A stretch of DNA of 64,000 nt, taken from the NCBI GenBank assembly GCA_964035545.1, contig OZ037768.1, forward strand, positions 20,195,700-20,259,699, written 5' to 3'. Below the pieces are notes generated by a model. It searched no databases and was not told the DNA's origin. It saw only the letters and a list, made by a program, of their open reading frames with translations. The translations under genes were made by a program, and so were the position numbers. The DNA is from Bugula neritina (taxonomy: Eukaryota > Animalia > Bryozoa). Shown here piece after piece: positions 1 through 64,000 of the stretch. Position 1 is the stretch's first letter, and every line of letters begins with the position of its first letter.

Positions 1-15
1 AATATGTTTCAACAG

Positions 16-440
16 GTAGACCTCCTCAGGAGTATGCTGATTGGATTATGAAGCCGGAATCCTGGGGTGGGGGTATTGAGCTTTCAATTCTATGCAAACA
101 GTATTCTATGGAAATTGATGTGATTGATATTAAAAACACGAGAATTGAGAAGTTTGGAGAAGAGCATAGTAACAGAATATTGCTCCTGTATGACGGCATT
201 CACTACGACGCGCTATTTGAGGAAGACTCCCCTAAACCACGAACAATATTCCCATCTTCTAATGATGACATTTTGGCTAGGGCGCTGGCTTTGGCCGAAA
301 AAGAAAATGCTAATCGCCAGTTTACAGACACTAAAAATTTTAAGCTGAAATGTTTGAACTGTTCTAGAGGTTTAAATGGTGCTCTAGATGCCAAAGAGCA
401 TGCCGAGTTAACAGGCCATGTTAACTTTGGGGAGACCTAG
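16..440 (+). CDS. YOD1: Ubiquitin thioesterase OTU1/YOD1, terminal coding exon (gene starts left of window)
   Basis: Acceptor aacag at 11-15, then GRPPQEYADWIMKPESWGGGIELSIL...LLYDGIHYD (OTU His box). C-terminal C2H2 finger CLNC-x12-HAELTGH-VNFGE matches the YOD1/OTU1 architecture. Stop at 438-440; AATAAA at 658-663. Confidence 0.92.
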
Positions 441-904
441 CAGCTTTCAAGACCAGGTTTAATGGCTCCTCTCCGTAATATAAGATTGAATCAAGTGTGT
501 GATACAACATGCTAGTTTTTTACTCACTGTTTATATGTTATAAATTTTACTGAGAAGTCTAAATTAACTCGCTGGTGATCTCAAAACTATTTTAGCTCAT
601 TTTGCGAACGGTTTCTATAATATTGAATGTGTTTTGCTTAAGCTTAAGAATTTTTAGAATAAATGTGAAAATATTTTATTTAGACATAATTTATAAAACT
701 ATGATATTTCTTGAAAAAAGTTTTACATACTTTTTATAGAATATTGCGCTCTATTAGCTTATGCCATATAATTAAGAAAATAAAAATATATAATGATTAA
801 AAATGCCATAATTTGACATAACTAGAAACATAATACTTTATATACTCACAAGTCATTGTCAAAATGTTGAAAGAAATTTAAAAACAAGAAAAATAGAACC
901 AGAT

Positions 905-3900
905 TTATTTCTTTTTGGACGGCAGTATATTCATTTCTTTAGCAATAATAGAAAGCATCACTTCATCAGCACCCCCACCAATGGACAGTATCCTAAAGTC
1001 CCTGCAGAATGTAATATCAAACACTGTGAGTCAGATGTAGCTTTATTTAGATCTGGTAGTATTTTATTCATAGAAACTTGGGTAAGTGAGATCACAGTAA
1101 ATGCTATGATTACTTGGCACAACAACAAAATATCAGATATTAATAAAATCACAGTAAAATGTTATTTTGAAGAACTATAGTTCAACTTTTTTGAAGAATT
1201 ATCCTAATTTGCTGTTTATTTTTGTACTGTGTGTTGTAAAAATAGGTCACAGCATTGAAAACTGCAATGAGCCACGACAATGACACTGTTAAGAAAAAAG
1301 GTAAGACTATTGTAGGCAGAGTTATGATAGTTAAATTTATTCCCTTTGTTTACACCACCAGATTTGAGGTAGACATAATGTAGGCGAGTGAAAATATTTT
1401 AGTTACAATAAATGTTTGTTTGCCATCAACATTCATATATGTAGCATATTATTCACACCTATTTTAATATTTTCATTTAAAAGTGATGCCACATCTTAAC
1501 TTTCTTACATTATATATTACATTTTAGTTTAAGATCTGTGATAAAACTTTATTTACTATACAATTTTCTAACATTCTGATTGTGCTGATGTAAAAAACAA
1601 TTGAACAACTTTTAATTAAAGCAGAAAAATATTCATTTATGGCGGATTAAATCCAGGTAAAACAGAAAGGATAAAGAGAATATTCACCTGTAAAACCTGC
1701 TTACAAGTACGTCACTAGTGAAACCCATGCCACCCCAATACTGTAGACATGCATCTGGTATTTCTCTTGCCAACCGTCCAGCTTTTAACTTCACCATAGA
1801 AGCCATCTTTGTAACATTATGTCCCATACAGTACTGGGCTAATTGAGAATAAAAAGATGGTGTGCAAAAGAACTAAATATCAAGAGATTGGAGTTGTCAC
1901 ATTTTTACATGTATCAATTAGTAAACTTAGGTAGCCCACTTATGCAGTTCAACATACAAATCTGTGAGAAAAGTGTAGAGCATTTAAAATATAAAATATT
2001 ATAAATGCCCTCAACTAACTGTTGTGCTAATCAATTAAACTACTGTGACCAAATAACTATTATTAGTAAACTACTGCCCCAGCGTACAAGCTGATCTAGC
2101 ACTGTGGTTGATTACGCAGAACTATAAATTTTGCTCCATTAAAAGTAAGCAGGATATAATGAAACAGTAAATGCACTGACCTGTAGCTTTGTGAAGCAGA
2201 GACCTAAGAAGCTCGACTTCTGTGGCAAGTTCAGCAAGGCGGAAGTACACAGACTGATTATTGAGCACTGGTTGGCCAAAGGCTTTCCTCTGACCACAAT
2301 ACTCGGCTGTATCTCTGATGATCTTGTAGAATGGGACGACAGCTGCGATATTAACATTAACATAAATATTGACACAAGATTTAACATAAATTACGAAACA
2401 TATTTTGGAGATAAGAAACAATTTTGATTAACTAAAATACAAGCAGCAGCCATTAAATATCATTACAATTAATGCCTACTAAACTTTGTGAGCATCACAT
2501 TGTTTGTAAAATATGAAGAGCACATCGATTCAAAGAAAGGAACCTGTATTCTCTAAGGTAATATACAAATGTGTACTCGCTAGGAAAACGACTACCAATA
2601 TGAGAAGACAACTCTGAACAATAAAATACATCTTAGACATGCAGCAATAAAGAATTGCTTTTAGCAGATCTACCGGTCATTGCAGACGGTAATGAAAAGC
2701 TTACCATATAATCTTTCCATCAAAAATTGCAAGTAAACTGCGTAATTTTTCTTGGAAAATTGTTCAGATAAATTAAGGAGAAAAAAATGCTCTAACTCTA
2801 CGCTACTAATATACCAATTAGATATGTCTGACACTATCAGACATGACAACTAAAGTACCACAGAGTTAGTTACCTTGTGAAGAAGCTGTTTACTGTGGCT
2901 TAAGTTTATTGAATCTGATGACATACAAGTCTGACAGAAATAACCATACAGTACCTGCAGCGCCTGCCCATAGTCTCTCTTCCTGGAACTGCAACATCTG
3001 GTAGGTGAACCCCATGCCTTCCTCGCCGATGATGTGACTTGCAGGTACTTTAACGTCCTCGAGGAATATCATAGCAGTGTCTGAGCTGTGCATTCCTATC
3101 TTATCTATTAGCTCTACCTTGATACCTAACATCAGCAACAAAAAGAACCTGATATATTATAATAAGATAAAACACTAATTTTATACTTGAACAACTAAAT
3201 ATACATTTAAAGGAATATTACATTTAAAACTCATTAGAAGCAACATCACTATGGATTCCTTGAGAATATTTATCTCTTATACATTAATAAAATTTTTCTT
3301 AGTTCTAAATAAAAAATTTAATCAACTGCAAGATAATAGTAATTCATCAAAATAGAATATAAAATCTATGCCTTACAGCCATAATATATAAACAACCATA
3401 AGTAATCTTTGGTATGAATTTACAAAATTTTAATTTAGTCTAGTTAGTTTGAAACAACTGGGGCCAACTAAACAACACTGTCAACTAATGGCTATCTGCT
3501 TCAGAGACAGAAATATTGGAACTACACAAATTCAGAACCTTGAATATTGACCAAAATCAATAACCTGGTAGATCCATGGGCACGACAATAAGGGACTTGG
3601 AGGTGTGAGAGGGTCCTTTGTTGGTGTTGGCCAACAGGCAACAGTAATCGGCTTGGGCACCATTCGATATCCACATTTTTGACCCATTTATAATCAGGTC
3701 ATCTCCTTTTTTCACGGCAGTAGTTTTAATACCTAAAAATAGTTTATTTGCTAAACAATAGTGACCATAAAAACCAGCAAAGAAAAAATTACTTAAAAAG
3801 ATTTAAGTGAAAACATGGAATACTTTTACTGAAATTCAAAAAAACAAAAGTGTAACATTTAGCTCGCTTGTGAGTATCTCATCAAGGTACGATTACCAAA

Positions 3901-5420
3901 TATAAGACACATAAAATCTCACTAGCTACGTCAGAGCCTGCCGATGGTTCACTGACACCCAAACACACCACCTTGTCTCCAGATATGGTGGGCACAAGGT
4001 AATCCTTCTTCAATTTGTCATTTCCAAAGCGTGCCAGAGCTGGTGTTGCCATGTCTGTTTGCACGCCTATGGCCATCGGAATTGCGCCACAGTTTATATT
4101 TCCCAATTCTTCTGCAACTGCCATACTGTATGAGAAATTCAGACCGAGACCACCATATTCTAAAGTAATTCGAACATCCTCAAGTGGAAAGAAAGACAGC
4201 TCAGTCAGCAGTAAGCAATCTAGTCATATTCTCTGAAGGCCTCTGACAATGTGATATTTGTTGAACTACCATAAAGATCAGCATGACTTGTCAAGTAGTT
4301 ATTCAAAGGCCACAAGTTTTATTAAAGTTTCAGGTTTTAGTACAAAATTTCATACTTGTAACTGAAAACACGGTAGTTCTTGTAGTAGTTGATGCATATG
4401 CACACTTGGTTGATGCAGATAGACACTTGTGATTTAGCTCAAAGATTGCTCATCACATGAAGTGGATCAGAACGAATAGTAATAAATTCTGAGCTTGTAC
4501 ATGACACATTTGCTTAACAAAAATAGCAAGAAAATATAGGTTAAAACCTAAATTTGTAACTAACCTGTGGGTTTGGTCACTCCAAGAAAGCCAGCATCAC
4601 CCAACTTTTTAAAAAGCTTGTGGGCAGGAAATGATTTTGCCTTCTCCCATTCGTCAACATGAGGATTAATCTCTGTGTCTATTATCTGCAGAGAAAAGAG
4701 GAAGGTGATAGCTTTCAGTTGTGTACATTGTACCTGTTAATACTTGACAAATATAATGTTACTTTTATGAAATGATAAAATAATGCTTTGTATCAATTGA
4801 AGTTATCTGTTATCAAAAATTGAATTTACAAAATCAAATTTAATTTATTTGATTATATTTATACTGTGAACATTACTAATAATTAATAATTTTTTAATAA
4901 TAATAACATTAACATTACATTTAATATAAATTAAAAACAAAAATATTAAAATAAAACTTTTAGCTTTATTTATTACTTATTAGTCATTGCATTTACTGAG
5001 TTTTACTTTTAGTTTTATCAAGAAAAATATACCAAATTATTTATGGAGGTAAAATTAATTGATATCACTAATTAATGCAAAATTTTAAATAATTATCAAC
5101 TAACTTTTACTTTAATTCAAATTTCAAGTTGAACTTGTCTGAGTTTAACTCTGTCATTATGATTAAATTATTGATTATCATAATCATTATGATTATTATT
5201 ATCATTATGATTATCATTATGTAATGCCACGCCTACTTACTTTTCTAAGCGATGATTGAAGCTGTAAATGCTCTTCTGTGTAAAATCCCGCTGTATCTTT
5301 CTCTTCAAAAACAAATGACGAACTGTTTCTACTTTTCAACAACGATTGTGGTAAGCTTTTGGAGGCTCGGCGGTGAAAAGCTGACTCCAAACCTCGAAAA
5401 GTTTTGTGCATCGCGGCCAT
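905..5420 (-). CDS. Acyl-CoA dehydrogenase of LCAD/IVD catalytic type (acdh-6-like), 8 exons, 428 aa
   Basis: Exons 5241-5420, 4565-4685, 3923-4159, 3565-3732, 2955-3125, 2181-2342, 1688-1838, 905-1001. All introns GT-AG, phases consistent, total 1287 nt. Motifs: LGVSEPSAGSDVA, NGSKMWISNG, FQEERL (helix-G catalytic Glu), RKAFG, QYWGGMGF, SIGGGADEVM. The basic/Ser-rich N-terminus resembles a mitochondrial transit peptide. Confidence 0.92.
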
Positions 5421-7860
5421 TTTGCAGTGTTAACCCGTAGCAAAGGGTAAAAGGGCAAAGTATGGTATATACTATACATCATGTTGAACCGTAGTAGCTG
5501 CAAAGGAAATCTGTAGTTTCTTAGTAATGACAGTGAATATTTTTACAATTTTTATTATATAACATTATTAAGCATAAGCATAATATTATGTATATTCCAC
5601 TGCGTTATGCACTACATTTAGAATGAAAAGTGTTATATTTCTAAAATTATTGCTGTTATATGATTGTCTCCCCAATATTATAATTAGAGAAAACAACTAC
5701 AACATATAGTGAGAACTAATTTAATGATGTTGAAGTGTTATGCTATTTATTTAATTATAGCCTTTTTACTCTGTGAAAGGTAAAATACCAAAGGATAGGT
5801 GAGGGAAATTGCATATAATATACAGGTGAGATAGTTGATATGTGACACACAGTAATAACGTTATATTATTAGTGAAATATTGGTTCAACCAGCTAGGAAG
5901 CAACACTGTCCTACTTACAGACCTGATATAACAAGTTCTAATATGTCATGTGATTGTACCATTTTTTGCTCACTTTCATTATCACAAGTCAGCATGCATA
6001 TTGTTCCAAGCAATGATTATATTTCCAAAATTACATCTCCATGGTGACAGATGACAACCCTGAAACATTGATGTATATACATCAAAAAAATTCAGTGATA
6101 CATAGCTATTTAGCAGTACCCTACCTGTAAATATTATATTGTGTTATACGGCAAGAATGAGCAGGTTGTGGCTGCTATGATTTCTTTTCAATGTAATGTA
6201 ATTCTTGCCTTGAACATATTTCTTAAACTAGAGAAATATGTACATCAATATAACCAAAGACTGCAGTGTATATATCTTACTTAACATGTTTATGAGTGCA
6301 TAACATAATTATTATGGGTATGAGCACAATAAAATACAAGTAGAATAAGAGATATAAGCAGAATAAAATGTCCACCAAATAGCAACTATAACAAGTTATA
6401 AAAGCTAGCAAGCAAAATATTGAAATAGTGATAATTTATAACAAATAGTTGTGGAATGGGCTGAATGTTTGCAACACAGATTGCCGATAACGATAATATG
6501 AAGTTGCTTTTTCTTGATTTTTATGCTTTTAATCTGTGTACGGAGTTATCTCTTTTTTCTTTCGTGTTTAAGTCACTGGTCTCAATGACGAAGGGCGAAT
6601 CTTTGAGCAGTTTAGGCCACGATAATATCTGAGAAGCTGTAAGCAATAGATCCTTTAATCTATTTATATTACCTATAAATGTAACAATAATATATAAGAT
6701 CTAGTATTTATAATCATTGTATAAACACTTTTTGCACAAGAGTGAAGGTTTGCTTACCATGATTTGTTTCAAATCCTCCAGGCCAGTCCTCGGCTCGGAC
6801 CAGTAGGCGGGACTTTTTAGTAGGCGTGGCTTTTTACTTGCAGGAAAGTTTAAGTTTTGTAGGCAAGCTTGAGTATTTAATTTTATAATGATAAATGTGA
6901 TTGCCATAATGATAGTCGTTGTATTAAAACCTAGTTCAATTATAATAAATATTCTAGTATTGGTAATTATTGCCTGAGTTAAAGTTTCGTACAGAAACCT
7001 AGCTTTACAGTAGTTGGATGTATTGTATTTGTTGTTATACTTATAGTTATATAACAACAAATACTTATACTTATAGTTATTGTATGCTATAAAATTAAAT
7101 ACCATTACCATACCCATAGTCATACTCAAACTGATACTGATAGTGATACTTGATAAACATTTTTATTTTAAAAACTAAAAAAGAATACTTATACTAGACA
7201 TACTAATACTAATAGTAACACTAATAATTTATTTAAATGTCATTGAAGTTGAACTTTATTATATTTATTATGTTTATAACAATATCTATAAATTATAGTA
7301 TTAGTTATAAAACTAGAAGTTTATAAATATAATAATAGTTATAGTGATGGAAATTGCTTAATAGTAGCATCAATTTTAATATCGATAACTGTAAAATAAA
7401 TGACAAAAAGTTATTGACTGAGTAATAGCTATAGGTAATGACTGAACTCATTTTAAATATTAATATGCCATAGGCTGATAGTGACAGTTATAGTTATAGA
7501 GTTATAGTATTAATTATAAATACTTTTCAATAAGAAATAGTTGCTATAATGATTAAAATTTTTTTAGTAATAAAATTCATTTACAGGCTGTAGGTCTAAG
7601 GGTTCACTTAACGGCTGAGTAAACGAATGCTGTGTATAGACTCAAGTTTGATTTGCAGCTGGTGTGGCTGAGCTGCAACCACTAATAAGAATATAGGCGC
7701 GCATCTACTTTTAGCTATAAGTTTATGTTTTAGTTTCAAGTAAATAAATTAAAATAATTATTGTACTAATAGTAATATATTACTCTGGTTGAATTTTCAT
7801 TGTTCATTTTTTCTTTCAACGAGTTTGTTTGCAAATAACAGTGTTAATTTTTTTTAGGGA

Positions 7861-10800
7861 ATGTCTCAAGAAATCTTGCTATCCCTAAATGGAGCTCCAC
7901 AAAAAGGTGAGATTTTATGGCAACTTGTATTAACTATTAATTTCTAGTTATAGGTAACCAATGTATTAACCCGGCAATTAGAATACAATTTGCAAAAAAT
8001 AGATACACAATTTTTGAGACAATTTTAAGTATTGATACATATGAAATTGCTTCTGTCATATGCAGTTAAAGATATGTCATCATGTTAGCTTTGGTGGCCG
8101 TCAGTAAATGTAATATTAAACAACAAACAACTTTCTTTACATTCTACATTTAACAATGTTAGACACTTTTAATGACTATTTTTTATAAAATACTTTACAT
8201 CTTAAGTCTGCCCACTTATTGATGCATGCAAATATAAGTAAGTAACCTTGCCAACTCTAGTTAACTGCATTTAAGGAGTTGGTGATCGAACATGGTTGCT
8301 TGTTGATCATAATCAAGATGATTTTCTGTGCATCTGCAAAAGAAGTCTAGTAACTCGTAAAACAGTGTCAATTTTCTATTTTAAAAAATACACATTACCA
8401 ATCTAATCTTTCGGCATGGCATTTTTCTTAACTAAACTAACAAACTCTTACGATGCTACTTTGTAATATGTTTTTTAGCTACATTATATGGAAAATAATA
8501 TAATGGTAGTTGGGTTTGAATTATTGCAGCTAACTTGCTTAGATTTGTGGAATGAAATTTTATTTACTAGCCGGTCAACCTCAAAAAGGAAGCGTAAATA
8601 ATAAACTTAGCAAGTTAGCCCTGTAAGGGTGCAAACCCCACTCTCGGCATGTTATTTTCCTTATCATAATTCATAAAAGTATTTTCAAACAATAAACTAG
8701 CCTAACTTGTTGAATAGTAAATATATATAAATGTATAGACTGTGTTTGACTATATAGTTAGCTGCAGATTGCAGTTGTTTTTTACAGTCAAGTCCACAGA
8801 CTATGCCGCTGGACATACACTTGGTGACTACATCCGTGATAAAGCATTGCTGAAGGGTACAAAGCTCATGTGTAGAGAAGGGGGGTGTGGTGTATGCACT
8901 GTAACTATTACAGATGATTCTGGGGCTACATTTCCTGTCAATTCAGTGAGTTGTGTTTTACAATCATATTTTATCATTTTCTACCTGAAAAAAATCCCAT
9001 GTAGTTATAATTAGTAATAATAATTGCTTTTTTGTTTGTTTGCGAAATTTTACTAAGATTAGTTGTATAAGTGTGTGCGTTTATAAGTTGATCTTTCCGT
9101 AGCAAATAGGTGTTGACTAGAGCTGTTTGAAAAAGATAACTGGACTTGAATTTATCTAAGACAAACTTGCAGCTTGGTTACAGATTATTCTCATTCGTTA
9201 TGTCAATATTAGCATTAGGAGGATTTATTCCTTATCTTACCACTGTTTAGGCAGCAAAATTTTGGATTTAATCTGTAATTATTTAAAATTTGGAATGTTG
9301 CCAATAAATGTAAATGGTGTTTCTGTGTTGGTTATAGTGTCTGGTGCCGTTGCATAAGTGTAATGGCTGGAACGTGACTACTATCGAAGGGCTGGGAAAC
9401 AGCCAGTCCGGGTACCACAAGATCCAGGCTGACTTGGCTGATAAGAATGGCTCCCAGTGCGGCTACTGCAGCCCCGGCATGGTTATGACTATGTTTGGGT
9501 GAGAATGTAGTCTACAGTACATTGCATCTGTATAATAATAAAAAACACTTTTTAAGAGGTTTCTGTGCTAGAGTAACTCTCCTGGTGCAGGATATAGCCT
9601 TCTTGGTAACTGATGCTACACAACAAGCTATTACGGAACAGTTACTTGGTTTGATCAATTAAAACCAATAAATAAAGTCTATAAAAAAATCTTATAAATT
9701 TAACCAATCATTGCAGCTGCAACAAGAAATGTTTTTTGCAAACTGATTTAGTTTCTAAACTGCTTCTAGTTCGTTCTCTGAGATTTTTCCAAGTCGAAAC
9801 ATATTTAATTTCTTCTAGTTTACTTGTTCAATGTTGTTCATGCTAACCTGCTATTCTATTTAAGTTATTCAAGGTACTGTAGAGTTGAAAATATAGGTGA
9901 TGCATTGATAAAAAGTCTGGTAGATAAGATATTATGGGGAATCATTCTCTTTTGTTGTTTATAAATAGCTTATTGGCTTTAATGAGTGTGATAACAGGCA
10001 ATTTGGATATCTCATGAAATCTGTTCATATTGTAGAGCTCTGCAACAAGATAAAGAATATGCCAAGTCCAAACTTGAATCCAGTTTCTATGGCAATATCT
10101 GCAGGTGCACTGGGTACAGGCCTATTATGAAGGCCATGCATGACTGCTGTCAAGATATTGAGGTGATAGGAACTCATTGTGAATTGTATTCTGTGGTTAT
10201 AGCAATATAGTAAAAATTATTGGTGATTAGATATGAGAGTTATCACTGAGGGTTTGCTTATTCACCTTCAAGACTTTTGTGTGGGAAAATACTTTTAATG
10301 ATAAGGTGACTGTGTTTGGTTCAGGGAAAAAATTATTTTGGTGTGCTTTATGATATAAAGAAGGCTACATTTTGTAGGACATTACGTCTTGTGCTTCTAA
10401 AGGCTCCTGTTCTGCCATTAAACCCACTTCTAGTTGGGCCACTGCTGACGGCCCCCAATGGCTGAATCCCCAGAGCATTGATGAACTCAGGCAACTCATT
10501 CAGCAGGTAAACACTCGGCCTGCCTTAAAACATTCAATGAAAACTGAAAACGATATTAATTTCTAATAAAAATAATGTCAAGGAAAAGGTTCTTTTTTTA
10601 TGAATTTTGAAACTTAGTGAATTTTACTTTAGTTTTCTTAATCATTTGAATTGACATATGGCAGTATATTTCAGTACTACAGCAAAGGAAAAAATGCTTT
10701 GGTTTTATGTAACTTAGTGAGTTACGCTCATTTTTTTAACTGCCTCAATCTGTGAGTTGACATATATTTCAGCACACTGCAGACAAGTACATGATAGTGG

Positions 10801-11751
10801 CGGGTAACACTGGCGGTGGTGTGTACAAGAATGATGGACCATATGATGTCTTTGTTGATGTTAAAAATGTGCAAGGTTTCAGCACTGTTACTCTTTCAGA
10901 TGTGAGTGCTGATGGGTTATTAAACTTATATATATTGTACCGCATTATATACAGCTATAATACATTGTATGCAAGTATATTTTATACAGGCGTATATTAT
11001 TTACAAATGTATATTGTATGCGAATGCATTTTGGATGCAGACATATATTGTATGCAGTATTACTGTTTTAAACGTATGAAATATTTTAGAAGAAAATAAG
11101 AGTTTATAACATGTTGCATAATACCGAGTATGTAGAAATGAGTATCAATTCAACAAAAATAGACAGGCTTGAGGAAACAGAAATTAAAATTAATGATTCT
11201 TTCTTTTCTGTAAATATAGTATTTTAAAACTTTTTTCTGCAAATGTGTCATTTTTTTTAGCAATCAACGCATTATAAATCCTTCACCCAATTTAAGCTCT
11301 TTTTTCCGAATTGAAATTTTGCAACATAATTTCCACATTGATGAAATTTGTTCTTCAATGAAATAGCCTCATATCATGTAGGATAAAGCAAAGTTGATTG
11401 CGGGGGCTGGTGTCACCCTCACTCAACTCCTCAACAGTTTCCAAGACACATCAAAAGCCAACGCAGGTTTCCAGTACTTGGGTGAAGCTGCTTCGTATCT
11501 GGAGAAGGTTGCAAACCTGCAGATCAGAAACGTAAGTAATTATGTATTATTTCAAGCTGAATTTGTAGTCCTGTAACACATACCATGTCATATCTGCTAT
11601 GTAATATATACCAAGTAATGTATACTATGTATTATGTAATATATACCTTGTAATATATGCAATGTACTATTTACTATATAATATTTACTATGTAATATAT
11701 GCTATGTAATATATGCTATTTAATATATGCTATATATATGCTATATATATG

Positions 11752-11834
<83 letters not shown>

Positions 11835-14800
11835 ATTCACAGCTAAATCACTCTTCATAAATTTATTGTCTGTCAAAGTAACATATTTACTGCATCAGCT
11901 GGCAGCCATATTTGGTCAGAAATGCTGCTAGATTCAATTATCACAGACTGCTCTGAAATTCAAGCTTTTAGAATTCCTCAGTTTTGTAGCAAGTCACGAA
12001 AGTTTTAATTTGACTGATGATTCAATATTTAGATAGAAAAGTTGCAAGCATAGGTAGGCACCAAATTGTGGTGTTTTCTAGAAACTTGCCTGACACTATG
12101 GAATAAATCAACCGTGTTTCAAACCAAACCAAAACATATAAATATAATCTAAGGAAAAATCTACATTACATTGCTACACTATGTGTAAATGGCACTATTT
12201 TATACATGATATGTATAGTTTTAAACATTGCCAACTCTGGATGTATATATGTATAGCTAATCTAGTGTAAGGTTTTAAACTCCAAGACCTACATTACGGA
12301 AGCTTTGTAGGAAGTTCATTCTTTACTGGGCAGTGCTAAAATCTTAGAATAACATTTAAACCAGCTTATGTAGTTTTTTTTATATCAAGTGTTACGATTA
12401 CTGTATTTTATAGTATTAGTATTATATCTGCATGTAGTACACCTATACTTTCAGGTATATAATACTGTTTGCTTTGTTTGCATATGCAGATGGGAAGCTG
12501 GGCTGGTAATCTGATGATGAAACACAAGCATCGGGATTTCATCTCAGATGTATTCACTCTATTGGAATGTGTTGGAGCTACTCTGAACGTCTGTTAGTAT
12601 ATTATAATTGATTGATTTATTACACATTGTTGCAGGAGCTTTTTGTTGTAGCTTTGATAAAAGTTTTGTGTGATGAAAGCTGTTTGTGAAAGCTTTCGCA
12701 ATATCTTTTTACTAGTAGTTTTTGAGAGAGTTTAGCTCAATTTTCTTCGTGGTAAAGATGCAGGCAACTTTATTGTCCAAATAATTGTTACAGTTTGAGT
12801 TTTGTGAGAGAAATAAACTGTTAGCATTAGACAAAAAGTAGAGTTGTGGCCTGCATCTGTGCAACCAGCACACAGTATCAGTGCTACACATAGGCATCAG
12901 ACACGGAAACGTGTTGCGAAGTTCAGTGTAAATACTGACCTTATGAAGTAGACATGAACGAAAATGGGAAAAAATTCAAAACTCTGTAGGATTGTTTAAA
13001 ATAAAAGATCATTTAAAGTATGTACAATGTGGCGTAAACTATTTCTGCCCCCATGCTCCTCTGTATTCATTCAAAGTGAGGTTTTCATACTGTATGTAAG
13101 GGCAGAAGAATAAGTGGTGGCATCGTCAAAGAGGTGGGAGGGAAGGGTAGAGGTGGCTCACCATACATCCTATACTAAGTTGATGCTGTCTGCCTTAAAT
13201 TCTCCTCTTCTAATCAATATACTCTCCCACATGTGTTACAGATGATTGTGAGAAGAAATCTGCTCAACAAGTGACCTGTTCAGAATTCCTAAAAGTCAGT
13301 TCTGTGGGTCTCATTATTGAGAGTGTGGAGTTATCCGCTCGAAGTGGGTGGAGTCTTTACTCTTATAAAGCTATGCCAAGATACAGGGTGAGCTATACCA
13401 TCCTTACACAGTAATATAGATTGTAGAGGAAAAACAAACACACCAGTGCATTAGACTGGCTGCGTAACCATGTATTACAATCATATTAGCTTGTATTACT
13501 ATTTCATGATAATGTATTACTATTTTATGATAATGTATTACTCTCAATACTATTAAATTATTATGAACTATAATTCACAGTTTTATGGAACCAGGTAATA
13601 GCCAATGAGGCTTGACAACACACCAGTTACTCCCCTAACAGTAAAATGGATGCAAGCCAATATAATATCCATACTTTCACAGTGCAGTCAATTTTATAAC
13701 TCTTTTACTTTATTTTGGTAAAAATGTTTACTTATGCTGGTATTGAATTGCATCAAGAAACATGATAAATGGTGATAGCCAATCAGTTACAGTGACACAG
13801 TTTGAGATTAGATAATGACTCCTCCAGGCTCCAACTATACCTAACTCTTTCTCTGCCATAGCTATCTTACTCAATTTAATTCTGAATGGTTGGGTTTTAC
13901 TGCAATTTAGTCATAAAGTGCCTCTTTCAGTTGAAGATGAAGTTGTAAGTTGTATCTGTTTCAGAATGCGTACTCCATGCTCAGCCTGGCAGTGTTTATG
14001 CAGCTGGACGACACTGGAAAGGTTGTATCTCCACCTTCCGTGGTGTACGCTGGAGTCACAGAGGACTTTGTTAGTATTCCATTCAACATCATAATAAGTT
14101 GCCATTGGAGTATAGATGTGTGTAGTGTGTATATCTAGTGTGTGTATACGTTTACATTATCTTAAGAATAAAAATGATCAACTATTGAAATACTGTTTAG
14201 CAGATGCAGTTTCTTACAACTTATTCAAAGTGACTCACCGGTCTGCAAGGTTATTGGCTAGCTTGTGTTACTCTATTCATTCTGAAAGATGTGCTGAACT
14301 GATGAATATAGCTAATTATGTCCCCTGATTTACTACTAATTAGTGCATGTTTTTTCAGTTTCAAGCTACTAAAGGGCGACACACAACTGTTTTAATAGTG
14401 ACAGCTGTGTGCCTAATACTGATTTATTATAGCTGGCATTTCAATTTCAAAGCAGACCTGGCTAAGATTTTTTTTATTTAACCAGTGCTTGTAATGTGTC
14501 TGTAGTGTGTACAGATATGCATAGCATAGCTTATAATATAGCTAATGCTGAGGTGTCACTTTATCTAGTAATCTAGTAACATGTAGAACAATGAAACAAT
14601 GTTATTGAAAATGTTAATCACCTATCTTAACCAACACATTGATAATCGATGCAAATTTTTTCATAAATTTCCTATCACTATAGAATAAAATAACAGTGGT
14701 TCAACTACTTATTTTACTCGTATTTTTAATAATTAAACTGTGTAACTTTTAATTTACTGTATAAACAACTGCAGTTGACATATTGAAAACGTTTGACTTA

Positions 14801-17800
14801 TGATTTGTTAACTTTTTAGATGCATTAAGTCTACATACTTGATGAAATTATTATGCAATATTGACCTTACTGTACTATGTCTGCACACAGGTTCATGCCA
14901 GCGAACTAGAAGCTGCTCTTGTCGGGAAAACCTTGTCCCAGGATTCCACAGTTCAAGGTCAGTTAGTCAGCTGTGCAGTGTTAAATATACAGTGACTGTT
15001 GCCAATGTAGGTTTTAGATGCACATAAATACACATGTGTTGGAGCAGTTTAAAAAATTATTAGTAAACTACTTTTATTATCTTTTATTCCAAGTAAAAAT
15101 ATAATTTGGAGTTGTTCTTTCTAAGTATAGGTTGCATGCTGTTGAAAATTTTAATAGCTTCCTGCGCTCTGAACTGAAACTATAACAGGTTATAGGGTTA
15201 TAGTTCATCGCACCTTTTATCACATTTTAGGTCTAATTCTAGCTGTTTGCATTATGTACTAATGCTAATCCGGCTATATTCTAGGTTATGTTAAAAACAA
15301 TGCATTTATCATTAGAAGACAACTCCTTTCTTTTTGTTCAATAAAACAACACAGGCATACTAAAGCATATAGTTAACTGGAAATTTTTAATGTTAAAATA
15401 TGTTGCATAATCATATGTAATGAATAAGTAGCTACTGAAAACAAACAAACAAAAATACTAAAATTTTGCAAACTTTTATTTTGGGAAAAATATTGAATAA
15501 TTCAATTTTAACTATGTATATACTAAACTAGAAGTAATTTCAGCACTGTTAAGTGTGGTGGTTTAGTTATGACAATTTTGTGTGCTGTCACTTTATACCT
15601 TTGTCTTAGAGAAAACAACTCCACATAGCACCAACTTGCATTTGATAACTGTCTATTGAATCTGTATGGAAGTTCATAGGAGGTGCTCTTTTGAGCATTT
15701 TTATTTGAAGTCAATTTGTGTCACTTAATCAACTACATTAAAAGTTTTTTATCCCAATGTTTTTAAATATCTACATAGTTTTATATCAACTTGCACTTGT
15801 ATTGGTACGCTTGCTATGTAGATTGATGTTGTACTTTGCTTTGTACAGAATGTATGACAATATTGGATAAGATAAAGTGTGATGAGAACGTAGGCCAGTC
15901 CTCCGCTGACTACAGGAACTCATTGGTTAAATCTCTTTTCTATAAGGTAATAATATCATTGTTAAATTTATTTAGCATCTCAGAAATTACCATTTTTATG
16001 CAAGTTGTTAACACTAAGTTTACACGTCTACACCTGATCTAACTATCATAGCTGTTGGTGTGTTGAAAATGAAGACATTGAAAAGATTTTTGAACTATTA
16101 AATAAAATGCTACATTAAACCACAACACTATATGAAAACAACTTAACTACTATTCATGAGTATATTCATGTGTTTATTATATGATTTTAAAGCCACTAAG
16201 CAGTAAGTGAATGAAATTATGATAGTAATGATTGATTGGTTTTCCAATATTGGTACCTGTTATTATTTTGATTTTACGTGGTGTTTTATTTGAGATTTGC
16301 ATAAGCCGATGTAGAATTTTTATTAGCATTTATTGAACGTTTATATCACACAGCTTTAACTCCTTTGGGTTTCATTTACAACGAGTATTTGAAGTTGCAG
16401 CCAAAAAGTTAGGGCGCTTTCGGATTCCCTACGCGTAGCCTACTGGGCTCATCGATGAATTTGCTCACTTTCTCTCCGTCGAGTACCCCTCGATGAGCTT
16501 CTTTTTCGATGGGGTACGCGTTGGCTACCGAATGCATCGCATAGGGGTGCACGTAGCACTCATCGAGTAGGGCAACAAGTTTTTAATATGACCCTCGACC
16601 TTACTGGCTGCACAAGTATTGACATTTATTTTCATAGCACGCGCTGGGCGGGAACTACTAATTTTAATAGTATTGTTATTATTATTGAAATTATGATATC
16701 TATAAGATATATGGATAGTAATGATTGATTGGTTTTCCAATATTGGTACCTGTTATTATTTTGATTTTACGTGGTGTTTTATTTGAGATTTGCAGTCGAC
16801 AGCTTTTCTCCATAAGCCGCTGTAGGATTTTTATTAGTATTTATTGAACGTTTATATCACACAGCTTTACTTCCTTTGCGTTTCATTTACAACGAATATT
16901 TGAAGTTGCAGCCAAGAAGTTAATATTTATAGTATGAAAAAAAATATTTGGTCAACTTTATTATTTACACTTAAGAAATTTATTCTTTCCAGATATAACT
17001 TCCAGCATAGTTTGCCAGAAATCTTTCAAAATGTTTGAATGAAAAGATCATTTGACATTTAGTTTTATGCCACGTCCTCAGGCAGTGCTAAGTCTGGTCA
17101 AGTCAGCGTGTGATGCGAGTGTGCAGTCTGGCGGAGAGACACTGACCAGAGTCGACCAGTCAACTGGACAGCAGGACTTCGAGACCAACCCCTCTGAGTA
17201 CCCCGTGTCTCAGCCCATTCCCAAACTGGACTCCCGGAAGCAGACGGCAGGGGAAGCTCAGTTTGTCGGAGATATTCCTGATCACGCCGGCCAACTATTC
17301 GCTGCCTTTGTCAAGTCGACCATTGCTGCCGGGGAAATCCAAAGTATTGACACATCAAAAGCTTTGAGTGAACCCGGAGTTGTGAGGTAAATCATATACA
17401 AGTCTCAATAGAGTGAGGAGTAGCCCAATGTATGAGTATTTAAACACGTAATACTTTTACCAAATGTAGAATCTGTTGTTCATGTTTCAGAGTTTTGACC
17501 TTCAAGGATATTCCTGGAAAGAATGTTTCTATTAAAGAAGAGCCTTTCTTAATAGAGACTACTGTTGAGTATTATGGCCAACCCCTGGCAATCGTATTAG
17601 CTGGTATGTATTGTATTATATACTGTATAATATTAGCTGTTACGTATTGTATTATATACTGTATAGTAATAGCTGGTATATATTGTATTATATACTGTAT
17701 AGTATTAGCTGTTATTATATACTGTATTGTGTTAGCTGGTATGTATTGTATCATATACTGTATAGTATTAGCTGGTATTATATTATATACTGTATAGTAA

Positions 17801-20800
17801 TAGCTGGTATTATATGCTGTATAGTATTAGCTGGTATATATTGTATTACATACTGTATAGTAATAGCTGGTATTATATACTGTATAGTAATAGCTGGTAC
17901 TGTATACTGTATAGTATTAGCTGGTATTATATACTGTATAGTAATAGCTGGTACTGTATACTGTATAGTATTAGCTGGTATTGTGTTATTGCAGAGACTG
18001 AACAGATAGCCTTGTCTGCCAGAGAGCTGGTTACTGTTACATACACCAACGTCAAGACACCAATACTCTCCACTGAACAAGCTGTAAAAGCCAAATCATT
18101 TTTCAAAAGACCACTTGATTTCGGAGGAGACTTGGTGGTTGGGGATGCTGAAGGTAATGCACTGTGACTATTACCAGGTGATGTAGTGTGACTATTACCA
18201 GGTGATGTAGTGTGACAATTACTAGTTGATGTAGTGTAACTATTACCAGGTGATGTAGTGTGACTATTACCAGGTAATGCGCTGTGACTATTACCAAGTG
18301 ATGTACTGTGACTATTACCAGGTGATGTAGTGTGACTATTACCAAGTGATGTGCTGTGACAGAGGACGTCACTATGGATACATGTAGTATACAAATACCT
18401 CACAGCATTATGTCTTACATTTCTTTAGCTGCTCTTACCAATAGTGACGTCGTATTTTCTGGAGTGGTGGAAACTGGTGAACAGTATCCTATGCACATGG
18501 AGACGCAGGTAACTCTGGCCGTGCCTCAGGAAGGGCACTACCTGCTCCTGTCTGCCACTCAAGTCATGGCTGTCATGCAAACTCAAGTGGCTGCTTTACT
18601 TGCCCTTGAAACTAATGAGTAAGTGTGTCAGGTGTCAAACTAATAGTCTATTTATGCAAAATTCAAGTAAATGAGAGTTGTGTTCTTCTTCAAGGGTCAC
18701 ATCAATGTAGTAACATTTCAAATAGTTCAAGATAATACATAAAGTATTTGATGCAACACAAACTTGTTTATGCGGCTGTGTGCATACTCCAACATATCAA
18801 CACCCAAAACCAACAGAGGTAATTTCTCATGCTAACCTTTGACCTTTGCTGGATTAAAACAGCTGAAAATAGATAACATTCTACAAGGTTAAAAGTGCCT
18901 CCTGCATATGCTCGTATAATCTCAAAATATGCTCTTCAACAGTTCCTTGTTCTAACGTAAAACACACTTCAACAGTTCCATTTTCTAATGTAGAACACAC
19001 TTCAACAGTTTCCTGTTTTGATGTAGGGTGGAAGTGAAAGTGAGACGTGCAGGCGGAGGGTTTGGAGCCAAGCAGTCTCGGTCTGTATATGTTGGGGCTG
19101 GGGCTGCTCTCGGTGCTTACTGCACTCAGAGACCTGTGAAGATGTGCCTCACTCTGGAGGACAACATGGAGATTCTAGGAAGGAGACAACCCTTCAGAAT
19201 GGAGTATACCGTAAGATGCTCTCTAGGTGGTCTTTCTCTTGACCTAGGTGGTCTTTCTCTTGACCTAGGTGGTCTTTCTCTTGACCTAGGTGGTCTTTCT
19301 CTAGACCTAAGTGGTCTTTCAGTGGCCTATGGAGAATTAATATAGTTTCATAGACAATATTCTCAAACATTTTAATTTTTAAGAAAACAAATATTTGGGG
19401 TTCAAGATAGAATAAGTTCCTTTCTTACTTATCACATAGAGCAATGGGTTGTATAGCCAGGCACTTCAGTACGGTGACACATTTAAATAAGCTTGTTCCA
19501 AAGTGTTCGATTTGACATTTCTTAAATCTGAATCATTTTCTTCCAAATTTACTTCTTAGAAATTATATATATAGACATGGTAATGGTACAGTAAATAAAA
19601 CGAACAGAACACATTAAATTTATGAAGTTTTAATCAAGAAATTGTTGTAATAAAGGTATACTTTAGTTTATTGATGCTATGTGCTTCACTTCATAAAGAA
19701 AAAATGTTTGTGCTCAGTCATGTGGTACCTTCATATGCAAGTATTGGAAATAGAAAAAAGGCTACTTTTACATTCAATTCTTGACATTACACTGTATTCT
19801 TACTAAAATAATTTTTTGTGCTTCATCTTCTAGGCATTACACATGCATCACACATGTATAATTGCATTCAATTTTAAGAAATTGTAGCCATCAAACAGAC
19901 ATGTAAAGATAGAGCAACTTTTTAGTGTCATTATGCCAGGAGAATCTTGCAAATGTTTTAATAGAATAAAACATCACAAATATGGAAGTACTCAAGTCAA
20001 GCTATCCGAATTCTAAGCTGGTTTTAAAATAAAGTCCTAACTATATGTTGACAGGCTGGAATAAATAAAGACATGAAAATCCAAGCCATTGTTGGATCTA
20101 TCTATGAAGACTGTGGGTTCTATGACACTGATGCTATGACCGATGTGGTAGTTCACTGGTTAGATAACGGTGTGTATAACATAATGCTTCATATGTGTTG
20201 TGATCCGATTATATATTACCTACCTATATTAAATGCATAGGTGTAGCTTCAATAGACTGTAAAAACCTATAAATATGATTTTTATTCAAAGGTAAACAAA
20301 TTTCGAATGAAGTTTTGAGATATGCAATTAATTTAGTTGAGTTACTTTTTAGTAAAATTTTGATAAGCACCTTGCCCTAATGACAAACTTCAATTATAAT
20401 ACGTCGTAATTTTTTGAAAGAGGCGCTTAGGATATTATTTCTGTATTTTGGCCTCATATATTGTTCTGCACTTCTATGATTTTGATTGAAGTTTTTATGA
20501 AGCGTCGTAAGCATCAAATTATGTATACAGATCTAAAGTTGGGGTCAATTGGGCAGCTGAACTCACTGAGAGGAAACTGCACTACTGAAGAGACTATACG
20601 GTATTAATAGTACTGAACCTTGGTCTCAACACCCACTATGTGTTAACTGAATTGTTTTTATTTTAGTCTATCTTATTCCAAACTGGGATGTTAAGGCTTT
20701 CAAGTGCAAGACTAACCAACCTAACCACACTTACATACGAACACCAGGTTTGTAGAATGTTGGTGAATTATTAAAATCGTCTAAAATTATGCTTATACTG

Positions 20801-23800
20801 CATATAGTAAGGCTTCGTGCATTTAGAGTATAGCTTCCCATAGTTCCCCAGTCTAATCTGCCGCAATTTTTTGTTTTGAAACTAATTTCAGACAAACTTA
20901 ATAAATGTTATATAAAACACAACACAACCTCATGAAAATCATGCGACAATACATAATGTTATTTATATCATGGCTCTGTTTGTAGGTATTGTATCAGCAG
21001 TGCACATCATTGAGCAGATTGTGGGCAGCCTCGCAGCTAAACTAGGCGTGTCACATGAGCAGCTGAGAGAAGCTAACTTCTATAAAGATGGTGATAAAAC
21101 CCCTTTCAACCAAGTTGTCTCACCCTGCTATATAACTGACATGTGGAACCAAATGAAGAAATCCGTCAACTTTGATGACCGCAGCAAAGAGATTTCTGCA
21201 TTCAATGCAGTGAGTTAGTCCTCCTTCTGTTGGAATTAGACTCTTATTCTCAAAATCATTAACTTGTCTTATTTATGCCTTCAAAGTTGTTACTGGTATA
21301 TTATTAGGGAGAGTTTGAATTTGAATGTTTAGGCAATTATGTTGTATGATGAATCTACCACATACACACACAAACATAGTACACATATATATTTAATTAT
21401 ATTTTATTAATTTATATTTTAATATTTTTAAATATTACAAAACAATTTATAAGATTTCAATTGGATTCAAAACTGTCTATTGCCATTTATGAATTTACAC
21501 CCTGTAGTTCTCTGCAATGCACAAAAGCCGCATCAATAGCATATTTTTGAAAAAAAGACCTTTGCGGACAAAATTTTCTACAAAGTAACTGATGTGTATA
21601 TGTTTTCAGAGTAACAAGTGGACCAAGAAGGCCATCACACTGACTCCTGTGCGGTATGGTTGCGCATTCTGGCCTGGTACCAGTTTCCTAACTCATGTCT
21701 CTGTAAATTACAGTGATGCTAGTGTGGCCATCGCACATGGTGGTGTGGAGCTCGGGCAAGGAATCAATACCAAGGTAGCTCTCTTTTTATGAATCATACT
21801 TATATTATTTAAAAATTATTTTCTAGCTCTTGATTTGTGTGACCGAGTCTGTAATTTATATTGATACACAAATTTAGAACAGAGTGGATTATCTACTCTA
21901 ATCGATTATAGAAAGCACCAGCTTCAGATTGGTAGTGTTCTTGTGATTCAACAAATCATTGAATGATTTTTTTAAATCTAGATGAGTTTTACATGTTGAA
22001 ACGAAAGTTGCTTGAAGCAGCACTGAGTTGATGATCATTGAAGTTGAAGTTCATAGTATTACTAAATACTATGCTCAGTCACCCCCCAACTCGGTGCTGT
22101 TTCTAACAATATTTTGTTGAAATTTTGTAGGTTGTCCAGGTGGCAGCTCAAGCTTTAGGAGTTTCTATGGACAACATCAAAATACATCCAACTTCCACCT
22201 CTTACAATGCTAACTCTTCTACAACTGGTGGCTCTATAACCAGTGACATGAACTGTGTGGTAAGATGCCCATGAACTGTGTGGTCAGGTGATATAAACTG
22301 TGTGGTCAGGTGATATGAACTCTGTGGTCAAGTGATATGAATTGTGTGGTCAGGTGATATGAACTGTGTGGTCAGATAATATGAACTGTGTAGTCAGGTG
22401 ATATGAACTGTGTGGTCAGGTGATATGAACTGTGTGGTCAGATAATATGAACTGTGTAGTCAGGTGACATGAACTGTGTAGTCAGGTGATACGAACTGTG
22501 TGGTCAGGTGATATAAAATGTGGTGAGATGACATGAAGTGTAGGGGGAAACGTGAGCAGCTTTGATTAGTTCTGGAAAAAAGCCTTTTAATATATTCATT
22601 TGCAAAAATATGTACAACAGTGAACCCCCCCCCTTTCTTGCTACTAAACTACACTTAATTGAATATAACAAAGTAAAGACCTGTTTTACAAGCTAAAGAA
22701 AATGTTATTCATGTGAAAACTGTCAACAAAATGTTCTGACTTTAATTTGTGCTGAGTTTGAGCTGATCCAACATACACATTGACAGACAACTAAGTCAGC
22801 AGTGTTGGTCTCCTGTAGGCGGTAAAGAAGGCGTGTGATATCTTGGTAGCCAGGATGGCTCCGTTCAAGAAAGATGGCAAAGAGTGGAAGGAGATAGTGA
22901 CTGCCTGTGCTAAGGCTCAAGTTGACCTGCATGCCAAGTACTTGTGAGTATCATACATTTAAAATGTAGACCTGGGAAAATTTCTTTTGTTTTATGCTCA
23001 CAAAATTTGTGTTTTGTTAGTAAATTGTAAAAAAATTATATTCTGGTTTAATATAGCCTGCCTACTGCTGAATTGTGATTTGTCATTGTTTAGTGTCATG
23101 AATTGTGATTTGTCATTGTTTAGTGTCATGAATTGTGATTTGTCATTGTTTAGTGTCGTAAATCATATGTTGTTATTTAGTGTTGTGAACAGTGAAATGA
23201 GTCCAGCCACTGGTGGATTTTTCAACTTTGATGTTTTTGGTGCCGCCTGTACAGAAGCAGAGTTGGATGTGCTCACAGGAAATTACATCATTCGCCAAAT
23301 GAACGTTCTGTATGATTGTGGCACCAGGTAGGGTTAACTATGCTGTTTCAATTTAATGAAATTGTTGTTGTGTTTAGAATAAAAATGATGACTGTGTTCG
23401 CCACACAATCTTATTCAGTTTTTAGCTAAGGTTTTCACAATACATGGTAGTTGTGTTCTCTTGTCAGGTACTTGACATGAGTTTTATAACAGACAATACC
23501 TGTAGCATAGGAATCTTTATTCATGAGATGACATAGAATTTTAATTTGAAACCCCACACACCCCTTCCCAATTTTATTAATTTTTTTTCTTGTTTTTTCC
23601 CAACGCTACAGGTGGTTATTTATTTATAGAGACTTTCAATTGTAAGTGGAGTATGTATCTCAGAGACACCGAAGCTTTAACTTATTCAGATTGAATTATT
23701 TTTCTCTCAACTTAGTAATACAATTAACTGGGTAGACTTAGATAAATCATAATTTAAACTTTAAAGGCTTCTTGCCATTTCACATTCTTTTAAAAGAGAC

Positions 23801-26065
23801 AATGTCTTATGTATTTATATACAAACTAGGGCCCATGATATAGGAAAGTAAATGTATATGATATGGAAAAGTAAATATGTCATGTGACAAAATTATGTTA
23901 CATTTGACATATTGCATTTGTAAAAACATTATCTTGGCTGTTACTAGGCAGTATCTAATGATACAAAGTGTTGCTAAATGATAGCAGAAAATTTTTAAGG
24001 CATAAACCAATGTTGATATAAGCAAATCTATAGATTTTTACTTTCATTGTTTTATAAATCTCTAGTAATTTTTCAGCCTGGTGGCTTAAATGGATCTTGT
24101 AAAATTATGCTATGAGCTGAACGATTTATTCCTTCATGTGCTCTATCTTCAAGTTTACAGTTTGGATCTCATCATATTGCTTTCAAAAATCATTTAATAC
24201 TTTATTTTATGCATTTTAATCAGGAAGTTTCAAACTTGATGTATTGCTGAAATACTCAAACATTGGTTCTGTTTTAATTTCATTTAACATTTTGCTGTTG
24301 TAAATATCTGCAACAAACAAATAGTTTGAAGATATAGCGCTGTGTGTGATGTTACAGTATCTCACCAGAGATTGATGTGGGACAGATAGAAGGAGCCGTA
24401 GTCATGGGGATCGGTTTGTTACTTCATGAAGAGGTCAAGTATGACATGACTACAGGCCGTATGCTGACTAACAACACCTGGGTGAGTAAAATCTTAGGAT
24501 TTTATTTACGTTGCACTTTATGTTATTTATTGTTATGTAATGTAAAACATTTTATTCTAAAGCTTGCAACTTTGATTTTGGTTTCCCTTGGTAAATGTAC
24601 AGACTTAACTTTTTTTAGTGAACATATAAAGTGAAGATGCTAGTAACACGCTTTGTAATTTATGTTAGAATGTCAGATATACCCTATATATTGCAGCTAT
24701 AGATGGTAGGCCATGCTGCCACTTGCTTATTTTTCTTGTGATGAAATTATTCATGCTCTATAAGTAGTAGATTAAAGTTACCATGTCTGTTAAAAATATA
24801 TACATTTCATCTCAATATCAATAGTATTACTCGTACTACATTATTGGATTTGTTTCTGGTACTATGCAGCCATATTGCTCAGTGGGCATAATTCTATGTT
24901 ACCAAAATATTTAGAAAGTTGTTAGAAGGTAAAACAGATGAATAGTAATTTAGTTAATCTTTTAGCATTTAGTAAAGGTTTTTGTAGAGTATGAGTTGTA
25001 GTATAAATCACATGATCATCGGTGTGGATTCTTGGCCCCAGATGTTCATTCAATGTGCTTGATTTCAGAAATACCATGTTCCTATGAACAGCGATATTCC
25101 GGAGAATTTCCAAGTTGACCTCCTGCGTGGACATCCCAATAAGGCCGTTCACTATGGAAACAAAAGTGAGTAGATTAATATGTAACATTGACTCCTTTCA
25201 AGCTTTCAGTTGGCTGTGAATTTCTTGGAAAACTTTAACTTATTCACTTAATCTTATTATATTATGCTAAGATGATAATTCTAATTTTATGTTTAAGTGT
25301 CTACTTGTCAAATATTGTGACTGTTGTAAGTTGAAATTAAATCTTGTAGTTCCTTTTGTCTTTATAATTCTCCTTCCTTCCTGTATAATAACATGGGACT
25401 GTTTGATATAACATTCTATGAGTTTTACTTCATTTCCTCACTGTTGAGCTATTTGTGTATCTCTACAGAGTATTTTCCCAGCTTTGGTATCTTTCAGTGT
25501 ATCAAGTTTTCAAGTTCGAATATAAATAATCTGACTACAAATGGCATTAAGTTTGTTTGCGGAAAATAAAATGGACTTTACGAAAAGTAGCGCGGTATAA
25601 TACTCGGTTTGTAATTTAATTTCAGTTACTGCAGAACCACCATTTTTACTTGCCGAGTCGGCTGTGGAGTCTATTTCTCGTTGTGTCTATGACTTTAGAC
25701 GGGAAAATGGTAATACAGACGTCTTCATTGCAGGTTAGTTCAGCTGGAGTAAAATGGGTTACTTTAGGCTAAAGAGTCGATTTAAGTGTTTTTAGTTCTG
25801 AAGTTATTAAACACGCCTACCCAGGTTTTCTTATAATAAAACACAATATAAAACAAAAATTCATTCTTAAAATTGTTAATTTATGCATCAACTATTTGCT
25901 CAAGGTAATACATTAATTTTTGAACTTGGACTGCTGAAATTTCTAGAATATGTGATTCGTGAGACATAGTCTGAGGTTGCAATTTGTTTTCTAGACGCAC
26001 CATTCACTGTAGAGAAGATTCATTTGGCCTGTGCCGTGGATGCTAAGAAGTTTATTATCCAATGA
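7861..26065 (+). CDS. Molybdo-flavoenzyme of the xanthine oxidoreductase family, aldehyde-oxidase-like; 28 coding exons, about 1250 aa
   Basis: Exons (boundaries +/-1): 7861-7906, 8788-8946, 9338-9498, 10036-10162, 10378-10506, 10773-10901, 11382-11531, 12490-12592, 13242-13387, 13965-14069, 14891-14957, 15849-15946, 17082-17386, 17491-17603, 17995-18153, 18429-18618, 19027-19210, 20055-20169, 20667-20747, 20986-21209, 21610-21774, 22131-22259, 22819-22943, 23181-23328, 24358-24481, 25069-25165, 25626-25733, 25995-26065. 2Fe-2S motifs [36 protein letters not shown]; FAD motifs VAGNTG, IRNMGSWAGN; Moco motifs [30 protein letters not shown]. Confidence 0.93.
11750..11830. repeat. (TA)n microsatellite, preceded from about 11580 by a degenerate TATGTAATATA-type repeat
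   Basis: Read directly; lies in intron 7 of the molybdo-flavoenzyme gene. Confidence 0.95.
16212..16922. repeat. About 200-bp direct duplication (16212-16411 and 16686-16922) flanking a GC-rich palindromic insert
   Basis: gatagtaatgattgattggttttccaatattggtacc...gaagttgcagcca occurs twice with a few substitutions and indels. The insert (16412-16685) is rich in tcgatgag/ctcatcga and tacgcgt motifs. Confidence 0.85.
17594..17980. repeat. Minisatellite (36/27-nt units, about 13 copies) spanning the exon 14 splice donor
   Basis: Unit gtattagctg|gtatgtattgtattatatactgtata; the first copy is the real exon end plus donor. Confidence 0.95.
18154..18360. repeat. 24-nt minisatellite (about 8.5 copies) starting at the exon 15 splice donor
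   Basis: Unit gt(a/g)atgtagtgtgactattaccag. Confidence 0.95.
18934..19026. repeat. 33-nt tandem repeat (3 copies) ending at the exon 17 splice acceptor
   Basis: cttcaacagtt begins at 18934, 18967 and 19000; the last copy ends in the functional tgtag acceptor. Confidence 0.85.
19222..19322. repeat. 21-nt minisatellite (about 5 copies) just inside the exon 17 donor
   Basis: Unit ctaggtggtctttctcttgac. Confidence 0.95.
22248..22540. repeat. 22-nt minisatellite (about 13 copies) spanning the exon 22 splice donor
   Basis: Unit atgaactgtgtg|gtcaggtgat; the first copy is the real exon end plus the gtaaga donor. Confidence 0.95.
23069..23190. repeat. 30-nt minisatellite (3-4 copies) spanning the exon 24 splice acceptor
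   Basis: Unit tgaattgtgatttgtcattgtttag|tgtca; the final diverged copy contains the inferred acceptor tttag|tgttgtgaac. Confidence 0.9.
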
Positions 26066-26656
26066 ATATAGATTGGCTATTTTTTTACTGATAATCGTGA
26101 TAAATTTACACATATACCCGCAAAATATTTGTACTCTTTAGATTTTAGAGCATTCATATCAGTATAAAATAACAATGATTTTCTAAGTTGTATTAAGTTT
26201 AAAGAGTCATGTTCTTACATTATCAACTACCTTTAATTACCGGCTCAAAATCAAAATAAAATTATATTACAATGGAAATTATTAGTATAGAATATTTTAA
26301 ATCTGCTTCTAAACAAAAATTTTGTGGTTCTACTGCTTTATTTATTTGTTTATAACCGTTTACATAATAAAGAAAATACTGAGGTAAAAATATCTGCTGA
26401 TATTTCATGTCATTACGAGTGACATAGAACCCGGAATACGTGTCAAAAACACGATGAATTTTGCATATGCTAAAACAGATCTGAACGATCGTGCATTCTC
26501 ACACACCAATATCATGTACGGTAATCAACCGATAAGTTGAACAGATTTAAAATTGCATATGTACACAAAATAATTATATTTTATCAAGTTTGCAAAATGC
26601 TTTTCTGTTTCTGGATTGAATACATATTACTTTTACCAGTAAAAATGTCTATAACC

Positions 26657-26923
<267 letters not shown>

Positions 26924-27398
26924 GTATACGAGAAACATTGTTATTTATTACTTTATTAGGTAAAGTAATTACACTGATATTTCGGGTACCACTGTACCCA
27001 TCTTCAGAGTAGCAATGAATGAAATTCAAAAATTAGTATGTTACGTTAGACGTTATGCATGACACAAAGAATAGAGAGTGGCAGTTACTGTAAATTATTG
27101 AAACTTAGGGAGATAATCTTATTTTATATATTACGCAGGTCAAAAATTATACTGATATATATATGTAGTTTCTATAATTAAAAATGAATCAAAAGAACTC
27201 AATATTTCGAAAAATAGAGTATTTATATTTGGTACTAATACAATTTTGGATATAAAAATAAACTTAGATCTTCATTCTATTGACTACAATATTGTTTCAC
27301 GTAGTGCGAGCTACGATCATCAGGTCGTTGTGTGTACGCTTGAGTGATTTTGTTTTGAAATTAGTATTGTTAGTGTATTACTACGCTGGAATGTTTTA

Positions 27399-27599
27399 AC
27401 TAAATCCAACATCGGTATAATCAGCAAACAACTATTGGATAATATAAACACAAAACTCCTCCAGCATATAAAAGTCAACATATGGGAAAACTCCTACTCA
27501 GTAATAAATTGGTTTGAAAACATCAAGAACAAAAGCAGTAAGTCATTTATTACTTTTGACATATGCAATTTCTACCCATCAATAACCGATGCCCTTTAA
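27399..27599 (+). mobile_element. Fragment of a Penelope-like element reverse transcriptase
   Basis: Met-less frame TKSNIGIISKQLLDNINTKLLQHIKVNIWENSYSVINWFENIKNKSSKSFITFDICNFYPSITDAL*. FDIxxFYPSI is the PLE-type RT motif A. Family assignment is from recall, not a search. Confidence 0.65.
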
Positions 27600-29168
27600 C
27601 TAGAAATAAAACAATTATTGAAACTATTTTTAAGAAATTTGTAATATTGTTCTTCAGATAAAGAAACAACAATACTTTATACTTGCACATACGTTATTGT
27701 AATTATTTTTTTATTATATGCATGCAGAATGGACGTTCACTATTTAAATTAATTTCGCTCACTGGTGGTCAAAATTGCAGCCTGGACAATTAATCATGTT
27801 GCTGTCCTTCTCCAACATCTCATATATGAAACTGGTTAATTGAAACAGCTGATGTTTTTTGTATTTTAGATGCTGAGGTCAGTTCTAATTTTTAGGTATA
27901 CGACCAATTGCTCTAGACTTTGATCATTGCCTATATTTGCAGCACTGCATGATGCATTAATCGCATGTATTATTTTTAGCATATATGGAAGCTTTGCAAT
28001 AGCATAATTATAGTTGTGACAACCAACGTGCCGTTGAAAGTTTTTGATTTGAATCTTAAATCATTACTAATCGATTGAATTAAAAATAACGCAGGTTGTA
28101 TGGTTATTTGTGCAAAGACTACAGGTGTCTTATAAGAGAAAAAAATTGAACATAAAAACTAATGTATTCTTAATGTCACATGTGCATATTATATGCTTCA
28201 ACGTAATATTATATTTTTTATCAAAAGTACGGAGTTGTCGCCTATGTTGAAAAAGCATTCGCAAATTAGACTTATTACGCTCTTAGAATTACCCAAATAT
28301 TTAATAAACTGAAACTATATTTCTCATGGCTTCATAGGCTGGCCGATTTTTGGGCGTCGAGTTATAACCTATGCAGATCCTTTCTTTATCGCTTGCTAAT
28401 CGCACCGGACGTGTTTACAGATGAAGGGACGGTGAACTTGTGTCTCAGCACAAAACCTAATAACTTAGGTAAAGTTATTAATGTTTTTTTTATAACTTTA
28501 TTTATTGGCATAATTATTACTATTAGTATATGAATATCGATTATCAAAATGTATTCTTTAACTTCAAGTTTATAAATAATAATTCAAATTGTCACAATGA
28601 CTGAATCAGTGAATGAGTATCAGTATGACAAATACTTTTACTATAGTATAAGTTATAGTAATACTAATAGTTATACTCTCAAGTTAAAGTATAACTATAA
28701 TACTTATACTTATTTGTAGTTATAGTAATACTTAGTCTTATACTATAAGTTATAGACTACAGTTATACACTCATACAATGCAGGACGCGCATGCAGTAAG
28801 TGTAACTGTAAGTTAGTATTTCAACTGGCATGCCAACTCAACTCAAAATTGAAGAAATTTAAACTAATGGTACTGTTGTTGCATAATGCATGTGGTTGCA
28901 ATATTTATTTATAAGAAATATACTTTTTTTATTTATAAAACAAGTGAAGCAACATCTAGCTGCTTATTTCAAATATGTATAAAATTAAATGAATAAAACT
29001 AAAATATTTTTCTGCAATAAAATGCAACTTCGTGTTTCCAATATTTAAAATAAATCACTAAAAACAAAAGAAAATTTGATGCAGTTTAACAGAAAATACA
29101 TATAAATTTAGTAACTGCATATAAAAAATATAAAAAAAAAAAATAAAATAGGATACAATCAAAAGCAT

Positions 29169-29957
29169 TTATTGGTTGTTACGAGCAGGCGCAGCGGTGT
29201 TAGGTACACGCAAACCTTCGAGCGCCTTTTCACCATCTTGAATAGCTTGGAGAAAGCTGTAATACAAGTGCCTCTGACCCCGATGATCGAAGTGGACCCC
29301 GTCTGGAGAGAGGCATCGCCTCAGACGAGGATCCAGCCGCCAATAAACAAGGCGATCAAAGCCGCTTGCAAGTTCAGCCAACCGCTTGTCAAACTGGTGA
29401 GCAAGTTCACAAAAGTTTGCGGGTATTTTGAAACCCTTTTCCGTTTGTTTTCTCAAGGGCACTCCGCAAAAAACAACTTCAGCTCTTGACTGTACCCTAT
29501 TAACGAGGGCCTCCGCCAACTGAGCTGGACATCGTCCTTTACCAATATCGTTTCCCCCCACATACCACTACACAAATGTGTGGGTAGTTGGTTGGAAGCT
29601 GTAATAAAAAATACAATTTATAATTGACATAAAAGCATTGCAACACACAAAACGTAACTTGGTACTAAGTTGATCAAAATTCTGATAACCTTACCGGGCA
29701 GTTTTGAACCCGCGCTCCTCCTACACCATGGAGGTGCACTGGCTGATACCAGCTCCATTTTTGTCCTTCAATGTTGTACTAAAATAAAGTTTAAAACATT
29801 GTTGGCAAAGATCTATAAATAAGGTTTATAAATTATTTCAACAGATTAATCTAAATATTGACTACCAGGTTACACTTACTTTTAAATGATAGGCTAGCCT
29901 GCGCACTAGAGAGTCGCCCACTACTACTACTTTTTTATCAGTTTGAGCTTGAGCCAT
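29169..29957 (-). pseudogene. Three-exon SGNH/GDSL hydrolase (about 196 aa) with a 1-nt frameshift in a G run
   Basis: Exons 29880-29957 (MAQAQTDKKVVVVGDSLVRRLAYHLK), 29695-29778 (...HGVGGARVQNCP) and 29169-29598 (...GGND...DGVHF). Both introns are phase-0 GT-AG. SGNH blocks I, II, III and V are all present. Exon 3 is 430 nt because of one extra G near 29554-29559; the duplicate copy is in frame there. Confidence 0.8.
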
Positions 29958-32900
29958 CTGTAAATAAGTACTTTAACCATTCACCCCAAATTTTAGGTTT
30001 TCTCCTCTCCCCCCCCCCTCCCCATCAATTTTTTCCAAAAGAGTTTTTTCTTGTAGTGGCCATATGTTTGGTTGGTGGTCCTGCGAAAGTGGTAAGTGGT
30101 CGTACAGAATGCATCATGGTAGCTCTCTAATTCATGCTCTAAGATATATTGCAAGTTAAAATGAATTTTCAAAAAGACGGAGGTCCTGCGTTGTAAACTG
30201 ATAATTTCAGTTAATTTTTTACTGTCAACTTCTATTCTAGTCTTAGGCAAGTTCATCATTAAATTCTGTCTGCATTCAATTTAGCTCTATTTAGTAAAGC
30301 TTTAACAAAGCCAATGGCAACATACAAGGAATTATTACCTGAGTTATTAACTAACCTGCTAGCCAAAGCAAATTGCTCATTGGGCAATGTGTACAACTTC
30401 CCTCCCTGGGAATATCCTTTTTAGCTGTCTGATTCCCCGCCCAAGTATTGAAACGTTGGAGCAGTAAGCTGCAGTGCCAACTCGTCAGTATGTCAGTGTT
30501 TGACAACAGGGCCTCTGCCATTTGTGATATCAAAGCACTTGAACGTTTCAGCTCACAAAAACTTTTGGGCCGGGGACAAATACACCTTATTTAAATAGGC
30601 AGCATTTACCAATTTTCGCTTGCTTTTTGATATGTTTTTTACTTCTGTACATACAGCTCTTCCAAGACCCAGTCAAAAAATTCCCTTATCAGTAGCTCGC
30701 CCTAAATCTTATCTAGCTTTAATGCAACCGGGTGTTGCTTGTCCTTTTTTCATCCCTTTTTGCATATGACGAAGAACGTGTGCAGATAATCTAAGAAGTT
30801 ATAGCTATTAGCACAAAGGGCTAACAAAATGTGATGCCTGTTGCCAACATGGTGCACTATCAGTTTTTTCGTGCGTTCAAAAAGGCATAGACTCGGCCAG
30901 ATTTTTTCAAAGCTGCTTTGTGCCGCATTTAAGACATGTTTAGAGCAGGTTTCAGCATAACACATTCTGAGCCATGCAACTTCATTTTCTACCCTCTTGT
31001 TTTCTCTTTTGGGCAAGTACTTGTATGTTTTGGTTCTGTATATATATCTGCCATTGGTATATTGACCGCTGTCATTGTTGAGTTTTTCCTGATAATAATA
31101 GCAGTTGGGTCTCCTTGGATGTATTTAATTGGTACACGCCCAGCAATGCCAGTCAAATTTGCAACATATAAAAAAAATTTGTGTTTTTTTATAGAAATGA
31201 ATACTTAGTAATTTTATAGAAGAAATACATTTTCAGAAAAGTTTGGGCAGTTTTGCTTCAAGAACCTCGGTCACAAAACATTTTTTTTCTTTCAACTCAT
31301 TTCTTTATCCTAGTTCTCAGCCTTTTGGGAAAGTGAAATGCATTTAACAACACAATTGAGTAAAATTTCTCTTCATCAAAGCAAACTGCATAAACCTTAC
31401 AGGTTAGTTGAAGACTCTGGCTCCTTTTCCAAATATAACCACAGTTGCTACAAAGTTTCAGATGAAGACGGCATCTCTTGCAAGAAAATTAGCAATGAAG
31501 TCTTGCAAAACGAAAATATGCCCTTTGGCTTCGTCAAATGTGGAATCATGACCAAAGCATAGAGCAATGAATTTTTTCTGCTGTTTGCCGATTTACTCCA
31601 CTACCAGGTATTGATAAGCCACATCTTTACTATCAATAATCCAAATCCACATAAACTCTTTGCCCAAGAGTGTGCTAGGAGACTTGACTATACTACACAC
31701 CACATTTCCATCCTCTCGATACATTCAACTTTAAACTGTTAAAACCGCTTGTCAAACTGGTGAGCAAGTTCACAAAAGTTTGCGGGTATTTTGAAACCCT
31801 TTTCCGTTTGTTTTCTCAAGGGCACTCCGCAAAAGACAACTTCAGCTCTTGACTGTACCCTATGAGCGAGAGCCTCCGCCAACTGAGCTGGACATCGTCC
31901 TTTGCCAATATCGTTTCTCCCACATACCACTACACAAATGTGTGGGTGGTTGGTTGAAAGCTGTAATAAAAAATACAATTTATAATTGACATAAAAGCAT
32001 TGCAACACACAAAACGTAACTTGGTACTAAGTTGATCAAAATTCTTATAACCTTACCGGGCAGTTTTGAACCCGCGCTCCTCCTACACCATGGAGGTGCA
32101 CTGGCTGATACCAGCTCCATTTTTTTCCTTCAATGTTGTGCTAAAATAAAGTTTAAAACATTGTTGCCTAAGATCTATAAATATGTTTTATAAACTTGTA
32201 CTGACATGTCGTACTACAGCTTTATTTTAATTTTAGTAGCATTCTAAGCACGATTCAATCTTTTTAAAATATTTCAAATCATGAAAATTCAATTTAGCAT
32301 CAAATCATTGTTTTTTCAAAAAAAACTAAGATCAGTACTAGTATATTTAATTATATTTACTTGTATATCAACCAGTGCCATTTTTGGGTTTTTCCTGATT
32401 GTTATAGCAGTTGAGTCTCCTTGAATGTATTAAATTAGGGTATGCCCAGCAATGCCAGTTCCCCTGCCAGTAGCTCGCCCTAAATCACAGCTAGTTTCAA
32501 TGCTTTTTTTCATTTTTTTTGCATATGGGGAAGAATGTGTGCAAATAATCTAAAAAGTTGTAGAGATTAGCACAAAGGGCTAACAGAATGTGATGCCTGT
32601 TGCCAACATGGTGCACTATCAGTTTTTTCGTGCGTTCAAAAAGGCATAGACTCGGCCAGATTTTTTCAAAGCTGCTTTGTGCCGCATTTAAGACATGTTT
32701 AGAGCAGGTTTCAGCATAACACATTCTGAGCTATGCAACTTCATTTTCTACCCTCTTGTTTTCTCTTTTGGGCAAGTACTTGTATGTTTTGGTTCTATAT
32801 ATATATCTGCCATTGGTATATTGACCGCTGTCATTGTTGAGTTTTTCCTAATAATAATAGCAGTTGGGTCTCCTTGAATGTATTTAATTAGAACAAGCCT

Positions 32901-33540
32901 AGCATTAGGTCTCCTTGGATGTATTTAATTGGTACACGCCCAGCAATGCCAGTCAAATTTGCAACATATAAAAAAAAATTTGTGTTTTTTTATAGAAATG
33001 AATACTTAGTAATTTTATAGAAGAAATACATTTTCAGAAAAGTTTGGGCAGTTTTGCTTCAAGAACCTCGGTCACAAAACATTTTTTTTCTTTCAGCTCA
33101 TTTCTTTATCCTAGTTCTCAGCCTTTTGGGAAAGTGAAATGCATTTAACAACACAATTGAGTAAAATTTCACTTCATCAAAGCAAACTGCATAAACCTTA
33201 CAGGTTAGTTGAAGACTCTGGCTCCTTTTCCAAATATAACCACAGTTGCTACAAAGTTTCAGATGAAGACGGCATCTCTTGCAAGAAAATTAGCAATGAA
33301 GTCTTGCAAAACGAAAATATGCCCTTTGGCTTCGTCAAATGTGGAATCATGACCAAAGCATAGAGCAATGAATTTTTCTGCTGTTGGCCGATTTGCTCCA
33401 CTACCCGGTATTGATAAGCCACATCTTTACTATCAACAATCCAAATCCACATAAACTCTTTGCCCAAGAGTGTGCTAAGAGACTTGACTATACTACACAC
33501 CACATTCCCATCCTCTCGATACATTCAACTTTAAACTGTT
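29380..33540. repeat. Recent complex tandem duplication of the SGNH-containing cassette
   Basis: 29380-29820 recurs at about 31743-32190, and 30690-31740 recurs at about 32465-33540. The 74-aa ORFs at 31338 and 33139 translate identically (period 1801 nt). Confidence 0.9.
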
Positions 33541-36500
33541 TGAAACCAGCAGAAGAGTCATTGGGTGTTTGTATCAAATATTTAACCAAAAGTCATTTCC
33601 CAGCGTTGATGGTGAGCGTGTCCTTGAATCTCAGCATTCAAGCGGTTAAAAGTTCTTATTTCATATTATGCCCACTTAGTTTTGAGTTGCCTAGCAGCAG
33701 TCTTGATTTGCCAACAATTTGATATATGAAATATCACGTTTTGTAGTTTTCACACTCAATCCATTTCTAAAAACGCTTTTTCGTGAATATAATTAATCTT
33801 CAAGAATAATGATTCAATGCATCAAGTAATGTTCATATGTGAGATACTTGAAAAAGATTTTGTTGTATATCCAATATTTGGTATGATAGCTAGAGTTGTT
33901 AGAATAAAACTTAATTTACCTTCAACAAAATTATGTAAAATTGTCCTTACCCTGTGTACATCTAAAATCTAAATTAATTAAACTGTTAAGTAAGCTATAC
34001 CAGTTGATTATCTGGTGTGGAGATGTTAGGAAATTCCCACAATAGAGTGAGATTATGGCCTATAATTTTTTGCTTACCCTATGGCCTATACTAGATTCAA
34101 TGAGGTCTCCTATGAGTAGAGTAAAGTCTTGGAGGCGCATCTTTTCACAGTGATTCGTAGCTGTGTCTACAGCCTATTGGTAACTGAACAATGATCTTTT
34201 TCAGGCTACGGCTAGTGAGCTGTACTGGTGCAAATAAGTATTTACGAGTGTCACTAATGAAACTTAGTTTCTCTATACCTCCATATGAACCAAACCATAA
34301 TGTTGGGCACTGCGCTGCAACTCTATCGCTGCCGCTTATTGTCTGGCGGATGAGGCTCGTTTGTAAAAGTTTTTTATTTTACTTAACGGTTATTGAGCTA
34401 GATAAAGATTGCCAAATGCTCTACTGTGGCTCAGAGTATTTGTAGTGTACTATTATTTCCTATCCCTTGTGTTTTGAATAATTCAGGCTGAGGGAATAAT
34501 TGAAAACTGTTGTGCACAACCTTTTTTTTCAAAGGATTGCTACGTAGTCTTATTTCTTTTCGAAAGTGAACAACTGTTATGAAATTAGTGAATCTACCCA
34601 GTGGTTAACAAATAGATATATATGTTATAGTTCCATGAAAGCTGATCAGACTTCTGGTGGACTCACTGCCACAGTTATTGTTTTAACACAAATGCAAAAT
34701 TAAACTCGAAAACACAGAGTTGCGTCAAAAACATATATTATTCACCTGATAATTGGTGCTTGATAGCAAAATAATTCTTAAAATAAATCTTTTTGTTATA
34801 CCTTTTATATATGGACTGTTGATAGTATATAATATGTTACCATCTCTTTGATGGCCTCAAGAATAAAAAAATAGCTTGTCCCAATCAATAGTTCTGCGAG
34901 TTCTGCTCAATTACCCAGCCACTAACTTGGCTGCAAGGGTAGGGACTTTAAAGCGCTTCTACCAAATGTTATAGGGGGAGAATAAAAATATGTATTTCTC
35001 CCAACTTGATTGTAAAATTATGATTGGTGGTGTTATATTATTAACTGTATAGTACTATTTGTATGTATGTATTGTACCGTAAAGATAATTACCTTGATTA
35101 TTTTCTTTGCTTTTTGTGGTGACTCCTTGGCGCCGAACACTTCTGCTTGAGTCTTGGTGGTTTTCAAAAGTGCCAGTCTTCAGGAGGAGGAGCTTGGTCT
35201 GAGGCAGGCTGCTATATCTTGGTAACTTACTTCTCTTTAGCCAATCACAAAGCTGTCAGGATGTCCAACTCTGCTGTCTAGACAGAGGTATTCATAAAAA
35301 TTTATTCTTAAAGTTAATGTTCATAGATTATGTAATTAACTAATTCAAATCATGGGTCGCAAAGTCCAGCTATGAAATCAAATGTAAAGGCCTCTCTCTA
35401 TTCAACCTATTGATATGGCTGTCTGCTGGGAGGGCAATGGCAGTCTGAATTCAAATGTAGATAGCAATTGCAAACAACTAAAATCAAAACTGTACTACTG
35501 CAAATGCTGTTATTAATAGTAATTACCACCACAACAGATAATTATACTGGAATTATATGGTGATGGAAACAATACAATAATTCACAACCACATTCAATGG
35601 TTATAGCAAGCCGTTAGACTAATTTTCACTTTGCTAACTTCAAAAGCTGAACTTGTGAAAATGGTGTGTGGTGGGTCCAGTTTCAGCATTCTAATATATT
35701 GTTGAAGTAAAGTAATAGTTGTGATGGCTTTTGAAAGTTTAGTGTACACTTCATCATATTATGGCGTGCTCTCACCTAATTTCTTCTTAATTTAGTTTAC
35801 TCTGTATAATATGTTAGAATTTCTCACTTTTATACAGTCACTTATATTAATATCTAATCTCTAAACTTTGCAGGTTATGTTGATGGAGATGCTAAATCCA
35901 CATTCATAGTCAATACGTCTTCATCATGTACAGGTTATATGTGATTGAGTTTGCTATTTACTATATATACCAATGGTTACTGTGTTGCAATATCTATAGA
36001 GCGAAATTTTACTATGTATTGTGAATAATGAAGCCTATATTATATGAAACAAAATTTATTTCTTTGTAATTCCATTAATAATATATAGTGTTTTTTTTCA
36101 GTCTCAAGGTTATGTCAAGTTTTATGCTTCATGTTATTTTTAAGAATTTAATGATAGCTTTATTTGTTTACTTTATAGAGTGTATCAGAATAGAAAGAAA
36201 CTTTGTTTTTCTACTGCATATTCTTTGATACTGATTCTTACTGTTGGTTTTATTGTCAAGTTGGCCCCTGCATTCTTTTTAATTTTAGAACATTGGGTCT
36301 TGTACTCACTGATTTTTCAATACATGCATTTCATTTTCTAATTTGTTTTTCTGTCTTCAAAACAATCTGAATGGTTACTTGACTCAACACAAATAAGTTC
36401 TTTGCTAGATTTCTTGTCGAACAGTGGTAAAGCTCTCCAAATGTTCCACTAATATTCCCATCTCAAGTTCTCTTACTGCAACTAGTGTTAGGCATGTCCT

Positions 36501-37926
36501 TCTTTCATTCTTGTGATATAAAATAACTTGTCCAAGCTAGTTACATCATTACTTGTATACCACGTGGTGTATTCATTATATGACCATGTTCACAAGGAAA
36601 ATTTGAGGGAGATATAAAATATAAATGCATCTTAAAATGTTTCAAACAGCTCTTGCTGGCAGTAAGCTTTATTCAACTTTTGCCTTGTTATTACTATAAA
36701 GAGCTACTGTTAAAAAAGATACATAGTTGAAAACCAACAAGCTGCATTTGTAAATAATATAATGCAGTGAGTATGTCGTGATGTAAACATAATGCAACTC
36801 GTGGCACACCGTTTACTCAAGCTAGTTAAATTTAAAATTGCGAAAACCCACGTCTTCTGTCCTCAAGAAATAACCAGCACTTGCATTGTGCGAGGCCTTC
36901 CAGATTTGTCTACTCGGTCTAGCTGATTCATTTTTATTGAGCTGAAATTACTGTGCAGTTAACAAGGTAGCACATTGTGTGTCATGTAGAGTTGACTCCC
37001 AATCTTATGGTTATACAATAGCCACTTGGTAAGTATAGATCACATTGACCTTTTTATTTTGATTCAGTGGCAACCAGTTTCTTTCAACTATGGAGTCATT
37101 TTGTTAGCAGTTTTTGAGAGCTAGTATGCAATACCATTCCAGCCAATCAAACTTCAACATAAACTAGAGTATTTTCAGAGCACACCTATTTCTACAACAT
37201 GGCAATCTTCGTACAGTATTTCCTGATTTACTGGCCATGCCACCTGGAACGAGAGGCCATTCTCAACCGACTAGAATGCAGTAACTTCAAATTTAGTTGA
37301 TTGCTACCCTTAGAATACAAGTTAAAAGAGCTATCAACGGATAAAGGAATTTAATATCCTAAATAGTCCTGGAGGTGTAAGCTTACTGTTGGCACCTCTT
37401 TTAGATGATATTATAATAGTATATGTGCTTTCTACAGCCTTGGTAACTGATAAAGTGTAGCACTTAATAATATTTTTCTTGATGTGCTATTGTATATGTA
37501 TGTGCTATACCACTATGCTTTGTAAGTTAAAGTCTGATATTAATGGCTTTTGGGTGAAAGAAAATGGCAGCTCAGACTCGATGCTCATTTTGCAAAATAC
37601 AAACTCATGTACAGATAATATTCCGTCAGTAACAGTATTGTATGCAGTCAGTAAAATATAATGCTTTCATTACAGTTTTGGTGGGATCAGCATTTTCCCT
37701 GTAGCTATTAAGTTGCATCACACAATATGAAAAACGTCCATCAAGTCCAATGTTTAATCACCATTTATTCTAGCATTCCAGAGAACCTTTGTATTTTACC
37801 CAACTGACCAAAACATGTATTGGAAACTCATTAGTAAAATTGTTGATGGTATTGCAGTAGCTTGAGAGCCAAGTACAGATATTTCATCCAGCAATGGTTT
37901 GAGGCTGATTAGTTTAACTTGAATAT

Positions 37927-38231
37927 TGTGGTGGTTCGTGGAACTACCAGCAGCACAACATGTAGGGTCGCGTAATTGACCCGGAACAATGGATAGCCAA
38001 TTAGCGTAGTTGATAGTTAGCAGCAATTGTAGTTTCCCGCTGCTAAGTCAGTCGAAGCTAGAGTGTGAAATAGATTAGATGTGTAACTTGTTGGAAATAA
38101 TGTATCGTGTTTTTATAATGTATAATTGTGTATAAAATATACTCGTTCACTCGACTTAGCCTGGTGCAGTTCTATACTAGATAAATAGACTCTCTGGATA
38201 GCATATCAACCCTAATCTGAAAATTATAACA
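37927..38231 (+). repeat. 5' LTR
   Basis: tgtggtggttcgtgg...aaattataaca, direct repeat of 45080-45384. Confidence 0.97.
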
Positions 38232-38232
38232 G

Positions 38233-38250
38233 TGGTGGCAGCGGTGGGAT
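38233..38250 (+). promoter_or_regulatory. Primer binding site complementary to the tRNA-Leu 3' end
   Basis: TGGTGGCAGCGGTGGGAT, 1 nt after the 5' LTR, is the reverse complement of ...AUCCCACCGCUGCCACCA, the metazoan tRNA-Leu(AAG-type) 3' end. Confidence 0.85.
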
Positions 38251-38262
38251 AGTGCATCCAAG

Positions 38263-39222
38263 ATGGAGACTGAAAATGCTGAAACTCAACCACCGGCAAT
38301 CGAAGGTGAGCGTAGAGACAATGCTGTAGAGACAATGCCTGTTAACCATGTAGTAGAGGAACGAAGGGTTCCGCGAGAACTAGTTGAATACCGCTACAGG
38401 TTAAAGGCGCCCACCTTCACGGGTGAAGAGGAGGTGGAACAATTTATCCAAGAGTTTAGCGACGTAATGGACGTCGCTCAGTGGCCCCCTAGGGTGGCCC
38501 TGCTGAAGCTTAGAATGGCATTGATGGACAAAGCCAAGCCCTATGGGCTGGGCGTAGACATTGATAATATCTTTGCTTCTCTGCGGGCCCGTTTTGGCCT
38601 CTCGACTACAGATGCCAGGGCCCGATTACAGAGGTTGCGGCGTGATCCCCGCACCCCGCTGCGGGAGCATGCCACCGCGGTCATGAAGCTGGCACAGATC
38701 GCGTACAGCGACTTGCCCCCAGTCAACCGCGAGAGGTACACCCTCGACGCTTTCATAGCATCTGTCGACGATCTGGGTCTCCACCACCAGTTTCTAGCTA
38801 GGGGAGTCACCACCGTTGAAGATGCTCTGACTGAGGGGGAAGCTTACCTCCTAGCTAACCAAATGCATAAAAGTCGCGGAAGCTCCCGCCAAGTGGAGAT
38901 AGACCGCGCAGACACGGCCGCGGGACAAGGGGAGGAAACCCCCGCCGCGGCTGCCGTGTCCCAGTTGGCGACGGCATCAAAAGTCACTCAACTGACAGAC
39001 ATGCTAGCCAAGCTGATAGCAACACTGACCCCACAAAACCCAGTGAGTACCGCCCCTGAGCCCATGCGGCCATTGGCGCCGCCACAGGGAGAAACAGTCA
39101 GTTTTTGCTGGGAGTGCGGAAATCAAGGACATTTCCGCCGATATTGTCCCTTCCTAAATCAGGGGTTAAACTACCGCGGCCCGCAGATGTTCCCACCTTC
39201 CGCGGGCCGACGAAACCTCTAG
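38263..39222 (+). CDS. gag: Gag of the Gypsy element (319 aa)
   Basis: First ATG after the PBS; capsid-like PTFTG...F...F...W region and CCHC knuckle CWECGNQGHFRRYC. Confidence 0.93.
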   Translation: METENAETQPPAIEGERRDNAVETMPVNHVVEERRVPRELVEYRYRLKAPTFTGEEEVEQFIQEFSDVMDVAQWPPRVALLKLRMALMDKAKPYGLGVDIDNIFASLRARFGLSTTDARARLQRLRRDPRTPLREHATAVMKLAQIAYSDLPPVNRERYTLDAFIASVDDLGLHHQFLARGVTTVEDALTEGEAYLLANQMHKSRGSSRQVEIDRADTAAGQGEETPAAAAVSQLATASKVTQLTDMLAKLIATLTPQNPVSTAPEPMRPLAPPQGETVSFCWECGNQGHFRRYCPFLNQGLNYRGPQMFPPSAGRRNL

Positions 39223-42200
39223 GGAAGAAGAAACGCAGGTCACCCAGACGGGCACCGCGTACTGGCAACCAACAGTGGCAACAGCCGCGACGGACCAGCA
39301 AGGGGCTTCGCCCCGCGGCTGCCTTTTCTATGCCCCTTCACAACAGATTCACAGGGCTACAAGTCCAAGAATCTGGATGGGAGCACACAAAAGTAGCTGA
39401 GAAACCAGCCTCGGCACCCCCGAGGCCTACCTATCACCGCCCCAAGAGACCCCCTTCGCGACCCAAAGCGAGGGAGGTACTCCCTGCGAGAGTCAGGCCT
39501 GAAGGGAGAGTTCAGGTGCAGCCCCATGGGAACAGCTATTTCTTGCCCGGTAAACTGGAAGGCAAAGCTGTTACTTTTCTCATTGATTCGGGCTGTACCA
39601 CGAACCTCTTAAGCCGCCAACTCTTCGACACCCTCAGTGCTAGGGTCAGGGGCGAGATGGAAGCATACGAAGGGGAATACGGCACCCTAGCTGACGGGTC
39701 GTGCCTTCCCTTCTATGGTATAATTGAGCTGACGGGACGAGTCCGCGATCAAACGATCCAAGAGACGTTCATCGTCAGTCAGCTCAAGGAGGATGCTATC
39801 CTCGGGATGCCGTTCCTTAAACGGCACGGATGTCACATAGATTTTAGCAGATCTGCAATGATGATGTCCGGGCGGGAACTCGCCTGCGTCGACAAGTTCG
39901 GCTGCCCTTTAGTGGGAGGTGTGCAAGTGGTACGCAACCGTACCATACCAGGCCGCTCCCGGGCTACCATTCACTGCAGGGTGAATAGTAGCCGGATCTC
40001 TGGACTCGGGGTGGTTGAAGGCGCGCACGAAAAGATCCAACTTGCCAGCAGTCTGAATCAGCTGACTGAGCAAGGGGAGATCTTAGTGCAGTGCGTCAAC
40101 CCCTTTACCGAGCCTATCAAGCTCCCGGCTGGGTCGATGCTGGGCCGTTTTCACTCTGTTCAAGAGGGAGACGTAGGCCCGTCGTTGGGTGATGCGACAG
40201 AGGCACCCCCTCGACACCCTATTCAAGGACGAGGGGCAGTCCCAACACATCTCCGGGAGTTATATGAAACAGCCAGTGGCGGCTGCGCGAGTAACAGGGA
40301 ACGCCAAGCTATGGCTAAGTTACTACGCGACTACGGTGATGTGTTCAGCAGCGGAGAGCATGACGTGGGACTGACTGGAATTGTCAGACACGAAATACCG
40401 CTGACTGCAGGGACAGTCCCTGTCCGGCAGCCCACACGCAGGCTGGGGCCGGAGAAAGAGAAGGAGGTTAGCCGACAAGTACGGGATCTTCTGGACCGGG
40501 GACTGATAGAGCCCGCCCATAGTGCGTGGAGCTCGCCAGTTGTACTGGTCCGGAAGAAAGACGGCAGTTGGCGGTTCTGTGTGGACTACCGCAAACTCAA
40601 TAGCGTAACCATACAGGACGCCTACCCTCTACCTCGTATTGACGAGTCATTGGACGCCCTAGCCGGCAGCAAGTACTTCAGTACGTTAGACTTGCTAAGC
40701 GGCTATTGGCAGGTTCCTCTGAGTCCCGACGCCCAAGAGAAAGCGGCGTTTATCACACGGGACGGTTTGTGGAAGTGGAAGGTGCTGCCCTTCGGGTTAA
40801 CCTCCGCCCCAGCCACCTTCCAGAGGCTGATGGAACAAGTCCTTAGCGGACTCCATTGGAAGACACTGCTGGTCTACCTCGATGATGTCATCGTAATCTC
40901 TCCAGACTTCGAGACACATGTCAGTCGTCTGCAGGAGGTTTTCGAGAGACTCCGAGGTGCCGGTCTTAAGCTCAAACCTTCCAAGTGCGCTCTGTTGCAG
41001 CCGGAGGTCAAGTACCTGGGGCACGTTGTCGGTCGAAACGGCGTGGCAACGGATCCCGAAAAGGTACGGGCAGTAGAAGACTGGGTCACCCCTCAAGACT
41101 TGACCGGACTCCGGGCTTTCTTGGGGCTGGTAGGGTATTACAGGCAATACATACCAGACTTTGCGGGCATAGCCCAGCCGTTAAACCGGCTTACCGCAAA
41201 GGGAGTGACGTGGCAGTGGACTCCAGTCGAACAAGAAGCGTTCGACCGCCTCAAGGGCTGCCTCCTAACGGCGCCCATCTTGGCCTACCCAGACCCCACT
41301 CTGGAGTACATCCTAGACACGGACGCCAGTGACCAGAATGTTGGCGCTGTGCTGTCACAAGTGCAGGAAGGCCGAGAAGTAGTAGTAGCCTACTACAGCA
41401 AGTCTCTCTCTCCCGCTGAACGAAATTACTGCACTACCCGCAAGGAGCTGCTGGCAGTAATCAAGTCAGTGAAGCACTTCAGACCATACCTATATGGCAG
41501 GAAGTTCCGGCTGCGTACGGATCATGCCTCGCTGATCTGGTTGTGCAGGAGAGCAGAGCCCTCTAGTCAGGTCGCCCGGTGGCTCGAAATCCTAGCTGAA
41601 TTCTCGTACCGGATCGAACACCGACCGGGCAAGAGACACAGCAATGCGGATGGGTTGAGCCGCCGACCTGACGGAGGTTGCAAACAGTGTCTCAACATCG
41701 AGAGGAGGGATGGAGGTCCCCCTCGATGCGAGTTGGAGACGCTGGCTCATCACGGAGTACCGTTTGACTGGGATCAAGGTCAACTCAGGCAAAGAGTTGA
41801 TGAGTCCCCGGAGGATATACAAAACCTCCGCGCCAACCCTGTACTGGCCGGTAATGTTCGAGAGCTGAGGAAGCTCCAAGAAGAGCTGCCTGGAGTCGTG
41901 GCAGACATCTACCGGGCCAAAAGGGAAGGGCGACGACCCAGCGAGGAACGCATAAGACAGGGATGCGCCGAATTCCGGCTATACTGTCAGCGTTGGGACT
42001 CGCTGCGGATCGGGCAGGATGGGTTGCTAACCATCTCTCTAGCTGCCAGCGGCAGACACCCGGAAAGGAAGAGGGTAGTCTGCCCCACAGCCATCCGCCG
42101 TGAGTTGATTTGGGATACTCACAAGCAGGCCCACGCAGGGGTCAAGCGAGTGATGTCCAAATTACGACTCCGGTGGTATTGGCCGCAGATGGAGCGTGAC

Positions 42201-43733
42201 GTCCGGCTCAGAGTCAAACAGTGTGAGATCTGCCAGGCCAGTAAGCATAGCCGCCCCCCTGGTGAAGCAGGACGGCGGAGGCTATATGCTGGTAGGCCCT
42301 GGCAAGTAGTCGCTGTAGACCTGGTCGGACCCATGCCCCTGACCCCCAGAGGCAATAATTGGATCCTAGTACTAACCGACCACTTTACTAGGTGGGCGGA
42401 TGCTCTGGCTATCCCAGATGCATCAGCCCCAACAGTGGCCAGGGCACTAGACCAACATGTATTCTGTTATTTTGGGCTTCCCGAACAGATACACTCTGAT
42501 CAAGGCGCTCAATTCCAGTCTCAACTGATGAGCGACCTTTGCCACCTCTGGGGAGTAAATCAGAGCAGGACCACCCCCTACCACCCTCAAGGTAACGGGG
42601 TGGTGGAGCGCAACAACCGGATGTTAGGTGATGCGCTCCGGAGTCTCCTCCTTGGACGAAGTCAAGAGGAATGGGATACGGTGTTGCCGCAAGTCATGCG
42701 TGCATACCGTAGCACCCCACACACCAGTACTGGTGAGACCCCAAACCTCTTGATGCTCGGGAGAGAGACTCGTGTCCCTGACCATCTCACCTATCACGTT
42801 CCAGAGCAAGATAACTCAGTCCACGAGTATGCCAGTGAACTAGTGGAACGGATGAAGGCCGCACACGAGATACTGCGTCAACAGCAGTGGAAGGTGCGGC
42901 ACGAAGATTCCGATGAACCACCCCTCTATCAAAGAGGAGATAAGGTGTGGATGGTCAATTACCGTAGGCGCCGCGGACAGGCTGATAAGCTGAAGCCTAA
43001 GTTCGTAGGCCCCTACGTGGTCGTCGAGGCTATGCCCAATCATACGTACAAGATTGAGCGCTCAGGACAGGTGTCTATCCAGAATGAGTCTCGCTTGAAA
43101 CCGTATTGGGCTAGCCCCGGCGGAGTGGGAGAAGCCCCCCCGTTGTTAGAGCCCAGGAGGCAGACAACAACGCGCGGGCGACGGCGGCATGGACCTGAAT
43201 ACGAAGTGGTCATACCGCGGGAAGAAAACTTGGTGAGAGAGGAGCGGCAGCTTCTGGCAACAGAAGCGTGTCCGCCACCGCCAAGTCTAATTCCATCACT
43301 TCCAGAAACCGAGCCGGTTCCGGAAGTGCAAACCCCCACGGAGGGAGGGGCTCCATCCGGAGAACAAGAAGAGGTGACTGCTGACGGTGAAGTAGAGACG
43401 CCATTAGAGGCCTCTACTAACGAACCGGCAAGCGTGTCACCCCCCCTAGAAAGGGGACAGCGTACGAGGCAACCCCCCGCATACTTGAAGGACTTCGTAT
43501 GTGACTGCGTTAAAAGCGGCACACATGAAAGTCTAGGGGAAAACCGTACGAGAAAAGAATCGAGCAAATGTGGGAGTTGTCAACACCACGGAAATATCAA
43601 CTTTTGTATCGGCGGAAGTAGGAACAAAATTCATCCGCCGGGTGCACAAAGTCTTAATCACGCACCCCAACCACGTTGCTCGATCTTTTCATACGCTGAT
43701 GCAGTCAAGAGTAGACGTGTTTCTAAGCAGTAG
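39105..43733 (+). CDS. pol: Pol polyprotein (protease, RT, RNase H, integrase) in the -1 frame relative to gag
   Basis: Protease LIDSGC; RT LPFGL and YLDD; RNase H DTDAS, KELLA, TDH, NADGLSR; integrase HHCC (H-x3-H...CEIC), DLVGP, SDQG, VERNN; C-terminal GPY motif. No internal stops. Confidence 0.97.
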   Translation: MLGVRKSRTFPPILSLPKSGVKLPRPADVPTFRGPTKPLGKKKRRSPRRAPRTGNQQWQQPRRTSKGLRPAAAFSMPLHNRFTGLQVQESGWEHTKVAEKPASAPPRPTYHRPKRPPSRPKAREVLPARVRPEGRVQVQPHGNSYFLPGKLEGKAVTFLIDSGCTTNLLSRQLFDTLSARVRGEMEAYEGEYGTLADGSCLPFYGIIELTGRVRDQTIQETFIVSQLKEDAILGMPFLKRHGCHIDFSRSAMMMSGRELACVDKFGCPLVGGVQVVRNRTIPGRSRATIHCRVNSSRISGLGVVEGAHEKIQLASSLNQLTEQGEILVQCVNPFTEPIKLPAGSMLGRFHSVQEGDVGPSLGDATEAPPRHPIQGRGAVPTHLRELYETASGGCASNRERQAMAKLLRDYGDVFSSGEHDVGLTGIVRHEIPLTAGTVPVRQPTRRLGPEKEKEVSRQVRDLLDRGLIEPAHSAWSSPVVLVRKKDGSWRFCVDYRKLNSVTIQDAYPLPRIDESLDALAGSKYFSTLDLLSGYWQVPLSPDAQEKAAFITRDGLWKWKVLPFGLTSAPATFQRLMEQVLSGLHWKTLLVYLDDVIVISPDFETHVSRLQEVFERLRGAGLKLKPSKCALLQPEVKYLGHVVGRNGVATDPEKVRAVEDWVTPQDLTGLRAFLGLVGYYRQYIPDFAGIAQPLNRLTAKGVTWQWTPVEQEAFDRLKGCLLTAPILAYPDPTLEYILDTDASDQNVGAVLSQVQEGREVVVAYYSKSLSPAERNYCTTRKELLAVIKSVKHFRPYLYGRKFRLRTDHASLIWLCRRAEPSSQVARWLEILAEFSYRIEHRPGKRHSNADGLSRRPDGGCKQCLNIERRDGGPPRCELETLAHHGVPFDWDQGQLRQRVDESPEDIQNLRANPVLAGNVRELRKLQEELPGVVADIYRAKREGRRPSEERIRQGCAEFRLYCQRWDSLRIGQDGLLTISLAASGRHPERKRVVCPTAIRRELIWDTHKQAHAGVKRVMSKLRLRWYWPQMERDVRLRVKQCEICQASKHSRPPGEAGRRRLYAGRPWQVVAVDLVGPMPLTPRGNNWILVLTDHFTRWADALAIPDASAPTVARALDQHVFCYFGLPEQIHSDQGAQFQSQLMSDLCHLWGVNQSRTTPYHPQGNGVVERNNRMLGDALRSLLLGRSQEEWDTVLPQVMRAYRSTPHTSTGETPNLLMLGRETRVPDHLTYHVPEQDNSVHEYASELVERMKAAHEILRQQQWKVRHEDSDEPPLYQRGDKVWMVNYRRRRGQADKLKPKFVGPYVVVEAMPNHTYKIERSGQVSIQNESRLKPYWASPGGVGEAPPLLEPRRQTTTRGRRRHGPEYEVVIPREENLVREERQLLATEACPPPPSLIPSLPETEPVPEVQTPTEGGAPSGEQEEVTADGEVETPLEASTNEPASVSPPLERGQRTRQPPAYLKDFVCDCVKSGTHESLGENRTRKESSKCGSCQHHGNINFCIGGSRNKIHPPGAQSLNHAPQPRCSIFSYADAVKSRRVSKQ

Positions 43734-43757
43734 TTCAAACCATTTCACATATTCAGT

Positions 43758-44798
43758 ATGTCTTACGACAACAGATCGTGGGGTGAGTTAACTATATCTT
43801 AATACGAAACTAGATTGCATCGCTCAGCTCTGACTCACTGAGTCAATCGAGCTGGAGATAGGTTAGTGAAATACCGTAGTAAGAACTTAGTTTGACTTAG
43901 AGATTTTTATAATCTCATTGCAATACGGTTCTATCTGACTATTCACTATCATTAATCTCTACGAGGTAACTGAATGAGGAGTTGCCAAGCTGTTCAAGCT
44001 GACAACACAGCAGTGTACTGTACTAACACTGTTGAAACTTTTTCAGATTACACTCGACCCGCTACAACCAGGGTACGGGATAGAACACTTCCCGCTCCGT
44101 ATCCGGAGGACTATGCTAGTGGTGACCGGCCTGAGCCACTACGCCGCCGTTGGCGGTGGGTGTCTCCACAAACCGAAGAAGAAATAGAAACAGCCTGGGG
44201 GTCCAGAGGACGGACGAGATGCCAGATCTGTGGTGAAGATTGCGCCTCTCACCGCTCCCTTAAACTACACGTCAATGCTCATCTCCTACTGACCTTCTGC
44301 CCCTGCGGGTACAATGATGTGTATCCCTACCCCGTCACCAGACACAGAGCGGCGGGCTGTTTCCCTGGAGAAAACTATGTGGTCGACGCTAAGCTGTACC
44401 CGGAGTTCCTCACGTATATACGACCTCTGGTAAAGAAGGCCATGCTATTAGCCGTTCTATCCTCGGGGTTCCAACGTGTGTTAGACAACGCCCGCCAACA
44501 ATCCCCGCTGGTGTCTGACCGCCCTCCAATTACCTACACCCCCGAGGAAACTACATATCCAGAAGAAGGAGAGATCTCCCCTACCCCGGCGAAGAGACGG
44601 ACACCGTCCCCAGACCCAGTACGACTAGCTACAGTAGAAGAACGCCTCCTACGATTACAAGAAGAGTTCACCCAGCTGGCGCCAGATCTACTCAACACTA
44701 CCACAGGACTCTTCCAGCTGAAGGGATCCGTATGCCGTATGAAACGGAAACTGCGTACATGCCAAGCCAAGCACCGGCGTGCCCAACAAGGACTCTAG
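43758..44798 (+). CDS. Third gene of the Gypsy element: predicted spliced zinc-finger/coiled-coil protein (not env)
   Basis: Micro-exon 43758-43782 (MSYDNRSW plus G), donor GTGAGT at 43783, branch point TACTAAC 44021-44027, acceptor ctttttcag ending 44046, exon 44047-44798 in frame (258 aa). C-x2-C-x12-H-x3-H followed by C-x-C-x12-H-x4-C. Confidence 0.72.
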
Positions 44799-45079
44799 TA
44801 TGCTACCCAGAATACTCCACATTTGGTGAAGAACCAAACTCGTGTAAATGCTTAACTGCTAGACAGGTTATTCCTTGTCTAATACCACAGCTAGCTAGTA
44901 TTCCTCGTCTATCTACAGCTGGCCAATTGTATACAACGGATCGTTATAACGACTCTGTGTATTATTATGTCTCTTCCTGTATATTATGTATTATTTTTGT
45001 CCACTGATGTATGCAATTACTACTGAATGTTTTTTTTTATATATGTATCAGAAAGATGGCTTTCTGCTGGTGGGGGCGG

Positions 45080-45384
45080 TGTGGTGGTTCGTGGAACTAC
45101 CAGCAGCACAACATGTAGGGTCGCGTAATTGACCCGGAACAATGGATAGCCAATTAGCGTAGTTGATAGTTAGCAGCAATTGTAGTTTCCCGCTGCTAAG
45201 TCAGTCGAAGCTAGAGTGTGAAATAGATTAGATGTGTAACTTGTTGGAAATAATGTATCGTGTTTTTATAATGTATAATTGTGTATAAAATATACTCGTT
45301 CACTCGACTTAGCCTGGTGCAGTTCTATACTAGATAAATAGACTCTCTGGATAGCATATCAACCCTAATCTGAAAATTATAACA
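45080..45384 (+). repeat. 3' LTR
   Basis: Direct repeat of the 5' LTR, preceded by the G-rich PPT and followed by the ATAT TSD. Confidence 0.97.
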
Positions 45385-45560
45385 ATATTACTTACAGGCG
45401 TGGCAAATTGCATAAAACATTACTTCACAGTTAAAAAAGCCTAGAGTCTAAACTCTAAAATATTATATTGTTCCATGGCTGATGTCATTATAAATTAGTA
45501 GAATAATCGTGCTGTTTTGCTACGTAAATCGTATGCAAGAAAGGGTTATCAACATGATAT

Positions 45561-45867
45561 TGTTATGTTTTTCAGTATTAGGGTTGATATGCAATCCAGA
45601 GAGTCTAATTACTTGCTAGAGAACTTCACCAGGATAAGTCGAGTGAGCGAGTATATATTTCAAACACAATAACACATTACAAAAACTATACAAATACATT
45701 TAATAATTCCACACATCTAGATTATTCAACACTCTAACTTCGACTGACTAACAGCGGGAAAACTACTACTGCTACTAACTATTAAAGTCGCTAATTGGCT
45801 GTCATTGTTCCGGGTCAATTACGCGACCCTGCGTACCGTGCTGCTGGTAGCTCCACGAGCCACCACA
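45561..45867 (-). mobile_element. Solo LTR of a related Gypsy family, inverted
   Basis: Reverse complement begins tgtggtggctcgtggagctaccagcagcac...gggtcgcgtaattgacccggaacaatg and ends ...catatcaaccctaatactgaaaaacataaca. Collinear with, but diverged from, the neighbouring LTR. Flanked by ATAT at 45557-45560 and 45868-45871. Confidence 0.92.
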
Positions 45868-46177
45868 ATATTATATGGTGATGATACCAGCTAACAATAT
45901 AGTGTAGTGAATTTACAATTCACTATAAATTGTAGGTCTACTTATGCAAAGCCACTTCACCAGATTTCGTACAAATTGAATAGACTTTATTATCGCGAAT
46001 TATACAAGAAAAAAAACTGTTAACACTAATACACACGATTACATAATATAGAGTGATTTACACACAACTTTACATTATTAGAACCTGATCCACTCTGCCG
46101 GCTACGCTGCCCAACAAGCTTCCACTACACATTTGCAGCTCCGCCTACTAATTAATTGTTAGTCACATCCCATTAGT

Positions 46178-46179
<2 letters not shown>

Positions 46180-46220
<41 letters not shown>
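46180..46220. repeat. (TA)n microsatellite
   Basis: Read directly. Confidence 0.95.
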
Positions 46221-46223
<3 letters not shown>

Positions 46224-46224
46224 T

Positions 46225-48027
46225 CAGGGTTGTAGTGGTAAAAATATTCTTGGCCATACTCTCAGGCCAGGGGGCCGCCCAGGCCCCCGGCGGGGTCCGG
46301 GGCAGCGCCCCGGCCACCGAAGCCCTCAGAGTGCTTCTGATGCAAATTTATGCAATTTAAAGTCATTGTGAATTATAATTCTTCTGAAAAAAATCTGTGT
46401 TGAAATGTGCACCTCGCTATTATTTTCATACCATACCAGCTACATGACGACTGGGCATTGCTGCAAACTATATAAATATTCAGTCTTGTCCTATACCTGT
46501 TGACTGTAATGTAATGGAATGTAGTCTTACTCAACTGCAGTTAGGTTTATTCTGACACTAAGTCCAACCTGTACAGAAAAATTGCTGAATATCTCAAAAA
46601 GATGGAAGGATAGAGGCAGGTAACAAGTGCTCTCCAAATGCAACCTGATTACTTTAAATAACTAATACAGTGCTGTGCACAGAAAAAGAATAATAGATCA
46701 GAACAGAGGAAGATTGCTAATCAGAAAATATGTGTTGGTTAATTATAAAGAGCACTTTGAGTTGATAACTCATTGGCAAGCAGAAATTGGTTGAAAACCT
46801 ATTTGGAGTTTATTAGAGTACTAGTCTAATCCATAAGGTGATACCGCCACACCTCCTTACACACAATATAAAGCACACCCAAGAAAAGTATGTTAACTTG
46901 GTTTTAAAATAAAACCCCTGAGCTTCCACTAGATACATCAAGGAAATATACCCCAAAAGAACAAATTTGACAGGTTTAATATGTGTTAACCTAGAAGAGG
47001 ATTAAATGTAAAGCCAGGTGTTAGTACAATCAAACATAAAAGGTTACTTATGGTGGTGTACAGTTTGCAAAACCTTATTGCATTGATAATTAACATGCAA
47101 TAATGCTAGGTTTTTGACCAAAATGTGGATATAGTACCTGTAGACCTCAGTGATAAATTTTCATTAGCCTCTCCTACACACCTGGTACTGTTTCTTGAAG
47201 ACATTTTGATTTTATTTCTGGATTTCATGTTGGTTTTTTCCAAATTCCATTGCTTATTGACAAAATGCAAGTTCACACATGATAGATAAGGGCCACCTTC
47301 TAGCTGTCACTGCCTTGCTGAGGCCACATTATTGGTATATTATAAGAATTCAGTCCTGCCAAATAAAACCTCACTTAATTGTGCTAAAATTAAAATTTAA
47401 AAACCATGTTTTAGATCTTCCTGTTCCTCAGAGCACCTGTTTTTTGAGTTTTCAATATTTTTTTGCAAAGTTATTGACAAAAATCTACCCATTTTTGGCC
47501 AATTTTAACTGAAAAATTTATTTTTCAATCCCTGCCAAATATCTCAGCAGGAAAGCATGGTATTGGAATAGAACAAACACTGTCGGAAACCTGAGAAATT
47601 TATGCATGGTAAATTTTTTGTTCAATCTTGTCAATAGCCTTCATAGATTTTCTACAAGTTAGTGATTTATACACTGAAAATGAAAGATTTTTTCCTTAGT
47701 AATCACCAATGCACAGCACTTCGCGCTTCAGTGAACACGTAGAGATAAGAAGATGCAATGTTGATAGCTGCATAGTATTCATAGTGTAATCTCAGGCTAA
47801 ACAATCACAAGTAGGCAACACGCATGCCACCCACATAGCATTAACATAACAAGAACTTAAATTAGATTGTTAGCGAAATTTATGATATTCTCAGTGAGGA
47901 TGCCCAAACTATCCTGTGCACTAATCATCTTTCAAAAATATGCCCATACGGGCGTATGGCCTAGAACAGTCTATTTTCTTCTAGGCCATACGGCGTATGG
48001 GACCGTATGGGTACCACTACATCCCTG
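46225..48027. mobile_element. Non-autonomous hAT-like DNA transposon (about 1.8 kb)
   Basis: TIRs CAGGGTTGTAGTGGTA and TACCACTACATCCCTG (15/16 match). Repeated subterminal ccatac/gtatgg motifs and a GC-rich ggggtccggggcagcgcccc block. Flanks tataaatt/tatataat form only an imperfect 8-bp TSD. No transposase ORF. Confidence 0.75.
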
Positions 48028-50496
48028 TATATAATTGTAGGCATTATAAAAGTAAGGTGCTTATTCTATTTTTAGAAGTTCCAAATTGAAGCTAAACTTA
48101 GAGCTGGAGTTGTCCACTCGTTAAATTATTCATTCAGTTTACCTCACTAAAGATTAACTGGCTACATATACAGGACAAGGCAAGTAACAGCTGCTAAAAC
48201 TATGCAATGGCATATGAATTTTTTTCTGTTAAGCTGAGGCTGAAACCAAAATAAAGTTTTTACAGTAACATTGTTCTAGGCAGGGCAATCAAAACTTTTT
48301 TGGGTTTCCTAAACTCAACAGTACCTCCAACCTAATAATTCTCACCGGGCTGTTTTAGTCCAGCATTCAACAATAGCACTTATTTGAAATTGTTAGTTAC
48401 AAGTCACTATTCTTACATAGTTTGGCAAGAGCCCCATGTTAATCTTTTCTTTGTGGTCAGTTCTTAGCTGTCAATTCCAGCTTTGCAGGTTCCTCCTTTT
48501 TTGCCATCCTGAAACTTTACCATAATCTTTCTCTTTTCCTATTTTTAAAACTTCACTACTTTACAGCTATATAAATATTATGCTTCCAAGTTAAAAGTCT
48601 GAGGTTGAGTTTTACAGTATTTTACAGCTAGCCTTTGATCTTTTCTTTTTACATCTTTTTATTCTTTAGTATATTTTTTAACTCTATCAATTTAATACCT
48701 CTTTTGTGTACTTGCTGACTGGTTCATTACATATTAGAATTGTTATTCTCATCAATCAAATTTTTGTCCTTGGTCACTTTTTTCTTGATTGCTTTTCATG
48801 ATTTTCTCGACTTCAATTTCTTTTTCCTTGCCTTACAAGGCTGTTTTTGCTGTCAACACTCTCTTGTTTTGTGTCACTTCTGATGATAATGGGCCTAGTT
48901 TTATGCATTTTAATTTGCATTACTATTCGACACCCACACCGTCAACTGAAGATATTTTCATGTAGTATCACTTTGCAGTGATAATAATGCGCATGCAAGT
49001 TGCAACATTAATATGGTCTCTCATGAAATTTAAAACTTAATGCATATTTAATTAAGTATTTTTCTGTCCAGTTGATAAATTGAATATAATATTATAATAT
49101 TTGATAATTTCGATTTCTTATAATTGTAGTGGTATGGATGCATGCAGTGATGTAGCTAGGTTCAATATATACATGTATTGGTAATGCAGACAGCAGAAAT
49201 TCAAAGTAACACAAAAACAGCCTTGGCCTATAAAACTTTTGAGTGTTGCATTTTTTACTTTTTGAGATGATACTGCATGGGTAACCTTAAATATTAGGTT
49301 GTGGTGTTAGGCAGTCAATGTGTAAAACTCTAGTAAACCTTTGAAAGTTGCTGAATTCTTGGCCGAATGCTCTAAACTGTTTATTTGTCAATAGATACAG
49401 CTCGTGAAAAGTTGTTAAACTATTGTATGCATGTTGGTAAATTGTTAGAACTTACGTCTATATGGGATAGGCTACGTCCTGTTTCACCTACGTGTAATGC
49501 TAAATTAAATTAATTAGCATTAATTTAACGCTTTTGGTGTAGAATACTTGATGTCCAAAGCCTTTACTCTTATTTCTAAAAATATTGCTTCTCTTTCTCC
49601 CTCTCTGCCGAATTTCTATCAGCTCTTCTCCTATTTAAACTTATTTCCTGTCATCTCTGCTGATTCATCATCTGCAGGCAGCCAAATTATAACTAGCTTG
49701 TTCTTCTGCTCAGGTAGAAGCAGTTCTGGGCATGATCTATTTTTTCAGTTAGCTGAGTTGTTCAACATTATTATTTAGGCCTTTTAATATGTTTATAATA
49801 ACCTGGTTCATTTTGTAGGAGAGTAGTAATAAAATTATAAACAAAGGCTTTGGTCTAATTAGCCAGGCTTCTTTGAGGCCCTTATGTATCTCCTAGCACT
49901 TCTATCTACCCATTTCTTTTTTCGCTATGGTTGTTGCCTTTTCTATTTGAATCATTTAATTTTTCATGCATGTATATAATACTTTGGCTATTCTCTGGTT
50001 ATTTCCCCCATTCTGCACAGTCCTACTTTCTTCGTATTATTCCATTACCTTTTTCATTCCTTGCATGGTTTTTTTCCAATTATAAAACGTGTATAATATT
50101 ACTTTATTAAAATAAATATTTAAATAGAATAATTTGATTTGTTCACTATATACCACCGAACATACGGATCTAAGACTAGCATTGCTAGTAGATATTGTAT
50201 ATTTAAGGATCACCTGCATGCTTGTAATTAATTTTGCATGCACCAGCAAATTTATTATATTATATGTATAACATTATGTATTATACTGTATTATATGCAT
50301 ATTAATTTATAAACCAATAGTGTATTAATTAATATAGATATCTAAATTATAGAATAATTTAATTATTCCCTCTCTGGAGCGCAACAGCACACTCTTTGCA
50401 TAAATTTCCTTAGTCTTCGACTTGTAGCATTGCTTGTTTGTTCATCATTTGTGTCTCCCCTTTCTAAAACAAATAGAATAAACAGTTCTCATTAGA

Positions 50497-50610
50497 GAGT
50501 ATGATGGTTAATGTAGTGTGATGACTACCCAATGGTCCCCTGCACACTTGTTTGCAAGCGATAGAGGTCTCGGGGTTCGTTCGAATCCCATTGGGGTAAA
50601 GTTTTTTCAT
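50497..50610 (+). mobile_element. Degenerate tRNA-derived SINE head
   Basis: B-box-like gttcgaatccc at about 50578-50589 followed by a T run; no complete cloverleaf. Confidence 0.35.
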
Positions 50611-52295
50611 AGTTCATCTTGTTGCGCCACACCAAGCTTACAAAATGATGCTGTTTAAGATTCCATAATGCCAGCCATTTCTTCATGCGTGTAGTTTTAA
50701 AATTTACAGCTTTGCTGTCCACTTTCTCTCAAGTTTGACTGACATTGCTCCCAGCCTTCCTTTATTTGAGCTACTTCTCTCCCTATTTATCTATGTTTGG
50801 CTATCTACTTTTTCTTTCTCAAATTTTTTCATCTCAATTTCTTCCCCCTTTTTCTAGCTCAATCGATTTTTCTTCTGCGCAGCCTGGTTAAATTCTACAA
50901 TATTTTTATATACAATGTAAGTATAACAATATCATGCATATATACAAGTCAGTTGTTGGATTTGATTTTTTTTAATATAAATATATAATATAATATAATT
51001 TAATAAGAAGAGTCGTTTTCTCTTCAGAGGTTTACTATTCAATGACACTGACAATTGAAATACCAAAATGGGCAACATGTTAAATTTATTTTTTGTTTAC
51101 TTCTTTCAATTGTGATTGAAATAAATCAGTCTAAAGTTGATTTCTAAGATATTTTTGATTGATTACATTCATAGGATTTTTTTCAGAGTTCTTGGTCACA
51201 ATCTTGTTAGATAAAAACATGTAAGGGTGCCCTAAATCTTATCACTAAATTTTAATTACAATTATTTTCTTAATCTGCCAAAAACTATATTGAGGAAAAA
51301 GCTTTTTCTCCATGCATGCATGTTTTTAGTTATCAACTCCTTGATAACTTTTCTATCCTTAAACTTCTGGTCAAAACAGAAAAAAATCATCCATTGCTTC
51401 TAGTGGCATTGAATTTATACCGAATAATTTTTCAGACACCCTGGTCAGATTTCTGTGACTGCATGGACTTATTTTAGGTTTAAAAAGTAAAATTTCTGTG
51501 ACAAAAATACCTAGAACACTGAGAAATTAAGAACCAATTTGTATAAACTGAACGAACATAAAGTAATTCTGTTAGCAAAAAACAACTAAATCAAGAGTTG
51601 CTGTTCAAAAACCTTCAATTAAAAGGTTATTAATGTGAAGGCATGTCTGCATTCACATTCTAACTGTTATTAAATTATATATACTGCATACATCTCCCAA
51701 TATATATTTTAATGTATGTAAGAGTTATAGAGTGTAATTATAAAAATGCCAAAGCATAAATTAACAATAAGATATTCATATTGTTGTTAACTTTCCAACC
51801 ACGAAAGCAAAAGAGTTTATTACAAATATTTCTATATTTATGCAGAAGATTTCTCATCTATCCTCATCTATCTCCGTTTTGTCCTTTGTCGGGATATTTA
51901 CGCAGAAGATGCTACACAAAAATGTAGTAATATTTTTAGAATTCAATAATGATAATATCATAAGTAATTACTTACCATTATTCTCGGCCTTAGTAATAGG
52001 TGATAAATAAAAAATTTCATATTAGATAGCAGAGGAATTTTTTTGTATTTGGATACCACCATTAAAAGAAAATCGTAGTTTTTAGAATAATCTAATTGTT
52101 CCATTGTAACACTGCTTTTGTTAAGATATAAGTAGGCATAAAATTATGATAATTCCCAGTACTAACCATATTATATCTGTAGATTGAGAGCTCATTGTAT
52201 TTTTGCAATATAATATTTAGAATTCCAAGTTCCTAGTTCTAATAAATTAAGTCGTGATTGCAGACCGTACATTCTCTCTTTCACTATTTCTCTCT

Positions 52296-52374
52296 TATAC
52301 ACAACGCACGCACACACACACACGCACGCACACACACACGCACACACGCACACACGCACACACGCACACACACA
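52296..52374. repeat. (CA)/(CACG) compound microsatellite
   Basis: Read directly. Confidence 0.9.
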
Positions 52375-53156
52375 ATTACCTAAGATTTTATCAAGCTTGA
52401 GGGAAATATTTTTTGCATTGGTAAGTGTTTTATATTCAGTTTAGTCTTTGTTAAACTGGTATTTTCAACTTATGAGCTATATGTATTGCTTGCTTTGTTG
52501 ATGTAGAACAAATATGTTCCTATACTGTCAGAGTTTACTAGTTGTTGTACACACTATTTTAAAGAATGTACAATAGAAATAAAGTTTCTTCTACGCTATG
52601 TTATGAAGTATAGACAAAAGAGCCACGTTTCAATAAAATAAGGTTACACTTAAACCTATACTGTATGTAGCTTACTGGTAGTTAGTAAGCAATGAAAGCG
52701 TGAGAATTTATCGCGAGAGAATAACTCCTAAGAACTGATCACGCGGGTAATAGTGATAGCCTATGTTTTAAAATATCAAAATGTCCATAGATGTCCTCGG
52801 CGATGGTAATAAATCACAGTCTACAACAATACCGAATTTGTGATTATTTACTATTACATTACTATTACCATTAGTATTACTTGGAGTTCATGTAAAATAA
52901 TTTACTTCAGATTTCAGGTTCGAGTAACTTGAATTTTTATTTTGATTCAACTATTGAATTTGATAAATGATATCAATATATGAATAATTTACTGCAGCTA
53001 TAGGTATTAAACATTTATATTTAAATTCTTACTAAGTATAACCATAGGACTAGGTACGTGTTTAAATTTTATCATTAATCATTAAATTTAATGTTTAATG
53101 ATGATCATCAGATCATAATCTTAATCTAAACACTAAGAATAAGTTATTAGACACAA

Positions 53157-54485
53157 GACTGGAAAACAGCAAACATTGTACCGATCTTCAAGAAAGGAAG
53201 TCGTACAGACCCGCTGAATTACAGGCCAATATCACTCACTTCTATCATATCCAAAATCTTCGAGCATATCGTATCACATAATATCAACTGTTTCCTCGAA
53301 TCAAATGACCTGTTTTATCCACACCAACATGGCTTCAGGACAAATCATGGCTGCGATACTCAGTTGCTGAATACCGTGAGTGAATTTATAGATTTTTTCG
53401 ACGAAATGATACCGGTTGACCTCGCTGTCTTGGATTTTTCAAAGGCCTTTGACGTTGTGTCGCACCATAAACTACAGGTTAAACTGCTAAATATCGGAAT
53501 AGCTGATAAAACTGTCAAGTGGATTTTTTCATGGCTTCAGAGCCGTCTTCTTTCAGTCTGTGTCAACAACGTCAAATCGGCCACTAGACATGTGACCTCA
53601 GGAGTGCCCCAAGGCAGTGTATTAGGACCATTGTTATTTAATGTGTACATAAATGACATGCACTCTGTGGTAGCCAACAGCAAGCTTAAACTATATGCAG
53701 ATGATTCCTTGTTGTACAAACCAATCACAACACCTGCTGATTCTAGTTTATTTCAGAATGACTTAGACCATCTTATAACTTGGGCAGACAGTTCTCAGAT
53801 GAAGTTCAATATAAATAAATGTGAGCATATGACAATTCAACGCTCCACTGTAAATCCTCTAGTGTCTCAATACAGCATGAATAATGACCCCTTACAATGT
53901 GTTGACAAAGTATTATACCTTGGTGTCACGATTGATAATAAACTGTCATTCGATCAACATATAATAAACATTTGCTCAAAAGCTAATAAATTATTACACA
54001 TGCTGATGCGCTGTCTAAAAAAGGCTAAAAGTAAAACCAGAGCCATAGCTTATAAAACAGTCTGTCGCCCTATACTAGAATTTGCGACCCACACCTGGTC
54101 TCCATTTAAATTGAAAAACATCAACATCATAGAAGGTATAAATAGAAAAGCCTTCAGGTGGGCATTCTGTAAGAGAAAACGAGATCATATAACTGAGCTC
54201 ATGACAAATTCTAATTGGGATAGCCTTGCACAAAGACGTGATAATGCAGACCAAAAAATGTACTTTCGTATGCTTTCTGGTAGTGCCGCTATAGACCAAG
54301 ACCGGTTCTCCCTTCATTTTGCAGAGTCTCACAATACCAGACATGGTGCTATTAAGGGCAATATCAATACCAAAACTGCCAAACATTCATATAAACATCG
54401 CATCCATAAACTTTTCTAATGATTCTAGCTGCTTTGCCTAACTGATTATAAGCACTTTACACCGACATATTTATTTATTTATTTG

Positions 54486-54517
<32 letters not shown>

Positions 54518-54708
54518 CTCTCCTGGCAGTAGCTAGCTATTGAGCTTTGAATCAAAGCATAATTAACTATATTCTTATCTCGTAGACAAAATGGTTTTCT
54601 TCCTTACTACTGATAATTTAAACAATTGTTCATACACCACTGCATCTCGATAAAGGAGCCAAAGAGCTCCGAGTGAGATTAATTAGATGAGATGAGATGA
54701 GATGAGAT
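53157..54708 (+). mobile_element. 5'-truncated non-LTR retrotransposon (CR1/L2 group): RT ORF, 3' UTR and (GATGA)n tail
   Basis: Frame open from 53157 to 54419: DWKTANIVPIFKKG...NYRPISLTS...QHGFR...LDFSKAFD...SGVPQGSVLGPLLF...YADD...YLGV. The 3' UTR has a poly-T run, a ggagc-caaaga-gctcc stem-loop and a tandem GATGA tail. Confidence 0.92.
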
Positions 54709-56292
54709 TACGTTTAACTTTAAATCATCAAATTTAATCATAATGATAATCATATTGATAATGACTAATTTTGCTGTTGAACTTATAGTGAGTTATACTT
54801 ATTGTGATTGTAAATTTCAATGATTGCTAGGAGTAGATGCATATTCTTATTGATATTTAATTATATTATGAAGATTTCATTTGTAATAAATATTAAATAT
54901 GAATGTGAGTTGCACTTGTTTTATATTGTACTATATTAACAATAATATAAGCCTACAATTACAACTATAAGTATAACTATAACTATAAGTGTAACTATAA
55001 TATTAATAAGGTAATAAAAATAAGCATTATTATTACTAGTATGAATAGATTACCAATGGCAATACTATCACTTACAGTTACTATCACTATGATGCTAGTA
55101 TTTACACTCAATGAATAATTAAACTTATTACTTGAAAGTCAATATCAATGTGGAATAATAAGGATCATGACACTAAGTTGTAGTGACTAAGTTGAACTAT
55201 ATTTATTACTAGGCTATTAATAATTACTAATTATACCACCAGCAACACTAATACTATTAGTATTAGTTTACTATTACTACTAGTATCAGTATTATTAGTA
55301 TCAGTAGTAATCAGGTCCATCACACTCCCTCCCCCATCAGCATGAGAATCACTAAATGTGGCTGAAAAGAATGATATTTACTTGAAGCTCATTTTCAACA
55401 TCTTTTTAACTATTTTTGGTCTTGTATAAAAATTTCAATTCATTAAACATTTATATTTATCCATTTTGATATCAAAGTTAATAAAAAATATCATTGTTAT
55501 AATCAATGTTAGTTTTGATAAGTATTGACTATTAAAACTATAAGCTCATTTGGTTTCATGGCTGTTTGCATTTATAAATAGTACAGTTATTTGACTCTTG
55601 ATTCAAATTAGTCTTTCATCGCCGTGGTCTTGCTCGGGTGACTCTTGATTTAAAATATGTGATATAAAGCCATATTTTGTGGTAGTATTGGATTTTGGGT
55701 CTTCTCTTGCAAAATATTTTCTCTAATTTCTCTTTGACATGTGCTACAAGAGCAATAATGCAGTTCGTTGCCCACCTTATGAATTGTGAGTAACTTTGAC
55801 TGATTCTTAGCTAAACTAGATACATATAAGAACAATGTATTAAGAGTTTTTGCACTGTTGTTTTGTATGCACAGTAACGCAGGTTACTGTTGACAGTGTT
55901 AAAGGTGTTTCAGTTTATCTAAATTTATTCAAGATGTGTAGACTTGGCAGCAAAGCCCCCATAGACATAAGACTATGCAGGAAACGAGACTAAATGCTTT
56001 TACTTTGTGATGTAAAGTCATTCCCACACACGCTGTCACTGCAGTAAGTGTTGTATTTAACTTACATTTAGCTTACGTACTTCACTTAAGTTATTGTGAC
56101 CTGCTGTTAATAAAGATTTTCTGGATTAAAAATGCAGTTTATTAATTTTTGCCCCTTTAATTCATTTAACCAACAGTAATGGTATGATAAAGGTTTTTAC
56201 CAATGTATTTGTAGAAGTGTTGTTACAACTCAATGCTCTGTTGGCTGCTCTGTGATATTCTTGATGTTTGCATAAATTAGATAATTTGAAAT

Positions 56293-61118
<4,826 letters not shown>

Positions 61119-62399
61119 TAGCGTGGCTAGTACCTGTAGAATATAGCTTATCTTGCTGAATTTCAGAGTTGTCTTCTTTGTAGTTTCTGATAAGTGTAGG
61201 AAAACTGTATATAAATCTCAGTGATTGAGAGTCCATTAGCCTATATATGCAGTCTGGAAGTTATTTCAATTGATTTTGTCCAAATTAAAAAAAATGATGG
61301 TATTTGAATTATTTGTTCATCGTGATAATTTCTTCAGCATTCAATTTGTTCAATCAAAATTTAAATAGTCTGGCAGAAAAATGCCAATTTTTGACTTAGG
61401 TTCGCAACCCCGGATAAAGTTTTTTTCTCTTCTGATTATTCAAATATAGGGTCTAGGTAAATGTTTCCAGGTGGGTGTGGACTTCTTACCCTTGAGCATT
61501 TTGAGAAATTCAAGATGGCCACCAGGCACCAAGCGATTTTTTCTAATTCAAATGCACCTACCCATTGGGGCTAAATTTAGGGTTCCAATGCTTTGAAATC
61601 TTTAGAAATCAATATAATAAAGATGCATGTGCCTTTATCATATGTATTATTGAGTAATAGGTAAATGATACCCAATGGTAACTAAGCTAAGCCTTAATCA
61701 TTCATTTTTTCAAGTTTAACCTAGCCTTGCCGTGTTTATAATTTCCTTGCATCTCTGCATCAGTTTGTTCTAACTTCATGAAAATTTACTATATGGTGTG
61801 ATTTTATATGCTGATTACAAATATGTCCACCAAATAAAGCTGAAAGGGGTTCTGCAAACTTAAAATGCAACGTCATTGCCATATGAGCTAAATAGCAATT
61901 TATTTCCAACTGGCATGCCTATCGAAAAGGTTTGTTGAGCTGCCAACTAAATAGTTATTTTCAGTTTTAAAATTTAGCTATGTTTTTTAAAGTTATAAAA
62001 AGAGGTCAACAACCTTAATAACACAGCACCATGGCTTCTTAACATAATTTAATTGCTTTATTATTGACACATCATTTATCTAAATATTGACATTTTTGCT
62101 TTCGAAAACTATTTCTACAATCAGCACATTTCACTTTTCCTCTAAAAGCATTTGTAAACAGTTTTTTATGAATGAAAATGTATTTCATGCTGAGGGAAGT
62201 AATACATCTATTAGAACAGTGGTTCCCTACCTTTTTCATACCAATCCCCTTTCATTAACGTTTACTATTAATTTCTCCCTTTTTAATGACCTATGTTGGG
62301 TGCGCTGGAACACTAACAGCTGAAAGTGATTTGGTAGAAGTAGTTAATTCTACTTTTGGTGATTTCTCCAAAATGCCAAATAGAAAAAGTTTCTCCATA

Positions 62400-63910
62400 A
62401 TGTACAAGGTCTGAGAATATTGGTGGGACAACTGTTAAAGCCAGTCTTGATGAAAGTGTAATCACTAGCATGAAGAAGCTTGAAAAGATGTTGATTAAGA
62501 TTGCAGAGAGCTCAAGAACAGCAAAACTGTGGGCCATGTGCTTTATTGGACCAATTTTTACCATCAACACCCACATCATAGCTGTTAGAGAATGAGATTG
62601 GGCCTTACACCTAGCAATGGAAGAGGAAATGCACTATCTGCATAGCGTGAAGGTCATGCCACAAGATGTAAGGATTGAATTTGCCGCTGGTAACTACACA
62701 ATGCATCATAAACGCGGCCAGCTCGACGGCATCTGGTCGAACATGACCATTGAGGTGACCTTCGTAAGATTTGGTCACAGCACGGGGAATCATTGGCATC
62801 ACCACTAAATCCGAAACTCTCAAGGTGTGGGTGTACAGCACTTCTGCATGCAACAAGATACAGTATGGCCGCAGTGACATCAGGGATAAGTCTGAAATAA
62901 ATGCTTTTACTGCTCATAAGGATGAGATGCAATCAAGAATCCAATCTGATTCAAAGGACAAGGAGTCTGTCAAACGGAAGATTGAACTCTACAATGACCT
63001 ACTCAAAGAATGATGCCACCCAGTTGCTCTTGTCAATATTGAAGCAGATAAGTGCAACTGAGATGAGGATGCTTCGAAACATTACAATATGAATTGGGAA
63101 GACCATGTAACAAATGATAATATAAATGAGGAGGCCAAAATAGAAGCTATCGCAATAGACATGAGAAGGAGACCTCTTCAATGGTATGGACATGTGCGCA
63201 GAAGAGATACGGAGGAAGATATTATAATGGTGGCTGAGATGAAGATACAGAGAAAGAGAGGGGGGGGCAAAAAAGGTTAATGGATACAGTGAAGGATGGC
63301 ATACTGAAATGTGGCTTCTCAGATAAAGATGTTGACAATAGACTCAGATGACACTCTCTGATAGCACTTGGTGCCCTGCAAAACCGCTACTCATCCTGGA
63401 CCACAGCGTATACTGGGTGAGAAAGTTTGAGACAAAGCCCTATAATGAACAATTTGCTGTCTTCCCATGGCCTCTCAGGGGCAACAATGTAAAATATTGG
63501 AAAGGGAGTCATACTAAATGTCTTGGTAGAAGGAAAGTGTGATTTGGTGACACTAGTGCTTTTTTTCAGGATGACTATTCATACAAGCTACCAAGTTTAT
63601 GCTATGTTGCTACAATTATGCAAAGTGCTCCTCCATGACATCTACAAGACAAAAGGCTTGGGAAACCAAGGTCAGCAATGCTATTTGCGATGTGCCTTCA
63701 ACTTATGTACTTTGTCTCCTACAGATGAAGCTATTGGACAATGTCACCAGAGCACACCTCCAGGTAGCCATATGAAACTGCGGCATTAAACCCACTAGAA
63801 CATTGGTAGGTGATAGGGAATCTAATAGAATCTCTTTTCCCAAAAGGAGTAGGAAATGATGTTGTGCTTACACCAGACAGTATTATGAAGTAGATCATGT
63901 TAGTTAATTT
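62400..63910 (+). mobile_element. Degraded Academ-like DNA transposon coding region
   Basis: Broken frames read SRTAKLW...RExDWALHL...GIWSNMTIEVTFVRFGH...GIIGIT...HKDE...RIQSD, and later LSPTDEA...RAHLQVAI. I recall these motifs from the large transposases of Academ-type elements. Many stops and frameshifts. The aaattcaagatggcc motif near 61506 suggests the element extends left to about 61370. Confidence 0.55.
63040..63432 (+). mobile_element. 3' fragment of an RTE-clade LINE nested in the Academ-like relic
   Basis: ATEMRMLR...WEDHVTNDNI...RRRPLQWYGHVRRR...MDTVKD...DNRLR is the typical RTE ORF C-terminus. Confidence 0.8.
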
Positions 63911-64000
63911 GGTGTACACTCGAAGACTCTAGCTTTTGGCGATTTTTTACGATTTAGCTGCTATTGTATATAGATTTTTGCCTCAAAATATCAAAATTTT

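Follow-up and report, generated by a model that had tools for sequence, protein, structure and literature searches.

The 64,000-nucleotide stretch of the Bugula neritina genome analysed here (referred to as the window) contains a complete Ty3/Gypsy LTR retrotransposon (Metaviridae) with a third gene, ORF3, which is under selection and is likely made by splicing the first 14 codons of gag to an exon located after pol. The element is assigned to this group by its LTRs, primer-binding site, gag and PR-RT-RH-IN order, all of which are present (Table 1). Since the two LTRs are identical, the insertion was regarded as recent. The primer-binding site is presumably of the tRNA-Leu type, and the pol stop codon is at 43731-43733. 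The G+C content was 56% in the coding parts, 38% in the segment before ORF3 and 33-36% in the flanks. No env family was found for the element by Pfam.

Table 1 Features of the Gypsy element in the window and of related loci
Feature	Position	Strand	Remarks
Complete Gypsy element	37927-45384	+	LTRs, PBS, gag, pol, ORF3, PPT
5' LTR	37927..38231	+	305 nt, TG...CA, identical to 3' LTR
3' LTR	45080..45384	+	305 nt, identical to 5' LTR
ATAT target-site duplication	37923-37926 and 45385-45388		Flanks both LTRs
Primer-binding site (PBS)	38233..38250	+	Near-identical PBS in related locus L004
gag	38263..39222	+	319 aa, CCHC knuckle
Gag leader, likely first coding exon of ORF3	38263..38305	+	14 codons + 1 nt; junction seen on sister protein P0018
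Predicted splice donor GTGAGC inside gag	38306..38311	+	Phase 1, E-G-E codons; kept in gag relatives
pol	39060..43733	+	PR-RT-RH-IN, Tf2-like SH3; intact; overlaps gag in another frame
Second TACTAAC, pyrimidine tract and TAG, candidate extra acceptor	43415..43449	+	Phase 1 in pol frame
Micro-exon of the earlier note	43757..43782	+	ATG 43758; use as exon doubtful
Conserved A+T-rich non-coding segment, candidate cis-element	43783..44046	+	264 nt; contains the second donor (43783); last part of the predicted large intron
Branch point TACTAAC	44021..44027	+	Mostly within loop of predicted hairpin
Pyrimidine tract and acceptor AG	44036..44046	+	Phase 1
ORF3 exon	44047..44798	+	250 codons
Compact double-zinc domain (C2H2 + CxC-H-C)	44127..44510	+	aa 28-155; modelled, ligands kept
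C-terminal long helix (coiled-coil-like) and Arg-rich tail	44625..44777	+	aa 194-244
Polypurine-tract (PPT) position, G-rich	45069..45079	+	
Gypsy elements with zinc domain and C-terminal helix fused in frame to Pol	L001 1694-6925; L002 980-6259		
Separate zinc-finger ORF after integrase, behind acceptor-like site	L004 5500-6449		E 2e-12; decayed copy
Separate zinc-finger ORF after integrase, behind acceptor-like site	L010 4390-4967		Weak, distant match, E 0.014

An earlier note on this DNA had described ORF3 as a non-env third gene, and the comparison with other sequences bore this out. The exon is open for the 250 codons given there, from the acceptor to the stop codon at 44796-44798. With its 250-residue product, 72 of 450 candidates were matched at E<=0.01 (48-95% identity), and 104 cluster representatives were collected with identity down to about 26-30%. 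The closest named relative was P0183 of Bugula neritina, a C-terminal piece with 61% identity over 48% of the query. Eight zinc ligands were kept in 88-100% of the aligned close relatives, and in a deep alignment of 60 sequences seven of the eight were kept in at least 90%. In run X2, whose variants are contig variants and not alleles, 19 substitutions at a share of at least 12% fell in the ORF3 exon, and 15 of them were synonymous. The resulting pN/pS was 0.09 (P 2e-6; with transitions weighted, about 2e-5). On this evidence ORF3 is a genuine gene under selection. For each of eight ORF3 relatives, the longest contig had exactly the length of that of a gag relative, which was taken as an indirect sign of linkage. 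No ORF3 locus was found in the metagenome, viral and prokaryote contigs scanned, and an integrase scan of the viral contigs found none either.

The ORF3 protein contains the zinc motifs C59-x2-C62-x12-H75-x3-H79 and C85-x-C87-x12-H100-x4-C105. The first had been called a canonical C2H2 finger; its spacing (C-x2-C-x12-H-x3-H) is canonical, but its Pfam score was under the cut-off (E 0.12). AlphaFold modelling based on 83 sequences placed both motifs in a single compact domain of 128 residues (pLDDT 95.6, pTM 0.87), and the model of the full protein showed disordered linkers and a 53-residue C-terminal helix beside the zinc domain. This helix is the best-kept part of ORF3 and ends in the Arg-rich tail, in which K233, R234, R237 and R244 were basic in 88-95% of relatives. 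Among the basic motifs pointed out earlier, RRRWRW was partly conserved, but PAKRR was rejected as a conserved nuclear localisation signal because its RR residues were aligned in only 2 of 44 relatives. The top 19-residue hydropathy was 1.24, so there is no transmembrane helix, and the absence of a signal peptide was also upheld. Patterns of the NES/CRM1 type matched non-specifically, as any amphipathic helix would. The distant members share a layout of variable start, zinc domain, Pro/Arg-rich linker and terminal helix.

Searches for known domains and folds gave little. Nothing over the Pfam cut-off was found for ORF3 or 45 aligned members, nor for 48 further relatives, bar weak C2H2/UBR matches in three of them. 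None of 48,161 PDB chains reached Z 5 for the zinc domain, and the best meaningful rows were tandem C2H2 fingers with Z<=3.7 over 50-57 residues. The PDB sequence, Foldseek PDB/BFVD and VIA-wide searches returned no clear match (Foldseek E>0.5), which does not prove a new fold. Structural matches of the full-length protein were generic coils at Z about 5, and its Atlas neighbours were generic C2H2 alone.

The splice signals had been located correctly. Downstream of the TACTAAC branch point, the acceptor at 44045-44046 is the first AG to occur, and the donor AAG/GTGAGC after 38305 is in phase 1 relative to the start codon of gag at 38263. The chance of TACTAAC in the 23-nt slot before a given AG is ~0.0025, and by a crude U1 score both this donor and the second one at 43783 ranked 14th or better among 436 GT sites, which is not outstanding alone. 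As the branch point is the only signal improbable by chance on sequence, the case for splicing rests on comparison. Direct support came from P0018, a protein of a sister family. Its first 14 residues are identical to the N-terminus of the gag proteins P0244/P0312 and are followed by D-H-T-R, the residues found after the acceptor in unspliced relatives, so that the cut coincides exactly with the predicted donor and acceptor of the window element. P0018 was the sole gag-leader/ORF3 join among 191 family proteins tested (score 73 vs 39 for the next). A chance DNA deletion was judged unlikely as its origin, since both breakpoints fall at the predicted donor and acceptor. The P0018 contig is 5320 nt long, which exceeds the predicted spliced RNA; it may therefore be a genomic retrocopy rather than RNA. 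Splicing would retain both PBS and PPT, and a retrocopied spliced RNA of the element would be 1717 nt.

The splice signals are also conserved in the sister families, as the earlier note had asked to be seen. Of 120 gag relatives, 59 extend to the N-terminus, and in these the residues encoded at the donor were kept at 88-100% (E14 in 51/58, G15 in 52/59 and E16 in 59/59), while the neighbouring residues 8-13 and 17-21 were kept only at 34-61%. E-G-E was retained in two leader lengths, including a subgroup with a shorter leader. A YAG acceptor in phase 1 calls for S/L followed by D/G, and all 12 aligned unspliced relatives have this pair at the place of the acceptor; six further relatives start downstream of it. 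By analogy with these families, the RNA of the window copy is very probably spliced from 38305 to 44047, which would remove a 5.7-kb intron bearing gag-pol. RNA run X1 (20 contigs, DNA carry-over possible) touched ORF3 once, at 44195-44413, outside the junction region, and the predicted joint was absent among the 15 listed of its 51 joints.

The segment between the second donor and the ORF3 acceptor is conserved although non-coding. Against two 51%-identical families, whose called ORFs run into 43783-44046 and whose back-translation gives upper bounds, the best-case fraction of matched bases was 0.81, while the zinc domain reached 0.77-0.78 and the coding linkers 0.65-0.68. X2 had no substitution in 43872-44046, where the synonymous rate would predict 13.7, whereas the first 71 nt after 43800 (43801-43871) had six variants, a neutral rate. 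On sequence grounds, a cis-acting role of the segment in export, packaging, splice control or as an enhancer is likely. The 264-nt segment folds at z -2.6, and 43530-44046, a window chosen after a scan, folds at z -6.65. However, windows in gag-pol also fold, at z -2.5 to -9.7 (-3.4 to -9.7 in 517-nt windows of 38930-43946, 15 shuffles each), which weakened the 43530-44046 fold as a specific response element, and four of the five variants at its paired positions break the predicted pair. The LTR, ORF3 and 3' windows do not fold beyond shuffles (z -1.9 to +2.7), and the strongly folding gag-pol part corresponds to the intron of the predicted spliced RNA. The matching regions of L001, L004, L005 and L010 were unstructured, and no match was found in Rfam.

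The zinc domain was also found in other elements. An integrase scan gave 16 loci (L001-L016), on which the zinc-domain profile was then run. In an integrase tree of 14 rows without named-clade reference sequences, the window element grouped with L001-L005 and L014 (support 83/91). In L001 and L002 (integrase core 74% identical) the zinc domain lies inside the Pol ORF of 1744 or 1760 aa (E 1e-17), at aa 1555-1646 of the former, a fusion that the earlier note had missed. These two loci are near-identical copies and were thus counted as one fused lineage. Inside their Pol frame there is an intron-like A+T-rich patch of 39-45 nt with phase-1 ends and an acceptor-like site. L004 and L010 have a separate ORF instead (Table 1). 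The remaining 12 of the 16 loci gave no credible zinc-domain match, several being too short: L006, L008, L009, L011 and L013, at 39-46% in integrase, and L005, with about 230 nt available after pol, had no match, and L003, L007, L012 and L014-L016 were negative or too short. Three or more lineages, whose Pol identity is around 55%, thus have the zinc domain after integrase. It is also present in NCBI gene models from Watersipora subatra and Bugula neritina (P0090/P0179, P0136, P0313 and P0183), twice in P0179 and P0313, possibly through capture by the host. P0046, P0196 and P0311 are apparent internal-deletion derivatives, which join a pol-tail-like start to mid-ORF3, gag to RNase H and gag to integrase.

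A precedent for a regulator of this kind is CERV of the C. elegans Gypsy element Cer1. According to PMC10309623, CERV is made from a spliced RNA sharing gag exons and is required for export of the genomic RNA. Like ORF3, it is a non-env product of a Gypsy element, from a spliced RNA sharing the gag start, with a Cys-rich zinc motif, a leucine-zipper-like helix and a basic NLS-like motif; the Cer1 genomic RNA also retains working splice sites (PMC10309623), as would be required of the element here. CERV differs in that it comprises 517 aa from five exons, has a loop of the C4 type, carries a G-protein-like domain and is without an obvious homologue outside nematodes (PMC10309623). ORF3 has ~264 aa, two exons and a C2H2+C2HC domain that also occurs fused to Pol, and is set apart from CERV by this description. 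Its models, with one zinc domain and one helix in the 250-aa exon, lack the H-M-G layout with a G-protein-like domain, while the joining of 5' gag codons to ORF3 was seen in the sister-family protein P0018.

Our best reading, held tentatively, is that ORF3 is a nuclear regulator of the element's RNA with a Rev/CERV-like role in export, which was put first because ORF3 shares the logic of CERV and has suitable parts. The earlier note had also read it as a nuclear regulator, which fits the anatomy. Since the gag donor and the post-pol acceptor are both conserved, the element must balance spliced and unspliced RNA. In the proposed mechanism, the spliced RNA with the gag leader and ORF3 would be exported first and make ORF3, which would enter the nucleus via its basic tail and oligomerise via its helix, both being candidate roles. 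It would then bind a cis-element found only in the unspliced RNA, for which 43783-44046 is the candidate, so that the genomic RNA could avoid being spliced and leave the nucleus in full-length form, to supply Gag, Gag-Pol and packaging. The lack of a transmembrane helix, the basic tail, the conserved intronic segment and the CERV precedent fit a role on RNA. Several observations speak against it: run X1, which leaves the junction region uncovered, gave no spliced read of the window copy; the nearest folds, at only Z<=3.7 over about 50-57 residues, are DNA-binding tandem C2H2 fingers; the fusion of the zinc domain to Pol in L001/L002 would suit a chromatin or integration role; and strong folding is shared by the rest of gag-pol, while the first 71 nt after 43800 vary neutrally.

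Appreciably less likely, ORF3 would be spliced in the same way but act on DNA, as a Tas/Tax-like transactivator or anti-silencer on the LTR or the conserved internal segment. The best structural neighbours are DNA-bound tandem C2H2 fingers (Kaiso with Z 3.7, rmsd 3.0 and 57 aligned residues; SALL4 with Z 3.5), but all these matches are under Z 4 with Foldseek E>0.5, and the model packs both fingers in one helical domain instead of an extended array. Fingers combined with a coil would be appropriate for a protein that binds DNA as a dimer, an enhancer function of the conserved non-coding segment is conceivable, and bryozoan gene models hold one or two copies of the zinc domain. However, such a transactivator would leave the retention of the 5.7-kb intron unsolved.

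A third reading, which we consider rather unlikely, starts from the chromodomain of chromoviruses, an extra domain at the C-terminus of integrase. The chromodomain is unrelated to the zinc domain, but both follow integrase, and the zinc domain would likewise be an integration or chromatin tether, fused to integrase in some lineages and made as a separate spliced protein here. Its occurrence in the Pol frame of L001/L002 and the position of the window's second ATG and donor in the pol frame agree with such a tether. However, the A+T-rich patch and phase-1 acceptor-like site lie at the matching place in L001/L002, which may therefore splice too, and the domain is in a separate ORF in L004. In the window, unlike the case of the chromodomain, a stop and a predicted intron lie between pol and the domain, and the pol stop had no variant at a share of at least 12% in X2. 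Furthermore, a protein with only 14 Gag residues lacks an evident route into particles. The Rev/CERV-like role was therefore ranked before the transactivator or anti-silencer, and the latter before the tether.

The earlier note had proposed a second start for ORF3, from a micro-exon with its own ATG, giving a product of 258 aa. The signals are there: the donor GGG/GTGAGT after 43782 is in phase 1 from the ATG at 43758, and an upstream acceptor ATTCAG ends at 43756. It is nevertheless improbable that the 258-aa form, or ORF3 from an internal promoter, is the main product. GTGAGT is a perfect donor, P0024 starts with V-S-Y within a few nt of it, and 43734-43800 had no variant in X2 against 5.2 expected. 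However, the donor is predicted to pair with 43739-43746 (P about 1), which would also account for its conservation, and two X2 contigs are without the donor GT (loose end at 43806). The micro-exon leader was found in none of the 15 family proteins that reach the acceptor, and no junction supporting it was seen. Being 26 nt long, the micro-exon also shifts the frame between the gag donor and ORF3, and the 258-aa form therefore depends on an ATG of its own. The ATG at 43758 and the donor at 43783 lie 24 and 49 nt beyond the pol stop and in frame with pol, an arrangement that echoes the Pol-fused relatives. The 333 nt from the candidate acceptor at 43449 to the donor at 43783 hold a Cys-rich pol tail, the pol stop and the ATG at 43758, and a larger exon starting at that acceptor may have the micro-exon as its last part. 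Finally, the idea that ORF3 is a captured and decaying sequence with chance splice-like motifs, to which the unremarkable donor scores and the lack of spliced reads from the window copy would lend themselves, is refuted by the selection data, and it also conflicts with the kept zinc ligands, the P0018 junction and the zinc domain after integrase in distant elements.

With the Rev/CERV-like reading retained, other known systems were compared. The retroviral Rev/Rex/Rec and Tat/Tax/Tas proteins are small regulators from spliced RNA with an oligomerising helix. Rev (described in PMC10309623) is a small regulator with a response element in a retained intron and an Arg-rich motif, and ORF3 resembles it in its Arg-rich tail, with four conserved basic positions, which may bind RNA, while 43783-44046 is a candidate response element. 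It differs from the Rev and Tat types in having no sequence or fold match among them in PDB or BFVD, and this element is without env. In errantiviruses env is expressed by a splice from the 5' end. PMC3383448 places errantivirus env as ORF3 between pol and the 3' LTR, the position of ORF3 here, but the latter has neither signal peptide nor transmembrane helix and is a zinc-finger protein, not a fusogen. The MDG1 group has non-env accessory ORFs, sometimes after pol, among which sORF2 is a transmembrane fusogen-like protein of 63-107 aa and sORF1 a predicted helix-turn-helix protein (PMC11952523); ORF3 differs from both.

The earlier note had not recognised a described Gypsy ORF3 of this kind. 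This holds for the protein family, of which no description was found in the literature searched (a largely open-access scope, without Repbase, Dfam and GyDB), including PMC8556966, PMC6238403, PMC13326412, PMC3383448 and PMC11952523. The kind of gene is known, however, from the CERV precedent (PMC10309623). Gypsy elements are generally regarded as gag-pol units that may or may not carry env, and CERV is the one tested spliced Gypsy regulator in the literature searched. If the reading is true, a second, unrelated and widespread family would mean that retrovirus-like control over unspliced RNA has evolved on more than one occasion, earlier than retroviruses or alongside them. ORF3 offers a small, confidently modelled domain together with a candidate cis-element, and would represent an accessory domain that alternates between being fused to Pol and being encoded by a separate spliced gene. 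A wider picture is possible, if doubtful: a bryozoan and marine-invertebrate clade of 'complex' Gypsy elements with the double-zinc domain, a Rev-like switch independent of retroviruses and CERV, integrase-fused and gag-leader-spliced forms changing into each other, ORF3-only retrocopies and host uptake. As part of this picture, ORF3-only retrocopies of 1.7 kb could perhaps act in trans.

Other features of the window lie apart from the element. At 53151-54419 (+) there is an open reverse transcriptase piece of 422 codons (RVT_1, E 7e-31), which looks like part of a non-LTR element. Nested duplications of 170-300 nt, spaced by about 1.8 and 2.4 kb and 94-99% identical, occur at 29380-33540, and a 132-codon ORF beside them (29169-29567, -) had no Pfam match. 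An exon-like stretch at 60816-61121 (+) may encode something like an ion-channel pore segment and is probably part of a host gene.
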